Counted from the first letter of the stretch, positions 1-43,408 are shown. The stretch: 43,408 bases of DNA from Opitutales bacterium (GCA_031556275.1 JAVBTG010000021.1:1-43408); one strand, 5' to 3'. Notes: a model not told the origin generated them from the letters alone. Numbers and translations: made by a program.

Positions 1-934
1 ATTTTTCCGAGGCCGAGCTTTCGGGAAAAAGCAGCGAGGCGCCCATGGCCGCGCCCAGCAGCACTGCGACGGTGCCCAGCGACCATTCGATCGGTATGTG
101 ATACCAGCCGGAGATCAGCATTTTTATTCCGATAAAGCACAGCACGGCGGCCAGTCCCGCCCCGAGGAAGCGGAAGTGCTTCATGACACCCGAGAGCGCG
201 AAGTACAGCGAACGCAGCCCCAAGATAGCAAACACGTTCGACGAAAAAATAATGAACGGGTCTTTGCTGATCGCGATGATCGCGGGGATCGAGTCCACCG
301 CGAACACGACATCCGAGCTTTCGATCACCAGCAGCACCAAAAACAGCGGGGTCGCGTAGAGCTTTTGGTTGCGCCGCTCAAAAAAATGCGGCCCCTCGAT
401 CGCGTCCGTCACGGGCAAAAACTTTTTCACAAACCCGATGAGCGGGTTTTTGGAGGGGTCCATCTCCTTCTTGTTGGGCAGCCCCATTTTCACTCCCGAG
501 TAGACGAGGAAGGCGCCGAAGATATAGATAATCCACTCAAACTGCTCGATCAGCTTCACCCCTGCCACGATGAAGAAAAGCCGCATCACCACGGCCCCCA
601 AAATCCCCCAGAACAGCACGCGGTGGTGGAACTGCGTGGGTACGCGGAAGTATGAGAAAATCAGGATAAAAACAAACACATTGTCCACGCTCAGCGACAG
701 CTCGATGAGGTAGCCAGTGGTGAACTCCAGCGCGCTGTCCCGCCCGAGCCACCACCCCACGACCCCCGCGAAGCCGACGGCAAGCGAGAACCAAAAAACG
801 CACCAGCCCATGGCCTCCTTCAGCCGCACCTCGTGCGCCTTGCGGTTAAAAACGCCCAAATCGAGCGCCAGCATGATGGTCAAAAAAGTGAGAAACGCGC
901 CCCACACCCAGTAAGGAATTTCGTGATGTATCAT
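1..934 (-). CDS. TerC family integral membrane protein (3' end runs off the left window edge)
   Basis: Absent from the ORF track because it has no stop in the window. Hand translation of the minus strand from the ATG at 934 gives MIHHEIPYWVWGAFLTFLTIMLALDLGVFNRKAHEV...TTGYLIELSLSVDNVFVFILIF...LVLLVIESSDVVFAVDSIPAIIAISKDPFIIFSSNVFAILGLRSLYF. This is the duplicated TerC signature in a polytopic protein. The frame is open down to position 2. Confidence 0.85.
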   Translation of the reverse strand, partial: MIHHEIPYWVWGAFLTFLTIMLALDLGVFNRKAHEVRLKEAMGWCVFWFSLAVGFAGVVGWWLGRDSALEFTTGYLIELSLSVDNVFVFILIFSYFRVPTQFHHRVLFWGILGAVVMRLFFIVAGVKLIEQFEWIIYIFGAFLVYSGVKMGLPNKKEMDPSKNPLIGFVKKFLPVTDAIEGPHFFERRNQKLYATPLFLVLLVIESSDVVFAVDSIPAIIAISKDPFIIFSSNVFAILGLRSLYFALSGVMKHFRFLGAGLAAVLCFIGIKMLISGWYHIPIEWSLGTVAVLLGAAMGASLLFPESSASEK

Positions 935-937
935 ATC

Positions 938-1354
938 CTATTCGCCGATGATCTTGACGAGCACGCGCTTGCGCCGCATCCCGTCAAATTCTCCGTAAAA
1001 AATCTGCTCCCACGGCCCCAAGTCCAGCGCCCCTTGCGTGACCGCCACGACCACCTCGCGCCCCATGATCGTGCGCTTCAAGTGCGCGTCGCCGTTGTCC
1101 TCGCCGTGGTTGTGCGCGTAGCGCGTGTGCGGCTTCTCGGGGGCCAACTCCTCCAGCCAGCGTTCAAAATCCGCGTGCAGCCCGGTCTCGTCGTCGTTGA
1201 TGAAGACGGAGGCGGTGATATGCATGGCGTTGACCAGGCACAGCCCCTCGCGCACGCCGCTTTCGGCTAAACACGCGGCGACGTCATCCGTGATGTTGAA
1301 AAATTCACGCCGCTGTCCGGCCTCGAACCAAAGCTCTTTGCGAAAGGATTTCAT
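938..1354 (-). CDS. yjbQ: YjbQ/UPF0047 family protein (secondary thiamine-phosphate synthase-like)
   Basis: 138-aa ORF with NITDDV...[20 protein letters not shown]...[42 protein letters not shown], the typical YjbQ family pattern. Its ATG overlaps the folA stop (ATGA on the minus strand, 1351..1354). Confidence 0.85.
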
Positions 1355-1857
1355 GAAACGGCCCCCTGTTTGCGGACGTATTTTAAAATCCGAAACTCCG
1401 GCTCGTCGCGCAAAATCTCGGGCGGCAAAAACTCCGTCTCAAACGCGGGCAAAAACGTGTCGCCGTCTTTCGCCGCGCTTTTTACGTGCGTGAGATAAAC
1501 CTCTCCGCACAGCGGCAGGCACATTTTATAAATATGCGCCCCGCCGCACACCCAAAGCGCGCGCGGGTCGTTCGCCGCCGCCTCCATCACCGCTTCGAGC
1601 GAGGAAAAATGCCGCACATTTTCCGTGTCGCCGCCCTCTTGCGAGCGTGACAAAATCCAGTTCGCCCGTCCCGGCAGCGGCCGCTTGGGCAAACTCTCGT
1701 ACGTCTTTCGCCCCATCAGGACGATGTGGCCCTGCGTGCAGGCCTTAAACCACTTGAAATCTTCCGGTAGATGCCAAGGGATGCCGCCCTTCGCGCCGAT
1801 GACGCGGTTGGGGTCGGCGGCGACGATGGCTTTCCAGTTGGGCGTGTGCGCAGTCAC
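1351..1857 (-). CDS. folA: dihydrofolate reductase
   Basis: [49 protein letters not shown]...[13 protein letters not shown] is classic DHFR. The track ORF extends to 1953, but that part overlaps thyA. A GTG at 1857 ([14 protein letters not shown]) gives a 168-aa protein starting 17 nt after the thyA stop. The start position is an inference. Confidence 0.85.
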
Positions 1858-1873
1858 AAAAGAATAAAATTTT

Positions 1874-2674
1874 TTAAACGGCGATGGGCGCCTTGATGAG
1901 CGGGTGCGGCTCGTAATTGAGCAGTTCAATATCGCCAAAGTCAAACCCGTCAATCGCTTTGATCTCGGGGTTGAGCCGCGCGCTCGGCAGCGCCTTGGGC
2001 TCGCGCGAGAGCTGCAATCGCACTTGGTCGAGGTGGTTCAGGTAAATATGCAAATCGCCGAAACTGTGGACGAATTCCCCGGGTTTTAACCCGCACACCT
2101 GCGCCATCATGAGCGTGAGCAGCGCGTAGGAGGCGATGTTGAAGGGCACGCCCAAAAACAAGTCGGCGCTGCGCTGATACAGCTGGCAGCTCAGTTTTCC
2201 CGAGGGAGACACATAAAATTGGAACAGCGCGTGGCAAGGCGGCAACGCCATCTGGTCGACCTCGGCGGGATTCCACGCTGTCACGATATGGCGGCGGCTA
2301 AAAGGGTCTTTTTTGATCCGCTCGACGAGCCGCGCGATCTGGTCGACGGAACCGCCGTCGGCCGTCTTCCAATCGCGCCACTGCGCCCCGTACACGCGGC
2401 CCAAGTCCCCGTTCTCGTCCGCCCACTCGTCCCAAATCGAGACGCCGTTTTCCTTGAGGTAGCGGATGTTCGTGTCGCCTTTGAGGAACCACAGCAGCTC
2501 GTGCACGATGGATTTCCAATGCAGCTTTTTGGTCGTCAGCAGCGGAAAGCCGTCCGCCAGATCATACCGCGCCTGCGCGCCGAAGACGCCGACGGTGCCC
2601 GTGCCGGTGCGGTCGCTGCGCCGTTCGCCCTTGTCTAAAACCAATTGCAAAAGATCGAGATAAGTCTTCATCAA
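1874..2674 (-). CDS. thyA: thymidylate synthase (ThyA type)
   Basis: 266 aa with [21 protein letters not shown]...[27 protein letters not shown]...[13 protein letters not shown]...[26 protein letters not shown], the full-length ThyA signature including the catalytic Cys. Confidence 0.97.
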
Positions 2675-2693
2675 AATTTAAACAGTGTGCGCG

Positions 2694-3581
2694 TTAGTCC
2701 AAAACGCGCGAAGTCGCTTTCCATTCGCCCTGCACGGGTTTTCCCATTTTTTCGTAGGTCGCGCGCGGAATCATCGTTCCGGGGGCCACCTTGTTGCCGG
2801 GGGCGGGCGGCTGCGACGCCGAGGGATTAAACCCTTTGCCGCCGCCCGAAAGCGCGGGCCTTGCGTTGCTGCCCTCCTGCAACACGGAAGCGGGCAGTGG
2901 GGCTTCCCGAATGGGGGCGCTGCTGCGGGGCTTGGAATCGTAGTTGGAAAAAAGCGTGTACTCGACGGGCCGTCCGGTTCCCGTGGGCCCCTGTGCGCCG
3001 GCCACCTGCACGGGCAATCCGCCCTCTGCCGAATCGCTCTTGCGGAACTGGTAACGGTTGATGTCCCGCATGGAAAGCTGCTTGGAAAAATTCACCATAT
3101 TCGCCCCGGTCGGCCCGATGTGCGCCTTCACCGCGTCGCGGTATTTGGCGGACATGTAGTTGTCGCGCTGGGTCGCCTTGTCGTAGCGCGGGTCTATTTT
3201 TTTGGAGTCGACATATTCCTTGGTGCGGTACTCCTTCGATCCATAGTCCAACATCTCGTAATTGAACGACTTGAATTCCTTTGTCTGCGAGGTGTCCCAT
3301 CGCGCCTTCTTGTTCAGCAGGTCGGAGCTTTTCCCGTTCCACACCTTGTCCCCGATCGTCGCCCTCTCGGCTCCCATGCGCTTGTTGAGCTCCGGCTGCT
3401 TGGTGTCCGAATACCCCTTGAGGGTTGGCCGCTGCTCCGCGTTGAAAGACTGCGCCGTCTTCGTCGTGTCAATGACGGGAGTGGCGCCCGAATCGGGTTT
3501 TAGCGGCGACTGGCCATACCCAACCGCCGCCGCCCCAAAAAGAAGCAGCCCGCAAAAAGATATGAGGCGCGGACACGGCAT
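2694..3581 (-). CDS. hypothetical secreted protein (signal peptide, K/Y/D/R-rich)
   Basis: 295-aa ORF. The N-terminus MPCPRLISFCGLLLFGAAAVGYG looks like a signal peptide. I recognise no family. Confidence 0.6.
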   Translation of the reverse strand: MPCPRLISFCGLLLFGAAAVGYGQSPLKPDSGATPVIDTTKTAQSFNAEQRPTLKGYSDTKQPELNKRMGAERATIGDKVWNGKSSDLLNKKARWDTSQTKEFKSFNYEMLDYGSKEYRTKEYVDSKKIDPRYDKATQRDNYMSAKYRDAVKAHIGPTGANMVNFSKQLSMRDINRYQFRKSDSAEGGLPVQVAGAQGPTGTGRPVEYTLFSNYDSKPRSSAPIREAPLPASVLQEGSNARPALSGGGKGFNPSASQPPAPGNKVAPGTMIPRATYEKMGKPVQGEWKATSRVLD

Positions 3582-3621
3582 CGACCCATTATCCTAGCGA
3601 TTCCCTTAAAAATTGGCAATC

Positions 3622-3637
3622 CGCAAAGGAAAGGCCA
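3622..3637 (-). promoter_or_regulatory. sigma-54-like -24/-12 element (TGGCCT-N5-TTGCG on the minus strand)
   Basis: The reverse complement of 3622..3637 reads TGGCCTTTCCTTTGCG. GG and GC have the canonical 10-nt spacing. The -12 GC lies about 40 nt upstream of the ATG at 3581, and the element is downstream of the rpmB terminator. Confidence 0.35.
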
Positions 3638-3649
3638 AGCCAGTGTTTC

Positions 3650-3697
3650 AAAAACAAAAAACCGTTCCATAACTGTTATGGAACGGTTCGTTTTTTG
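3650..3697. terminator. bidirectional rho-independent terminator (downstream of rpmB)
   Basis: aaaaacaaaaa-ACCGTTCCATA-actgt-TATGGAACGGT-tcgtttttt: an 11-bp perfect stem flanked by A and T runs on both sides. Confidence 0.8.
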
Positions 3698-3709
3698 TTA
3701 AAAATTGTT

Positions 3710-3946
3710 CTATTTAACAACTTTCTCGACCAGACCCTTTTTGAGGGCCTTGACGGACACCCAGGCGCGCTTGGTCTCGCCGTTGGGGAGCTTCACCAGC
3801 GTCTTCTGGACGTTGGGGCGGAAACGGCGGGTCGTCTTCTTGGTGACGTGGGTGCCGATGCCGCCGCTTTTCTTGCTCTGGCCCTTACGATGAATGATGC
3901 GGCCCTTGACGGGGCGCTTGCCGGTGACGGCGCAAATGCGTGACAT
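3710..3946 (-). CDS. rpmB: 50S ribosomal protein L28
   Basis: MSRICAVTGKRPVKGRIIHRKGQSKKSGGIGTHVTKKTTRRFRPNVQKTLVKLPNGETKRAWVSVKALKKGLVEKVVK (78 aa), read from an internal ATG of the 179-aa track ORF. The upstream extension has no L28 homology. Confidence 0.93.
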   Translation of the reverse strand: MSRICAVTGKRPVKGRIIHRKGQSKKSGGIGTHVTKKTTRRFRPNVQKTLVKLPNGETKRAWVSVKALKKGLVEKVVK

Positions 3947-4023
3947 GGGAATCGTTGGATTAAAGGTGAAGGTCGTTAAAAGGTTTATTCTGGTTTTTTT
4001 AAATCCCTTTGGCAAGCAGAAAT

Positions 4024-5013
4024 CTAATATTTCCCGCGCACGCCCGAGAGGATTTGAAAGCGTGCCCCCATCTGCCCCGGATGCAAAATCTCCATTAACG
4101 CGCGCTTTTCCGGGTCGGCGGGGTCGGTGTTTTGGATAATTTCGCCGACGGGCTTTAGGGCGTTTTTCATAAAAAACGCCTCCTGCCGCAAGGTGTTTAC
4201 CTGAGTGAATTTGTGCGCTTTTAAAACGCCTTCGAGGTCGTCCCAGCACACGTCACAGGTCAGGTCGGAGTCCCCGATATTCCTCAGTAAATCGCCCGAC
4301 ACCGTGTGGTGGCGGTACGCCCGTGCCGTGCCTTCGGGAAAGCTTTCGATGAGTTCGCCAAAAAACTTTCCGTAGTCGGCAGTGATAAACGCTCCCTCCC
4401 AGTTTTGCGCGCAGACGGCGCTCAAGGTTTTGGGCGCTTCCAGTGAAATGTCCAGCCGGTAGCCCTCGGGAACATCGCGTTGTTCGATGATGAAAAGAGG
4501 GACGGATGTCTCTAGCAGGCATTCTTCCAAGATATCGCCATTTACTCGCACGCCGATTTCGCGCCAGCCTTGCGGGGTGTTGCGGAAGGAGCGAAAGGGT
4601 TGGGCGTCGAGCCATTCGTTGGCGAAAACCGCCGCTTTTTTCGGGATCTCCAGCGGTTGCCCGAGCCGCAGGCAGAGGGTGTCTTTAAAGGGGCCCTTGT
4701 CGGCGTCGAACAGGCCGCGCCCCGGTTCCGCGCCGATCTCGACGAGGGTGGCTTGCTCGCAAAAATCGCGGCCAAGCAGGGTTTCAAAGCAGGCGAGCAC
4801 CAGTTGGGCGAATACGCCGCCTTTGAGGGTGGAAGCGGTGTAAAAATCGGTGTCGGCGGACTTGCCCACACGGGCACGATTTGCCTGCGCATAATAGCCG
4901 TGTTCCGGCAAAAACAGGGCGGCGCGGGAAAAGTCCTCGTACGAGACGGCCCCCTGCGCGTTTGCCATGCCGCGCAGGTGTTTTATGATCGCTTCGCTGT
5001 GGGAAATTTCCAT
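4024..5013 (-). CDS. SAM-dependent methyltransferase, MidA/NDUFAF7 (DUF185) family
   Basis: 329 aa from MEISHSEAIIKHL...: VSYEDFSRAALFLPEHGYYA...DFYTASTL...LVEIGAEPGRGL...ANEWLDAQPF...FITADYG. The track ORF (to 5682) continues as a shadow over tsaD on the other strand. The start was chosen at the ATG at 5013. Confidence 0.75.
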   Translation of the reverse strand: MEISHSEAIIKHLRGMANAQGAVSYEDFSRAALFLPEHGYYAQANRARVGKSADTDFYTASTLKGGVFAQLVLACFETLLGRDFCEQATLVEIGAEPGRGLFDADKGPFKDTLCLRLGQPLEIPKKAAVFANEWLDAQPFRSFRNTPQGWREIGVRVNGDILEECLLETSVPLFIIEQRDVPEGYRLDISLEAPKTLSAVCAQNWEGAFITADYGKFFGELIESFPEGTARAYRHHTVSGDLLRNIGDSDLTCDVCWDDLEGVLKAHKFTQVNTLRQEAFFMKNALKPVGEIIQNTDPADPEKRALMEILHPGQMGARFQILSGVRGKY

Positions 5014-5077
5014 TTCAAATGTTGTCTTATTAAAAAAGAAATTCGCCTTTATGGGAAATAGAATTTGAATATAGGGA

Positions 5078-5097
5078 GTGTTTGAAAATTCAAACAC
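5078..5097. promoter_or_regulatory. near-perfect 20-bp palindrome in a divergent promoter region
   Basis: GTGTTTGAA-aa-TTCAAACAC (9-bp perfect arms) lies between the divergent midA-like and tsaD genes. Confidence 0.35.
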
Positions 5098-5239
5098 ATC
5101 GGCTACTCGGCCGGATTTTGGCCCTTTTTTTGTTTCCTCACCTCGACGATGCGCTGCATCGCCTCGGCTCGAAGCCCAAAAAAATGGCTCAAAACCGGCT
5201 GTCGTATCCTCGGTTTTAATTTCCAAAAACTCCCTTGTT

Positions 5240-6286
5240 ATGATCCTGGCGGTTGAAAGTTCCTGCGACGAGTCCGCTCTGGCGTTGTTTGCGCCGGGGG
5301 AGGGGTTGGTCGCGGAGTGGGTGCACACCCAGATTGCCCTGCACGGGCAATACGGGGGGATTGTGCCCGACTTGGCCAGCCGCGAGCATCTGGCGCATTT
5401 TCCGGGGCTTTTTGAACGGCTGGCCGAGCATCCGAGGGTAGGCGAGATTTCAAAGGTAGCCGTCACCTGCGGACCGGGGTTGGCGGGGTGTCTGGCATTG
5501 GGGATCGCGGCGGCGCAGGCGTATGCGCTGGTGAAAAATATTCCCTTGGTCGGCGTCAACCATTTGCGCGGGCACGCGTTTTCCCCGTTCATCGCTTTGC
5601 ACGCGGAGGACTCGAAAGCTTTTTCTGAAAACTTCAAAAAATGCCTGCCGCATTTGGGGTTGCTGGTTTCGGGGGGCAACACGCTGGCTTATCTTATTGA
5701 AGATGGAGGGCACATCCGCCTGTTGGCGCAGACGATGGACGACGCGGCGGGCGAGGCGCTCGACAAGGGGGCGAAGCTTTTGGGGATGCCGTACCCGGGC
5801 GGGCCGTTGGTGGAAAAATGCGCGCGGGAGGGCAGGGCGGGCGCCTATGAATTCCCCCGCGCGTTAAACGCGCGCAACGAGCGCGTGGCATTTAGCTTTT
5901 CCGGCTTGAAGACGAGCCTGCGCTATCGGCTGGATAAAATGGAGCCTGCCGCCATCGAGGCCGCGAAGGCGGACTTGTGCGCTGGGTATCAGGCGGCGGT
6001 CATCGAGCAGTTGGTGAAAAAACTGGCGCGGCTGGCGGACGAAAACCGGCCCGCGAGCCTCGGACTGTGCGGCGGGGTTTCCAACAACAAGGCCCTGCGC
6101 GGGGCCTTTGAAACGCTTGCGCGGGAAAAGCATGTGCCGCTGTTGCTGGCGCAGCCAAGCCACACGGGCGACAACGCGGGCATGATGGCGTTTTGCGCGT
6201 GGGCGGACCCGCTCGGGGTGCTGCCCGCATCCGAGACGGGGGCCTTTTATCCCGGATTGCCGCTGACGCACGAGAACAAGGCGTAG
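5240..6286 (+). CDS. tsaD: tRNA N6-adenosine threonylcarbamoyltransferase TsaD
   Basis: MILAVESSCDESALALF...GGIVPDLASREH...VAVTCGPGLAGCL...PLVGVNHLRGH...LLVSGGNT...DDAAGEALDKGAKLLG..YPGGP. The start was set at the internal ATG at 5240. The track start at 5078 adds a non-homologous extension. Confidence 0.95.
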   Translation: MILAVESSCDESALALFAPGEGLVAEWVHTQIALHGQYGGIVPDLASREHLAHFPGLFERLAEHPRVGEISKVAVTCGPGLAGCLALGIAAAQAYALVKNIPLVGVNHLRGHAFSPFIALHAEDSKAFSENFKKCLPHLGLLVSGGNTLAYLIEDGGHIRLLAQTMDDAAGEALDKGAKLLGMPYPGGPLVEKCAREGRAGAYEFPRALNARNERVAFSFSGLKTSLRYRLDKMEPAAIEAAKADLCAGYQAAVIEQLVKKLARLADENRPASLGLCGGVSNNKALRGAFETLAREKHVPLLLAQPSHTGDNAGMMAFCAWADPLGVLPASETGAFYPGLPLTHENKA

Positions 6287-6309
6287 TGAACCTCGTTTAA
6301 ATTTTTTTC

Positions 6310-6648
6310 ATGGACGATTTCTTTCCCGATTTGCTGATGAACCCCGACCCGCCTCCGCCGGGCCTGCGGGGCAAAAAGAAGAAGACGGATTTGGCCGCCT
6401 TGCAAAGCCCTTTTATGCGCGTGCCGCATATGCGCGTGGAGATCGCGCGCGCGCTGATGGACTGCGGATTCCGGCAGTTGTATGAACTGCAGGGGCGCTC
6501 GCCCGAGACGATTTTTGAGCAGATGCGCGCGAAAAAGGCGGAGTTTACCCCAAAAGATCTTTCGTATATTCGGTTGGCCGTCTATTGCGCCGAGCACGCC
6601 GAGGCCGAGCGCGACCGCGAAAAACTCCACCCGCACGCATGGAATTAA
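6310..6648 (+). CDS. small helix-hairpin-helix domain protein (Cdd1 / pathogenicity-locus-like)
   Basis: 112 aa. MRVPHMRVEIARALMDCGFRQLYELQGRSPETIFEQMRAK resembles the small HhH proteins of that family. The assignment is from memory of the family pattern only. Confidence 0.5.
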   Translation: MDDFFPDLLMNPDPPPPGLRGKKKKTDLAALQSPFMRVPHMRVEIARALMDCGFRQLYELQGRSPETIFEQMRAKKAEFTPKDLSYIRLAVYCAEHAEAERDREKLHPHAWN

Positions 6649-6661
6649 GGCAGATGCCGAC

Positions 6662-6698
6662 AAAAAAACCGTTCCGCCTAAAAGCGGAACGGTTTTTT
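6662..6698. terminator. bidirectional rho-independent terminator between convergent genes
   Basis: aaaaaaa-CCGTTCCGC-ctaaaa-GCGGAACGG-tttttt, with a perfect stem. It shares the aaaaaaCCGTTCC...GGAACGGtt core with the terminator at 3650..3697. Confidence 0.85.
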
Positions 6699-6714
6699 AA
6701 ACGCCAGTGTCGTC

Positions 6715-9336
6715 TTAGCGACGGCGGCGGATGGCCACGGTGAGCGCCAACAGGGCGAACAGGGCGAACAGGGCGGCGGACGCCGCCGGCTCGGGGATGA
6801 TCGTTGCTTGGAGTATTTTCTTGCCGGCGCCGTCAACCCAGGCGTAGTTGGCGGTGAGACCAACCAAACCTTGCGAGACATAGTCGAGATTATCTTCGCC
6901 CACCAGGGTGGTGACGGTGACCAGGTCGACAATGTCGCCGTTTTTCAGGCCCGAAATGCCGCCGAAGTCGATGGTGATCTCGGTGGCGCCTTCGATGGTG
7001 AGGCTGGAGATGGCGATGCCGGTGGCCAAGTCTGCCGCAGCAATCGTGACAGGGGCTCCGGCGGCGATGACGGTGTCGGAGAGTTTCGCCCCGGTCATGA
7101 GCACCATGGAGCTGACGCTCGTGTAGGAAGTCGCGAGCGGCGCCGCCACATTGCCGACGTAGAGGGTGCTGTTCACCGTCCCGTTGGCGCCGACGGACAA
7201 TACCGTGGCGCCGGAAACGATGCCGGTGCCTGAAACGTTGAGCGAGCCCGTGCCGGTGAGGCCGATGTTGAGCGCGGCCGTGGTGGTGCCTCCGGCGATG
7301 GCTAACTTGCCGCCCGTGACATTGACAATGCCTGTCGCAGTGGTCTGGCCGATCTCAAGGAGCCGATAAGCGCGCGCCTCGCCGCCCGTAATCGTCATGC
7401 TACCGCTGCCCGATCCCGTACCCACAACCAAACGGCCAGTTCCGAACTTGGCCGTGTCGTCGATGAGGTTGATTTCCGAGCCATCGCGCAGGTAAGTCCA
7501 CGCGGGGGCGTCCGAGAGACCGAAAGCCGTTGCCGCGGCGCCGGCGCCGCCGAGGTTGACGACGGTGTTGGAGAGGATTGTCTTCGCTGTGCTGACCTGG
7601 TTTTCCCAAATCCAAGCCGAAACGGTGGAATTGGCCCACACATGGCCGTCGGCGACGGCATCGCCGACGAGGAGCCTGCCGTTTACAGTGAAGTAGGAGT
7701 TTGTGAGATTCAGGCGAGAGCCCGTGGAGAGCGTCACGACGGTGTTTGCGTGGGATGCGGCCGAGACCGTTGCGTTTGTGGCGTAAATCGAACTGTTTGC
7801 CAATGAAATCAGCACCCCTCCCGCCAAATGTCCGCCTTGGGACACGGTAACCACGGAACCGGAAAGGCTGGTGCGGCCCATGTTCAAGATGCCGTTCGCG
7901 CCAATGGAAATCGTGCTGTTGATGAAGTTGGTGTGCGAAAAAATCACGTCGTCAGTCACCGCCGCCGCAACCGTTGACCCCAGATTGATGGTGGAGCCGC
8001 TGAATGTTGTACGAGAGGTGGCCGTGTCCGCCTCCAAAACGACTGTGTTGATGGTGGAATTGGTCAAAGTGCTGTTTTGCGTGCCTCCAAAACGCAGGCG
8101 AGTGCCCGCAGAGATGGTGGTGTTAGTCGCCGACAAGGTTCCCGAGGCGTAGTTGCCGGTCACGTTCAATGTCGATCCGGTCAGGGTGACTGCCGCCGTT
8201 GTCGCGGTGAGGCTGCCTGCGCTGATGGTGGAGTTGTTTGCGGACAAGACACCGGATGTGTAGTTGCCGGTCACATCCAATTTCGATCCTGTTAGGGTGA
8301 CTGTTTTCGCCGCCGTTGTCGAGCTGAGGTTATTCGCGCTGATGGTGGAATTGGTGGACGACAAGTTTCCCGCAATGTAGTTGCCGGTTACGCTCAATGT
8401 CGACCCGCTCACGGCGACGTTCGCCAAGGTCGTGGTGAGTGTTTGCGCGCTCACGCTTGAGCTGTTGGTGATGGTGATGGTCGACCCGGCTCCCGAGGCG
8501 GTGACAGTTTTAAACGAGCCGCTGCCGCCGTTGAACACCATCGTGGAGTTTGTCAGCAGCGAGAATGTGGAATTGGTGCTGTTAAATGTGCCGCCGTTGA
8601 CGGTCAGGCTGCTGGCGGAACCGATATTGCCGGACACACTCGTGTGGTTGAGCACCGAATGCGTCCCCATGGTGAGGTTGCCGATGCCGTAATCGTCGGC
8701 GGCGGTGTAGTTGCCGATGACAAGGTTACCGGTGACATTCATGGTGGCGTGCTGGCCTGCGAGCGAGCTTGTGCCATCGCCGAGTGTCAGGTAAGCGCGG
8801 CCCCACCGGCGCCCTAACTCCACGTTGCCGTTATTGATCCATGTGCTGGTGCCGTCGATATCAAGATACGCGTCAACGGTCTTGCCGAAATCAAGGAGCG
8901 TTTGAACCCCGCGCGACATCATCAGGAATTTTACGGTGACGGTGGAATTGTTTATTACGGAGACGGTGGAATTCTTGTTTTCTATGGTGGTGAGTCCGCC
9001 GCCGCCGATTGCAAAGCCCGAGGAAGTGTCACTCGTCGAAAATTTCGAATTTGATATCGTGAGCGAGCCGTTGCTGGTGGCGCCACGCCCGACGCCGAAA
9101 GTGGTGAACACAGCGGACCCCATGTCGACGTCTTCCATCCACGCGGCGTCCCCGTTGGTGACGGTGATTGCGTCGCCGTTCGCGGGGAGCGTGCCACCCC
9201 AGTTTTCAGGCGAGGACCACAAGTATTTGTTCTCGGAGTTGGAGAGCGTTTGCTGGAATGTTGCGCCGAACGCGTTGGCGAACGTGGCGAGCGCGAGGAG
9301 TGCGGGGATTAGGGCGATGCCTTTCATGGAATGCAT
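6715..9336 (-). CDS. large secreted beta-strand-repeat (adhesin-like) protein with PEP-CTERM sorting signal
   Basis: The signal peptide MHSMKGIALIPALLALATFANAFG follows the likely start at 9336 (or 9327). The body is T/S/N/G-rich with degenerate repeats. The C-terminus is IIPEPAASAALFALFALLALTVAIRRRR, that is PEP motif + TM helix + Arg cluster. The track start at 9438 adds 34 unlikely residues. Confidence 0.85.
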   Translation of the reverse strand: MHSMKGIALIPALLALATFANAFGATFQQTLSNSENKYLWSSPENWGGTLPANGDAITVTNGDAAWMEDVDMGSAVFTTFGVGRGATSNGSLTISNSKFSTSDTSSGFAIGGGGLTTIENKNSTVSVINNSTVTVKFLMMSRGVQTLLDFGKTVDAYLDIDGTSTWINNGNVELGRRWGRAYLTLGDGTSSLAGQHATMNVTGNLVIGNYTAADDYGIGNLTMGTHSVLNHTSVSGNIGSASSLTVNGGTFNSTNSTFSLLTNSTMVFNGGSGSFKTVTASGAGSTITITNSSSVSAQTLTTTLANVAVSGSTLSVTGNYIAGNLSSTNSTISANNLSSTTAAKTVTLTGSKLDVTGNYTSGVLSANNSTISAGSLTATTAAVTLTGSTLNVTGNYASGTLSATNTTISAGTRLRFGGTQNSTLTNSTINTVVLEADTATSRTTFSGSTINLGSTVAAAVTDDVIFSHTNFINSTISIGANGILNMGRTSLSGSVVTVSQGGHLAGGVLISLANSSIYATNATVSAASHANTVVTLSTGSRLNLTNSYFTVNGRLLVGDAVADGHVWANSTVSAWIWENQVSTAKTILSNTVVNLGGAGAAATAFGLSDAPAWTYLRDGSEINLIDDTAKFGTGRLVVGTGSGSGSMTITGGEARAYRLLEIGQTTATGIVNVTGGKLAIAGGTTTAALNIGLTGTGSLNVSGTGIVSGATVLSVGANGTVNSTLYVGNVAAPLATSYTSVSSMVLMTGAKLSDTVIAAGAPVTIAAADLATGIAISSLTIEGATEITIDFGGISGLKNGDIVDLVTVTTLVGEDNLDYVSQGLVGLTANYAWVDGAGKKILQATIIPEPAASAALFALFALLALTVAIRRRR
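8108..8490 (-). repeat. in-frame tandem coding repeats (units of 111-117 nt)
   Basis: Units begin at 8149, 8260 and 8377 on the plus strand, each with gtagttgccggt(c/t)ac. They encode ...TLTGS(K/T)L(D/N)VTGNY(T/A)SG(V/T)LSA(N/T)N(S/T)TISAG... three times, plus partial flanking copies. Confidence 0.8.
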
Positions 9337-9865
9337 GAGGGGGATAGGTGAGGATAAAAAAGAGGGGGATAAATGAGTGTTTTTGAAAAAACGTTTTTGC
9401 GTTTTTTGAAGATAGCGTCCGTTCGCATCGGAAGGCAAGGCTTATTTATAGGTTTTGTGCTTTTCTGCCAAAAAATTACAAGCTGCGGCGCGGCGATCTG
9501 GCGGGCTCAAGGAAGGAAGAGATATGCGTGGTTAATCGGCCAAAAAACGGGGCGTATGAAAGCGGCGGATAAAAATCGAGCGGTGGCCTGTGCTGGGTTA
9601 TGCCAAAACGCCGATATCTGCTGCTTTTCAATAAAAATGACATTTAATTCATTGATGTAAAATAGATTACATATTTTGAGATGTTTTGGAGTGTCTGTGT
9701 CACTCATTGTGTTTGACTCAAATGTAATTATGGGGTGTGATATAGACTGGTAAGGGTATAGATTGAGGCTCTGTCACGGTGACGGATATCTTTTTCTAGA
9801 ACCTTGCCAAATGTTGGGTTTTTTTGATAGGATTTATGCCAACGGGTAGCACTTATCGCACAGCC

Positions 9866-10624
9866 ATGAAAAAGACAGCCATCTCACTCTTTGTGATTGC
9901 CACGCTTGCGCTCAATGCCGCGCAAATGACGACGACGCAGACCCCGCTCATCGCGGAGAACGACGCCATCATGCGCGAGTTGTTCACGGGTATCGACGAC
10001 TCGGGCGCATCGTCGACTTGGGGCACCACGCGTTTGAACATGTCGGAGGTTTTCGGCGTCGATTTCGACTCCGGCAAATACGACGTGCGTGTGGTTGCGC
10101 TCTCCACCAATTTCGGCATCCAGGGTCAGAACCTCGGGGTCTTCAACGCTTACGGCGTGGAAGGCAGCATGACGCAGGTTCCCGACGGCTACCGCTCCTA
10201 CGAGGGGCAGGAGTCCTTCATCTCCTACGCCGAGGGCGAAGCGCCCAGCTTCTTGGCCTACAGCGCCCTGTTGGACAAGACCTATAACCTGATGGACAAC
10301 TCCAACGGGATTTTCGGCTGGGAGGAAACGTCGGTTTCCACTTGGTACTACGAGACGGACGCGGACGGCGTGGTGCAGCTCAAGCAAAGCGACCTCAAGA
10401 CGCTCCTCGTGGGCTTTGAGGACAGCAACGGCATCTGGGACTGGGACCACAACGACTTGATCTGGGCCGTCCAGATCGTCGAAAAAGACCAAGCCGGCTT
10501 GGCTTCCAAGTATACCTCCCAGCCCAGCGGCCAGCCTCTTCCCGGCGTGTTGGCCTGCCTGTTCGCCGCGGCGATCGCGCTGCCGGCCTACGCCCGTATC
10601 AAGAAGGGCAAGGCCAAGGCGTAA
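9866..10624 (+). CDS. secreted DUF4114-like protein with non-canonical PLPG C-terminal sorting signal
   Basis: The start at the internal ATG at 9866 gives the signal peptide MKKTAISLFVIATLALNAAQ. LVGFEDSNGIWDWDHNDLIWAVQIV matches the DUF4114 FED...D(Y/H)ND(L)(V/I) motif. The tail is GQPLPGVLACLFAAAIALPAYARIKKGKAKA, that is proline motif + hydrophobic helix + basic cluster. Confidence 0.7.
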   Translation: MKKTAISLFVIATLALNAAQMTTTQTPLIAENDAIMRELFTGIDDSGASSTWGTTRLNMSEVFGVDFDSGKYDVRVVALSTNFGIQGQNLGVFNAYGVEGSMTQVPDGYRSYEGQESFISYAEGEAPSFLAYSALLDKTYNLMDNSNGIFGWEETSVSTWYYETDADGVVQLKQSDLKTLLVGFEDSNGIWDWDHNDLIWAVQIVEKDQAGLASKYTSQPSGQPLPGVLACLFAAAIALPAYARIKKGKAKA

Positions 10625-10655
10625 GCCTAAGGATGTTGCTTGAATTTTGATTTTA

Positions 10656-10688
10656 ACACGAGGCCCTGTAATGGGCCTCGTGTTTTTT
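10656..10688 (+). terminator. rho-independent terminator
   Basis: ACACGAGGCCC-tgtaat-GGGCCTCGTGT followed by tttttt. Confidence 0.8.
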
Positions 10689-10727
10689 AATCACCGGGGG
10701 TAGAACTTTAAAAAACACTAAAAATAA

Positions 10728-13061
10728 ATGGCTGCGAAGAAAAAATTACGGACCGTGTCCATTTTTGTGGCACTCGTGTTGTTGGTGATGACCGTCGGTG
10801 CGATGGTTTATTTTTCGGTGTTCCACGACAAGACGTCCGCGCAGCTCATCTTGGCCAAGGCCGCCCTCGATAGCGGGGACAAGGAGAAGGCGTACAATAT
10901 CTACCACGCCATATCGCTGGCCGATAAAACCTCGGAGGAGACGTACCGGGCGCTGGCGGAACTTTCGGAGGAAAGATCGGACTACAAGGCCGCCGGATAT
11001 TTCTGGGCGCAGGCGGCGAGGCTCAATCCGCTGGACAAAACCCTTGGCGCCAAGGCGCTGGAGTGCGTCGCCGTTTCCCGAAGCGACAACCTGCTGGCCA
11101 TCCGATACGAAGAGGTGCAGGACAAGGCGGGCCTGCCCGAGGATTTGCGCTTCACGATCGCGATGACGCTTTTGCGGCTGAGAAAGACCGCCGACTTGGA
11201 CGCCCTGTATCAGACCTTCGAGACCGCGCAGTATAAGGATTTGCTGGACGCCTACAAGCTCATCGCGGAGCGCAAGGGCATGGATTTGGCGCAGAAGATT
11301 TTTGAGGACGCCTCGGCCTCCAAAAACAGGGCGGTGGCCAACCAGGCCCTAATGGGGCTGGCCATCTGCAAGTCGATGACGGACAATATCGATCTGGCCC
11401 TCTCCCTGCTCGAGCGGATCGAGGATCCCGCCTTGGCACTCAAGGGCGACAAACTCATATTTGAGGGCCGCCTGCTGCGCTCAAAGGGCGACGGCAAAAA
11501 GGCCTTGGAGAAATTCACGCAGGCTGAGCGCCTGCAGCGGGGGAACCTGATCCTCGTCGTCGAATTGGCGGAGCTGGCCTACTCGATGGAGAACGCACAG
11601 GTGCTTGAGCAATTGCTCGAAAGCCTCGCGGCCTACAATAAGGACATGCTGACGCTGCGGTACTATTTCGCGGGGCTGCTGGCGGGCGTGAACCATAACT
11701 GGAGCGAGGCGGCCAAGAATTTGGAGATCTCGGGCAATTTTAGAAAGACGCTGCCCGCGCGGCTGCTCGCGATCAAGTGCGCGACGGAGAACAACGACGC
11801 CAACCTCGCGGCGCTGGGTTTGGCGGCGCTGCCCGTTCAGGACTTGTCGCCCCAGATGCGCGTGAACATCGTGAACGCGCTGGTGCCGCTGCTGAAAAAG
11901 AACCAGGGCAACAAGAACCTCTACAACGCGATGTACAAGCTCGCGCCGGATAATATTTTCACGAACGCCTTGGTCATGCGGGATTCGTTGGAAAAAGGTG
12001 AATTCGCAAACGCGATGAGCGAGGCGGAGAAAGTCCTTGCGGCGGATCCCTACGACAAGGCGTCGGTCGTGGTCGCCTGCGTCGCGGCGCTGAACCTGAA
12101 GCGGCCCGACGTGGTGTTGAAGCGCGCCGCCATATATTTGGAGAAAAATCCGGATGACATCGACCTGCGCCTGCTGGTGGCGCGCGCCTACATCCAAAAG
12201 GGCGATCTGGCGCAGGCCAAAGCCAATTACATGCTGGCCTTGCGGGCCAGCGACAACGCGGCGATCGTCGCGGAGGAGGCCGGCTTTTTCTTCGTGTACA
12301 ACAACTTTGAGGCGGATTTGAAGGCGCTGCTCGCGACGCTGGGGACGAAGGAGTCCGCCGTGCAAAAATCGCTGGGCTTGGCGCTGGAGGCGGAGGCTTT
12401 GATCCGCGCCGCCGACCGCGCGGGCGCGGCGGAAAAGCTGCGGGCAGCCATAAAGCTCACGCCTAAGGCGGAGCCTCTGTACGGCGTTTTGGCGGCCTGT
12501 TATATTGCCTTGGGCAAAGGGCCGCAGGCGCGCGAAGTGTTCGAGGAAGGCATCGCGGCGACGGGCGGGATGAATCTGAAATTCCAATTCGCGCTGCTTT
12601 TGTGCGAGGGTTCCAAGGAAGAGGCCGCCGAGGCGTTGGCCATTTTGAAGGCGCTGAACGCGGCGCGCCCGAACGACAAGAACATACTGATGATGACGGC
12701 CGTCGCGCAGCTCAAACTCGGGGCCGCGGAGGACGCCTTGGACTCGGCCCGAAAAGCGCAGGAACTGGCGCCCAACGCTCCAGGCATCTTTTTCCTGATC
12801 GGCAAAATCATGTTCGAGCTCGGGCGGCACGACGGGGCGACTTACAATTTTGAGCGCGCGATCCTGCAGGACGAGAACAACCCGGAAATCAAAAAAATGC
12901 TGATAAAGGCGCTGGAGATGGGGATCGCCGCCAACCCGCCGCAGATGCAAAAACGCCTGTATCTCGAGAGACTTTTGAGGTTCAACCCCACGGACGAAAA
13001 GGCCAAGGCGATGCTGGACGGCATCAACAAGGCCATTTCCGAGAGCCGCAATGCAAAATAG
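10728..13061 (+). CDS. membrane-anchored tetratricopeptide-repeat protein (PEP-CTERM system TPR protein-like)
   Basis: 777 aa. The N-terminal anchor is KKLRTVSIFVALVLLVMTVGAMVYFSVF. The rest is A/L/K/E-rich with repeated ...A...Y..A..L.P.. TPR-like units. It overlaps the downstream exosortase gene by 11 nt. Confidence 0.75.
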   Translation: MAAKKKLRTVSIFVALVLLVMTVGAMVYFSVFHDKTSAQLILAKAALDSGDKEKAYNIYHAISLADKTSEETYRALAELSEERSDYKAAGYFWAQAARLNPLDKTLGAKALECVAVSRSDNLLAIRYEEVQDKAGLPEDLRFTIAMTLLRLRKTADLDALYQTFETAQYKDLLDAYKLIAERKGMDLAQKIFEDASASKNRAVANQALMGLAICKSMTDNIDLALSLLERIEDPALALKGDKLIFEGRLLRSKGDGKKALEKFTQAERLQRGNLILVVELAELAYSMENAQVLEQLLESLAAYNKDMLTLRYYFAGLLAGVNHNWSEAAKNLEISGNFRKTLPARLLAIKCATENNDANLAALGLAALPVQDLSPQMRVNIVNALVPLLKKNQGNKNLYNAMYKLAPDNIFTNALVMRDSLEKGEFANAMSEAEKVLAADPYDKASVVVACVAALNLKRPDVVLKRAAIYLEKNPDDIDLRLLVARAYIQKGDLAQAKANYMLALRASDNAAIVAEEAGFFFVYNNFEADLKALLATLGTKESAVQKSLGLALEAEALIRAADRAGAAEKLRAAIKLTPKAEPLYGVLAACYIALGKGPQAREVFEEGIAATGGMNLKFQFALLLCEGSKEEAAEALAILKALNAARPNDKNILMMTAVAQLKLGAAEDALDSARKAQELAPNAPGIFFLIGKIMFELGRHDGATYNFERAILQDENNPEIKKMLIKALEMGIAANPPQMQKRLYLERLLRFNPTDEKAKAMLDGINKAISESRNAK

Positions 13062-13884
13062 GTTTTTCAGGCATATCGCCAAATATCCTTTTGGCATGAA
13101 GGCGTTGATCGCCTTCGTGATGCTGTGGAGCTTGTGGAACGCGTGCAACTCGTCCCTGAAGGAGTCGGCGTTGGCGCTCTGGGGGCTGGGGTTGGCGATG
13201 TTTTTTGTCTCGTGGAGGGAGTACAACCCAAGCGCGATTTCGCCGTTTATTTTGAAGGCGATCGCGTTCGGGCTGGTCGGGCTGAGTTTTCTTTTTTCCG
13301 GCCCGAACGAATGGTGCCTGTTTTTGATAGCGCTGGGGACGGGGGTGTTTTTCGACAAGCTCAAGGCGCCGCAAAAATTGGTCTTCCCCTTCCTCATCTG
13401 GATATGGGCGGTGCCCAACTGCGAGAATTTGCACCTGATCATCAGCCACCCGATGCGCGTGATCGGCGCGATTGTCTCGGCCGGGGTGCTGAATCTTTTC
13501 GGGATATCGGCCGCCGCCGACGGCACGATGATAAACATCGACGGGATGCCGGTGGCCATCACCACGGCGTGCAGCGGCGTCGAGCAGTTGGAGGCGATGG
13601 TCCTGGTCGGGTGGCTGTGCGCCAGCTACATGCACCGAAAGACGCTTTTGCGCCTGGTGCATTTCTCGACGATCATACCGATTATTTTGGCGTGCAATAT
13701 CCTGCGCCTGACCGTCACGCTCGCGGGGGCGCACAAGTACGGCGAGGTGTTTTTGTCCGACACGGTGCACACGGCGCTGGGCTTTGCCACGGTGTTTTTG
13801 GTGTTGTTGATTTTTGTGGGGGTGGGGGAACTTTTCCGCGAACGGCCCGACGAAAAACCCGCCGAGGCGAAGGAGGCTCAATGA
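13051..13884 (+). CDS. exosortase family protein
   Basis: 277-aa polytopic protein with the exosortase catalytic landmarks in order: TTAC(174)SGVEQL, ACN(216)ILR(219)LTV, DTVH(240)TALG. An alternative start is the ATG at 13096. Confidence 0.85.
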   Translation: MQNRFFRHIAKYPFGMKALIAFVMLWSLWNACNSSLKESALALWGLGLAMFFVSWREYNPSAISPFILKAIAFGLVGLSFLFSGPNEWCLFLIALGTGVFFDKLKAPQKLVFPFLIWIWAVPNCENLHLIISHPMRVIGAIVSAGVLNLFGISAAADGTMINIDGMPVAITTACSGVEQLEAMVLVGWLCASYMHRKTLLRLVHFSTIIPIILACNILRLTVTLAGAHKYGEVFLSDTVHTALGFATVFLVLLIFVGVGELFRERPDEKPAEAKEAQ

Positions 13885-14981
13885 AGCCGTTGCTCAAAAA
13901 CATCCTGTTCGCGCTGGCCGCCTTGCCACTGCTTTTAAAGGTGCCCTACCTGACGATGGTGTGGCGCGACACGCCCCTCGACAGCAAGGATATGTATATT
14001 TGGATGTCGCTGCCGGTAGTCGCGTTTCTCTCGGAGGTCATCCGCAGGCGGCTGGGGATTTTCGGCGACGTGAACAATTACAAAAGGCTCACGGCCTGCG
14101 TGCTGGGGTTGGCGGTCGTGGCGTATGCCGTCGTGGCGTTCAAGGTGAACGCCGCCGGGATATTGCTGGGGATCATGATCCTGTCGCTGGCGGTGGAGCT
14201 GCGCTTCGGCCGCAGGATTTTCGTCTCGCAGTTTCCGACGATGTTTTTCGCCGTGCTGTCCTGCCCGTCGCTCTCGTACTGGCTGGACTACTATCTGCAC
14301 ACGGGCATCAGCGAGTCCACCTCTTATTTTCTGATAAAGATATCGTTGGGGATTTCGTTCTTCGCCTTTTGGAATTTGCGCACGCTGGCGAAGGGGCGCT
14401 ATCCGCGGATATCGTCGGTGCTGTTTTTTGTCTTTGCGCTGTTCGCGCTTTTCTTCCTGAAAATCCGCACGCAGACGCTCGAGGCGGGGGCCCCGTTCGA
14501 CATCAACACGGCTAAGCTGCACGCCGCCGACTGGATTTGCGAAAAAATCCCCGTGAGCGCGGCCGACCGGAAGTTTTTCGCGTCCAGCCCGATTGAGCGC
14601 AGGGCCTATTTCAACGACGACTCCAACGTCAATTTGCTCGCGCTGAAGGTGAACGACATCTCCGCCGTCCACCCCATTGGGATTTGCCTGAAAAGCGCCG
14701 GTTACGACGTGTCCTCCTCGAGGCAGATTTATGTGGAGGTGGCGGGCCGCCGCATACAGGTGAACGAGCTGAGGATCTCCAACGAGGGTAGGGAATACAT
14801 GGGCTATGCCTTCTTTTCCAACGGGCGGCTCACGACGGGGGATTTTACGAAATTCCGGTTCTCGAACGCGCGGCAGAATAGATGGATGCATTATCAGATC
14901 ATCGCGCCGTTCACCGAGAGCGAGGAAATCTCGCGGGCGAGGGTGCTGAGCCTTTTGGAGAATTTTGGGACGACGCGCTGA
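13881..14981 (+). CDS. membrane protein with divergent exosortase-like N-terminal domain fused to an EpsI-like C-terminal domain
   Basis: Real start is the ATG at 13881, preceded by AGGAGG (13871..13876) and overlapping the exosortase stop (ATGA). The track ORF 13125..14981 fuses it to an out-of-frame shadow. The first ~200 residues hold about 6 TM helices. The C-terminal ~150 aa (..NLLALKVNDISAVHPIGICLKSAGYDV..) resembles the EpsI family H-P-x-x-C-(L/Y)-x-x-x-G motif. Confidence 0.7.
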   Translation: MKPLLKNILFALAALPLLLKVPYLTMVWRDTPLDSKDMYIWMSLPVVAFLSEVIRRRLGIFGDVNNYKRLTACVLGLAVVAYAVVAFKVNAAGILLGIMILSLAVELRFGRRIFVSQFPTMFFAVLSCPSLSYWLDYYLHTGISESTSYFLIKISLGISFFAFWNLRTLAKGRYPRISSVLFFVFALFALFFLKIRTQTLEAGAPFDINTAKLHAADWICEKIPVSAADRKFFASSPIERRAYFNDDSNVNLLALKVNDISAVHPIGICLKSAGYDVSSSRQIYVEVAGRRIQVNELRISNEGREYMGYAFFSNGRLTTGDFTKFRFSNARQNRWMHYQIIAPFTESEEISRARVLSLLENFGTTR

Positions 14982-15019
14982 GTCGGGCGGCGGAAGTTTT
15001 TTAAGATGGCGGCGGGCGG

Positions 15020-15048
15020 TTGATTTTTGGCCGAACCGGGCGTATTTT
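15020..15048 (+). promoter_or_regulatory. possible sigma-70-type promoter (TTGATT-17-TATTTT)
   Basis: The hexamers have 17-nt spacing and lie about 45 nt upstream of the permease ATG. This is a pattern match only. Confidence 0.3.
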
Positions 15049-15093
15049 GTGTGAGATTTCCCTGCAGAGAATACGCACTCCACGCACGCCGCC

Positions 15094-16428
15094 ATGGAAA
15101 ATCCCGCCGCGCAAACCAAAAAAATGGGGCTGTTCATGGCCACGGGGATTGTGGTGGTGAACATGGTGGGCACTGGCATATTCCTGTTGCCCGCCAGCAT
15201 GGCGAGCATCGGCAGCATTTCGCTTTACGGCTGGATCGTCGCCACGATCGGGGCCACGGGGATCGGGCTGGTCTACGCGTTTTTGGGAGCCTCCATGCCC
15301 AAGGCGGGCGGGCCGTATGCCTATGCGCGCGACGCGTTGGGGCCGTTTTTGGGGTTTCAGACAAACTACGTTTACTGGACGGCGAACCTCGTGGGCAACG
15401 TCGCCATGGCGGCAACGATCACGGGGTATTTCGTCGGCTTGTTTCCCGCGTTTCGGGGAGCGGAGATCGCGTTCACGATCTTTGTCATCTGGGTCGCGAC
15501 CCTGTTGAATATCGCGGGGCCGCGCTGCGTGGGGTTCTCCGCGGCGTGGGCCACCGTCATCGCCATGGTGCCGCTGGGGTTCGTGGCCTTCGGCGGGTGG
15601 TACTGGTTTGACGGGGCGATGTTCGCGCAGGGATGGAACCCGCACCACGATTCCAACTGGGCCGCGATTTCCGCGAGCGTGCCCTTCGCGCTGTGGGCGT
15701 ACATGGGCGTCGAGAGCGCGGCGGTCGATTCCAACGTCATCAAAAACCCGCGGCGAAATGTGCCGCTGGCCACGGTTTTGGGGCTGATCATATCTTCCGT
15801 ACTCTACATCGCGAGCTGCACGGTGTTGATGGGCATTTTACCGTTGGACGATCTGGCCAAGTCGTCCGCCCCGTTCACCGACGCGACGCTGAAGATGGTC
15901 GGCCCCGTCGGGGCGATTATCATGGGGGTTTGCGCCGTTTTGAAGGGCGGGGCCTCCCTTGTGGGCTGGACGCTGACGATTTCCGAGACGGCCGCCGCCG
16001 CCGCGCGCGACGGGTTGTTCCCCAAAATTTACGGGAAAGCCGACCGCAGGGGGGTCCCCGTGTGGAATTTTTTGATCTCCGGTCTGCTGATGAGCGGCAT
16101 TGTCGTCGCGACGGCCTCGCCCTCGCTCACTCAGCAATTTAACGAGGTGATCGACATGGCGGTCATTCTGGTCGTGCTGCCTTATCTGTATTCGGCGGTG
16201 GCCTTTATCAACGGCGAGTTCACGCGAAAGCCTTCGCTCTGGCAAAAGACGCTGGCCGTGGCGGTCATGGCGGTGGCGACGATCTACTGCCTGTGGGTCG
16301 TCTTCGGCTCGGACGCCAAGCTCGTGCGCAGCGCCATGCTGTTGCTGTTTATCAGCGTGCCATTGTACCCGTTTTTTCAAAAGGGCATGCGGGGGAAGCG
16401 GGCGGCGAAAGCGGCTTCGGGCGGGTGA
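15094..16428 (+). CDS. basic amino acid/polyamine antiporter (APA family), AdiC-like arginine/agmatine antiporter
   Basis: 444 aa, collinear as I recall it with E. coli AdiC: GTGIFLLPASMASIGSISLYGWIV...GGPYAYARDALGPFLGFQTNYVYW...WAYMGVESAAVDSNVIKNPRRNVPLATV...LVGWTLTISETAAAAARDGLFP. Substrate specificity is not established. Confidence 0.8.
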   Translation: MENPAAQTKKMGLFMATGIVVVNMVGTGIFLLPASMASIGSISLYGWIVATIGATGIGLVYAFLGASMPKAGGPYAYARDALGPFLGFQTNYVYWTANLVGNVAMAATITGYFVGLFPAFRGAEIAFTIFVIWVATLLNIAGPRCVGFSAAWATVIAMVPLGFVAFGGWYWFDGAMFAQGWNPHHDSNWAAISASVPFALWAYMGVESAAVDSNVIKNPRRNVPLATVLGLIISSVLYIASCTVLMGILPLDDLAKSSAPFTDATLKMVGPVGAIIMGVCAVLKGGASLVGWTLTISETAAAAARDGLFPKIYGKADRRGVPVWNFLISGLLMSGIVVATASPSLTQQFNEVIDMAVILVVLPYLYSAVAFINGEFTRKPSLWQKTLAVAVMAVATIYCLWVVFGSDAKLVRSAMLLLFISVPLYPFFQKGMRGKRAAKAASGG

Positions 16429-16547
16429 GTTGCGGGGTTGCGGACAATCCGATTGACAGTGTGGGATGACGTCTCAAGGATTATCCTGTTTGCGCTTTGA
16501 CGGCTATTTTTTCAGGCCGCCGAACGCATTGAACACATCCTCCCCTC

Positions 16548-17738
16548 ATGGAAACCAAACCGTTGCGCATAGCCATCGTCCTCAACCGATTTTATCCGGA
16601 AGTCGGCGGGGCTGAGACGAATTTGTTTTTTCAAGCATGCCAGCTGGCGAAGCGGCACGCGATCACGGTCTTCACGCCCAAGCGGCTGGCGACGACGCCC
16701 GCGCGTGAAAAGATGGAGGGGTTTGAGGTCCGCCGCCTGCGCGACGTGCGCAACCTGCGCGGCCGGTACCCGAACCTGAAGACGAACACGCTGATGCCGG
16801 GGATTTTCTTTCGCATCCTGTTCGGCAAGTTTGACGCGGTGATGGCCTTCCCCTCGCTCAACCGCAGCAACCAGTTCGCGATGTTGGCGGCGAAGATCAG
16901 GCGGATCCCGTTTGTGCTGTGCTCGTTCGACCTGCTCGACTACGCGCAGATTTTGGAAAAGACGGGGAAGATCGACCCGCATTGTCTGGATAACTATTCG
17001 TCGGGGCGTTTTCGCGCGTGGCTGTTGTCGAAATGCGATCATATTTTTGCCATTTCCAATCGGGAGATCGCGTTTTTTAAGCGGTACAACAAGAGCGTTT
17101 CCTACAGCCCCGTCCCGGTGAAGCCCGAGGAATACGAGGCGCCCGTGAACATTGACGTGCGCAAAAAATACGGGATCGGAGAGGGGACGATGCTGTATTT
17201 TTGCCTGGGGCGCGTCTCGAAGATCAAGGGGCAGGATTTGGCCGCCGAGGCGTTTGTGCGGCTGGCCAAGGATGTGCCGGATAGCGTGCTGGTGATCGTC
17301 GGCCGGGCCGACTACGAGCCGGAGTTTGTCGAGGCGATGAAGCGGCACGCGCGCGAGGCGGGCGTGGAAAACCGCATGATTTTTACGGGAATGGTCGAGC
17401 GCGAGGAGGTGCTGGCGTTTTTGAAGCAGGGCGATGTGCATGTGATTCCCGTGCGGTTTATGAATTCCGGCGCGGTCGTCGTCGAGACGTGGGCCGCCAA
17501 CACCCCTGTCATCCAGAGCGATGCCGTCGACCCCAATTTTGTGAAAGAGGGCTAGAACGGGTACTGCTTCGCCTCCGAGGACGTGGGGGCGCTCGAGAAA
17601 TCCATGCGCAATGCCTATGCCAACAAGGCGCGGTTGCGCCAAATGGGGGCCAACGGGCGGGAATTCGTGCTGGCGAATATCACCTATGCCAAGCTCGTCA
17701 CCCTGTACGAGGAGCTTTTGAGGAAGCTGGGCTGTTAA
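16548..17738 (+). pseudogene. GT4-family glycosyltransferase interrupted by a single in-frame TAG (codon 336 of 397)
   Basis: The 335-aa ORF ends at TAG 17553..17555 inside the conserved C-terminal Rossmann region (..ETWAANTPVIQSDAVDPNFVKEG*). The same frame continues NGYCFASEDVGALEKSMRNAYANKARLRQMGANGREFVLANITYAKLVTLYEELLRKLGC to TAA at 17736..17738. That is the expected ..G.nG.l....d...L...i......R..m...... GT4 tail. Confidence 0.75.
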
Positions 17739-17814
17739 CCGGGCGGGGAAGGGGGCAGCGCGGTTTTTTCGCGGGCTGTTTGCGATGCGGGGCAAGCGGG
17801 CGTAGGTTGCTTGC

Positions 17815-18798
17815 ATGAACACCGACATTCAGAAGGCACCCGACTATCCCGACGATCCCGCCCTGAGCTTGGGCACCAAGGCGTTTTTGCGCGTGCTCAA
17901 TTCGGGAGGCCCCGTCGAGGAGCTGCCGCCGCAACAGGCGCGGGCAGTGCTCGCACAGGTGCAATCGGGCGTGCAGGTGGATTTATCCGGCATTGAGGAA
18001 TCCAAAAAAACGGTGGAGGCGGACGGCCATGCCGTGGAGCTCGACATCGTGCGGCCCGTGGGGGCCGAGGGCGATTTGCCCGCCTTTGTTTTCATCCACG
18101 GCGGCGGCTGGGTGCTGGGGGATTATCCGACGCACCAGCGGCTGGTGCGCGATCTGGTCGTGGCGTCGGGGTGCGCGTGCGTTTTCATCAACTACACGCC
18201 TTCGCCCGAGGCGAAATACCCGCAGGCGGTCAACGAGCTGTTCGCGGGGCTCAAATGGGTGGCCGCGCACGGCAAGGAGATCGGCGTGGACGGCCAACGC
18301 CTCGCGGTTGTCGGCAACAGTGTGGGCGGCAACATGTCGCTCGTCATGGGCCTGATGGCCAAGGAAAACAACGGCCCCGCGCTCGCGACGCTCGTGCTGC
18401 TGTGGCCCGTCACGGACTCGGCGTTTGACAGCGATTCTTACGCGCTCTACGGCGAGCAGCGCTTTTTGACGACGTCGCTCATGCAATGGATGTTTGACCA
18501 ATACACCGACGACGCGCATACGCGGCTGGAGCCGTACATAGCCCCGCTGAAGGCGCTGCGCCGACAGTTAAAGGGGTTGCCGCCCATTACTATTCATGTG
18601 GCCGAAAACGACATCCTGCGCGACCAAGGCGAGGCGATGGGCCGCCGTCTCGACGAGGCGGGCGTGGATGTGATCACCCTGCGCTACAACGGGGTGATCC
18701 ACGATTGGGGCATGCTCAACGGGTTCGCCACGCTCCCGCAGACACGCGTTTTGATTGACAACGTGGCCGCGCAACTGCGCCGCTATTTGAAACCATAG
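17815..18798 (+). CDS. alpha/beta hydrolase, hormone-sensitive-lipase (family IV) type esterase
   Basis: 327 aa with the oxyanion motif FIHGGGWVLGD, the nucleophile elbow VVGNSVGGN, and later ENDILRD and GVIHDW (Asp/His). Confidence 0.85.
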   Translation: MNTDIQKAPDYPDDPALSLGTKAFLRVLNSGGPVEELPPQQARAVLAQVQSGVQVDLSGIEESKKTVEADGHAVELDIVRPVGAEGDLPAFVFIHGGGWVLGDYPTHQRLVRDLVVASGCACVFINYTPSPEAKYPQAVNELFAGLKWVAAHGKEIGVDGQRLAVVGNSVGGNMSLVMGLMAKENNGPALATLVLLWPVTDSAFDSDSYALYGEQRFLTTSLMQWMFDQYTDDAHTRLEPYIAPLKALRRQLKGLPPITIHVAENDILRDQGEAMGRRLDEAGVDVITLRYNGVIHDWGMLNGFATLPQTRVLIDNVAAQLRRYLKP

Positions 18799-18954
18799 TT
18801 GGCATGGGGCGTCTGCTCCGTGCCAATGCTGTCTCAGATGAGACATGATGTGTGCCGTTATGGCGCACATTGGTAGTTTTTCGATGTGCAAAAATAGACC
18901 ACTAATTTCACTAAGTGACTAATAATTAATTAGAAAAGTAAAAAGCTTAAAACA

Positions 18955-18970
18955 TGGCATGCGGTTTGCT
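18955..18970 (+). promoter_or_regulatory. sigma-54-type -24/-12 promoter motif upstream of dnaK
   Basis: TGGCATGCGGTTTGCT against the consensus TGGCACG-N4-TTGC(A/T). Only one core position differs. The -12 GC is 62 nt upstream of the dnaK ATG, inside an unusually AT-rich intergenic region. Confidence 0.45.
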
Positions 18971-19030
18971 TATTAGATTGGCATAACACGCATTTAGTAC
19001 AACACACCCACTGAATATATAAAAAATCTT

Positions 19031-20968
<1,938 letters not shown>

Positions 20969-20982
20969 TCTGTTTTCAATTT

Positions 20983-21020
20983 GAACGAACGACCTCTCGA
21001 AAAGTGGCCGTTCGTTCGCA
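20983..21020 (+). promoter_or_regulatory. inverted repeat overlapping a sigma-54-like -24/-12 motif between dnaK and groES
   Basis: GAACGAACGACC (20983..20994) and GGCCGTTCGTTC (21006..21017) form a 12-bp stem with one mismatch. No T-run follows. TGGCCGTTCGTTCGCA (21005..21020) has GG and GC at canonical -24/-12 spacing, 40 nt before the groES ATG. Confidence 0.3.
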
Positions 21021-21059
21021 TTCTCAACCCATACCTGAATAAGGAAGAAACTCACACAT

Positions 21060-21362
21060 ATGGCTAACAGCAAACCGAAAATCAAACCCTTGGGGGACCG
21101 CGTTCTCGTGAAGTCCGTCGAGGAAAAAGAGCAAGTCAAAGGCGGGATCATCATCCCCGACTCCGCGAAGGAAAAGCCCATGGAGGCCCGCGTGGTCGCC
21201 CTCGGGACCGGCCGCAAGGACGAAAACGGCAAGGTGCAGCCCTTCGAAGTGAAGGTCGGCGACCTCGTCTTGGTCTCCAAGTACGGCGGTACCGAAGTCA
21301 AGATCGGCGACGAAAAGTTCTCGCTGATGCGCGAGGACGACATCCTCGGCGTCATCCAGTGA
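21060..21362 (+). CDS. groES: co-chaperonin GroES
   Basis: 100 aa with [44 protein letters not shown]...[17 protein letters not shown]. Confidence 0.97.
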
Positions 21363-21407
21363 ACCCGCATCTGACAACCGTTTCATAAAAAACAAAAAGT
21401 AACTATT

Positions 21408-23027
21408 ATGGCTAAACAGATTATTTTCGACGAAGCCGCCCGCAAGAAGATCCTCAAGGGCGTCGAAGTCCTCGCCAAGGCGGTCAAGACGACCCTCGGT
21501 CCCAAAGGCCGCAACGTCATGATCGACAAAAAATTCGGGGCCCCCATGGTCACCAAGGACGGCGTCACCGTCGCCAAGGAGGTCGAGCTCAAGGACCCCT
21601 TTGAAAACATGGGCGCGCAGATGGTGCGCGAGGTCGCCAACAAGACCAACGACAACGCCGGCGACGGCACCACGACCGCCACGGTGCTGGCCGAGGCCAT
21701 TTACCGCGAGGGCGTCAAGAACGTCGCCGCGGGCGCCAACCCGATCTACCTCAAGCGCGGCATCGACGCCGCCGTCGAGGCCGCCGTCGCCGAGTTGAAG
21801 AAGAACTCGAAGAAGGTGTCGGGCCGCGAGGAGATCCGCCAGGTCGCCACCGTTTCCGCCAACTGGGACAGCACGATCGGCGACATCATCGCCGACGCGA
21901 TGGACAAGGTGGGCAAGGACGGCACGATCACGGTCGAGGAAGCCAAGAGCATCGAGACAACCCTCGAGGTCGTGGAAGGCATGCAGTTCGACAAGGGCTA
22001 CCTGTCCCCCTACTTCGTCACCAATTCCGAAAGCATGGAGTGCGTGCTCGAAAACGCCTACGTGCTGATTTACGAGAAGAAGATCTCGGCGCTGAACGAC
22101 CTGCTGCCCGTGCTCCAGCTCGTGGCCAAGAGCGGCAAGCCCCTCGTGGTCATCGCGGAGGATCTGGAAGGGGAGGCGCTCGCCGCCCTCGTGGTCAACC
22201 GCCTGCGCGGCACGTTGCAAGTCTGCGCCGTCAAGGCTCCCGGCTTCGGCGACCGCCGCAAGGCCATGCTCGAAGACATCGCCATCCTCACGGGCGGCCG
22301 TATGTTGAGCGAAGACCTCGGCATCAAGCTTGAGAACATCCAGCTCGCCGATCTCGGCAAGGCCAAGCGCATCGTCGTCGACAAGGAGAACACGACCATC
22401 GTCGAGGGCGCGGGCAAGAGCGCCGACATCCAGGCGCGCGTGAAACAGCTGCGCGTGCAGATCGACGAGACGACCTCCGACTACGACCGCGAAAAGCTCC
22501 AGGAACGCCTGGCGAAGCTCGCGGGCGGCGTGGCCGTCGTCAATGTCGGCGCCGCGACCGAGCCGGAAATGAAGGAGAAGAAGATGCGCGTCGAGGACGC
22601 CCTGCACGCGACGCGTGCCGCCGTCGAGGAAGGCATCTCCGCGGGCGGCGGTGTGGCGCTCTTGCGTTGCGCCAAGGCCATCGACGCGATCAAGGCCGAG
22701 GGCGAGGAAGCCATCGGCGCGCAGATCGTGCGCCGCGCCATCGAGTCTCCCCTGCGCCAGCTCTGCGAAAACGCGGGCGTCGAAGGCTCGTTGATCGTCC
22801 AGCACGTCCTCGCCAAGAAGGGCGCGGAAGGTTTTAACGTCGCCACCGGCGAGTACGTCGACCTCGTGAAGGCGGGCGTCGTCGACCCGACCAAGGTGAC
22901 CCGTTCGGCCCTCCAGAACGCGGCCTCCGTCGCGAGCTTGCTGCTCTCCACCGAGTGCATGATCACCGATCTGCCGGAAGAGAAGCCTGCTACTCCGATG
23001 CCCGGCGGCATGCCCGACATGATGTAG
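21408..23027 (+). CDS. groEL: chaperonin GroEL
   Basis: 539 aa with [36 protein letters not shown]...[12 protein letters not shown]...[26 protein letters not shown] and the C-terminal GGMPDMM. Confidence 0.98.
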
Positions 23028-23149
23028 GCCCGACTATTTTCGCTTCTGGCGGCGTTGCGTCGTCGGACTGCGACCGGAATGTAGCGCTGCTACTATTCCG
23101 TCCGCATTCCTCCTAGCGCCTTGCCAAAAACGAAAATCCCTCGGGCCTA
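23023..23149. repeat. long imperfect palindrome (about 127 nt) immediately after the groEL stop
   Basis: Outer arms GTAGGCCCGA (23023..23032) and TCGGGCCTAC (23140..23149) are perfect. Inner paired blocks are ATTTTCG/CGAAAAT, TGGC/GCCA, GGCG/CGCC and CGGAAT..GTAG/CTAC..ATTCCG, separated by bulges. Confidence 0.6.
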
Positions 23150-23207
23150 CGGCTCGCGGGTGTTCGCAAGATATTCCGTCGCCGCCTGACGGCGGTGAGT
23201 CGTTAGC

Positions 23208-23242
23208 AAAAAGGCACTTCCAAAATTGGAAGTGCCTTTTTT
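23208..23242. terminator. bidirectional rho-independent terminator; also left copy of a 34-bp direct repeat
   Basis: aaaaa-GGCACTTCC-aaaatt-GGAAGTGCC-tttttt lies between the convergent groEL and DUF262 genes. 33 of 34 nt are repeated at 24985..25018. Confidence 0.85.
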
Positions 23243-23263
23243 GTTATAGAGTGTTTGATGGTC

Positions 23264-24883
23264 TTATGATTTTGAAAATAAATAATCAAGAATTCTGTCA
23301 CCACGAATTTTTTCATTCGCTTCCCACTCGATTGGAGTCCAGCGTTGGTTACTTAGTAAATCAATAGCGTCTTGGATCAATGACCCCTCATACTTTTGCT
23401 TTTTGCGATCAAAGAATTCGTTTCTGGCGCTAATATTCAATTTTTCTTCCAACGGAATTACGTTGCCCAAAGTATCTTTGGCGGTTTTCCAATTATCTTC
23501 TGTCCATCCGCCGTCGTAATTATTCCAATTTTTAGGTAATATATGCTCTTTATGGTGTTTTGAAGATGTTATATATTTTCTGAATTTTTTCTTATTTTGC
23601 CTTGGATTTAGGTATGCTGTCAATAGGACTAGCCCATCAAAATATCTGCCGGAAATGTCGCCAAATATTTCTCTTTCAAATGTGTGTTTGTCTTTTTCAT
23701 CCAAATTGTCTGCATAGTCTTTCAAATAGTCTTTATTTTCTTCTATGGAAACATAAACCTTAAAGGAGGTGTCTCTTACCGAGCTCACAGAATTGTGGAC
23801 AAATCCTTTGATGAAGAAATACTTTACTGTCATGTTCAGAAGAAGCTCAAAGTCCACGAGTCTTTCATTATCGAGATGGAATAACCCGTTTGAAAGCTTT
23901 CCGTGTTTAAAAAGGAACACGTATAAGGGAAATTTCCAATATTGATTTGGATACGTTTCCATTATTTCCCAAAGGCTAACAACCTCGTCATTTGGCTCCC
24001 ATTGACCAATAGCGTCTAGAATATTTAATTGATCTAAGATGCCCTTCCAGTTACTTAGTCGTCTATTTTGTTCTTCTGTGAAATAATTTCTCAACGCGAT
24101 TTCTCTTCCTGAATTTTTTTCTTTTGCTCGTCCGGCATGCATCAAGACTCTGAAATATTGCTCGTGATTGGAGAGTTTGTTCCATCTTTTGATAACATCT
24201 TCATTTTTTCCTGAGAAATTATAGAGCTTTGCTTTAAATATATCGCTATCCGTTAGCGGCAACCCTCGGTTATTGATCGTCTCGAAAATAATTAAGGCGT
24301 CATCCTCCGAATCGCAATGGATGGGGAGGATGACGACAGAGTCGAGAAGTTTTAAAATAAGATTTTCAAATTTAGCCGAATCATTTCCGGAATTCTTGCG
24401 CCATTCTGCGATTTCATTTTTGAAAAAGAGGAAGTTTTCCTTAATTTTACATTCTGGAGTACTTTCTGGTCCCTTTAGTACTAGGTCGTTCAAATTTTCT
24501 TTGTCACTGGCGATTACTTTCGATTCAATTTTCAGCTCATCTTTGAGCCGTGATGTGAGTGGATCACTAGTTTTAATGCATTTAGCAAGTACTTCATAGG
24601 TCCCTGCATGATCAAATAAAGCTTTTATAAGAAGAACAAGGGTCGTCAGGCGTTGTTGCCCGTCTATTACGACATATGATTCATGTTCTTTATATATGAC
24701 AATATTTCCTAAAAAATATTTATCTTCAGAGCTGGGATCTTTATTGAGAAAATTAAGAAAGTCATCCCATAGTTGTTTGCAGTGATCGATCTCCCATGAA
24801 TAGGGACGTTGATAATCTGGAACTATGTATCTCTCATTGAAAATATCTCTTATTTTTTTCGGATCCGCGTGAATAGCTTTCAT
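23264..24883 (-). CDS. DUF262/DUF1524 (GmrSD-family) putative type IV modification-dependent restriction endonuclease
   Basis: 539 aa. The N-terminus has YIVPDYQRPYSWEIDHCKQLWDDF and VVIDGQQRLTTL (DUF262 / ParB-like NTPase motifs). The C-terminus has HHKEHILPKNW ... GNVIPLEEKLNISARNEFFDRKKQKY (DUF1524 His-Me finger-like). G+C is about 35-40% in the lines I counted, against 63% in a groEL line. Confidence 0.85.
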   Translation of the reverse strand: MKAIHADPKKIRDIFNERYIVPDYQRPYSWEIDHCKQLWDDFLNFLNKDPSSEDKYFLGNIVIYKEHESYVVIDGQQRLTTLVLLIKALFDHAGTYEVLAKCIKTSDPLTSRLKDELKIESKVIASDKENLNDLVLKGPESTPECKIKENFLFFKNEIAEWRKNSGNDSAKFENLILKLLDSVVILPIHCDSEDDALIIFETINNRGLPLTDSDIFKAKLYNFSGKNEDVIKRWNKLSNHEQYFRVLMHAGRAKEKNSGREIALRNYFTEEQNRRLSNWKGILDQLNILDAIGQWEPNDEVVSLWEIMETYPNQYWKFPLYVFLFKHGKLSNGLFHLDNERLVDFELLLNMTVKYFFIKGFVHNSVSSVRDTSFKVYVSIEENKDYLKDYADNLDEKDKHTFEREIFGDISGRYFDGLVLLTAYLNPRQNKKKFRKYITSSKHHKEHILPKNWNNYDGGWTEDNWKTAKDTLGNVIPLEEKLNISARNEFFDRKKQKYEGSLIQDAIDLLSNQRWTPIEWEANEKIRGDRILDYLFSKS

Positions 24884-24936
24884 GGGAATTTATTGATGTT
24901 TTAAGAATTATAAGATCTCTTCATATCAACAAAAGG

Positions 24937-24965
24937 TATAAAAGATCATTTTTGGAAATTGTCAA
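24937..24965 (-). promoter_or_regulatory. sigma-70-type promoter for the DUF262 gene (TTGACA-17-TTTATA)
   Basis: The minus strand reads TTGACAatttccaaaaatgatctTTTATA. A perfect TATAAT also occurs at 24907..24912 (minus strand). The region is AT-rich, so the call is pattern only. Confidence 0.4.
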
Positions 24966-24984
24966 GACTATCGTCTCGCCACAT

Positions 24985-25018
24985 AAAAAGGCACTTCCAA
25001 AATTGGAATTGCCTTTTT
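24985..25018. repeat. right copy of the 34-bp direct repeat (degraded terminator hairpin)
   Basis: aaaaaGGCACTTCCaaaattGGAATTGCCttttt is identical to 23208..23241 except G->T at 25009, which breaks one stem pair. It lies 22 nt downstream of the stop of the crotonase remnant, as a terminator for that remnant would. Confidence 0.8.
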
Positions 25019-25040
25019 ATGTGTCTTTTTACGGAACGTC

Positions 25041-25228
25041 CTAGTGTGTGATGTGCTCGACGTCGAGGTCGAAGGCTTTGCCTTTGAAGACGGGGGTGTT
25101 TTTCGAGGAAGGAAAGTATACCTTCTTTGTAGTCAGCGTTGTCGTGGATGCTGCGCGCCAGACTTGGATGTGAACATCTCAGGGGTGAGAAACGAGTTTT
25201 TCTTTTGTTAAGCGCGGGATTGACATTT
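25041..25228 (-). pseudogene. decayed 3' remnant of a paralog of the methylmalonyl-CoA decarboxylase-like gene at 27549..28370
   Basis: By hand alignment, about 80-85% nt identity to 27549..27735. The first 49 nt have 8 mismatches. The minus strand encodes ...DYKEGILSFLEK...FKGKAFDLDVEHITH* against the intact DYKEGILSFLEKRPPSFKGKASDLDAEHITH*. Several 1-3 nt indels break the frame, and nothing upstream of about codon 60 from the end survives. Confidence 0.75.
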
Positions 25229-25367
25229 ATTTGCCGACCAAGGCGGGTATGAATAATTCAATGGGGCGGGTGGCGGAATGCTGTTTGCGTGGTAAAAAAG
25301 GGGATGAATATAAGGCGCGTTTTTGAAGGGCGCAAAAGTGTTTGCGCCCGTTTGGAGGGAGGGCATA

Positions 25368-27488
25368 ATGCCTGCAATGATGCGATTTTTTAACTGTGTT
25401 TTTTTGCTGTTGGCGGGCGTTGTCTCTGGGACGTTGGCTGGCGAGGGCGCGGGGGCGGTTTTTTCGTTTGAGGCGAAGGATACTTTTTGTGCGGTTGAGC
25501 TGGATTGCGGGGAGTCGTTTTCTTTTAAGCTGGGGAATGGGCAGAGGCGTGTTTTTGAGTTGGTTTCGGTGGGGGCGCGCGTGCTGTATTCCAATTTGAA
25601 AACGCCCAAGCGGGCGCAGGCGGACGGGGCCCTGGTTTATGAGATGCGGGCGCGGATGCTGGCGGACGGGGAGCCTGTTGAGCTTGTGCGCTATGCTTCC
25701 ACGCAGGAGGCTTTTTATGAGCCTTGGACGGTGAACGGCGTGCGGCTGTGGTTTGACGGGGTGCGGGATGTCGGCGCATTCATGACGGAGAAGCACGGGG
25801 TGTGCTTGCCGCGCAAGCAGGCGCGCTTCGCCTTTCAGGACGCCACGATGCGTTTGTGCCCGGAGCGCGTTTTTCTGAGCTTGGAGGAGGATGCCTCGAC
25901 GCTGCCGATCGCGCGTATTCATAATGGGGACGACACATGGATGGGCGCTTTTCTCGGTGCGGACGCGCATAACGGGCTGGATGTGAATTCGCCCATTGGC
26001 GCGCCGTTGTTTGCACCGATTGCATTCGACACGCAGTTTCTTTTCGAGAGCCTCGCAAAGGGGGATGACAACAATCGCTGGCGGGCCGTTCGCACGTGGC
26101 CCGACGGGACGCGGTGGATTTGGCAGGCGCATCATCTGCTGTCCGCCTTTCCCCCCGAAGGCGCGCCCGTGCGCGGGGGCGATGTTTTTTGCGAGGCTGC
26201 GGGCATCAAATACGGCGCGCATCCGCACACGCATTTTATGTTCAGGGTCGGGACTTCGGAAGATATGGACGAAGCCGCCAACGCCGGCATTTTGGTCGAT
26301 CCGTGGATGATGTTTTGGCAGGGCTTTGAGGACAGGCGTGACGAACGGGGGGATGTGCGCGCGCGGATGAAGCCCTTGGCACCTGCGGAGGCGGGGGTGG
26401 CGGTGCGTTTTAGTTCGGCCGTCTCTAATGGCGGGAACGGGCGGGCGATTCGCAACCGTGTGTGGACGTTTGGCGACGGCGGGATTTCCCATGAGGCGGA
26501 GCCTACGCATACGTATCGCCAAAGCGGCGTTTATTTTGTGACGCTGACGGTGGACGACGGAGCACGTTTGGCGCAGACGACGCAGGCGTTGACCGTGCGG
26601 GCGAATCCCGGCTTCAAGGACGACGTGCCCGACTTTGTGTTGGAGGCTCCGCTGGAAGAGGGGTTTGAAAAATGGATGGACGGGGTGGCGGAGGTTTACG
26701 GGCAGCCGCCCGCGCGGATGCCCGCGCGTTTAAAATGGGTCGCGCGCAAGGAATCGCCTACTGTTTTGGAGCGGTGTTTGGTTGTGCGTTGGCTCGGTGC
26801 GATGACGTTGCCGATGTTGAAAACGCGCATAACCCCGATAGACGGGAATGAGAAGCAGCGGCCTCCTGATTGGCTGGAGGTGATGCAGGTCGCCTCGGAT
26901 GACGGGTTGCGGGTGCATGTGCGGCTGAAAGCGGACGCTTTGCCCGCGCCCGGGCGGTATGTGGTGCGCGTGAATGTCGAGGCCGAAGGCGCGCTCAATC
27001 CCAAGCAAAGTTTTGAAGTCGAGTTGCTGGTGCCGAATTCGCCCGCGTTCCCGCCGCGCAGCCGCCGCGTTCAGCATCCGCGCGAAAAAATAGTTTCCTG
27101 CCAAAGCCCGGTCGGGTTTTACGCAACGCCCTATTTTTGGATCGCGCCGCAGTTTCAGGGCCAGCCGGAGGGGGTGTCAAAACCCTATCGGATGAACGGG
27201 GGGCGCGCCGATCCGGACGCCTTCGCGCGGTTTGCGCCGGATTTGGAGAAAGGGCGTTATCGCGTGCGGTTCGCGTCGCCGACGCCCTTTGCCGAGCGCA
27301 CCCGATTCCAAGTGCGCGTGCGCCATGCGAACGGAATGACGACGCGTTGGGTGGAGCCTGCCAAGGATCGTCTCATCGGCGAGTTCTCGTTTGAAGAAGG
27401 GGTGGAGGGCTTTGTCGATTTGCTGGCGGATCAGGCCGAGGGGCAGGTGATTGCGGATGCCTTGGTTTTTGAGCGGTTGTCGCCGTGA
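25368..27488 (+). CDS. secreted M23 (LytM)-like peptidase domain + PKD domain protein with a large uncharacterised C-terminal region
   Basis: The start at ATG 25368 is preceded by GGAGGGAGGG. The signal peptide is MPAMMRFFNCVFLLLAGVVSGTLAG. M23-type metal motifs are AH-NGL-D...GAPLFAP and GAHPHTHFMF (HxxxD, HxH). The PKD signature is VWTFGDGGISHEAEPTHTYRQSGVYFVTLTVDDG. The last ~280 aa match no family I recognise. Confidence 0.7.
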   Translation: MPAMMRFFNCVFLLLAGVVSGTLAGEGAGAVFSFEAKDTFCAVELDCGESFSFKLGNGQRRVFELVSVGARVLYSNLKTPKRAQADGALVYEMRARMLADGEPVELVRYASTQEAFYEPWTVNGVRLWFDGVRDVGAFMTEKHGVCLPRKQARFAFQDATMRLCPERVFLSLEEDASTLPIARIHNGDDTWMGAFLGADAHNGLDVNSPIGAPLFAPIAFDTQFLFESLAKGDDNNRWRAVRTWPDGTRWIWQAHHLLSAFPPEGAPVRGGDVFCEAAGIKYGAHPHTHFMFRVGTSEDMDEAANAGILVDPWMMFWQGFEDRRDERGDVRARMKPLAPAEAGVAVRFSSAVSNGGNGRAIRNRVWTFGDGGISHEAEPTHTYRQSGVYFVTLTVDDGARLAQTTQALTVRANPGFKDDVPDFVLEAPLEEGFEKWMDGVAEVYGQPPARMPARLKWVARKESPTVLERCLVVRWLGAMTLPMLKTRITPIDGNEKQRPPDWLEVMQVASDDGLRVHVRLKADALPAPGRYVVRVNVEAEGALNPKQSFEVELLVPNSPAFPPRSRRVQHPREKIVSCQSPVGFYATPYFWIAPQFQGQPEGVSKPYRMNGGRADPDAFARFAPDLEKGRYRVRFASPTPFAERTRFQVRVRHANGMTTRWVEPAKDRLIGEFSFEEGVEGFVDLLADQAEGQVIADALVFERLSP

Positions 27489-27497
27489 GACGGACAC

Positions 27498-27533
27498 AAA
27501 AAAGGCGCTTCCTTTTTTGGAAGCGCTTTTTTT
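27498..27533. terminator. bidirectional rho-independent terminator
   Basis: aaaaaa-GGCGCTTCC-tttttt-GGAAGCGC-ttttttt. It is a sequence relative of the 23208 and 24985 hairpins. Confidence 0.85.
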
Positions 27534-27548
27534 GTAGAGGGGATTTTT

Positions 27549-28370
27549 TTAGTGCGTGATATGTTCGGCGTCGAGGTCGGATGCCTTGCCTTTGAAGGAC
27601 GGGGGGCGTTTTTCGAGGAAGGAGAGGATGCCTTCTTTGTAGTCCGCGCTGTCGTAGACGCTGCGGCGCCAGCCTTGGATGTTTTCGAACATTTCGGGGC
27701 TGAGAAGGGAGCTTTCCTTCGTCAGGACGCGGAACTGGCGTTTGATGCAGGAGATCGCGAGGATCGAGTTTTTGCGGATGGGGGCTAGGATGCGTTCCTC
27801 GAGCACCTGCTCCAGCTGGTCGGCCTGGGCGGTGTGGTTGACCAGACCGAGGTTGAACGCCTCCTTGGCCGTCATGGGGGCCGCCGTGAAGAACATTTCG
27901 CGCGCGCGGTTGATGCCCATCGCGTTGATGAAATGGGTGATCCCCGAAACGTTGTAGGGGATGCCGAGTTTGGCGGGGGTGATGGCGAAGGTCGAGTCGT
28001 CGGCCGACACAATCATGTCGCACGAGACGCAGAAGTCGCACGCGCCTCCCCATACTGTCCCCTCGACGAGGGCGATGACGGGGACGACCGCGTCCTCGAC
28101 CGCGCGCAACAGGTGCTCCATGGCCGTGCTGTAGGAGAGCGGGTCGCGCTTTTCGAGCGGCAGCTCCTTCACGTCGTGGCCCGCGCTCCAGACTTTGACG
28201 CCTTTTTTGGCGCGGATGACGATGGCGTGGCACTCGGGCTCCTTGCGGGCCAGCTTGATGGCGTCGATGATGTCGGTGCAGAATTCCTTGCTCAGGCAGT
28301 TGAGACGACGGTCGTGGTTCATCTCAATGAAGGCGATTTTGTCTTTAAAGGAGTAGGTGGCTAGGTTCAT
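27549..28370 (-). CDS. scpB: enoyl-CoA hydratase/isomerase superfamily protein, methylmalonyl-CoA decarboxylase (ScpB/YgfG)-like
   Basis: 273 aa, collinear as I recall it with E. coli YgfG: ..IAFIEMNHDRRLNCLSK..VWSAGHDVKELP..KRDPLSYS..ALVEGTVWGGACDF..TPAKLGIPYN..QGWRRSVYDSADYKEGILSFLEKRPPSF. The superfamily call is certain. The specific activity is inferred. Confidence 0.7.
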   Translation of the reverse strand: MNLATYSFKDKIAFIEMNHDRRLNCLSKEFCTDIIDAIKLARKEPECHAIVIRAKKGVKVWSAGHDVKELPLEKRDPLSYSTAMEHLLRAVEDAVVPVIALVEGTVWGGACDFCVSCDMIVSADDSTFAITPAKLGIPYNVSGITHFINAMGINRAREMFFTAAPMTAKEAFNLGLVNHTAQADQLEQVLEERILAPIRKNSILAISCIKRQFRVLTKESSLLSPEMFENIQGWRRSVYDSADYKEGILSFLEKRPPSFKGKASDLDAEHITH

Positions 28371-28426
28371 TTTTTTAATGGCGGCTCGTAGGGAACGTCG
28401 GGCGTTTTTGACCCGGCAAGAGTGCG

Positions 28427-28455
28427 AGTTTATCTCTTTCGCGCCTAGCTGTCAA
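28427..28455 (-). promoter_or_regulatory. sigma-70-type promoter (TTGACA-17-TAAACT) upstream of the scpB-like gene
   Basis: The minus strand reads TTGACAgctaggcgcgaaagagaTAAACT. The -10 hexamer ends about 55 nt upstream of the ATG at 28370. Confidence 0.45.
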
Positions 28456-28489
28456 ATTTTCGGGGATTCTAGGCGTGTGATGGTGTACC

Positions 28490-30151
28490 TTACACCTTGG
28501 CGAGCAGTTCTTTGGCGTGGGCGAGGGCGGATTTGGAGGCGCGGTCGCCCAGCATGCGGGCCAGCTCGGCCTCGCGGGCCTTTTTGGACGGGTGTATTGA
28601 TGTTATGGATACGCTGGTCGAGCCCTCGCCGGATGTCTTCTCGACGAGCAGGTGGTTTTTTCCGCGCGCCGCCACCTGCGGCAGGTGGGTGACGCAGAGC
28701 ACTTGGTGGCGGGCGGAGAGGTTTTCCAGCTGGCGGCCGACGTCCGCGCCGATCTCGCCGCCGACATTGGCGTCGACCTCGTCGAAGACGAGCAGGGGTG
28801 TGCCGTCGATGTCGGCGAGGGCAGTTTTGAGGGACAGCATCACGCGGGCCGTCTCGCCGCCGGAGGCGATTTTGCGCAGGGGGAGGGGCGGCGTGCCCGG
28901 GTTGGGCGAAAAGAGGATTTCCACGCGCGAGTCGCCGAAGGGGCCGATGGTGTCCAGCGGCAACACCTCGATCGAAAGCCCCGCCTTTTTGAAGCCGAGC
29001 GATGTCAGGCGTTTTTGCGCTTCGGCGGCGAGGGTTTTGGCCGCTTTCTTGCGGGCCAGCGTGATGGCGGCGGCGGATTGGGCGAGGGCCGCTTTCATAT
29101 CCGCTTCATCGGCGGTCATTTTTTCAAAAATACCTTCGAGGTCGCCTTGCAGGGCGATTTTTTGGGCCCATTCGTCGCGCTTTTTTAAGACGGCCTCGGG
29201 GGTGTTGCCGTATTTGCGGCGCAACTCGAGCCACGCGGCCATGCGGGATTGGACGGATTGGGCCGTCTCCTCGTCGATGTCGCCCTCTTGCGCCAGACGG
29301 GAAAACTCCTGCGCCAGATCGCCCGTTTCGACGCTGAGAACTTCGAGGCGGTCGAGGAGCGATTGCGCCGTCGGGTCAATGCGGGAGAGTTCTTGGGCGG
29401 CGCGCAAAAGCGGGGGCAGGGCGTCGGCCATGCCGCCGTCCCCGTTCAGGCCGTCCGCTATTTTGGCGGAGAGCGCGGTGAGGTCTTGCGCGCGGGAGAG
29501 CCGCGTGAAATCGCGCTCCAGTTGGAGGATGGATTCGGGGTCAGGGTCGAGCGCGTCGATTTTTTCGATTTGGGAGCGGTAAAAGGATATCTCGTCCTCC
29601 GAGAGCTTTCCCGTGAGTGAGCGGGCTTCTTCCATTGCGCGCAAGAGCGCGCGCCATACCTCGTATGCCGCGTGATAGTCGGAGAGGTCGATGCGGCCAA
29701 AAGCGTCGAGCATCTCGAGCTGGACTGCCTCTTTAAAAAGTTTTTGCGGCTCGCCTGGGCCGTGGAAATCCACCCAGCGTTCGCCCAGTTCTTGCAGCGC
29801 GGTGAGGGTCGCCATCGCGCCGTTGATTTGCACGCGCGGGGCCTTTGTGTGCGAAAGGCTGCGGCGCAGTACCAGCACCCCGTCTTCGCAGGCGGGCAGG
29901 CCGAGTGTGGCGAGCAGGGCGTTTACGGAGGTTGGGTCTTTGAAATGCAACACGCCCTCGACTTCGCAGCGGTCGGCCCCTTGGCGGATAATCGTCTTTT
30001 CGGCGCGATTGCCCGCCAGCAGACTCAGAGCCCCCAGCAGCACGCTTTTGCCCGCGCCCGTTTCCCCCGTGACGGCGGTGAAGCCGTCGGAGAATTCCAG
30101 CTCGATTTTGTCGAGCAGGGCCAAATCGGCGATGCGCAGGTATTCGAGCAT
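28490..30151 (-). CDS. recN: DNA repair protein RecN
   Basis: 553 aa with MLEYLRIADLALLDKIELEFSDGFTAVTGETGAGKSVLLGALSLLAG (Walker A), a long coiled-coil middle, and ASGGETARVMLSLK...LLVFDEVDANVGG (signature and Walker B). Confidence 0.95.
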   Translation of the reverse strand: MLEYLRIADLALLDKIELEFSDGFTAVTGETGAGKSVLLGALSLLAGNRAEKTIIRQGADRCEVEGVLHFKDPTSVNALLATLGLPACEDGVLVLRRSLSHTKAPRVQINGAMATLTALQELGERWVDFHGPGEPQKLFKEAVQLEMLDAFGRIDLSDYHAAYEVWRALLRAMEEARSLTGKLSEDEISFYRSQIEKIDALDPDPESILQLERDFTRLSRAQDLTALSAKIADGLNGDGGMADALPPLLRAAQELSRIDPTAQSLLDRLEVLSVETGDLAQEFSRLAQEGDIDEETAQSVQSRMAAWLELRRKYGNTPEAVLKKRDEWAQKIALQGDLEGIFEKMTADEADMKAALAQSAAAITLARKKAAKTLAAEAQKRLTSLGFKKAGLSIEVLPLDTIGPFGDSRVEILFSPNPGTPPLPLRKIASGGETARVMLSLKTALADIDGTPLLVFDEVDANVGGEIGADVGRQLENLSARHQVLCVTHLPQVAARGKNHLLVEKTSGEGSTSVSITSIHPSKKAREAELARMLGDRASKSALAHAKELLAKV

Positions 30152-30317
30152 GGTTGCGGGCGGGTTTAGGAAAGTATAAATGGTTTTGGTTTGGGAAGGG
30201 AAGGCCGTAGAATCGCTTTTTTGAAAAACGGCGAAAAGGCGGAAAAGTTAGGGTGGACAAGAGGGCTGTTCGGAGTAGACTACGGACGGCCTTTATAACC
30301 GAAACCTTCATATCGCC

Positions 30318-31604
30318 ATGAAATATCTTGCTTACTTTTTTGCGGGCGCGCTGCTTTTGATAGGTTGCTTGCGGGGTGCGCAATCCGGTACTGCTTCGAA
30401 TACCCTAGGTTATTTTGGCTCAGGGAATCCGAGCGTGGAAATAACGCTGCCCATTGTTTCTCAGGGGGATGGCAGAACCGTCAGCATGGGCATGTATCCC
30501 GGTTCTTGGCGGCGCGTGGATGGCGAGGAACCGCCTGACGGTGAAGGCACGCTTCCCAACGGAAAATGGCGTTTCGTGCAGGAGGGCGGTCTTACCAAAT
30601 ATGAATTTTCCTGCACGAATGAAAGTTTTGAGTTTGTAAGCTATTACCCAACCGGCGCAAGGGAGGCTGTCGAGACCGGGGTTTTGGTGATGAAAGACGG
30701 CAACTGGCGTAAGGAAAATCGAACCCTTGTCGAATATGAACTCGACGGAACTGTCCTTGAGCAATTTGACCCGAAAACCAATCCGAGGGCGTTTCAACAG
30801 CAGTTATCGGCGGGACGCTACCTTTTTCAAAAGAACGGCATCGAAATGAGTTATGTGTTTGAAACGATGCGTGGCACTGGCGGGTTTTTCCGCTATCGCG
30901 CTTTCGTATTTCCCAAAAGAAATCCGGGAGAGCTTGTGGGATATGCGCAGGTGAAGGGCGTTTTGGACTGGCAAACGCTAAAGGTGGACAAGCTCGAACA
31001 CCTTGACGACGGCGGTTATGAATTGAAGGTCGTTGAAATCCCAGACGAAGAAAAAATAGAGGTTGTCTTGCTGTCCAAAGACGATCCCGCCGTGCGCGGC
31101 AAATTCCCCTCGATGTATTTTCCCGTCGGAAAAACACAAGAAGAGGCTAGGCGGTCGCTGGCGGAGAAGATCGCGGACAATATCGGCTCCCTTGAACTGC
31201 GGCCCGAAATCGTGCAAGCATGCAACGCCTTTATCGAGGCCTTGAACCGGCGTGACGAAAGCGCCTTGCGCGCGATTATGTGGGGCGGTGACGGTTTTAT
31301 GGAAACGGATCAGGCGGTGGAATCGTTGTTGCGCCCAGTGTACGCGGGGGCGCCTGCCGTCATTTGGGTCGCGTTTTTTTACGCTTTGAACATTGATTCG
31401 TCGGAACGCGATACTTATGTCTTGCGATACGCCGTTTCATCCAACGAATTTTCATCCGGCGGCATTATCGGCACCGGCTCGCGTTTTGAAAAAGAGGTCG
31501 TCCTGAAAAAAATAAAGGGACAATGGCGGTTTTTGGTTGAGAAGACCCCGCGTTCGAAAGGCAGAACGACGCAAGGGGGCGTGACGACAGTATCAAAGCC
31601 TTAG
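30318..31604 (+). CDS. hypothetical lipoprotein (C-terminal NTF2/SnoaL-like segment)
   Basis: 428 aa with the lipobox-like N-terminus MKYLAYFFAGALLLIGC. The C-terminal VQACNAFIEALNRRDESALRAIMW pattern is NTF2-like. No further family is recognised. Confidence 0.6.
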   Translation: MKYLAYFFAGALLLIGCLRGAQSGTASNTLGYFGSGNPSVEITLPIVSQGDGRTVSMGMYPGSWRRVDGEEPPDGEGTLPNGKWRFVQEGGLTKYEFSCTNESFEFVSYYPTGAREAVETGVLVMKDGNWRKENRTLVEYELDGTVLEQFDPKTNPRAFQQQLSAGRYLFQKNGIEMSYVFETMRGTGGFFRYRAFVFPKRNPGELVGYAQVKGVLDWQTLKVDKLEHLDDGGYELKVVEIPDEEKIEVVLLSKDDPAVRGKFPSMYFPVGKTQEEARRSLAEKIADNIGSLELRPEIVQACNAFIEALNRRDESALRAIMWGGDGFMETDQAVESLLRPVYAGAPAVIWVAFFYALNIDSSERDTYVLRYAVSSNEFSSGGIIGTGSRFEKEVVLKKIKGQWRFLVEKTPRSKGRTTQGGVTTVSKP

Positions 31605-31667
31605 TAACCCTCAGTTGTGTGTTTTCGATTCCCATTTTGCGGCAAAGCGTGCAGAATATAGGGCTTC

Positions 31668-33080
31668 ATGGCGAAGCCTTCTCATAACCACTACGATACC
31701 GTTGTCATCGGGGCAGGAATGTCCGGGTTGGCCGCGGGGATTCGGCTGGCGTTGGCGGGGAAGAAGGTCGTGATCCTTGAGCAGCATAACGCGCCGGGGG
31801 GGCTGAACGGGTTTTACGCGATCAACGGGCGCAAGTTCGACGTGGGGTTGCATGCCCTGACGAATTTTACGGGGCCGGACGCGAAGGGTACCCCTTTGGC
31901 CAAGCTGTTGCGGCAGTTGCGCATTTCCCGAGAGGAGTTGAAGATGCGCCCGCAGAAGGGCTCGCGGGTGAGTTTTTTGGAAAAGACGCTGCGTTTTGGC
32001 AATGATATTGCGATTTTGGAGGCGGAAGTGGCGCGGGCGTTTCCCAAGCGCGTTGACGCGTTTCGGAAGTTGCACACCGACCTCATGGCGTGGGACGATG
32101 GCGATTTGAGCCGCGCAGAAAGCCCCGCGCGCGCGGCTGTTGAAGAACGCCTCGGTGACACGATGCTGGCCGACATGCTGCTGTGCCCTATCTTTTACTA
32201 CGGCAGTGCGCGCGAGCAGAATATCGATTTCACGCAGTTGGCGACGCTGTGGAAGGCCCTTTATGTGGAGGGGTTCTCGCGGCCGCCGGAGGGGGTGCGC
32301 ACTATTATCCGCGCCCTGCTCGACAAGTACAGGGCGTTGGGCGGCGAGCGGCGCATGCGCTGCAAGGTCGCGCGGCTGGACTGCGCGGGCGGGAAAGTGC
32401 GCGCGGTCGAATTGGAGGACGGGACGGTGCTGACCGCCGACAATGTGCTTTCTTCGGCGGGATTGCCCGAGACGCTGGGGCTGTGCGGGCGCGTGCCGCC
32501 CGAGCGGACGTTGAGCCGGTTGTCCTATATGGAGACGATCAGCGTGTTGCGCCACCACCCCGCCGAACTGGGGTGGGATGACACGATTGTGTTTTTTAAC
32601 CATGCCGAACGGTTTGCCTATCGCCGACCCGAAGGGTTGGTGGACGAGGCCAGCGGTGTCATTTGTTTCCCCAATAATTACCGCTATGAGGCGGGCGATG
32701 AGGCGCCGACGGAGGGGCTGTTGCGGGTGACCTCGCTCGCCAATTATGAGGGATGGAAGGCGTTGGGCGAGGCAAGCTATTTGGAGGCAAAGAGTGCGGC
32801 GTTTATGCGCATTCAGCATGCGGCCGCAGGGTTTTTGGGCGAGGGGGCCATGCAAAAAATCGCGGCGAACACGGTGGCGACGGACATGTTTACGCCGCTG
32901 ACCGTCGAGCGGTTTACCGGGCATAAGGGCGGCGCCGTTTATGGCTCGCCCGTAAAGGCGCGCGACGGGCGCACGGAATTTGAAAACCTGTATCTGTGCG
33001 GCACGGATCAGGGGTATTTGGGGATCGTGGGGGCGCTGCTCTCGGGGATCTCGATAGCGAACAGCTATCTCGTCCGCTAA
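31668..33080 (+). CDS. FAD/NAD(P)-binding oxidoreductase, phytoene desaturase (CrtI)-like family
   Basis: 470 aa with the N-terminal dinucleotide fold YDTVVIGAGMSGLAAGIRLALAGKKVVILEQHNAPGG and the C-terminal GTDQGYLGIVGALLSG. The substrate is unknown. Confidence 0.75.
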   Translation: MAKPSHNHYDTVVIGAGMSGLAAGIRLALAGKKVVILEQHNAPGGLNGFYAINGRKFDVGLHALTNFTGPDAKGTPLAKLLRQLRISREELKMRPQKGSRVSFLEKTLRFGNDIAILEAEVARAFPKRVDAFRKLHTDLMAWDDGDLSRAESPARAAVEERLGDTMLADMLLCPIFYYGSAREQNIDFTQLATLWKALYVEGFSRPPEGVRTIIRALLDKYRALGGERRMRCKVARLDCAGGKVRAVELEDGTVLTADNVLSSAGLPETLGLCGRVPPERTLSRLSYMETISVLRHHPAELGWDDTIVFFNHAERFAYRRPEGLVDEASGVICFPNNYRYEAGDEAPTEGLLRVTSLANYEGWKALGEASYLEAKSAAFMRIQHAAAGFLGEGAMQKIAANTVATDMFTPLTVERFTGHKGGAVYGSPVKARDGRTEFENLYLCGTDQGYLGIVGALLSGISIANSYLVR

Positions 33081-34087
33081 ATATCGTCTTCGGGATAGCG
33101 CAGGCCGATTTTTGCGCGCCATGCGTCCAAGGCGGCGACGTTGCCGAGGGAATCTTCGGGCGTCATTTCGGGCAGCTCGATTTTCCCCGCTTCCACGCAG
33201 CGGGCCATTTGGGCGATCAGGTCGGCGAAACGGTCGGGCTGCGCAGAGTCAAAAATTTGCGCGTGTTGTTCTTTTCCTTTGATAAGGCGCATGATGCTTT
33301 TTTCCTGCCAAGGTTCCTCTATCTCGATGCGGCCCGTGCTGCCGACGACGGACAGTTTTGCCGTGTATTGGGCGTGGACGCCGCAGGCGATGGAGGCGCT
33401 CATCCCGCAGGGGAAGCGCAACAGCGCGCCGGTGTGTTCGTCGATCCCGTTGGGGACGAAGCGCGCGTGGGCCGCGAGTATTTCGGGCTCGGAAAAGGGT
33501 TTGTCTTCGGCCACGCCCGCGACCATCCGCGCCATCGACAGGGTGTAGCAGCCCAGATCGAGCATCGCGCCGCCGCCGAGGTTTTTTTCCGTCAGGCGCG
33601 CGGGGGCGTTTTCGTTTTGGGCGAAAAAGGCGCATTCCAGATGCACGGGTTGGCCGATCGCGCCCGATTGCAGAAGCTCGCGCAGTTGGCGCGTGCGGGG
33701 GCAGGCGCGGTAGGTGAAGGCTTCTGTCAGTAACACGTTGTTCTCTCTCGCCGCGCGGGCCATTTGCTCGGCCTGCGACAGGTTCATCGCGAGCGTTTTT
33801 TCGCACAAAATCTGTTTGCCCGCCGCCGCCGCTTTCAGGGCGGTTTCATAGTGGGCGGGGTGGGGGTTCGCGATATAGACCGCCTCCACGAGCGGGTCGG
33901 CCAGCATGGCTCCCAGTGTGTCGTAGGCGGCGGGGATGTCGAACTCGCGGGCAAACGCTTTGGCCTTTGCGATGTCGCGGCTGAATACGGCCTGCATGCG
34001 GGCCATGCCCTGCGTTTGCTTCGGGTTTAAAATCTTGGCCACGCGGCGGGCGATGTGTCCGGTCGATACGATTCCCCAATTGAGCAT
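33077..34087 (-). CDS. Gfo/Idh/MocA family oxidoreductase
   Basis: 336 aa with MLNWGIVSTGHIARR (Rossmann), AVYIANPHPAHYETALKAAAAGKQILCEKTLA (the EKP-type motif), and a C-terminal alpha/beta domain. It converges on the previous gene with a 4-nt overlap. Confidence 0.85.
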   Translation of the reverse strand: MLNWGIVSTGHIARRVAKILNPKQTQGMARMQAVFSRDIAKAKAFAREFDIPAAYDTLGAMLADPLVEAVYIANPHPAHYETALKAAAAGKQILCEKTLAMNLSQAEQMARAARENNVLLTEAFTYRACPRTRQLRELLQSGAIGQPVHLECAFFAQNENAPARLTEKNLGGGAMLDLGCYTLSMARMVAGVAEDKPFSEPEILAAHARFVPNGIDEHTGALLRFPCGMSASIACGVHAQYTAKLSVVGSTGRIEIEEPWQEKSIMRLIKGKEQHAQIFDSAQPDRFADLIAQMARCVEAGKIELPEMTPEDSLGNVAALDAWRAKIGLRYPEDDI

Positions 34088-34192
34088 CTCTTATCTCTAA
34101 GGGCAGGGGCGCTTGCGGGGCAAGGTTCTTCCGCTTCCGAGAAAAAGCATTGACCGCGTGGGCGCGTTTTGCCAAGATAGAATCTTTCACAC

Positions 34193-34268
34193 GGGGCCGT
34201 AGCTCAATTGGGAGAGCGCCACAATGGCATTGTGGAGGTCGTCGGTTCGATCCCGATCGGCTCCACCA
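34193..34268 (+). tRNA. tRNA-Ala (anticodon GGC), CCA encoded
   Basis: Hand-folded cloverleaf: acceptor GGGGCCG/CGGCTCC with the G3:U70 alanine identity pair, D arm GCTC-aattggga-GAGC, anticodon arm CCACA-atGGCat-TGTGG, T arm GTCGG-ttcgatc-CCGAT, then ACCA. Confidence 0.93.
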
Positions 34269-34294
34269 TTTTCAAAAAATGGTGAAGGTGTGTG

Positions 34295-34326
34295 AAAAGG
34301 AATCCCTGAAGAAGGGATTTTTTTGT
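34295..34326. terminator. bidirectional rho-independent terminator
   Basis: aaaagg-AATCCCT-gaaga-AGGGATT-tttttt lies between the tRNA and the convergent 983-aa gene. Confidence 0.7.
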
Positions 34327-34329
34327 GCC

Positions 34330-37281
34330 CTACGCAGCCCGCTTGCGGCGGGTGGCCAGCCATGCCAAAAGGGCCGCGCCGCCGCCCATGAGGAAAATCG
34401 AGGGTTCGGGGGCTTCCGTGAAAGAGAGCGTGTCGGACGAGGCGAGGGCCTGTTTTTCGGCGCGAACAACCGCCTCCCATTGCGCGGTGTTTTCGACGAC
34501 GATGTTGGCGGTGAAGGGGACGAGTATTTCCGTTTTCTTCGCCTCGCCCACGAGCGCGGGCAGCTCGGTGTCGATCAACGAGGGGTTGCGTTCCATTTTA
34601 AGCGCCTTGGCGTAGTTTAAAACGCCGTCCGCCCAAATGCCGTTGACGGGGTGAAGCTTTTCGTGGGGGACAAGCTTCCATGTTTTTTCGACGGGGTCGT
34701 AATATGCGGGGGCTTCTCCGGTTGTTTCAAACGCGAGCAGTTGAGGTATGTGTGCGCCGATGCTATCCGCCACCGGCCATATCTGCCCGCCGACAGACAC
34801 GAGTTTGACGGGGACGGCGCGCGTTTCAAATCGGATATGGAGATCCGTTTTGGGCTGGATGGCGAGCGGCGCAGGTGCTTCGGGCGCGCATGCGGCGAGC
34901 AAGCGCAAGATAGGCGATTCGCCTTTGAGTATTTCTCTTTTTGTGACGACCATGAAAATAGGATATTCCATGAACCGGCCGTCCTTTTTGAGATGTTGGC
35001 ATGCGTAGAGACGGGCTTGTTGCATTAGGGCGTTTTCGATGAGAAAGCCGCCTTCCAATGCGGGCACTCCGGGCGTTTTCTCATCAAGATTCGCCAGATG
35101 GGCCTTCCATTGGGAGAGCGGGAGCGTCTCGCCGTTTTTAAGCGGGGTGAGCTGGTAGTTCAGAAAGCTCACTTTCGCCGGAAAGTCAGGGCCTGTTTTT
35201 TGGATGAGGCGATCCACGATGCCGACCGCGGCCTTGGCATGGCAGCCGTCAAGGCCGCGGTCGACGATCAGGTGCAGCACGGGCGCGCGCGTCACGGGCT
35301 TGCAAGGGAGAGTTTTGTAAAAATGCTCCGAAGCAAGAACGGTTGAGATGGAATCGGACGCGATGGCGATTTGTCGGGCGTTTGATCCCTGTGAATCAGG
35401 CAACGTGGTGGATTTGCCGCTATGGATTTTTCCGCCCGCACAGATTGGGTGCAATAGGTCGATTTCCAGCGTGCGGTGGCCGTGGGCGGGAACAGGGAAG
35501 ACGGAAAGATGTAAGCTGCTGTCGCTTTTGTAATAGAGGATGGCGGGGTCTTTTTGAGTATGGGCGCGGATCATTTGGTAGACCCATAGCGCCGACTTTT
35601 TCTCGAAAATCCGGCCGGGAACGGGATTGCCGTCGATGTGTAGACGTATGCCTGAAATCAAGACGGCTTCCGGCAAATTCCATATGTCGACGAATTCGCC
35701 GTCGGTGCCGGTGGGGTTTTTGATGGTAAGGGTGTAGGTGGATTTTACCATGCCGTCTTCCTGAATTTGCTTGCAGGAGGCTTGAGCGGTGATGTTTGGG
35801 TTGGAAAAGGGGTTGCCGCGTATTTTATGCGTGCGCCGCACGTCGCTTCGTCCCCAGACATTTCCCCAAATTTCGCTCGGGCTGCCTTCCAGCCATTGGC
35901 GGTCAATTTTTCCCGTAAAGGCGGTATACACCTCCATCATGCGCTCGTCGGTGAAGACGAGGCCGTCGAACATGATTTTTCCGCGAAGCGGCGAGATGAT
36001 CGGCATGTATTTGCCGCTTTTGTAATCCGCCAGCCAGCGCAGTGCGTGCTCGACGCTTTGGGGGGAGGCGCTGAAACGCATCGGCTTGTCCGTGTCGGGC
36101 GCGCAGACGTAGCTGAGGGCAGAGCGCAAGGCGTGGCGGTAGTAGTAAGACTGCCCTACCACCCATGCGGGCATGACGGCGAACCCCGCCAGCGCGAGGA
36201 TGACCAGCAGCGCGCGCGGGTAGGCCGCGCCGTTTGCGCGGCAGGCGAGGTAGCCTTCCTTGAGCTTAAGCAGGTGTAGAATGAAAAGGACGGTCGGTGT
36301 GAGGATGAGAAAGCCCGCTCCCGCAACAAGGATGGCCGGAATGCTGAAAGGCAGGAAGGGGAGGAAGACGAAGAAGAAATAAAAGGTGAAGGAAAAGCAG
36401 ACGCAGCGGGCGAACCAGACGGGCAATGCCCATTTTCCATGGGCGGGGAGGATCAGCGCCAGCGTGTTGATGACCACCAGCGCGTAGACCCATGGGGTTT
36501 GGAAATCGACCGGGAAGGGGATCTTGATATTGAGCGCCATACCTCCGAGCGGAAGCACGAGCGCGACGACGAATGTCAGCATCCACGGAGGCACGAAACG
36601 GTTGTTTTTGAAAAACAAAAACAGCAATATCATCAGCCGTAACAGGCACACGCCCATGGCCAATGTGACGACGATCACTCCGAGAAGGATGAGCCATAGG
36701 GTGAATTGCTCGTTGATAATCCTGAAAGAGTCATAATTGGTTGTCCATTTTGCCGCCCACACGGCCATATGGCCGAAAAAATAAATAGCCAGCGGAATCC
36801 CGATAACCCCGCCCGCGCACAGGGCGGATTCTGTGCCCTTGCCATGCTTAATCGGGCGGCAGGCAAAGCACAGCGCGGCGTAAAAAAGTGCCGGCACGCA
36901 TCCTGTCAGCTGCGCGAACATGATGGGGCCTTCGGCCAGAATCCAGCGATCGACGGACGCGGGGAGGATGACATTGATGTGCGCGACGGCGAACCACAGG
37001 TATGCTGTTTGCAAAACGAAGGCCGTTGCCGCGGTGGCGTAGCCGACGGGTTTTTTTCGCAAAAATAGGATAAGGCTCCAGACGACGGCGACGGACAGGA
37101 TGGAGAGGTTGGCCAAGCCCCATTGCAGGGCGCAGGTTTTCTGCGCCTCGTTGGCCTCGCCTTGGACAAGCCCCCAGTCGCTGAGGTTGCTTAGCAGCAG
37201 TAGCGCCATCGGCAGCGCCCAGACGAGCGCGAGCATCCACGGTTTGAAAACGAAATCAGGCAGCGGGCGATGGTTTTGCAT
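34330..37281 (-). CDS. polytopic membrane protein with VIT-like and vWA-like domains and a C-terminal PEP-CTERM signal (MSEP-CTERM / XrtN-system-like)
   Basis: 983 aa. The first ~390 aa hold many TM helices. The VIT-like block is FVDIWNLPEAVLISGIRLHIDGNPVPGRIFEKKSALWVYQ...DPAILYYK...LHLSVFPVPAHGHRTLEIDL. The vWA-like block has a degenerate MIDAS (VLHLIVDRGLDGC). The tail is EAPEPSIFLMGGGAALLAWLATRRKRAA. An alternative start is the ATG at 37236. Confidence 0.8.
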   Translation of the reverse strand: MQNHRPLPDFVFKPWMLALVWALPMALLLLSNLSDWGLVQGEANEAQKTCALQWGLANLSILSVAVVWSLILFLRKKPVGYATAATAFVLQTAYLWFAVAHINVILPASVDRWILAEGPIMFAQLTGCVPALFYAALCFACRPIKHGKGTESALCAGGVIGIPLAIYFFGHMAVWAAKWTTNYDSFRIINEQFTLWLILLGVIVVTLAMGVCLLRLMILLFLFFKNNRFVPPWMLTFVVALVLPLGGMALNIKIPFPVDFQTPWVYALVVINTLALILPAHGKWALPVWFARCVCFSFTFYFFFVFLPFLPFSIPAILVAGAGFLILTPTVLFILHLLKLKEGYLACRANGAAYPRALLVILALAGFAVMPAWVVGQSYYYRHALRSALSYVCAPDTDKPMRFSASPQSVEHALRWLADYKSGKYMPIISPLRGKIMFDGLVFTDERMMEVYTAFTGKIDRQWLEGSPSEIWGNVWGRSDVRRTHKIRGNPFSNPNITAQASCKQIQEDGMVKSTYTLTIKNPTGTDGEFVDIWNLPEAVLISGIRLHIDGNPVPGRIFEKKSALWVYQMIRAHTQKDPAILYYKSDSSLHLSVFPVPAHGHRTLEIDLLHPICAGGKIHSGKSTTLPDSQGSNARQIAIASDSISTVLASEHFYKTLPCKPVTRAPVLHLIVDRGLDGCHAKAAVGIVDRLIQKTGPDFPAKVSFLNYQLTPLKNGETLPLSQWKAHLANLDEKTPGVPALEGGFLIENALMQQARLYACQHLKKDGRFMEYPIFMVVTKREILKGESPILRLLAACAPEAPAPLAIQPKTDLHIRFETRAVPVKLVSVGGQIWPVADSIGAHIPQLLAFETTGEAPAYYDPVEKTWKLVPHEKLHPVNGIWADGVLNYAKALKMERNPSLIDTELPALVGEAKKTEILVPFTANIVVENTAQWEAVVRAEKQALASSDTLSFTEAPEPSIFLMGGGAALLAWLATRRKRAA

Positions 37282-37903
37282 GGCGGGCGAATTGAAGGAG
37301 GAAGACGACGGCTGTCAGGAAAAACAAAAACACGAGCACGCCCGCCGCCTCGTGGGCCAGCGCGTCGTAGCGGCCGTCGAAGCGTGGGTGGCTGAAGGCG
37401 TGGGCCAATACTCCCGCGCCGAGGCGGCAGGCGTTGGCGAAGACGGCGAGCGGGTAGGCCAGCAGTGGCAGCCAGAGCCAGCCGAACGGGGTTTTGCCGA
37501 GCCATGCGGGGAAGTAGTCGTTGCGGCGCAGGTGCAGCCAGTTGAGCATGCACCATAGGATGCAGAAAAAACCGAACCCGCTGCACGCGGTCGTGACGCA
37601 CACGGAGATGCCCTGATATTCAAACAATAATCCCTGCGGGATTTCTTGGAGGGGCGTGCCCAGCATCAGCGAGGCCAGCCGCGCGGCGGGGGCCACGAAA
37701 ACGTAGCGGATAAAATCGTCTGTCGGCAACGCGTCGACCGCCCCGTATAGCCATAGAGGCAATGTCGCCCAAAAAAGCTGCCGAAGGGGGCTTGCCCCCG
37801 TGCAAGATGGATTTGTCTGTGCGCGCATGATTGTCCAAACACTGAAGCGGGGCGGCCCCACTATGCGCACGTGCTTGCAGGGTTGCAATAAATAAAATGG
37901 CAA
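37256..37903 (-). CDS. minimal exosortase-family protein (dedicated, single-substrate type)
   Basis: 215 aa (190 if it starts at ATG 37828), with VTTAC(107)SGFGFF, FAN(157)ACR(160)LGAG and ALAH(184)EAAG in exosortase order. It overlaps the downstream PEP-CTERM gene by 26 nt. Confidence 0.75.
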   Translation of the reverse strand: MPFYLLQPCKHVRIVGPPRFSVWTIMRAQTNPSCTGASPLRQLFWATLPLWLYGAVDALPTDDFIRYVFVAPAARLASLMLGTPLQEIPQGLLFEYQGISVCVTTACSGFGFFCILWCMLNWLHLRRNDYFPAWLGKTPFGWLWLPLLAYPLAVFANACRLGAGVLAHAFSHPRFDGRYDALAHEAAGVLVFLFFLTAVVFLLQFARHAKPSPAA

Positions 37904-37928
37904 CCCGCGTTTCCCTCACGCCATCGCG

Positions 37929-39047
37929 TCAATTCGACTGGACGCGATGGCCGCCTTTGCCGGGGGTGTAGACTAGGCGCAGGCCGGCGTTGGGACCGTC
38001 GGGGATGATCTCGTAGGAAAAATCTTTCGCGGCATTGCCTTCCAAGCGCAGGCGGTCTCCCCCCGCGATGCGGTTGGCTTGGACGATTTGGAAGGAAAGG
38101 TTGCCAGAGGGTTTGTAGTCTTTTAGGTAATTCACGGCGATGGTGGTGCCGTCTTCGAGGCGGACGGTTGAGTTGTTCGTTTTGTCCTTCCACACCAGAC
38201 GGTCAAAGCGGTTGCGCCCCGCGATGTCGATGGAGAGGATACCGTTGGGCTGCTGGATGTAGGTTTGCGGGATGTCGCTGACAAGCGTTGTCTCGCCCAC
38301 GACGCCTTCGCCCCCCGGACTCAGGCGGCCGCCCGCGTTGGTGATGCCTTCCGACAGGTGTTTGGCGTTGAGCACTCCCCCCGTCCAATTGAAAGTGCCC
38401 TTGCCGACGCCTTTGCGCACGCCGACGCGTTCGGGGTTGGGGATATCGCACAGCAGGTTGATCGTGCCGCCCGAAAAATTGTAGACGCCCACGGCGTTGG
38501 GCGAGCAGGTGAGCGGGAAGGGGCCTGTGATGTTGAGGGCGGTGTTCACGAGCGTGAGGGTGCCGCCCGACTGCTCGAAGGTGCAGGTGGGGTCTTCCAT
38601 CGGGCCGCAACCGGCCAAGTAAAAGATGTTTTCCACCTCCATGGAACCCCCCGTCATGGAGTAGGTGCCGACCATGGGTTTCACCCCGCGCAGGCCAGTG
38701 GTGCCGTTGGTTTTGAGCGCGCCTCCCTCCTTGATGGCGGTGCGCACGCGGTTGCCGCGGTGCTGGTAGAAATTCACACTGATGGGGACGGCGATGGTTA
38801 TCGTCGTGTCGGGGCCGCCGATGCTGACATCGTCGCCCTCGCCGGGGCGGAGCTTGCGATCGACGCGGGGAGGGGTCGTGCCGTCCGCGAGCGTCTGCGT
38901 CCAAATGGGATCCGTTATGTTGCCGGATTTGAGAGCGGTAAAGCCGCGCTTGATCGGCGCGCTGCCCACCGGACGTGAGGGAGCGGGGGCCGCCCATAGC
39001 GCGCAACCGCAGGCAAACAGGGCAAGAAGAAGGATGTTTTTGCGCAT
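37929..39047 (-). CDS. hypothetical secreted protein (G/T/N-rich, beta-strand-repeat-like)
   Basis: 372 aa with the signal peptide MRKNILLLALFACGCALWAAP and repeated GG(T/S)(L/I/M).(L/V) motifs. It has no C-terminal sorting signal. It lies 25 nt upstream of the mini-exosortase on the same strand. Confidence 0.65.
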   Translation of the reverse strand: MRKNILLLALFACGCALWAAPAPSRPVGSAPIKRGFTALKSGNITDPIWTQTLADGTTPPRVDRKLRPGEGDDVSIGGPDTTITIAVPISVNFYQHRGNRVRTAIKEGGALKTNGTTGLRGVKPMVGTYSMTGGSMEVENIFYLAGCGPMEDPTCTFEQSGGTLTLVNTALNITGPFPLTCSPNAVGVYNFSGGTINLLCDIPNPERVGVRKGVGKGTFNWTGGVLNAKHLSEGITNAGGRLSPGGEGVVGETTLVSDIPQTYIQQPNGILSIDIAGRNRFDRLVWKDKTNNSTVRLEDGTTIAVNYLKDYKPSGNLSFQIVQANRIAGGDRLRLEGNAAKDFSYEIIPDGPNAGLRLVYTPGKGGHRVQSN

Positions 39048-39154
39048 GGGGTCAGGGGGGTGTTCTTGTTATATCATTGTTCTATAAATAGAAACGGCCT
39101 GTTTCGCAAAGCCAAATTTTTGGAGAGGAAAAATGGTTTGCCCAAATGGGGCAC

Positions 39155-39184
39155 AAAAAACCCACCGAGGTTCGGCGGGTTTTT
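39155..39184 (-). terminator. rho-independent terminator downstream of the GH32 gene
   Basis: The minus strand reads aaaaa-CCCGCCGA-acc-TCGGTGGG-tttttt, a stem with one G-U pair. Confidence 0.7.
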
Positions 39185-39200
39185 GAAGGGGGGATGGCGG

Positions 39201-41489
39201 CTATTTTTTCCAGATCGACTGCACCGGGTAAACGACGAGCGATTTTATTTGGACGTCGCCTTCTTTGGCGAGCGCCAGGTTGGTGGTGCCGATGGCGTCG
39301 ACGGGTTTGTTGCGCAGGCTCACGCGCAGGCCTTTGTCGAGATAGCAATCCACCAGCGCGCTGTCGACCAGCATGCGCAATTCGCCCCGCGTCGAGGGGG
39401 TGAAGGGCTGGCCGTCTTTGTTGACTTGGAATTCGCCGCGCGTGTCGGGGCCGGTTCCGTCGCTTGTCAGCGCGAGTTTGGCCCCCGGCTTTTGGGCGTA
39501 TTCGATCACGATGTCGAGCAACTTCGTTCCCGGGCCATTGAGCGATTCGAGGGCGGCTTTGGTCTGCTCGAAGGTCGGGTTTTTCAAGTCGACGATCGGC
39601 TTTTCGCGCAGGGTTTCCAGTTCCTTGACGGGGTAGGCGATCATGCGCAGGCCGTCGGGGGTGCGGCGCAGCGAAAGTTCGAGCGGCACCGTCAGGCCTT
39701 GGCTGAATTTCAGATCGGGCCAGCGCTTGTTCATGGCGGGCCAGTTTTGCCCCGTCCAGCCGATCATGACTTTGCGGTTGTCGGGGGCGTTGTCGAACAC
39801 GATCGCCGCGCGGCAGCGCTCGTCCACACCCGTGAAAGATTCTTTGTACATGGGGGTGAAGGTCTTCCCGTCGAAGTCGCCCACATGGTAGAAATTCATG
39901 ACGCCGAATATCACCCACTTGGTCTTGTCCGGCTCGCCCTCGATGGGCAGCTCGATCAGGTCGGGGCATTCGTACACCGTGCTGCGGTCGGGCATTGTGA
40001 AGTTGCTTTCGAGTTTCCAATTCTTGAGGTCGGCGGAGGAGTAAACGGCGAAGTTGATGCCCTCGCGGTTGCTGTGGCGCTCGAGGTTTTGACGACGGAA
40101 GGGCGGCTTGCCCTCCGGTTTGAGGTGGGTGGGGGCCTCGTCGTACACGACCATGACCCATTTTTGGGTCGGCTCGTGCCAGAAGACTTTCGGGTCGCGC
40201 CCCTTGTGTTTGACGACAGGGTTGTTGTCCACTTCCTTCCACGTCTTGCCGTTGTCGATGGAGTAGGCCAAGCATTCGCCGCGGCCCGTGGAGGTGAAGG
40301 CCAGAAAGTCCGCGCCGCGCCCCGAGGGATCGACGCCGGACGAGTTGTTTTTATCCACAAAGCCGGTGCCCGAGTACATCATGTCCTCCACGCCGTTTTG
40401 GAACAGGGCCATATCATGTTCCTGCCAGTGGACAAGATCCGTGGAGGTGGCGTGGCCCCAGTGCATGTTTTGCCAATAAATGCCGACGGGGTTATGCTGC
40501 CAGAACAGGTGCCACACGCCGTTGCGGTAGTACAGGCCGTTGACGTCGTTGTTCCAGCCGCGGCGCTGGGAAAAATGGAATTGGTTGCGGTAAGGCTCCT
40601 TGTAGTCCTCTTCGGCGGCGGCCCATGTGTCGGAGGTGTGGATTTTGCGCAGCATGCTTTCCTTCGCGGGGGAAATGTGCTCCGCCTTCAGGGTGAGTTT
40701 TTGGCCCTGCCAATGACGCAGCGGATAATGCGCCCACCAGGCGATATCCGCCTCGCTTTCGGGCAGGTACACGTTGAGTGTTTGGGCGGGCTCGCCGTCG
40801 ACGGAAATGGTGAGGCGCTCGAATGCGTTTTTGGCGATCTCCTCCTGCGGGTTGGCCACGGGGATCATGAGGTATTTTTTGTCGGCCTTCAGCGAAAAGG
40901 TGGCTTCCGCGGAGTTGGCGGCGGCGCTGTCTTCGTCCGACCAGCGAAAGTCGTCGGCGTTGATGTGGCCCCATCGGCCTGATGATTTGTCCACAATCTC
41001 AATGCGGGCCGTCTTGCCTTGATAGGGGCGCATGTCAACGGCTTCGCGGCGCATGGTCTCGCTGTCGTGGCCCGTCGCTTTTTTGACCGAATTGCCGTCG
41101 ACGAAAATCTCGACAAAAAGGTCCGACGGATTGCGGCCTGCGCCGATCAGGAATGTCAGGTACTTGTGCGTGACGGGGAATTCCTGCGAGACGAGCTTGC
41201 CCTGCGGCTTGTCGCCCTGCTTGCCGCCGGGGGTGTTGGCGCCCTTGGGGTTGTTTTCAAAGGTGCCTATCCAGAATTTGCCCTGCGGCTTGGCGGGCTC
41301 GCGCTTGCGGGCGAGGGAGTTGTCGCCCTGGGTTGGCTGGTTTTTAAAGGCGTCGCCGGAGGCCGTCCAGTTGGTCAGATCCCCCGTCTCAAAGTCGCTG
41401 TTGGGGAACACGGGAGTGGAGGCGCACAGGGCGGCGGCGCCCAAAATGGCCGAAAATACCCCGAAAATGCCGGTTTTTTGGATGTTCAT
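39201..41489 (-). CDS. glycoside hydrolase family 32 (levanase / exo-inulinase / invertase-like), secreted
   Basis: The start at ATG 41489 gives the signal peptide MNIQKTGIFGVFSAILGAAALCAS. GH32 catalytic motifs are GWNNDVNGLYYRNGVWHLFWQHNP (WMNDPNG-type), RDPKVFW and VYECPDLIELP. About 300 aa of N-terminal lectin-like domains precede them. Confidence 0.88.
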   Translation of the reverse strand: MNIQKTGIFGVFSAILGAAALCASTPVFPNSDFETGDLTNWTASGDAFKNQPTQGDNSLARKREPAKPQGKFWIGTFENNPKGANTPGGKQGDKPQGKLVSQEFPVTHKYLTFLIGAGRNPSDLFVEIFVDGNSVKKATGHDSETMRREAVDMRPYQGKTARIEIVDKSSGRWGHINADDFRWSDEDSAAANSAEATFSLKADKKYLMIPVANPQEEIAKNAFERLTISVDGEPAQTLNVYLPESEADIAWWAHYPLRHWQGQKLTLKAEHISPAKESMLRKIHTSDTWAAAEEDYKEPYRNQFHFSQRRGWNNDVNGLYYRNGVWHLFWQHNPVGIYWQNMHWGHATSTDLVHWQEHDMALFQNGVEDMMYSGTGFVDKNNSSGVDPSGRGADFLAFTSTGRGECLAYSIDNGKTWKEVDNNPVVKHKGRDPKVFWHEPTQKWVMVVYDEAPTHLKPEGKPPFRRQNLERHSNREGINFAVYSSADLKNWKLESNFTMPDRSTVYECPDLIELPIEGEPDKTKWVIFGVMNFYHVGDFDGKTFTPMYKESFTGVDERCRAAIVFDNAPDNRKVMIGWTGQNWPAMNKRWPDLKFSQGLTVPLELSLRRTPDGLRMIAYPVKELETLREKPIVDLKNPTFEQTKAALESLNGPGTKLLDIVIEYAQKPGAKLALTSDGTGPDTRGEFQVNKDGQPFTPSTRGELRMLVDSALVDCYLDKGLRVSLRNKPVDAIGTTNLALAKEGDVQIKSLVVYPVQSIWKK

Positions 41490-41625
41490 AGATGCGCGTA
41501 TCATGCAAAAACGTGAATTCTCTGGCGAACAAAAAACGGAAAACACGGTTAAATCCCAGAGATAAAATTTTTTTTACGCTATTGCCAAACTGCGCGGGAA
41601 GCCTTGTCTTAATATGATACCTCTT

Positions 41626-43408
41626 ATGAAGTCTTTTCTCGTTTCGCTTTCGATGCCGTTTTTGTTCTTGCAGCAAAAAATGGACGCGCTCGAACAGAAG
41701 AACCGCCGCCTCATGGTTGTCCTGCTGTGCGCGCTGCTGGGCCTGCTGACGTATTTCACGTACAGCAACAGCTTCACGGGCGGCATGGTGCTGGACAACG
41801 CGATCGTGCTGCAGATGGACCCGCGCCTGCAGGCCCCGATCGACCCGACCGTGAAGACCGACCCCGTCGCTCTTACGGAGGTCAGCATTTTTCGCAATCC
41901 CTTTGCGAAGGATTCCTCGCTCGACAAGTTGTATGCCGACAAGAACTGGGACGAACTCAGGCCCGTCGAACGGTTGTTCCGCAAAACGGCCGCGCCCTTT
42001 TTGACGGAGCCGTTCCGCCCGCAAATCGAACGCATGTTCACGGAGAATTATTGGTGGCCCAGTTTCCCGACCGATCTCTACCGCCCGCTCACCACTTTTT
42101 CATATTTCGTGAACTACACGATGATGGGGTCGAAGACGGACACCTTCAGTTACCACGCCGTCAACCTGACGCTGCATTGGATCAACGCGTGCCTGGCGCT
42201 GCTGATCTGCCGCGCGTTGTGGCCCAAGCGCTACGCCATTTCGTTTTTGGCGGCCGCGATCTTCGCGCTGCACCCCGTGGCGGTGGAGAGCGTGACCAAT
42301 ATCGTGGGGCGCGCCGACTTGCTCAGCACGCTGTCGATCTTCCTGGCCGGTTACATTTACATACGGCTGGCGAAACTCACCGACGGGCGGGCCGAAACCG
42401 ACAAACGCGAAAAAAAATCCGCCCGCAGGGTGGTGTGGGGGTTGGGGATCTTTGCGTTTGTCTTCGTCTCCATCCTCGGCGTGCTGACGAAGGAGAGCGC
42501 GGCGATGCTGCTGGGCTTCATCGTGCTGTACGACTTTTTCTTCCGTTTTTTCAAATTGCCGACGCCCGCGCAGACGCGGTTCAAGCCCAGGCGGTTTGTG
42601 CCCGTCGCGTTCGCGGAGTCGGCGCTGGTGTTTTGCGCGATCTGCCTGGTGCGCTGGTACGTGGTCTACGAGCCGGGGAAAGCGTACCTGGCGGGGATCG
42701 CTCCCGCGCTGATGCTCTTGGCGGGGATATTTGTCGCGGTGCTGTGGCTCAATCTCGAGGGGAATGGCAAGCAATTCAAGGCTGTGACGGAAACGTTCCA
42801 AGATGCCTTTTCACGCTTTTTCCTGCGCGGATGGATATGGATAGCTCCGGCGGTGTTCGTCGTGTTTTACGCCAAGAAATTTATTTTGGAGGCATCGCCG
42901 TTTTACGGGCAGATATTCATCGACAACCCGATTGTCGGGGCGGGAAATTTTGAGGGATTGATGTCCGCCGTCAAGGTGCTTGGGCTGTATCTCGGATTGC
43001 TCGTCTATCCGGCGGATCTTTCCTGCGACTACTCGTTCAACCAGATTCCCGTATTCTGGGACCACACGGCTCATTTTTGGGACAACGCCCAGGCATGGCT
43101 GGCGCTGGTCGTCGTGGTGGCGCTGCTGGTCGCGGCGCTGCGCTTTGTGAAAAAAGCGCCCGTCTTCGGCTTCGGCGTGTGTTTGTTCTTTGTCATGATC
43201 CTGACGACCTCGAACGTGCTTTTCAACATCGGCTCGATCATGGCCGAGCGTTTCTTGTACCTGCCGTTGCTGGGGTTTGCCATCGTCGCGGCGATCATGA
43301 TTCGCGCCGTTTCGATCGCGCTGGGCCGAAAGATCGGAGAGACGCCTCCCGAGCGCGCGGCCTGCATCGTGTTGCTGCCTTCTTTCGTGCTGGCGTTGCT
43401 GGGGGTGC
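41626..43408 (+). CDS. TMTC/PMT-like GT-C fold membrane glycosyltransferase (DUF1736-type), 3' end runs off the window
   Basis: Absent from the ORF track because it has no stop in the window. Hand translation gives MKSFLVSLSMPFLFLQQKMDALEQKNRRLMVVLLCALLGLLTYF...LYRPLTTFSYFVNY...FSYHAVNLTLHWINACL...FALHPVAVESVTNIVGRADLL...GSIMAERFLYLPLLGF (DUF1736-like AER(F/V)LYLPS motif). An alternative start is the ATG at 41680. Confidence 0.65.
   Translation, partial: MKSFLVSLSMPFLFLQQKMDALEQKNRRLMVVLLCALLGLLTYFTYSNSFTGGMVLDNAIVLQMDPRLQAPIDPTVKTDPVALTEVSIFRNPFAKDSSLDKLYADKNWDELRPVERLFRKTAAPFLTEPFRPQIERMFTENYWWPSFPTDLYRPLTTFSYFVNYTMMGSKTDTFSYHAVNLTLHWINACLALLICRALWPKRYAISFLAAAIFALHPVAVESVTNIVGRADLLSTLSIFLAGYIYIRLAKLTDGRAETDKREKKSARRVVWGLGIFAFVFVSILGVLTKESAAMLLGFIVLYDFFFRFFKLPTPAQTRFKPRRFVPVAFAESALVFCAICLVRWYVVYEPGKAYLAGIAPALMLLAGIFVAVLWLNLEGNGKQFKAVTETFQDAFSRFFLRGWIWIAPAVFVVFYAKKFILEASPFYGQIFIDNPIVGAGNFEGLMSAVKVLGLYLGLLVYPADLSCDYSFNQIPVFWDHTAHFWDNAQAWLALVVVVALLVAALRFVKKAPVFGFGVCLFFVMILTTSNVLFNIGSIMAERFLYLPLLGFAIVAAIMIRAVSIALGRKIGETPPERAACIVLLPSFVLALLGV

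Follow-up and report, generated by a model that had tools for sequence, protein, structure and literature searches.

The locus is, with a probability of about 0.85, a two-gene sorting module of the XrtK/MSEP-CTERM type in its PVC-clade form, in which one enzyme is paired with one substrate. It lies in a 43,408-nt stretch of Opitutales DNA (GCA_031556275.1 JAVBTG010000021.1:1-43408; the window) and combines a minimal dedicated exosortase with one giant polytopic VIT/vWA-like protein carrying a PEP-CTERM tag, as the initial annotation had proposed. The pair is a divergent copy of the catalogued XrtK/MSEP-CTERM pair. A third gene, formerly counted as its secreted partner, is an unrelated neighbour outside the system. 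The features of the locus are as follows.

34193..34268, plus strand: tRNA-Ala(GGC), marking the conserved downstream flank (ARAGORN; Rfam 62.3 bits)
34295..34326, minus strand: hairpin with a T-rich tail, immediately 3' of the MSEP stop codon (folding -7.7 kcal/mol, z -1.6; weak)
34328..37943, no strand assigned: 3.6-kb block of XrtK and MSEP genes (blastn against loci L084 and L089)
34330..37281, minus strand: gene for the MSEP-CTERM family protein, 983 aa (TIGR04286 match)
34333..34416, minus strand: tripartite sorting signal, residues 956-983 (translation; AF2)
34642..35304, minus strand: vWA-like domain, residues ~660-880 (fold only, Foldseek)
35248..35262, minus strand: degenerate MIDAS, D674-R-G-L-D678 (alignment of 92 family members)
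35446..35790, minus strand: VIT domain, residues ~498-612 (Pfam PF08487; AF2 beta-sandwich)
36106..37242, minus strand: N-terminal polytopic domain, residues 14-392, 11 TM helices (hydropathy and AF2 helices)
37256..37828, minus strand: XrtK-type minimal exosortase, 190 aa, from the ATG at 37828 (TIGR04287 best family)
37929..39047, minus strand: secreted beta-helix protein, 372 aa (AF2 model)
39155..39184, minus strand: strong intrinsic terminator for the GH32 gene upstream (folding -18.6 kcal/mol, z -4.1)

The 983-aa protein matches the NCBIfam model TIGR04286 (MSEP-CTERM) with 327.9 bits (E 1.2e-97), above the cut-off of 150. The alignment pairs residues 11-961 with profile positions 3-898 of 920 and leaves the signal region unaligned. 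By this profile match the protein is a bona fide member of the family, and it is the sole predicted substrate of XrtK. Its closest homologue shares ~34% identity over the full length and 44% over the TM domain. The AF2 model has a pLDDT of 87.3 and a pTM of 0.88. Hydropathy and the AF2 helices place 11 TM helices within residues 14-392, in agreement with the ~390 aa of TM helices noted earlier. The odd helix count and the RRKR tail fit a cytoplasmic N-terminus and a periplasmic module, which points to an N-in/C-out topology for the 11-TM domain. This domain occurs solely in fused form, in proteins of ~930-1060 aa (599 representatives at E<=1e-3), and shows no similarity to exosortases in hhalign (probability below 1%). 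Residues P244, G247, N251, F302, P308, G323, F324 and P329 are invariant and lie at helix ends, on what is probably the outer face.

The module that follows contains the two domains described at the outset. The VIT-like domain is found by PF08487 at residues 507-607 (32.7 bits vs threshold 26.5), and a profile search matches the VIT regions of ITIH4 and ITIH1. The vWA-like domain has no Pfam or NCBIfam match at E<=0.1 and is seen by structure only; the top Foldseek match is ITIH1 (6fpy, E 4.5e-9), with an alignment covering 610-645 columns. Single vWA domains (1shu, 6pyo) reach a Foldseek probability of ~1 but an E of ~0.1.

DRGLD occupies the MIDAS position and T-K is found at beta4, so that the MIDAS is degenerate, as first described. 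The protein lacks the combination of D-x-S-x-S, Thr and beta4 Asp that characterizes a functional MIDAS. Among 92 family members, D674 is conserved in 90 and S676 in 86; the third position varies, and 25 members have the beta4 Asp (position 781). The dead MIDAS, once put forward as an undescribed feature, is thus mostly a family-wide trait (D-x-S, no second Ser); what remains particular to this protein is the Ser-to-Gly change, since it alone among the 92 carries Gly at position 676. Because the MIDAS is degenerate, ligand binding by the vWA-like domain, if any, would probably be metal-independent.

Translation confirms the PEP-CTERM-type tail, EAPEPSIFLMGGGAALLAWLATRRKRAA. The signal consists of an A-P-E-P-S motif, a hydrophobic helix and an RRKR cluster, and AF2 models a helix at 962-982 after a low-confidence linker (956-961). 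The motif is A-P-E-P, in contrast to the M-S-E-P signature of the family. It differs between clades ([TAS]PEP, TPAP, xSEP, MSEP), and many PVC members carry [TAS]PEP or TPAP in place of MSEP.

The three ORFs are co-directional on the minus strand (37929..39047, 37256..37903 and 34330..37281), and the 26-nt overlap between the small ORF and the 983-aa ORF is present. The reported 25-nt gap on the other side of the small ORF depends on a TTG start at 37903, which gives 215 aa. With the ATG at 37828, which gives 190 aa, the gap to the 372-aa gene widens to ~100 nt. The protein collection has a single copy of the product (NCBI source), of 190 aa, and the homologue alignment starts near residue 41 of the 215-aa numbering.

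The best family for the small protein is TIGR04287 (exosortase K), with 37.5-38 bits, below the cut-off of 55. This model leads the other exosortase models by a wide margin, and the general exosortase signature TIGR04178 is marginal (22 vs 23). The ORF aligns with the exosortase catalytic residues, and the Cys/Asn-Arg/His landmarks hold throughout the family: C107, N157 and R160 are kept in 65/65 syntenic homologues and H184 in 64/65 (Cys82, Asn132, Arg135 and His159 in the 190-aa product). Its Cys aligns with Cys174 of the 277-aa exosortase at 13051, which leaves ~92 residues fewer on the N-terminal side and bears out the absence of the N-terminal helices. The 190-aa length falls within the XrtK range of ~165-190 aa, far below general exosortases. 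Judged by sequence, the small gene encodes a truncated exosortase in which the catalytic Cys, Arg and His are retained. PVC-type XrtK copies can score under the curated cut-off and go unnamed.

MSEP-CTERM relatives are present in at least 326 species. The best 80 of these loci come mostly from Verrucomicrobiota, Lentisphaerota, Omnitrophota, Planctomycetales and Kiritimatiellae. Enough upstream sequence is available for 80 loci; in 65 of them XrtK immediately precedes the MSEP gene, with a median spacing of ~4 nt, and 63 of these 65 neighbours match TIGR04287; 12 of the 80 relatives have no XrtK within ~6 kb. Neighbour clustering gives XrtK and MSEP as the only conserved gene families. PVC bacteria commonly carry the two-gene pair, and several related proteins already carry the NCBI name "MSEP-CTERM sorting domain-containing protein", so that the PVC context is not the undescribed feature it was taken for. 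Likewise, the polytopic cargo, which had seemed to imply a new logic, already defines an existing family. The supposed novelties (PVC context, secreted partner, polytopic cargo) are explained away or family-wide. Since the pair is already covered by curated models, the finding is largely ordinary, and small as an annotation. The system is described only in the NCBIfam model library; despite its occurrence in hundreds of species, neither a paper nor experiments on any XrtK/MSEP-CTERM system were found in the searchable literature. According to the TIGRFAMs description, TIGR04286 and TIGR04287 were built mainly on Bacteroidota.

It is very improbable that the 372-aa protein acts jointly with the exosortase and the giant substrate as part of a three-gene functional operon. 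The genes are co-directional, the ~100 nt separating xrtK from the 372-aa gene contain no convincing terminator, and hairpins bracket the trio. Of the two hairpins, the one at 39155..39184 is indeed strong, with a 13-bp stem and then a six-U run; the one at 34295..34326 is weak, though kept in a relative. Read-through across the three genes is plausible in the Opitutales genome, where they may be co-transcribed. Against a shared function, the trio is syntenic nowhere else: a 372-aa homologue is absent from all 83 related MSEP loci (0/83; tblastn, jackhmmer). The two closest of only 8 homologues found, in loci L084 (63% identical) and L089 (77%), keep the order of GH32, 372-aa homologue, terminator, tRNA-Ala and MocA, while the XrtK+MSEP block is wholly absent. 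In blastn, L089 matches the window colinearly up to 37944 and picks up again at 34327; for L084 these two points are 37950 and 34284, and the flanking proteins are 56-63% identical to their L084 counterparts. The tRNA-Ala(GGC), convergent with the operon, has the same position in both loci. The indel is clean, comprising exactly xrtK and the MSEP gene. This two-gene presence/absence polymorphism beside tRNA-Ala shows the pair to move as a self-contained module. A sequence near-identical to the weak hairpin follows the 372-aa homologue in L089, and the hairpin is an ancestral terminator of the intergenic region 3' of the MSEP gene. The block lies between the 372-aa stop codon and that gene's old terminator. 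The 372-aa protein itself has no Pfam or NCBIfam match. Its AF2 model is a beta-helix (pLDDT 88.4), with CapCBM89 (7jvi) as the best Foldseek match (E 1.5e-4). The other family members, 41-59% identical and in part from one assembly, adjoin sulfatase, GH38, MatE and MraZ genes. The proposed secreted partner is a CBM89-like beta-helix protein associated with glycoside hydrolase and sulfatase genes; its gene is an older resident of the site, functionally belonging with the GH32 gene.

The assignment of the remaining two genes to the XrtK/MSEP type has points against it: the XrtK score is below its cut-off and the general exosortase signature is marginal, the tail motif is APEP rather than MSEP, the TIGR04286 alignment leaves out the signal region, and there are the 12 of 80 relatives without a nearby XrtK. 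A general exosortase encoded at 13051..13884 of the window, after a PrsT-like TPR protein, could also recognise the PEP tail, which is a canonical x-P-E-P. It may be that this enzyme mainly processes the tail and that XrtK is redundant or otherwise employed, for example in assembling the 11-TM domain or in its quality control. PEP motifs are commoner in relatives without an adjacent XrtK (~8 of 12 with enough upstream sequence, vs 15 of 64 with XrtK), these loci not being independent of one another, and PAP is the dominant tail motif among homologues with an adjacent XrtK. We nevertheless consider this unlikely: XrtK retains all catalytic residues, its gene and the substrate gene share a 26-nt overlap, the two are co-inherited as one block, and XrtK is adjacent in 15 PEP-type loci too. 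The identity with the XrtN system suggested by the initial annotation has next to no chance of being right, as the family scores refute it. In both systems a dedicated exosortase goes with a VIT-domain protein, and TIGR04477 gives a weak local match over the VIT domain, but this reaches only 24.5 bits vs a cut-off of 250. The small protein has no match to TIGR04476 (XrtN, cut-off 200 bits) at E<=0.1, and among the 65 syntenic homologues only 6 match XrtN, weakly. The family searches thus place the substrate firmly above its cut-off and the enzyme below that of TIGR04287, and the partner of MSEP-CTERM is XrtK, not XrtN.

The XrtK/MSEP-CTERM pair (TIGR04287 and TIGR04286) resembles the present one in its substrate of ~950-1000 aa, which combines an N-terminal polytopic domain and a VIT domain with an exosortase-type signal at the C-terminus, and in the short exosortase lying directly upstream, one to one. 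Differences are the A-P-E-P motif, the XrtK score (38 vs 55) and the MIDAS Gly in place of Ser. The XrtN system (TIGR04476/TIGR04477) likewise has a dedicated sorting enzyme with one neighbouring VIT target; its enzyme belongs to another subfamily. A dedicated sortase with a VIT-vWA target, the same design principle with a different enzyme subfamily, is also known from marine proteobacteria. General EpsH/XrtA-type systems share the Cys/Arg/His catalytic core and the tripartite PEP signal, but there one enzyme with ~8 TM helices serves many, mostly soluble secreted substrates, whereas XrtK lacks the ~92 N-terminal residues and has one polytopic substrate. ITIH1 (6fpy) has its VIT and vWA domains in the same order and shares the overall fold of the extracytoplasmic module, at 10% sequence identity. 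ITIH proteins, in contrast, are eukaryotic and secreted, have a complete metal-binding MIDAS, and have neither a membrane domain nor an exosortase signal. ITIH heavy chains undergo cleavage near the C-terminus, with covalent transfer to a glycan, which makes for an attractive analogy in function.

Tail cleavage by XrtK, its acceptor and its function are proposed by analogy with exosortase, archaeosortase and sortase chemistry. The 983-aa protein would insert with a cytoplasmic N-terminus, its VIT-vWA module being periplasmic and its C-terminal helix re-crossing the membrane. Attack by the XrtK Cys on the PEP motif, at the outer leaflet, would remove this helix. The new C-terminus may then be released, or transferred by XrtK to an acceptor. 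Since the protein would remain anchored through its own 11-TM domain, processing would alter the tethering of the periplasmic module and would not lead to secretion. The ITIH match yields a concrete, testable idea for the role of this C-terminal processing. In a bolder proposal, to which we give little credence, the 11-TM domain is an obligate partner of XrtK, in docking or acceptor delivery, and XrtK transfers the VIT-vWA C-terminus onto an envelope glycan or lipid. If true, this would give bacteria a counterpart to the covalent transfer of the ITIH C-terminus, resulting in an envelope tether anchored in the inner membrane and covalently cross-linked. The observations cited for it are that the domain is exclusive to the family and that the invariant residues cluster at what is probably its outer-leaflet face.

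The small exosortase and the 983-aa polytopic protein of the window belong to an existing curated family pair, XrtK/MSEP-CTERM. With the gene of a secreted protein upstream, they form three minus-strand ORFs spanning 34330..39047, the exosortase and MSEP ORFs overlapping by 26 nt, an arrangement described in the initial annotation and seen in translation.

Features of the region
37929..39047, minus strand: ORF of the 372-aa protein, with a hydrophobic N-terminal signal
37256..37903, minus strand: small ORF, exosortase, 215 aa given a TTG start
34330..37281, minus strand: ORF of the 983-aa protein, from translation
39155..39184, minus strand: strong terminator 3' of the upstream GH32 gene (-18.6 kcal/mol, z -4.1)
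34295..34326, minus strand: weak hairpin 3' of the 983-aa gene (-7.7 kcal/mol, z -1.6)
34193..34268, opposite strand to the operon: tRNA-Ala(GGC), after the weak hairpin (ARAGORN, Rfam)

The 983-aa protein is a member of the substrate family TIGR04286, 'MSEP-CTERM sorting domain-containing protein' (327.9 bits, cut-off 150). The XrtN-system VIT model gives it only 24.5 bits (cut-off 250), and its sole Pfam match is VIT (32.7 bits, threshold 26.5). The best family of the small protein is TIGR04287, exosortase K, with 38 bits, so that comparison with curated families places the substrate above its cut-off and XrtK below its own (55). Scores for the generic exosortase/archaeosortase signature (22, cut-off 23) and Pfam Exosortase_EpsH (23.3, threshold 25.7) also fall just short. 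An XrtN assignment of the pair is ruled out by these scores. The 'XrtN / MSEP-CTERM' pairing first proposed was a mix-up, as MSEP-CTERM pairs with XrtK, while the general reading of a dedicated exosortase with a polytopic VIT/vWA substrate was right.

The catalytic residues of XrtK are conserved. Among 65 aligned XrtK-like ORFs adjoining MSEP homologues in related loci, Cys107, Asn157 and Arg160 (215-aa numbering) are invariant and His184 is kept in 64, bearing out the exosortase landmarks proposed earlier. TIGR04287 is matched by 63 of the 65 (best E 1.5e-28). The 'VxxTTACSG' motif lines up with Cys174 in the general exosortase of 277 aa (13051..13884). Since the XrtK cysteine is residue 82 of the 190-aa version (with Arg135 and His159), about 92 N-terminal residues are missing relative to this protein, and the term 'minimal exosortase' is apt.

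The start of the small ORF had to be revised. In the protein collection its product occurs once, as an NCBI-source entry of 190 aa, and a homologue search with this version returned only itself. When the 215-aa version is aligned with 64 homologues, coverage is poor before about residue 41. Because of the length of the NCBI copy and this coverage, the ATG at 37828 is favoured over the TTG. The 372-aa gene is therefore separated from xrtK by about 100 nt (37829..37928), not 25 nt as first annotated. This gap contains no convincing terminator, its folding being no stronger than that of shuffled sequence (z -0.8 and -0.7), and transcriptional read-through from the 372-aa gene into xrtK is thus possible.

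Homologues of the MSEP protein are widespread. A word-indexed protein search returned 115 relatives, the nearest only ~34% identical, and several already carry the TIGR04286 name, in Verrucomicrobia, Opitutaceae, Spirochaetota, Desulfobacterales, Hymenobacter and Chitinophagaceae. When one genome was scanned for each species, at least 326 species proved to have a relative. Among the best 80 of these, Verrucomicrobiota, Lentisphaerota/Victivallales, Omnitrophota, Planctomycetales and Kiritimatiellae predominate, and some Gammaproteobacteria, Leptospirales and Niabella also occur. The PVC context, initially regarded as unusual, is therefore typical, being common among the best 80 of at least 326 species.

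An XrtK-like ORF was detected in 68 of 83 MSEP loci (jackhmmer, six-frame ORFs). Of the 80 loci whose upstream sequence is long enough, 65 have it directly upstream of the MSEP gene (median distance ~4 nt), 3 have it within 1.7-3.3 kb, and 12 lack it within ~6 kb. Clustering of neighbouring ORFs recovered only the XrtK and MSEP families as conserved around each other. Eight loci (L010, L034, L052, L058, L060, L066, L070 and L073) have extra conserved co-directional genes upstream of XrtK, encoding a small regulator of the winged-helix type together with one or two polytopic proteins (~400-780 aa). These may represent an extended version of the system; the genes are absent from the window.

The 372-aa protein had been proposed as a secreted component of a three-gene system. 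It matches no family in Pfam or NCBIfam, tblastn and jackhmmer found no homologue in any of the 83 MSEP loci, and the trio is syntenic in none of them. Only eight homologues were found in 5.8 billion clusters. Two relatives keep the 372-aa gene without XrtK and MSEP. The first, L084 (homologue 63% identical), has the order GH32, 372-aa homologue, terminator, tRNA-Ala(GGC), Gfo/Idh/MocA oxidoreductase, and its flanking proteins share 63% (GH32) and 56% (MocA) identity with those of the window. The second, L089, contains the closest homologue (77%) in the same order, followed by an FAD oxidoreductase and RecN, as in the window. The searches and neighbour clustering over the 83 loci, combined with the synteny of these relatives, rule out a three-gene cassette, and by these comparisons the 372-aa protein is an unrelated neighbour of the XrtK/MSEP system.

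In blastn, the colinear match of L089 to the window runs to 37944 and picks up again at 34327, immediately past the stop codon of the MSEP gene. This colinearity, that of L084 and the shared hairpin define exactly xrtK and the MSEP gene (34328..37943, 3.6 kb) as a presence/absence block. The two genes are thus co-inherited, and they sit between the 372-aa gene and the terminator that formerly followed it. The difference could reflect either gain in the window or loss in the relatives. GC3 of the block is 0.72-0.77 against 0.77-0.90 in the neighbours, a composition that is suggestive of horizontal transfer at most. In its segment 1088..4210, L089, the closest relative, also carries a second GH32 gene not present in the window, and its 372-aa homologue is split into ORFs of 107 and 254 aa, which suggests a frameshift or pseudogene.

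Of the two hairpin terminators said to bracket the operon, 39155..39184 is strong and 34295..34326 is weak by folding. The latter differs little from the hairpin 3' of the L089 homologue of the 372-aa gene; in L089 the A-run, hairpin and T-run between operon and tRNA-Ala are kept almost base for base (~4327..4360), unlike the coding DNA, which is only ~72% identical. This conservation suggests a functional bidirectional terminator.

The AlphaFold2 model of the 372-aa protein is a right-handed β-helix (pLDDT 88.4). Its best PDB match is 7jvi (E 1.5e-4, TM ~0.35-0.39), CapCBM89, a xylan-binding β-helix module (PMC8810776). The other homologues (41-59% identical) adjoin sulfatase, GH38, MatE and MraZ genes, adding to the GH32 neighbourhood of the closer ones. 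On the model and this context, the simplest interpretation is a putative secreted protein that binds glycans as an accessory to the GH32 locus. The nine lineage-restricted secreted β-helix sequences (window and loci L084-L089), for which neither Pfam nor NCBIfam has a model and several of which (41-59% identical to the window protein) come from one assembly, GCA_029548565.1, may constitute an unclassified glycan-binding family.

The MSEP protein was modelled from a 92-sequence alignment (pLDDT 87.3, pTM 0.88).

Domain architecture of the MSEP protein in the AlphaFold2 model
Residues 14-392: eleven helices, then a helical linker
Residues ~498-612: VIT β-sandwich
Residues ~660-880: α/β domain (vWA-like)
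Next in order: conserved helical C-terminal segment
Residues 956-961: PEP motif, a low-confidence linker
Residues 962-982: final helix

The best Foldseek matches are to inter-alpha-inhibitor heavy chain 1 (6fpy/6fpz; E 4.5e-9 to 2.6e-8, 610-645 aligned columns), a VIT and vWA protein with the same module order. Isolated vWA domains (CMG2 1shu, CLCA1 6pyo) match with high probability and weak E-values. Of the two predicted domains, VIT is supported by Pfam and the vWA-like one by structure only. A PDB sequence search with the family profile gave only weak VIT matches to ITIH; nicotinic receptor TM matches in this search were dismissed as hydrophobic-bias noise. The eleven spans and the RRKR tail (positive-inside rule) fit a topology in which the N-terminus would lie inside, the VIT-vWA module would be periplasmic and the C-terminal helix would re-cross the membrane. 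The TM domain has 599 representative matches, nearly all from proteins of 930-1060 aa, and occurs only fused in the MSEP family. Its conserved motifs at the predicted outer face are LPLGG..LN, PFPxDFQ, YFFxVFLPFLP and GAGFLxLTP. Homology of this domain to exosortases, by which it would supply the helices missing from XrtK, was rejected (hhalign probability below 1%).

The degenerate MIDAS was correctly noticed; it is not a novelty of this protein. Of 92 sequences of the family, 90 have the first Asp and 86 the Ser that follows it; the residue at the place of the canonical second Ser varies, and only 25 members, mostly Bacteroidota-type, have the β4 Asp. An incomplete MIDAS is therefore a family trait, to which the window protein adds one substitution: its DRGLD has Gly in place of Ser, the sole such case of the 92.

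The C-terminal tail motif differs between clades of the family.

Tail motifs of MSEP proteins
[TAS]PEP: many PVC members
TPAP: Opitutaceae-like members
xSEP: some loci, gammaproteobacterial MAGs among them
MSEP or MTEP: Bacteroidota
VPID: Hymenobacter

The window motif, A-P-E-P-S, is ordinary for its clade. XrtK-linked MSEP copies mostly end in PAP. Loci L002-L004, L006, L008, L019, L043 and L051 (the last without upstream sequence) have no XrtK within ~6 kb and mostly end in [TVA]PEP. Counted over loci that are not independent, PEP-type tails occur in ~8 of 12 without adjacent XrtK (enough upstream DNA) and in 15 of 64 with it. From the counts it would seem that PEP-type tails can also be handled by a general exosortase, and the relation between motif and XrtK presence hints that dedicated and general exosortases may replace one another. 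The general exosortase of the window (13051..13884, plus strand) scores 45.6 against TIGR04178 (cut-off 23) and reaches the cut-off of no named subfamily. It follows, with an 11-nt overlap, a TPR protein of 777 aa whose C-terminal region is PrsT-like (10728..13061, plus strand). Together with XrtK, it gives this host both a general and a dedicated exosortase.

By analogy with sortases, archaeosortase A and exosortases, XrtK would cut the substrate at its PEP motif, close to the outer leaflet, forming an acyl-enzyme intermediate on the Cys and removing the C-terminal helix. It would then either hydrolyse the intermediate or transfer the MSEP protein to an acceptor. Because the 11-TM anchor would be retained, processing is expected to change tethering rather than cause secretion. 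Haft and colleagues explicitly set out the concept of dedicated one-to-one sorting systems with adjacent genes (bioRxiv 10.1101/2023.06.07.544157). In the literature searched, exosortase phenotypes were limited to those of Flavobacterium XrtF (PMC10936215) and Nostoc CrtB (PMC12188702); nothing turned up on MSEP-CTERM, on XrtK or on exosortases together with a VIT domain, and no experimental work on the system was found. What XrtK-type processing does to a membrane-anchored protein is a family-wide question, not special to this locus.

Elsewhere in the window, ARAGORN called a tRNA-SeC(TCA) at 14607..14683 (minus strand). No Rfam tRNA or tRNA-Sec reaches the gathering threshold there and long ORFs overlap the site; the call is probably a false positive. 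The segment 24001..26000 has a GC content of 0.455 against a window mean of 0.58. Long ORFs near it (23264..24883, minus; 25323..27488, plus) match no NCBIfam family, and it may be foreign or non-coding DNA.
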